A stretch of DNA of 10,079 nucleotides from a bacterium. Lineage in GTDB: Bacteria > Eisenbacteria > RBG-16-71-46. The notes under the pieces are model-generated. The model made no database searches. It was not told where the DNA came from and was given only the letters and a program-made list of their open reading frames with translations. The stretch spans positions 1 through 10,079 of the forward strand of contig JAYWEM010000080.1 in assembly GCA_043779265.1 (NCBI GenBank). The letters run 5' to 3'. Every line of letters starts with the position of its first letter. Positions within the stretch are counted from its first letter, which is position 1. The position numbers and the translations under genes are program-made. This document shows positions 1 through 10,079 of this stretch, one piece after another.

Positions 1-1255
1 GGCGCTCGATTGTCCGTCCAGCACACGAACGCACCGTTCGCGCCGTCGCTCAGCACGTCGGCCCCGTACTGGTCGCCCAGCTCCTGGCTCACCGCGGCAC
101 CGTTCGATGCCCACTGCACGACGCCGAGCGCATTCACCCGCTGGGCGTAGACAACGGAACCGTTACCGCTGCGATAGTCCTGCCACGCGAGGACGGCGCC
201 GCCTGTGCCTTCGGAGTCCACTCGCACCGACGACTGGGCGGAAGTGGCGACGCAGAGCGCCACTCCTTGGGCCGTCCACTGGGGCACGCCTGCTGCGTTG
301 ACTCTCTGAACGTAGACGTCGGAATCGCTGACTCGATCGTCGATCCAAGCGACCAGCGCACCGCCCGAGCCATCGCTGTCCGCGTCACAGGCCCCTTGGA
401 ATCCCGCACCCGTCAGGACGACTCCGTCCACCGCCCACTGGGCGGCACCGCTGCCATTCAGACGTTGCGCGTACACATCCGCATCGCCGCGGAGATCTTC
501 CCAGGCGATGATCGCGCCGCCCGCCCCGTCGCTCACGGGTTTCGGGGAATACTGTTCGCCCAGCGATCCGCACACCACGACGCCGTCCAGTGTCCACAGG
601 GGGGCGCCAGCGGCACTCACGCGTTGAGCATGGATGTCAGCCGCACCGCTGCGCTCATCCCACCACGTGACGATCGCACCACTGGAGCCATCGGAGGCGA
701 TGGTAGGGCTGGACTGATTCCCTGCTGCCACGCACATGGGGACGCCGTTTCCCGTCCACTGCACGGCGCCGGCGCTGTTGACGCGCTGGACGTAGACATC
801 GTTGTGGGATGCGTTGCGCCAGTCGTACCAAGTGATGATGGCGCCACCCACCCCATCGCCGACCATCTTGGGCGTCAGCTGGTAATTGGCCGCGGTGCAG
901 ATGGCGACGCCGCCGGGTGTCCACTGCGTGACGCCGGGGCCATTGATGCGCTGCGCATAGATATCGATTTGCGAGCCACCACTTCTGGAATCGCTCCAAA
1001 CGATAATGGCACTGTCGGCGCCATCGGAGATGATCTGGGGCTCATCAGCACCGCCGATGCTGGTCGAGACGTGCAATCCATCAATCGCCCAGAGTGGTAG
1101 CCCGGACGCCGTGAGGCGCTGGGCGTAGACGAATGCTGTGTCGCCAGTGCGGAAATCGGTCCAGGCGATGATGACGCCGCCGGCGCCGTCGCTGGTCAGA
1201 GTGGCCGCGTTCTGAGTATTGAAGGCCGAGCAGACCGGGTTGCCATTCGGCACCC
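1..1255 (-). repeat. Protein-level tandem repeat, about 165 bp / 55 aa, 7 complete copies plus 1 partial
   Basis: Recurring cores: LTSDGAGG, IISDGADS, MVGDGVGG, IASDGSSG, PVSDGAGG, ADSDGSGG, VDSEGTGG, VLSDGANG. Each is followed by three or four hydrophobic residues, WxDxR and, in the complete copies, (V/I)(Y/H)(A/V)QR(V/L/I)xxxGxxxW. The copies are diverged at the DNA level. Confidence 0.9.
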
Positions 1256-1328
1256 ATGCGGCGAGGGCCGGCTGGGGAACCGTCGGAATCGTGGCGAGAG
1301 CCAAAAGCATCGCCCACACCGTTCGCAT
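1..1328 (-). CDS. Secreted beta-repeat (probable beta-propeller) protein, partial; runs off the left edge
   Basis: Manual translation of the - frame (codon starts at positions congruent to 2 mod 3) shows no stop from 1328 to 1. It begins MRTVWAMLLALATIPTVPQPALA|AWVPNGNPVC (signal peptide-like, AxA site), followed by 8 copies of a ~55-aa unit, e.g. PTIASDGSSGAIVTWWDERSGAADIHAQRVSAAGAPLWTLDGVVVC. Absent from the ORF track because there is no stop in the window. An alternative in-frame GTG start lies at 1415. Confidence 0.88.
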   Translation of the reverse strand, partial: MRTVWAMLLALATIPTVPQPALAAWVPNGNPVCSAFNTQNAATLTSDGAGGVIIAWTDFRTGDTAFVYAQRLTASGLPLWAIDGLHVSTSIGGADEPQIISDGADSAIIVWSDSRSGGSQIDIYAQRINGPGVTQWTPGGVAICTAANYQLTPKMVGDGVGGAIITWYDWRNASHNDVYVQRVNSAGAVQWTGNGVPMCVAAGNQSSPTIASDGSSGAIVTWWDERSGAADIHAQRVSAAGAPLWTLDGVVVCGSLGEQYSPKPVSDGAGGAIIAWEDLRGDADVYAQRLNGSGAAQWAVDGVVLTGAGFQGACDADSDGSGGALVAWIDDRVSDSDVYVQRVNAAGVPQWTAQGVALCVATSAQSSVRVDSEGTGGAVLAWQDYRSGNGSVVYAQRVNALGVVQWASNGAAVSQELGDQYGADVLSDGANGAFVCWTDNRA

Positions 1329-1492
1329 CGATCCGAGACGATGGGCGCCTCGTGTCGACGATGCCGGAGCGTTGACCCTGAGAAGGAGTACGAAGGCTCT
1401 GAGAACCTGGCGCACGATCGGTCCCACCCCAGTCTTGCAGCGTGAGTCGCCTGACCTGATCGAGGCGGCGTGGGCCGCCGGGGGAAGAGTCC

Positions 1493-1522
1493 ATGTTAGT
1501 GACTCCGGAACGAGGAGGGCAA
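1493..1522 (-). promoter_or_regulatory. Putative sigma70-type promoter for the leftward beta-repeat gene
   Basis: The - strand reads TTGCCC (1522-1517), 18 nt, TAACAT (1498-1493), in the divergent intergenic region. Motif match only. Confidence 0.4.
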
Positions 1523-1638
1523 TGGAATTGGGTGCCCTTCCCTGTCCCCCACTCCCCGGCCGTCAGGTCGCGCTACACTTCGCTGGCCGCTCCTCAGGAG
1601 AGCGGCCTCTCCCTCGCAACCCAGGCCAAGGATCCCCC

Positions 1639-2097
1639 ATGTTGCAGCGGCTCAAGGAACTGCTCATCGGAAGCCCGGACGATGAAGGCGCCTCGCCTCG
1701 GTCCCACTCCACCGGTTACCCACCCGAGGTCGCGGTCGCGGCCCTGCTGCTCGAAGTGGCGAGTGCGGACGATCACCTGCATGTGCTCGAACAGGCCACG
1801 CTCGCCAATGGTCTCCGGCAACAGTTCGGGCTCGATGCCGATGGCGTCGAAGCGGTGATCGCGCGGGCCGAGGCCGCGCGACGTGACTCGATCTCGCTGC
1901 ACGAGTTCACCAGCGTCATCCTGCGCGAGTACAGCGAGCCTCGGCGCCTGGCGATCGTCGAAGTGCTGTGGCGCGTCATCCTGGCCGACGGTGAGCTGAC
2001 GACCGACGAGACCGTCTTGGCCCGGCGACTGGGGCACCTGCTCGAACTTCGGCCCGAGGACGTCTCGGTCGCCATCCGCAACGCGCGAGCGCGCTGA
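1639..2097 (+). CDS. TerB-family (tellurite resistance B-like, COG4103-type) protein, 152 aa
   Basis: ATG at 1639 is preceded by AAGGA (1628-1632). The protein MLQRLKELLIG...VAVAALLLEVASADDHLHVLE...SISLHEFTSVI...RLAIVEVLWRVILADGELTTDE...LGHLLEL has the two AD(x)6E half-motifs typical of TerB-like helical bundles. The longer ORF-track start at 1219 overlaps the divergent gene. Confidence 0.88.
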   Translation: MLQRLKELLIGSPDDEGASPRSHSTGYPPEVAVAALLLEVASADDHLHVLEQATLANGLRQQFGLDADGVEAVIARAEAARRDSISLHEFTSVILREYSEPRRLAIVEVLWRVILADGELTTDETVLARRLGHLLELRPEDVSVAIRNARAR

Positions 2098-2111
2098 TGC
2101 GGCCAGCGCGC
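2089..2111. terminator. GC hairpin between the convergent terB-like and nnrS stops (possible terminator or 3' stabiliser)
   Basis: GCGCGCTG (2089-2096), 7-nt loop, CAGCGCGC (2104-2111). There is no U-tract on either side, so it is atypical. Confidence 0.3.
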
Positions 2112-2113
2112 GA

Positions 2114-3304
2114 CTAGTTCGACGCTGGCTTCGCGGGCACCGCGTTGTGCCGGATGCGCGGCCACGCCGCGCTGAACCACACGATACAGGCAAGCGTCCA
2201 GACGGCACCGCTGAGTGCATACCAGTGGAGTGCGCGCTCAGGTCGGAGTTCTCCGATGACGCGCGCGGCAAGCGCGGCGAGCAGCAGCGTCACGACCGAG
2301 GCCTTCAGGAGCAGGTGCTCGGACGGGAACCCGTGCTTACCATGGGCGATGACGACGCGCGTCGCGATTGCGAACGTGAGCAGGCCGAAGCCGCCGATGA
2401 AGACGATATGAAGTCCCGCGAGCGTCCAGTGTGACCCGAGTGCCGCGAGCCAGAGTCCGATCAGCATGAACGCGCCGGCGCCCCACATGCTCCACGCTGA
2501 GCGGTCGCCCCGCCCCGGGCCCCGGTGGAGCTTCCAGGCCATCGCCAGGACGATCGTCGCGGCAGCAGCACGTAGACGCGCGCCCCACAGCGGCGCGTCC
2601 ATCGCCTCCAGCGCGAACGCCCCCACGAACAGCGCGGCGATCGAGGCGTGGAATATGAACTTCGGCAGCCATTCGTGCGCCTTCGCGATACCCGGGATCT
2701 CGAGCGGGCCACGCATTCCGATGAACGTGGGCACGAGCAGCGAGCCGACGCCGAGCACGAGTGTCAGCAACATGCCGATCGACAGCAGATGGTCGGCGAA
2801 GCGAGGCGGGCCGAAGGCCTGCGCACCGAACGACTGGGCGATCAGCAGCACGCTGCCGGTGATTCCGAACAGCATCCCGAGGCCGACGTGGACGAACTCT
2901 GCTGGCGGCTTCTGCGAGGCTCGCGGCAGGCGACGCGCCATCGCGGCGACCACGCCGAGCAGCGCCAGCAGTGCGCAGACATGCGCCGCGCCATCCAGGC
3001 CGACCAGGGCGAATGGGCCGAAGAGCGCGAGGGCAGCGAACGCCGTTCCCGATTCGGCTCGCGTGGTCGGCCGACTGTGGGTGAGTCCGGGTAGAGCGGT
3101 GAGCAGGAAGCCGACGACGAAGCACAGCTCGAAACCCTGGATCATCAGCATGCGATGGAGCGCGGCGGGGTACGGCACCCAGCCGGGGAGGGCGACGAGC
3201 CACAAGCCGGCACCGAGGGCGGCATAGCCGACGCCGAGCGGGAAGAACATGCGGTAGGGCTCGATCGGAGGTCGCGACTGTGGAGTCACCATGATAGGAG
3301 TCAT
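2114..3304 (-). CDS. nnrS: NnrS-family multi-pass membrane protein (nitrosative-stress associated)
   Basis: About 12 hydrophobic segments. N-terminal PYRMFFPLG, HRMLMIQGF..FVVGFLLTALP and C-terminal LHIVFIGGFGLLTFAIATRVVIAHG match the NnrS signatures (FRPFF, GFLLTA, LH..G....RV..GH). The start is uncertain: 3367 (has GAGG upstream), 3304 or 3292. Confidence 0.88.
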   Translation of the reverse strand: MTPIMVTPQSRPPIEPYRMFFPLGVGYAALGAGLWLVALPGWVPYPAALHRMLMIQGFELCFVVGFLLTALPGLTHSRPTTRAESGTAFAALALFGPFALVGLDGAAHVCALLALLGVVAAMARRLPRASQKPPAEFVHVGLGMLFGITGSVLLIAQSFGAQAFGPPRFADHLLSIGMLLTLVLGVGSLLVPTFIGMRGPLEIPGIAKAHEWLPKFIFHASIAALFVGAFALEAMDAPLWGARLRAAAATIVLAMAWKLHRGPGRGDRSAWSMWGAGAFMLIGLWLAALGSHWTLAGLHIVFIGGFGLLTFAIATRVVIAHGKHGFPSEHLLLKASVVTLLLAALAARVIGELRPERALHWYALSGAVWTLACIVWFSAAWPRIRHNAVPAKPASN

Positions 3305-3426
3305 ACGCGGCCACCGTACTTTCGACAAGTGAGCGGCCTCTGGAGTGCCCTTCGGATTCTGATGCATGCCAGCTTCCTCGCTCCTGTGTCCTCAGCAGGG
3401 AGATGGTGATATCAGACGATCTCCAG

Positions 3427-3435
3427 TGCTAGATT
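3427..3435 (+). promoter_or_regulatory. Putative extended -10 element upstream of the ECF-kinase operon
   Basis: TGcTAGATT fits TGnTAnnnT and lies in the divergent nnrS/ECF intergenic region. Motif match only. Confidence 0.35.
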
Positions 3436-3510
3436 GCCCAGCGCCCTGTAGGAATGACTCGAACCCGAGGCGAGGCCGATGCGCGAGCGGTTCCTGAAGC
3501 CGAGCCGGCC

Positions 3511-4098
3511 ATGAGCACCGAGACCATCGCCACGTTGCTGGCGGACCTTCGCAGAGGGGATCGCCGTGCACTCGATGCGTTGGTGCCACTTCTCTACGAC
3601 GAGTTGCGACGCATTGCACATCGACAGCGTGATCACCGTGCTTCGGCCGAGACGATGCAGACGACCGTGTTGGTCCACGAGGCCTATCTGCGCCTTGCCG
3701 AGAGAAGCCGCCTTCAGTTCGCCGACGAGGATCACTTCCTCGCCGCCTCGGCCACGATCATGCGTCACATCCTGGTCGATCACGCGCGCAGGCGACTGGC
3801 TCAGAAGCGAGGCGGCGGTGTGGCGCCATTGCCCATCGCCGATGATCTGGATGGCGGCGACGAGGCGCTCATGAGCGAGGCCGAGGGCCTGCTCGAACTC
3901 GACGGGGCACTGCTTCGCCTGGCCGAGCTGAGCCCTCGGCTCGCGGAGGTGGTCGAGATGCGGTTCTTCGCGGGCTTCAGCGTGGAGGAGACGGCACGCC
4001 TGATCGGCCGGGATGCGCGCACGATCAAGCGGGACTGGCAGAAGGCGAGGCTCCTGCTGGCGGGCATGCTCGGCAGGGATTCGGTGCTGGAACCATGA
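3511..4098 (+). CDS. ECF-type RNA polymerase sigma factor, kinase-associated type (TIGR02999 / ECF43-like), 195 aa
   Basis: IATLLADLRRGDRRALDALVPLLYDELRRIA...TMQTTVLVHEAYLRL...HFLAASATIMRHILVDHARRRLAQKRGGG...LDGALLRL...PRLAEVVEMRFFAGFSVEETA...TIKRDWQKARLLL is the characteristic pattern. The stop overlaps the kinase start (ATGA 4095-4098). Alternative start at 3454. Confidence 0.93.
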   Translation: MSTETIATLLADLRRGDRRALDALVPLLYDELRRIAHRQRDHRASAETMQTTVLVHEAYLRLAERSRLQFADEDHFLAASATIMRHILVDHARRRLAQKRGGGVAPLPIADDLDGGDEALMSEAEGLLELDGALLRLAELSPRLAEVVEMRFFAGFSVEETARLIGRDARTIKRDWQKARLLLAGMLGRDSVLEP

Positions 4099-6689
4099 GC
4101 GATTCCCCGGTGCAAGGCTCGCTTGACGCGCGGCTGGCTGCCGCTTGGCCCCGACTGGAACCGCTCCTCGACGCGCTGCTCGAGATCCGCGATCCAGCCG
4201 CGAGGGAAGCGCGACTCCGGAAAGTGGCGACCGCCGATCCCGAACTGGGCGCGCTGGCGGCCGAGCTCCTGCGCCGCATTCGCACGGATGAGGACGTGCC
4301 TTCGAACGATGCGGGTGGCCGTCTGCCGACTCTGCTGGATGATGCGTTCTCGTTGCGCAGCGACAAGCCGCCTCACTCCGAAGAGCCAGCGGAGCGCTGG
4401 GGGCCCTATCGACGAGTTCGGACGCTCGGTCAGGGCGGAACGGGGCTGGTGTTCCATGCCGAGCGTGACGACGGGCAGTTCGAACAGCGCGTCGCGGTCA
4501 AGGTGCTCCGGGTCGAGATCGACACGGCCGAGTCGCGCGAGCGACTCAAGCGCGAGCGTCAGATCCTCGCGCGGCTCGATCACCCCGGCATCTCGCGGCT
4601 GATCGATGGTGGCATCGGGGCCGATGGGAGGCCGTGGTTCGCCATGGAGTACGTCGAAGGCGAGCCGATCACGGCCTACATGAAGCGGCTCGATCTCGAG
4701 CTTGTCGAGCGGCTGGCGCTGTTCCGCCGAGTGGTCGCTGCCGTTCGATACCTGCATCAGAACCTGCTCGTCCATCGCGACCTCAAGCCCGCCAACGTGC
4801 TCGTGACCGAGTCCGGCGACGTGCGAGTGCTCGACCTCGGCATCGCGCGGATTCTCGCGGATGCGTCCGGCTCGACGCCCGAGTCCTCGCGCACCGAAGC
4901 GGCCATGACACCGGCGTATGCTGCGCCCGAGCAGATCATCGGACGGCCGACGACGACCGCCGTGGATGTGTTCGCCCTCGGTTTGCTCCTGCACGAGTCG
5001 CTCTCGGCGCACTCTGCCTTCCCCGAGGGGCGATTCGCCGCGCACTCGGCCGGCGATGTGGCGTCGTTCCGAACCGCCTCAGCCGCCGGAGTCGATCCGG
5101 ATCTCGATGCCATCATCGCACGCGCCCTGAGGCCCGAACCCGATGAGCGCTACCCGTCGGTCGAGGCGCTCGACGAGGATCTGGCGCGCTATCTCGAAGG
5201 CAGTCCGGTCGAGGCTCGCCGTGGCGGATGGCGCTATCGCGCATCCAAGTCGATACGACGTCACCGTGCGGCATGGGTGGCGGTCGCGGCGCTCGTGGTC
5301 ACCGTGGCGATCGGATTCTCGGTGACCCTCTGGCAGGCACGCGTGGCGCGCGAAGAGGCCGGGCGCGCCGAGGCGGTGAGCCGATTCCTGCTGCGCATCT
5401 TCGAGGGCGCCGATCCCGAGCTCGAGCAGGGTCCGACGACCACTGCTCGAACACTGCTGGATCGAGGGGCGGCGAGCATCCGCGAGGAACTGGCGCCGCA
5501 GCCGGAGCTGCGCGCCGAGATGTTGCACACACTGGGCGGGCTCTACTCCAAGTTAGGTGAGTACGACGAGGCGCACGGCCTGTTCGATGAGGCGTGGAGG
5601 CTGCGCCAGTCCCTCCCGCGTCTCTCGCTGCGCGATCGGCTCGCCAGTCTGACCGCACTGGCGCAAGCTGAGCAGGCGCGCGGACGTGGCGCCGAAGCCG
5701 AGAGCCTGTTCCGAAGCTCGCTCGCCCTGCTCGACGGTTCCGCGCCGCCGGTGCCCCTGGAACTGGCCACGGCGCGCAATGGCCTGGCGAGTGTGCTCAA
5801 CGAGTATGGCCAGGGTCAGGCGGCGGATTCGCTTGCGCGGCTTGCACTCGATGCGCGTCGCCGTCATGGCGCCGACACGCTGGAGGTGGCCGAGTCGCTC
5901 AATGAGCTGGCGACGATCGCCTACAGCCGCGGACGGTACGAGGAAGCCACCAAGTGGTTCACGCAGTCGCTCGCGCTGCTCGAGCACCGACTGGGCGAGT
6001 CCTCGCTCAAGGGGGCGGCGCTCCGAAGCAACTTGGCGACCGCCTTCGTCCAGCAGGGCCGACTCGCGGATGCGGAGCAGATGTTCCGCCGTGCGCTCGA
6101 GACTCAGCGCGCTCGACTGGGTAGTGGGCACCCTCGCGTGGCGATCAGCCTCGCTGGCTTGGCGGGAATCGCTTCGCGTCAGGAGCGCCTGGTCGAGGCG
6201 GACTCGCTCTACAGCGAGGTGCTGCGCGTCAATCAGCTCACCTATGGCGCTCGCCACCCGGAGGTGGCCAAAGCGCTCCACGATGCCGGACGCGCCAAGC
6301 TGCGATTGGGCCGGATCGGCGAGGCCGAATCCGCCTATCGCGAGTGCCTCTCGATCCTGACCGAGGTGCTGGGCCCCGGGCACCCGTTCGTCGGCAAGAC
6401 GCTCGGCAGTCTCGGTGATCTGCAGCGTGTGGCGAGACAGGCTGGGGCGGCCGAGGCCACCTACCGCCGCAGCCTCGGCATCCTCGCTCAGAGCCTCGGC
6501 CCGGAACACGAACTGACCGCACAGTCGGCCAGCGGTCTTGGGCGCGTGCTGCTCGAGTCCGGCCGCGCGGTCGAGGCGCTCCCCCATTTGCGCGCCGCCC
6601 ACGCCACGATGGCTCGGCAGTTCTCAGCTGATGATCCGAGAGTCGAGCAGGCACGGCAACTGCTCGAGGCCGCGCTCGAGCCCCGTTGA
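4095..6689 (+). CDS. Membrane-anchored Hanks-type Ser/Thr protein kinase with C-terminal TPR array, 864 aa
   Basis: Kinase motifs: GQGGTG Gly-loop, VAVK, ERQILARLDHPGI, HRDLKPAN, DLG (DFG position), TPAYAAPE, DVFALG, RYPS. One transmembrane helix (AAWVAVAALVVTVAIGFSVTLW), then roughly nine ~42-aa TPR-like repeats with LGxxHPxVA-type turns (LGSGHPRVA, YGARHPEVA, LGPGHPFVG, LGPEHELTA). Confidence 0.95.
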   Translation: MSDSPVQGSLDARLAAAWPRLEPLLDALLEIRDPAAREARLRKVATADPELGALAAELLRRIRTDEDVPSNDAGGRLPTLLDDAFSLRSDKPPHSEEPAERWGPYRRVRTLGQGGTGLVFHAERDDGQFEQRVAVKVLRVEIDTAESRERLKRERQILARLDHPGISRLIDGGIGADGRPWFAMEYVEGEPITAYMKRLDLELVERLALFRRVVAAVRYLHQNLLVHRDLKPANVLVTESGDVRVLDLGIARILADASGSTPESSRTEAAMTPAYAAPEQIIGRPTTTAVDVFALGLLLHESLSAHSAFPEGRFAAHSAGDVASFRTASAAGVDPDLDAIIARALRPEPDERYPSVEALDEDLARYLEGSPVEARRGGWRYRASKSIRRHRAAWVAVAALVVTVAIGFSVTLWQARVAREEAGRAEAVSRFLLRIFEGADPELEQGPTTTARTLLDRGAASIREELAPQPELRAEMLHTLGGLYSKLGEYDEAHGLFDEAWRLRQSLPRLSLRDRLASLTALAQAEQARGRGAEAESLFRSSLALLDGSAPPVPLELATARNGLASVLNEYGQGQAADSLARLALDARRRHGADTLEVAESLNELATIAYSRGRYEEATKWFTQSLALLEHRLGESSLKGAALRSNLATAFVQQGRLADAEQMFRRALETQRARLGSGHPRVAISLAGLAGIASRQERLVEADSLYSEVLRVNQLTYGARHPEVAKALHDAGRAKLRLGRIGEAESAYRECLSILTEVLGPGHPFVGKTLGSLGDLQRVARQAGAAEATYRRSLGILAQSLGPEHELTAQSASGLGRVLLESGRAVEALPHLRAAHATMARQFSADDPRVEQARQLLEAALEPR

Positions 6690-6729
6690 GCGAGGCGCCG
6701 GGGTACCTCCGCATTCCGGACGTTGGGCA

Positions 6730-6756
6730 TGTCCCCTTCTGCGCGGGGAATCCGTT
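6730..6756 (+). promoter_or_regulatory. Candidate ECF-dependent promoter upstream of the FG-GAP/S11 gene
   Basis: TGTCCC (6730-6735), 17 nt, CGTT (6753-6756) in the 134-bp gap after the kinase. A CGT-core -10 is common among ECF promoters. Assignment to this sigma is inference. Confidence 0.35.
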
Positions 6757-6823
6757 CACCGAGTAGGCGAAGTCCTGTGCGCCGCGCACACGGTCCGTGA
6801 CGCCCATTCCTCGGAGACCGATC

Positions 6824-9800
6824 ATGCGTAACCGACTGTTCGTGATGTCGAGAGATGCTGGCCCTCGGACCCGGTGCACGACCCCCCTGATCGCGGTCCT
6901 CCTGCTCGCGCTCAGCACCCCACCCGTCGTGCAGGCGCATCTGGCGTTGGTGCGCCAGGGACCCGAGAGCGCGGGCAGTCCCGGCCCCGGTGAGGAGTTC
7001 GGTCGGGCCCTGGCGGTCGGGGATTTCAACGGCGATGGGGTCGACGACCTGGCGACCGGCGCCCCTTTCGAGGCGAATGACGTCTTGCGCGATGCGGCAC
7101 ACGGTGCGGTGGTCATCTCGTTCGGGAGTGCGGTCGGACTCGTGCCCGAGGGCGCCCAGTGGCTCACCGTCGGCGACGTGGCCGATCTGAGCACTCGATA
7201 CGGCGAGGCACTCGCAGCCGGAGACTTCAACGGGGACGGTTTCTGCGATCTCGCGGTTGGTCTTCCCTATCGCGACGTCAACGGTCAGGTGAGCGCCGGC
7301 GAGGTCTGGGTGCACTACGGCTCTGCGACCGGCCTGAATCAGGTGCCGGGTATCGTGCTGGTCCAATCGAACGCCGGCGGTGCATCCGAGAGCCAGGACC
7401 TGTTCGGCCATGCGCTCGTCACGGGCGACTTCAACCTGGACGGCTTCGTCGACCTCGCTGTCGGCGCGCCGGGCGAGGACGCTGGCGCGGGAGCCGTGTT
7501 CCACTTCCGCGGATCAGCGGCGGGGATCACCGCCGCCGGTGCCGGCTGGTTCAAGCAGGCGAGCCTCGGGTCGGTCAACAGTCCGGGCGACGACATGGGC
7601 CGGGCGCTGGCCTCAGGACGATTCGACAACGACGCTTATCCCGACCTCGCCGTGGGCACGCCGCTCAAGGATGTCTCGGGGCTGGCCGACTGCGGTCGTG
7701 TCTACATCATCCGTGGCTCGCCGATCGGGCTCGTCAGCGCGGGTAGTGTCGCGATCGACCCAGTGAGCCTCGCCAACGACCCGCAGGCGGACGGTCGTTT
7801 CGGCTCGAGTCTGGCATCCGGGTACTTCTTCGATTCGAACGGACCGCTCGATCTGGCGGTCGGCGAACCCGAGGCCGATCTCGGGGGGCAGGGCGACGCG
7901 GGCCGAGTCGTCGTCCTCGACTTCGATCCCGTCCCGGCGCCATTGCTGGTGCCGCAGCAGGTCCGGACGATCACTCAGTTGATCGGCATTCCGGGGCAAG
8001 GGGCCGAGGCTGGGGATCGGTTCGGCTCGGCGCTGGCATCCGGGCGCTTCGATCTCGATGCCTTCGATGAGCTTGCGATCTCCGCTCCGTACGAGAACCT
8101 CACGCTCGGGGCCGAGGGAGCGTTCCTCGACGCGGGCATCGTGGTGCTCTACTACGGCAGCTCCACGGGCCTCGTCTCGGGCGCCTTCCAGACGTTCAGC
8201 TCGCAGACGCAGAACGACCAGACCGCGGCGGGCGAGTTCTTCGGATGGTCGCTGGCGTTCGGGCGCTTCGATGCTTCGGCCAGACGGAATCTGGCCATCG
8301 GCGTCATTCGCAAGGACTACCTGTCCTACGTGATCGGCGTGCCGACGACTGCCGATGCCGGGCTCGTCTACATCGTCGCGCCGTGGCGGCAGATCGAGAA
8401 CCTGCCGCATCGTGGCTCCGTGGTGCTCGACTGCGACGCGAACATCATCCACTCGCAGCGGATGTTCGACCGCATGCGACCAGCCAGCACGACCAAGACG
8501 ATGACGCTGTTGCTCGCCTGCGAGGCGATCCAGAACAATACGGCCGATCCGGATTACCTCTACACCGTGCCCGCTTGGGTCGCCGACAATGTCGTCGGCT
8601 CGCAGATGGGACTTGTGACCAACGAACGGATCACGCTCGAGAACTTGATGAAGGGTCTGATGCCGCCATCGGGCAATGACGCCTCGTATGCGATCGCGGA
8701 CATCCTCGAGGGCGACAATCACCCATGGGGAGGCAGCCACGAAACCACGGTGCCTACATTCCAGAATCGGATGAACGCCCGTGCCGCCGACTTCGGATTG
8801 ACACGGACCACCCTGACCAACCCATCGGGCCTGGACACGCAGAATCACTTCACGACGACGCGCGACTTCGCTGCACTCTCCTACTACGCGATGCAGAACA
8901 CGTGCGTGCGTCAGATCGTGGGCGCGCCCGGCTGGCTCGTCGATCACCTGCTGCCCGTGAACACCATGGAGGGCTGGCTCAGTCTCGGCGGTCCGAACCC
9001 GACGCCTGGCTACACGCCCGTCACCGAGTACTTCAACGCCGGCTACATGAGCAACATCCGGGGGTTCGTCCCCTCGGCCACTGGCATCAAGGGTGGTTTC
9101 ACGGGCGAAGGGAGGGTCACCGGTCTGTGGTCGGCCGAAGCTGCCCAAGGTGAAGTGTTCGCGGTGGCGTTCGGCATGCGGGACGCGGTCAACGGCGATC
9201 CGGTCACGGACTGTCTCGGCTGCACGGGTGGCAGCCTCTTGAAACTGGGTGAAGCGGTCTGCGAGGAGATCGACTTCCTCCCGCCTCCACCACCACCTCC
9301 GCCCGGACCCTTCGGAACCTTGACGGGCATTCCGACCTGTCGCGACTCGCTCCGGCGCCTCACCACGCACGGAGGCGAGACCAATCCGGGCAATGCACTC
9401 ATCGAGCTCTATCGCACGACACTCGTGACGCCGAGCGTCGGGGTTCGCGTCGCCATCGTGCGCAACAGCCAGATCACTCTCTCGCCACAGGAACAGGTCA
9501 GCTACGGCGCCGGAGCGATCAGCGCACATCAGGGGGCTCGAATCGTCAATCGCGGAGGTGGCATCGCGCAGGTGCTCGTCACGCAGACGCTTCCCTCGGG
9601 CACGACGCTCAGTGCGACGCTGCCGCCCTCGGGCAGCCTCATCACACCGAAGCATCCCTCCCCCGGATCCAATCACGTCATGACCATCCGCAATGTGGGG
9701 GCAGGCGACATCACACTCGAGGTGGATGAACTCGGATATCAGATCGAGCGTGGGCTGACGGCAGCGGGTCCTGGTACCCCGTCTTTCGTGGCCACGCTGC

Positions 9801-10079
9801 AGCGTGCCGGTCGTTTCAGCGATGAGGTGATGGGCGCCTATGTCGTCGGTACGGGCTCGGCGTGTGCGGACCCTCTGGACCTGGTGATTCGGCCTCCCGG
9901 CGCCACGGTGAGCGTTCCGGGAGATGGCGGGATCCCCGCCGGTCATGATCGCTCGATGCTGACGCTTCGGCCGGCGCAACCCAATCCGTCGCGCGGCATG
10001 ACACGTCTGGGCTTCGACCTGATGCGCGATGCCGTGGTGGAGGTGATCGTGTTCGATGCCCAGGGTCGGCGCACCCGCA
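6824..10079 (+). CDS. Large exported multidomain protein, partial (>1085 aa): signal peptide + 7 FG-GAP repeats + peptidase S11/PBP-type serine hydrolase domain + Pro8 linker + beta-rich domain + FlgD-Ig/T9SS-CTD-like tail
   Basis: ATG 6824 with GGAGA at 6813-6817. Manual translation shows no stop through 10079. Signal ...PLIAVLLLALSTPPVVQA|H. FG-GAP units (e.g. FGRALAVGDFNGDGVDDLATGAP). PASTTK (Ser codon 8486), SGND (8669), NPSGLD (8819), GIKGGFT (Lys codon 9089). Tail LRPAQPNPSRGMTRLGFDLMRDAVVEVIVFDAQGRRTR. Absent from the ORF track because there is no stop in the window. Confidence 0.93.
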   Translation, partial: MRNRLFVMSRDAGPRTRCTTPLIAVLLLALSTPPVVQAHLALVRQGPESAGSPGPGEEFGRALAVGDFNGDGVDDLATGAPFEANDVLRDAAHGAVVISFGSAVGLVPEGAQWLTVGDVADLSTRYGEALAAGDFNGDGFCDLAVGLPYRDVNGQVSAGEVWVHYGSATGLNQVPGIVLVQSNAGGASESQDLFGHALVTGDFNLDGFVDLAVGAPGEDAGAGAVFHFRGSAAGITAAGAGWFKQASLGSVNSPGDDMGRALASGRFDNDAYPDLAVGTPLKDVSGLADCGRVYIIRGSPIGLVSAGSVAIDPVSLANDPQADGRFGSSLASGYFFDSNGPLDLAVGEPEADLGGQGDAGRVVVLDFDPVPAPLLVPQQVRTITQLIGIPGQGAEAGDRFGSALASGRFDLDAFDELAISAPYENLTLGAEGAFLDAGIVVLYYGSSTGLVSGAFQTFSSQTQNDQTAAGEFFGWSLAFGRFDASARRNLAIGVIRKDYLSYVIGVPTTADAGLVYIVAPWRQIENLPHRGSVVLDCDANIIHSQRMFDRMRPASTTKTMTLLLACEAIQNNTADPDYLYTVPAWVADNVVGSQMGLVTNERITLENLMKGLMPPSGNDASYAIADILEGDNHPWGGSHETTVPTFQNRMNARAADFGLTRTTLTNPSGLDTQNHFTTTRDFAALSYYAMQNTCVRQIVGAPGWLVDHLLPVNTMEGWLSLGGPNPTPGYTPVTEYFNAGYMSNIRGFVPSATGIKGGFTGEGRVTGLWSAEAAQGEVFAVAFGMRDAVNGDPVTDCLGCTGGSLLKLGEAVCEEIDFLPPPPPPPPGPFGTLTGIPTCRDSLRRLTTHGGETNPGNALIELYRTTLVTPSVGVRVAIVRNSQITLSPQEQVSYGAGAISAHQGARIVNRGGGIAQVLVTQTLPSGTTLSATLPPSGSLITPKHPSPGSNHVMTIRNVGAGDITLEVDELGYQIERGLTAAGPGTPSFVATLQRAGRFSDEVMGAYVVGTGSACADPLDLVIRPPGATVSVPGDGGIPAGHDRSMLTLRPAQPNPSRGMTRLGFDLMRDAVVEVIVFDAQGRRTR
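6998..8377 (+). repeat. Seven FG-GAP (integrin alpha-type) repeats, predicted 7-bladed beta-propeller
   Basis: Blade starts: FG 6998, YG 7199, FG 7403, MG 7595, FG 7799, FG 8021, FG 8240. Each is followed by xxLxxG(D/R/Y)F..., then LA(V/I/T)G/S-x-P (degenerate GVI in blade 7) and a GxVxxxxG-type strand. DFNxDGxxD Ca2+-binding-type loops occur in blades 1-3. Confidence 0.9.
9281..9304 (+). repeat. Poly-proline (Pro8) interdomain linker
   Basis: ccg cct cca cca cca cct ccg ccc in frame, directly after the S11 domain. Confidence 0.9.

Follow-up and report, generated by a model that had tools for sequence, protein, structure and literature searches.

A gene that runs to the end of the 10,079-nucleotide stretch of DNA analysed here (the window) encodes a multidomain protein in which an integrin-like propeller is fused to a predicted serine peptidase domain of the S11/penicillin-binding-protein (PBP) fold, and which belongs to what is apparently an undescribed bacterial protein family with more than 100 members. 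Our preferred, though tentative, reading is that it is a putative surface D-stereospecific peptidase, which would belong to a scavenging kit and cut D-alanyl bonds in debris from foreign bacterial walls. S11 enzymes are the textbook housekeepers of the cell's own wall and classic penicillin targets.

The open reading frame lies on the + strand: it opens with ATG 6824, which is preceded by GGAGA at 6813-6817, and is still free of stops after 1085 aa, where the contig ends at 10079. The contig end cuts the C-terminal domain, leaving the window copy without the final 51 residues of the protein; the FlgD_ig domain is complete in P0002, a 1136-aa copy from the database that matches at 100% across the region searched. 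The initial annotation had described a single uninterrupted fusion, and S555-T-T-K, S616-G-N, N666-P-S-G-L, K756-G-G, the Pro8 stretch and seven blade motifs were all located in the one frame, as were the Pfam families that it had predicted (FG-GAP, Peptidase_S11 and, on P0002, FlgD_ig). A chimeric junction, which it had raised as a concern, was ruled out by a single Logan contig that covers 6500-10079 with zero differences and zero joints in runs X1 and X2, themselves possibly the origin of this DNA, and by the independent conservation of the propeller/S11 junction P520-W521-x-Q523 (97-98% in 121 proteins). The AlphaFold2 model had a pLDDT of 81 and a pTM of 0.72. Neither a sigma-70 promoter nor a terminator was found in 6500-7000, and repeats were short and chance-like only. 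The features of the gene are as follows:

6824..6937, + strand: predicted Sec signal peptide, residues 1-38 (by inspection: a basic N-region, a hydrophobic stretch)
6938..8386, + strand: seven-bladed FG-GAP beta-propeller of the integrin-alpha type, residues 39-521 (PF01839, blade motifs, fold match)
8390..9262, + strand: S11/penicillin-binding-protein fold, residues 523-813 (PF00768, phmmer, fold match)
8486..8497, + strand: motif 1, S555-T-T-K558 (nucleophile and general base by homology)
8669..8677, + strand: motif 2, S616-G-N618 (SGN in 89/116 family members)
9089..9097, + strand: motif 3, K756-G-G758, replacing KTG (family alignment, 116 members)
9215..9217, + strand: L798, in the column of PBP5/K15 Arg248 (mapped by sequence alignment)
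9281..9304, + strand: Pro8 linker, residues 820-827 (sequence)
9305..9895, + strand: all-beta domain with a jelly-roll core, residues 828-1024 (AlphaFold2, fold match)
9959..10079, + strand: FlgD-Ig / T9SS type A-like C-terminal domain, first part (PF13860 on P0002)

Residue A38, after which cleavage is likely, is 87% conserved and is followed by a conserved H-L-x-L-x-R-Q-G motif. The propeller matched PF01839 at E 6e-36, with F/Y/M-G-x-A/S-L blade motifs at residues 59, 126, 194, 258, 326, 400 and 473; modelled residues 39-524 matched the integrin alpha propeller 4wjk_A (Z 38.1, rmsd 2.8, 400 aligned), and all top Foldseek hits were integrin alpha chains. The protein differs from integrin alpha in that its N-terminal propeller continues without a linker into a PBP fold, and in that complete calcium loops occur in three blades only. 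By sequence pattern, the full DxN/DxDG loop is confined to blades 1-3, with partial loops in blades 4-6 and a degenerate one in blade 7. The fusion resembles Tryp-(FG-GAP)3 of Streptomyces avermitilis, described in PMC2605481 as FG-GAP repeats fused to a secreted peptidase. A specific targeting role for the propeller, as first suggested, is weakened because FG-GAP repeats are also present on five other proteins of the genome that bear the same export-type tail (hereafter cargo), including S8, M12 and C25 peptidases.

The S11 domain matched PF00768 over residues 537-694 (E 7e-23; 81.7 bits; cut-off 27.6), the Streptomyces K15 DD-transpeptidase in phmmer (E 1e-15) and DacB 3mfd by profile (E 9e-43). 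The earlier assignment of a PBP fold was borne out by the model, in which residues 523-812 matched K15 (1es2_A) with Z 30.1, rmsd 2.2 and 255/260 residues aligned, and 3mfd_B with Z 28.9. The catalytic core is retained: the S and the K of motif 1 are each 98% conserved in 121 proteins, the catalytic S, K, S and K are kept in 114/116 family members (with N618 as well in 104), and the spacing from PW to the catalytic Ser is 35 in 96 of the 104 measurable proteins. Cys537 and Cys813 are both present in 117/121 proteins and likely form a disulfide. Lys756 is kept in 99% and Thr760 in 83% of 121 proteins; these two residues may still bind a carboxylate. PBP5/DacA, DacB and PBP7 act on the cell's own wall. 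Like E. coli PBP5/DacA, B. subtilis DacB and PBP7, the domain exceeds the PF00768 cut-off; unlike them, it scores far under the cut-offs of the NCBIfam equivalogs (best 48 bits versus 610), gives no match to the PBP5_C stalk and is altered in motif 3 and in the N-x-N rim. With the fold, PF00768, SxxK and SxN present and K-T/S-G missing, we file the protein as an S11-derived subfamily and, because of that missing motif, not as a canonical DD-carboxypeptidase.

KGG had been taken for an ordinary third motif, a view that the family alignment overturned: motif 3 reads KPG in 49, KGG in 45, KTG in 7, KDG in 4, KSG in 4, KRG in 3 and otherwise in 4 of the 116 members, with T or S at the second position in 11, whereas 94/110 and 73/80 ordinary S11s of two control sets have KTG (the second set being the 80 loci of a metagenome scan, none of them a family member). 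KPG was also seen in 4/110 stand-alone S11s. At the exact Arg248 column, 22/116 members have an Arg versus 79/110 stand-alone S11s; within one column it is 34/116 versus 34/77 in the second control set, and the controls gave Arg in 77/101 and 34/77, with the loop before this column aligning poorly; the Arg contrast is thus a weak one. The N-x-N-x-L motif that precedes KTG has its first Asn in 80-84% and its second in 87-99% of controls; in the family it has eroded, the second Asn being down to 45%, while Trp585, Phe548 and a Cys pair are specific to the family. Contacts described between PBPs and the beta-lactam carboxylate include Thr498 of PBP2 and Arg248 of PBP5. Judged from sequence, the loss of the threonine and the other pocket changes argue against a beta-lactam trap and against a plain DD-carboxypeptidase.

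According to Table 1 of PMC12073871, motif 3 is HGG (D-aminopeptidase) or WGG (esterases) in those enzymes of the superfamily whose substrates are not C-terminal carboxylates. The family shares a serine acyl-enzyme fold and a lost motif-3 hydroxyl with the S12 D-aminopeptidase (HGG), EstB and carboxylesterase (WGG) in that source. Unlike those S12 enzymes, with Tyr in motif 2, it is S11-derived and retains SxN and the motif-3 Lys, and because of this the motif-3 change looks like a parallel, independent one. This parallel lends some weight to a possible, if rather doubtful, alternative, namely that the protein is an exported serine hydrolase working off peptidoglycan, on other D-amino-acid peptides, amides, esters or Gly-rich peptides like several S12 enzymes, with paralogues covering different substrates. 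In its favour are also the remodelling of several rim positions, the differences in motif 2 between divergent paralogues and the lack of other recognised wall-lytic cargo; against it, the fold and motifs 1-2 lie very near those of DD-peptidases (K15 superposes with rmsd 2.2), the family retains Lys756, and the closest outgroups in the tree are KTG-bearing S11s.

In the 116 distinct relatives that make up the family, a signal peptide is followed by a seven-bladed propeller of the integrin-alpha type, the S11/PBP fold, a beta-sandwich domain and, at the C-terminus, a tail; the named ones among them belong to Ca. Eisenbacteria, Krumholzibacteriota, Verrucomicrobiota and Planctomycetota. Their S11 domains are monophyletic (n=116; FastTree support 0.952), with no outsider within. 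Literature searches found no description of a propeller-S11 fusion family, in keeping with the earlier statement that no characterised example was known. The fusion was present as 17 genes in 10 of 60 relatives, a patchy distribution with paralogue expansions: up to four divergent copies occur per genome, same-genome paralogues are 34-64% identical in the S11 domain, and motif 2 varies among SGN, SGC, SNN, SAN and SDN. Related fusions join S11 to thermolysin M4 (P0133) or to an S12 domain (P0169). A scan of genome contigs returned 70 loci, dominated by FG-GAP proteins, among which L002 was the one full member and L030 a gene of the sister clade; the 80 loci of the metagenome scan held no member; and 42 Phycisphaerales-class and 301 Verrucomicrobiales-class genomes gave none at E 1e-60, a search in which 2-18 candidates per genome were scored and which is hence uninformative.

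We rejected a conserved operon, as the 38 ORFs at or beside family genes match unrelated families. The upstream ECF/kinase pair was likewise considered as a regulator and a link was not established: the genome has 37 such kinases, 22 of the 151 cargo genes have such a kinase no more than 5 kb away, and kinases are near the gene in 4/16 relative loci and at L030.

Downstream of the Pro8 linker, the beta domain was modelled with a pLDDT of 93. Its best fold match was to the C-terminal jelly roll of the Tk-SP protease (Z 9.3, 99/199 residues), with GOLD and PPC-type domains nearly equal and no listed fold spanning the whole domain; it matched no Pfam family and had no convincing Foldseek match, and the Atlas gave no usable hit for it; a separate Atlas search yielded S11 leads only, all under 0.9. 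No other part of the proteins varies as much across the family (for this domain, median identity to the query is 21%). The tail scored on PF13860 (FlgD_ig) with 36.7 bits (cut-off 27) in P0002, which gave no match to TIGR04183 at E 1e-5 or to PF18962 at E 0.5; the same-genus orthologue reached 31.9 bits on TIGR04183 (cut-off 23), and the orthologues that pass that model are G001:C158, P0010 and P0016. The host genome contains 151 ORFs with this tail, 149 of them with it at the C-terminus, and 81 TIGR04183 matches. Tail type changes with clade, and relatives in other phyla bear three other tails. Outside the family these three gave two tail-only hits in one Planctomycetota genome; two further searches and the collected loci yielded none on unrelated proteins, in mostly uninformative tests. 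Dockerin_1 matches fell below the cut-off.

Export past the outer membrane, which had been proposed from the tail, is likely by a T9SS-type route, since the host has SprA (467 bits; cut-off 200), PorV-family barrels (nine frames over the cut-off), PorU (457 bits; cut-off 420; adjoining a PorV gene on C127) and the 151 tail-bearing ORFs. The protein resembles Bacteroidota T9SS type A cargo (TIGR04183/PF18962) in its signal peptide, its Ig-like C-terminal domain and these host components; it differs in that the host is nearest to Ca. Eisenbacteria (by nearest named homologue), the tail scores as FlgD_ig, and GldK, GldM and GldN were not found, which leaves the route incomplete by Bacteroidota standards. 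GldK was not found in the host genome and none exceeded the cut-off in 6 genomes; GldM was found in 0/13 and GldN in 0/6 genomes, the control searches for both being silent. Three Planctomycetota genomes and one Verrucomicrobiales genome were searched for SprA without a find, so that members from those phyla would need another route or stay periplasmic.

These gaps bear on an improbable alternative, in which the protein edits the host's own peptidoglycan in the periplasm and the tail, instead of signalling export, tethers it to the envelope. The failure to find motor genes and the members in phyla where the four searched genomes gave no SprA fit this reading, as do the facts that the fusion is the sole PF00768 match in the host assembly and that no S13 was found there. 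It is opposed by SprA, PorV and PorU in the host, by the patchy distribution with paralogue expansions, by the assembly being 92% complete while 55/61 searched genomes have a PF00768 match, and by the ten other carriers, all of which have a separate short S11 (E 6e-43 or better). Because all ten also encode this ordinary S11, the fusion is, on gene content, accessory; a housekeeping substitute for DacA is made unlikely by the same observation.

The cargo set includes S8 (seven), C25 (three), M43 (two), M12, M14, M28 and M36 peptidases, a nuclease and amylases. No lysozyme, amidase, M23 or NlpC/P60 domain was recognised among 123 scanned cargo proteins, 63 of which match no family, and no Amidase_2 was found in the host genome. 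A wall-degrading pathway around the enzyme is not evident, with no other recognisable peptidoglycan hydrolase in those 123 proteins. Since the cargo consists of general proteases and nucleases without a recognised lytic enzyme, its content favours scavenging over the predation that had been among the first suggestions. Exposed Gram-positive walls are within reach of an extracellular enzyme, and this, with up to four divergent paralogues per genome, would suit a weapon, used by contact or secreted, that attacks live Gram-positive neighbours in competition or predation; we regard it as highly improbable, as no lytic cargo was recognised and no conserved neighbour among the 38 neighbouring or family ORFs scanned was fit as an immunity gene.

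Equally hard to credit is an extracellular transpeptidase whose amine acceptors would sit on surface proteins or matrix and would be linked there to D-Ala donors, a K15-like activity outside the wall. The K15 DD-transpeptidase is the closest solved structure, and the two (K15: S11; 1skf, 1es2) share the fold, S-T-T-K to which S555-T-T-K558 aligns, S-G-x and a beta-hairpin before motif 3; T556 is found in 100/116 members. T556 also occurs in 40/110 ordinary S11s, however, an extracellular D-Ala donor is not known for the host, and K15, a 262-residue single domain, retains KTG and Arg248, unlike the protein here with its KGG, Leu at the Arg column, propeller, beta domain and export-type tail. 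Least probable of all is a surface beta-lactam trap, an early suggestion, or a slow beta-lactamase, for which the PBP fold, the intact nucleophile and a weak PF13354 match (19.3 bits; cut-off 22) speak. It is weakened because the carboxylate-contacting Thr is mostly lost in the family and the equivalents of PBP2 Thr498 and, by sequence alignment, of PBP5 Arg248 are absent here. The domain has KGG and a sub-threshold score in place of the K-T/S-G and PF13354 match of class A enzymes; nearly all beta-lactamases in Table 1 of PMC12073871 have K-T/S-G (one has KAG), and a 1100-residue multidomain protein would be a costly stoichiometric sink.

Under our preferred reading of a surface D-stereospecific peptidase, which retains the early suggestion of foreign peptidoglycan as the target, and by analogy with the Bacteroidota type A cargo pathway outlined in PMC10202324, the protein would be exported by Sec, recognised by its tail, passed through SprA, shuttled by PorV and cleaved by PorU, to be anchored at the surface or released. 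Ser555 would then be acylated by a D-Ala donor, as happens in S11 enzymes generally. The leaving group would be a continuing peptide or amide rather than a terminal D-Ala carboxylate, because the carboxylate-binding Thr is gone and this protein apparently lacks the Arg248 equivalent as well; cross-bridges may hence be its substrate, with the enzyme working as an endopeptidase or amidase. Cleavage would free peptides closed to the L-specific S8, M14, M28, M36 and M43 proteases, and binding of substrate or surface partners may fall to the propeller, with its rigid attachment, and to the variable jelly-roll domain. A more speculative and on balance unlikely extension is that a PBP fold was turned outward and dropped its carboxylate grip, so that it would cut foreign cross-bridges (Gly/Ala bridges, amidated stems), spare the host's own wall while in the periplasm and escape beta-lactams, and that the cassette moved between FCB-related and PVC phyla, taking on each host's C-terminal tag. 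If this is true, the Verrucomicrobia-, Phycisphaerae- and Planctomycetota-type tails would be marks of as yet undescribed routes of export or anchoring.

An S11 branch that is monophyletic, spans phyla, is likely exported, has lost the otherwise near-invariant KTG threonine and has diversified into divergent paralogues would be a natural experiment on change in PBP substrate and antibiotic sensitivity, and the natural KTG, KPG and KGG members within the family allow direct comparison. The swapped tails are candidate surface-sorting signals in PVC bacteria. If foreign peptidoglycan is cut, the family would give uncultured lineages a concrete role in wall recycling.

The ATG at position 6824 of the window opens a stop-free frame that reaches the contig end, and the database copy of its product (P0002; 1136 aa) carries a complete FlgD_ig tail. 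Pfam searches returned the FG-GAP (E 6e-36) and Peptidase_S11 (residues 537-694; 81.7 bits, cut-off 27.6) domains that the initial annotation had expected, and all of its motifs were found where it had placed them. When an AlphaFold2 model built with 25 homologues as input (mean pLDDT 81, pTM 0.72) was compared with 48,161 solved chains, residues 39-524 resembled an integrin alpha propeller (Z 38.1, rmsd 2.8, 400 aligned) and residues 523-812 the K15 DD-transpeptidase (Z 30.1, rmsd 2.2, 255 aligned), bearing out the claim that the middle domain has a penicillin-binding-protein (PBP) fold. The beta domain (199 residues; pLDDT 93 when modelled alone) matched jelly rolls across only half its length, with a best Z of 9.3 (Tk-SP C-terminal domain, GOLD, PPC-type). 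Propeller and enzyme join without a linker, the distance from P-W to the catalytic serine being 35 in 96 of 104 measurable proteins, and from the Cys537/Cys813 pair, found in 117 of 121 proteins, we infer a disulfide. A chimeric junction was considered and rejected: in two runs from which this DNA may originate, a single contig covers 6500-10079 free of differences and joints.

Among proteins of 596-1899 aa, the S11 region used as query gave 38 matches, most of them FG-GAP plus S11, and a profile from 25 of these found many further full-length matches among the 150 listed from 1.84 billion representatives. From a pool of 202 sequences, 140 of which match the family S11 profile, we kept 121 proteins (116 distinct S11 domains) that scored >150 bits and in which two or more propeller motifs precede the S11 domain; P0131, P0133 and P0137 were taken out by hand as fragments or different architectures, and P0006, P0113 and L096 were dropped by the propeller-motif count. 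In a FastTree phylogeny that also included 110 stand-alone S11s and a further 13 S11 fusions, all 116 domains formed one clade (support 0.952) with zero outsiders. The sister group is small and consists of S11s in other fusions that show KGG in the alignment (P0169, L030, P0038, P0039), and the next branch out holds the KTG-keeping FG-GAP fusions P0133 and P0115. These neighbours look secreted: S11 is found with HYR, S12 and polyglycine-hydrolase-like repeats in P0169, with thermolysin M4 in P0133, and with TSP3 or dockerin-like repeats in P0038 and P0039, and L030 (8603-10750) seems broken across several frames. Three proteins labelled Chloroflexota (P0034, P0036, P0037) join S11 to glycosyl hydrolase family 8 and retain KTG.

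Named members come from Ca. Eisenbacteria (P0016; P0304, which clusters with P0004, whose S11 region is 80% identical to that of the query), Krumholzibacteriota (L002), Verrucomicrobiota (in the P0021 cluster) and Planctomycetota/Phycisphaerales (P0022, P0026). Tails, classed by regular expressions, were FlgD-Ig/T9SS-like in 83 of the 116, Verrucomicrobia-type in 13, dockerin-like in 11, of a third type, which we take to be PVC, in 6, and other or cut in 3; tail type mostly tracks clade, the host label of each class depending on few named members (zero for the third). The three PVC tails were sought on unrelated proteins, where wide recurrence was not established. Sixty relatives of the host hold 17 family copies in 10 genomes (four each in two of them), the S11 domains of paralogues share 34-64% identity, and all 10 carriers have a separate short S11. 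At locus L102 of the relative G053 (C1:1095000-1114999), a Ser/Thr kinase gene lies between two divergently oriented paralogues. The host assembly gave zero other PF00768 and zero S13 matches; an assembly gap is the likelier reason for the missing second PF00768, because the assembly is 92% complete and 55 of 61 genomes are PF00768-positive. The initial annotation knew of no characterised protein with this architecture, and a full-text search of main texts, largely from open journals, yielded no description either; database entries give members no name more specific than FG-GAP repeat, T9SS sorting-domain or hypothetical protein.

The surroundings of family genes show no conservation. In the window, the fusion gene is accompanied by:

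3-1427, minus strand: repeat protein, cut at the contig start, that looks secreted; zero Pfam families, and a weak beta-propeller repeat (TIGR04275) below cut-off
1219-2097, plus strand: TerB-family gene, true start probably after 1219, converging on the NnrS gene
2114-3367, minus strand: NnrS gene
3454-4098, plus strand: ECF sigma factor (TIGR02999, above cut-off), overlapping the kinase-TPR gene
4095-6689, plus strand: Ser/Thr kinase-TPR gene, separated by 134 bp from the fusion gene downstream

Across the host genome there are 37 kinases and four ECF-kinase pairs of this kind, and a link between the upstream pair and the fusion gene was not established.

Ser555, Lys558, Ser616 and Lys756 are jointly retained in 114 of the 116 domains, which argues that selection maintains the family as enzymes. 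In P0139 and P0136 the catalytic motifs are apparently lost (RAPM/LTD/HAS; Lys missing from motif 1), and these members are possible pseudoenzymes. Although alike other S11 acyl-serine enzymes in fold and two motifs, the family differs in motif 3 (KPG 49, KGG 45, KTG 7, KDG 4, KSG 4, KRG 3, other 4), where KTG stands in 94 of 110 stand-alone S11s (those of 116 shorter matches with SxxK, many of them close kin) and in 73 of 80 of a second set; since so few members have KTG, we do not file the family as canonical DD-carboxypeptidases. N-x-N-x-L ahead of KTG is well kept in both control sets and eroded in the family, and Trp585 and Phe548 are family-specific. At the Arg248 column of PBP5/K15, where the query has Leu798, Arg occurs in 22/116 family domains vs 79/110 stand-alone S11s; allowing a one-column slip gives 34/116, 77/101 and, in the second control, only 34/77, and in these alignments the Arg248 contrast is weaker than that of the KTG threonine. 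We take Thr498 of gonococcal PBP2 to be its KTG threonine, in agreement with A501 directly after the motif. Thr498 is described as rotating to engage the cephalosporin carboxylate (PMC13020984), and Arg248 of PBP5 as binding the penicillin C-3 carboxylate (PMC4979060). Nearly all beta-lactamases and PBPs in Table 1 of PMC12073871 have K-T/S-G, with HTG in one DD-peptidase and KAG in one beta-lactamase as exceptions; a D-aminopeptidase there has HGG and two esterases WGG. We infer that the family may no longer select a terminal carboxylate, but Lys756 and Thr760 remain and KPG occurs in 4/110 ordinary S11s.

The host has 116 FlgD_ig and 81 TIGR04183 matches, and a family-derived tail profile matched 151 of its ORFs, 149 at the C-terminus. 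It also encodes SprA (2132 aa, 467 bits; contig C46, L071 and L072), nine PorV-family frames above cut-off, and PorU (457 bits), which adjoins a PorV-family gene (C127:11224-16835, L073 and L222). Of 13 genomes searched for PorU, 12 gave a match above cut-off; GldM (0/13) and GldN (0/6) were not found, the controls also being silent, and GldK was above cut-off in 0/6. With none of the three found in the host and relatives searched, the host possibly has a T9SS without motor and some 150 cargo proteins. Bacteroidota cargo is described as passing through SprA, with PorV as shuttle and PorU cleaving before release or anchoring (PMC10202324). Because the host has the tails, SprA, PorV and PorU, the fusion protein is, by analogy with that pathway, probably exported through a T9SS-type route. 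SprA is present in a Krumholzibacteriota genome and was not found in three Planctomycetota genomes and one Verrucomicrobiales genome. In the full texts searched, zero papers combined Eisenbacteria with T9SS.

A cargo scan (E 1e-8) of 123 of the 151 tail-bearing ORFs (at least 300 aa, minus the fusion gene and two others) revealed S8 (seven), C25 (three), M43 (two), M12, M14, M28 and M36 (one each) peptidases, a nuclease, amylases, and seven GSDH-type and eight galactose-oxidase-like proteins; 63 had no family match, and zero lysozyme, amidase, M23 or NlpC/P60 domains were recognised among the 123. Seven of the eight proteins with the galactose-oxidase-like E-set domain (L196, L199, L203, L205, L206, L213, L223, L234) have Kelch propellers, a surface family expanded in this genome. 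FG-GAP repeats occur in five other cargo proteins.

Our preferred reading, a tentative one, is that the fusion protein would be exported to the surface as a serine peptidase, acylate on D-Ala and then cleave cross-bridges or amides in the wall debris of other bacteria. That it hydrolyses a non-wall D-peptide, amide or ester is unlikely, though less so than periplasmic editing of the cell's own wall, which we consider improbable. A weapon aimed at live cells and a transpeptidase are each very improbable, and a beta-lactam trap marginally more so. The secretome looks like one of macromolecule scavenging, its propellers serving as general accessories, and D-Ala cleavage by the fusion protein would complement the L-specific proteases.
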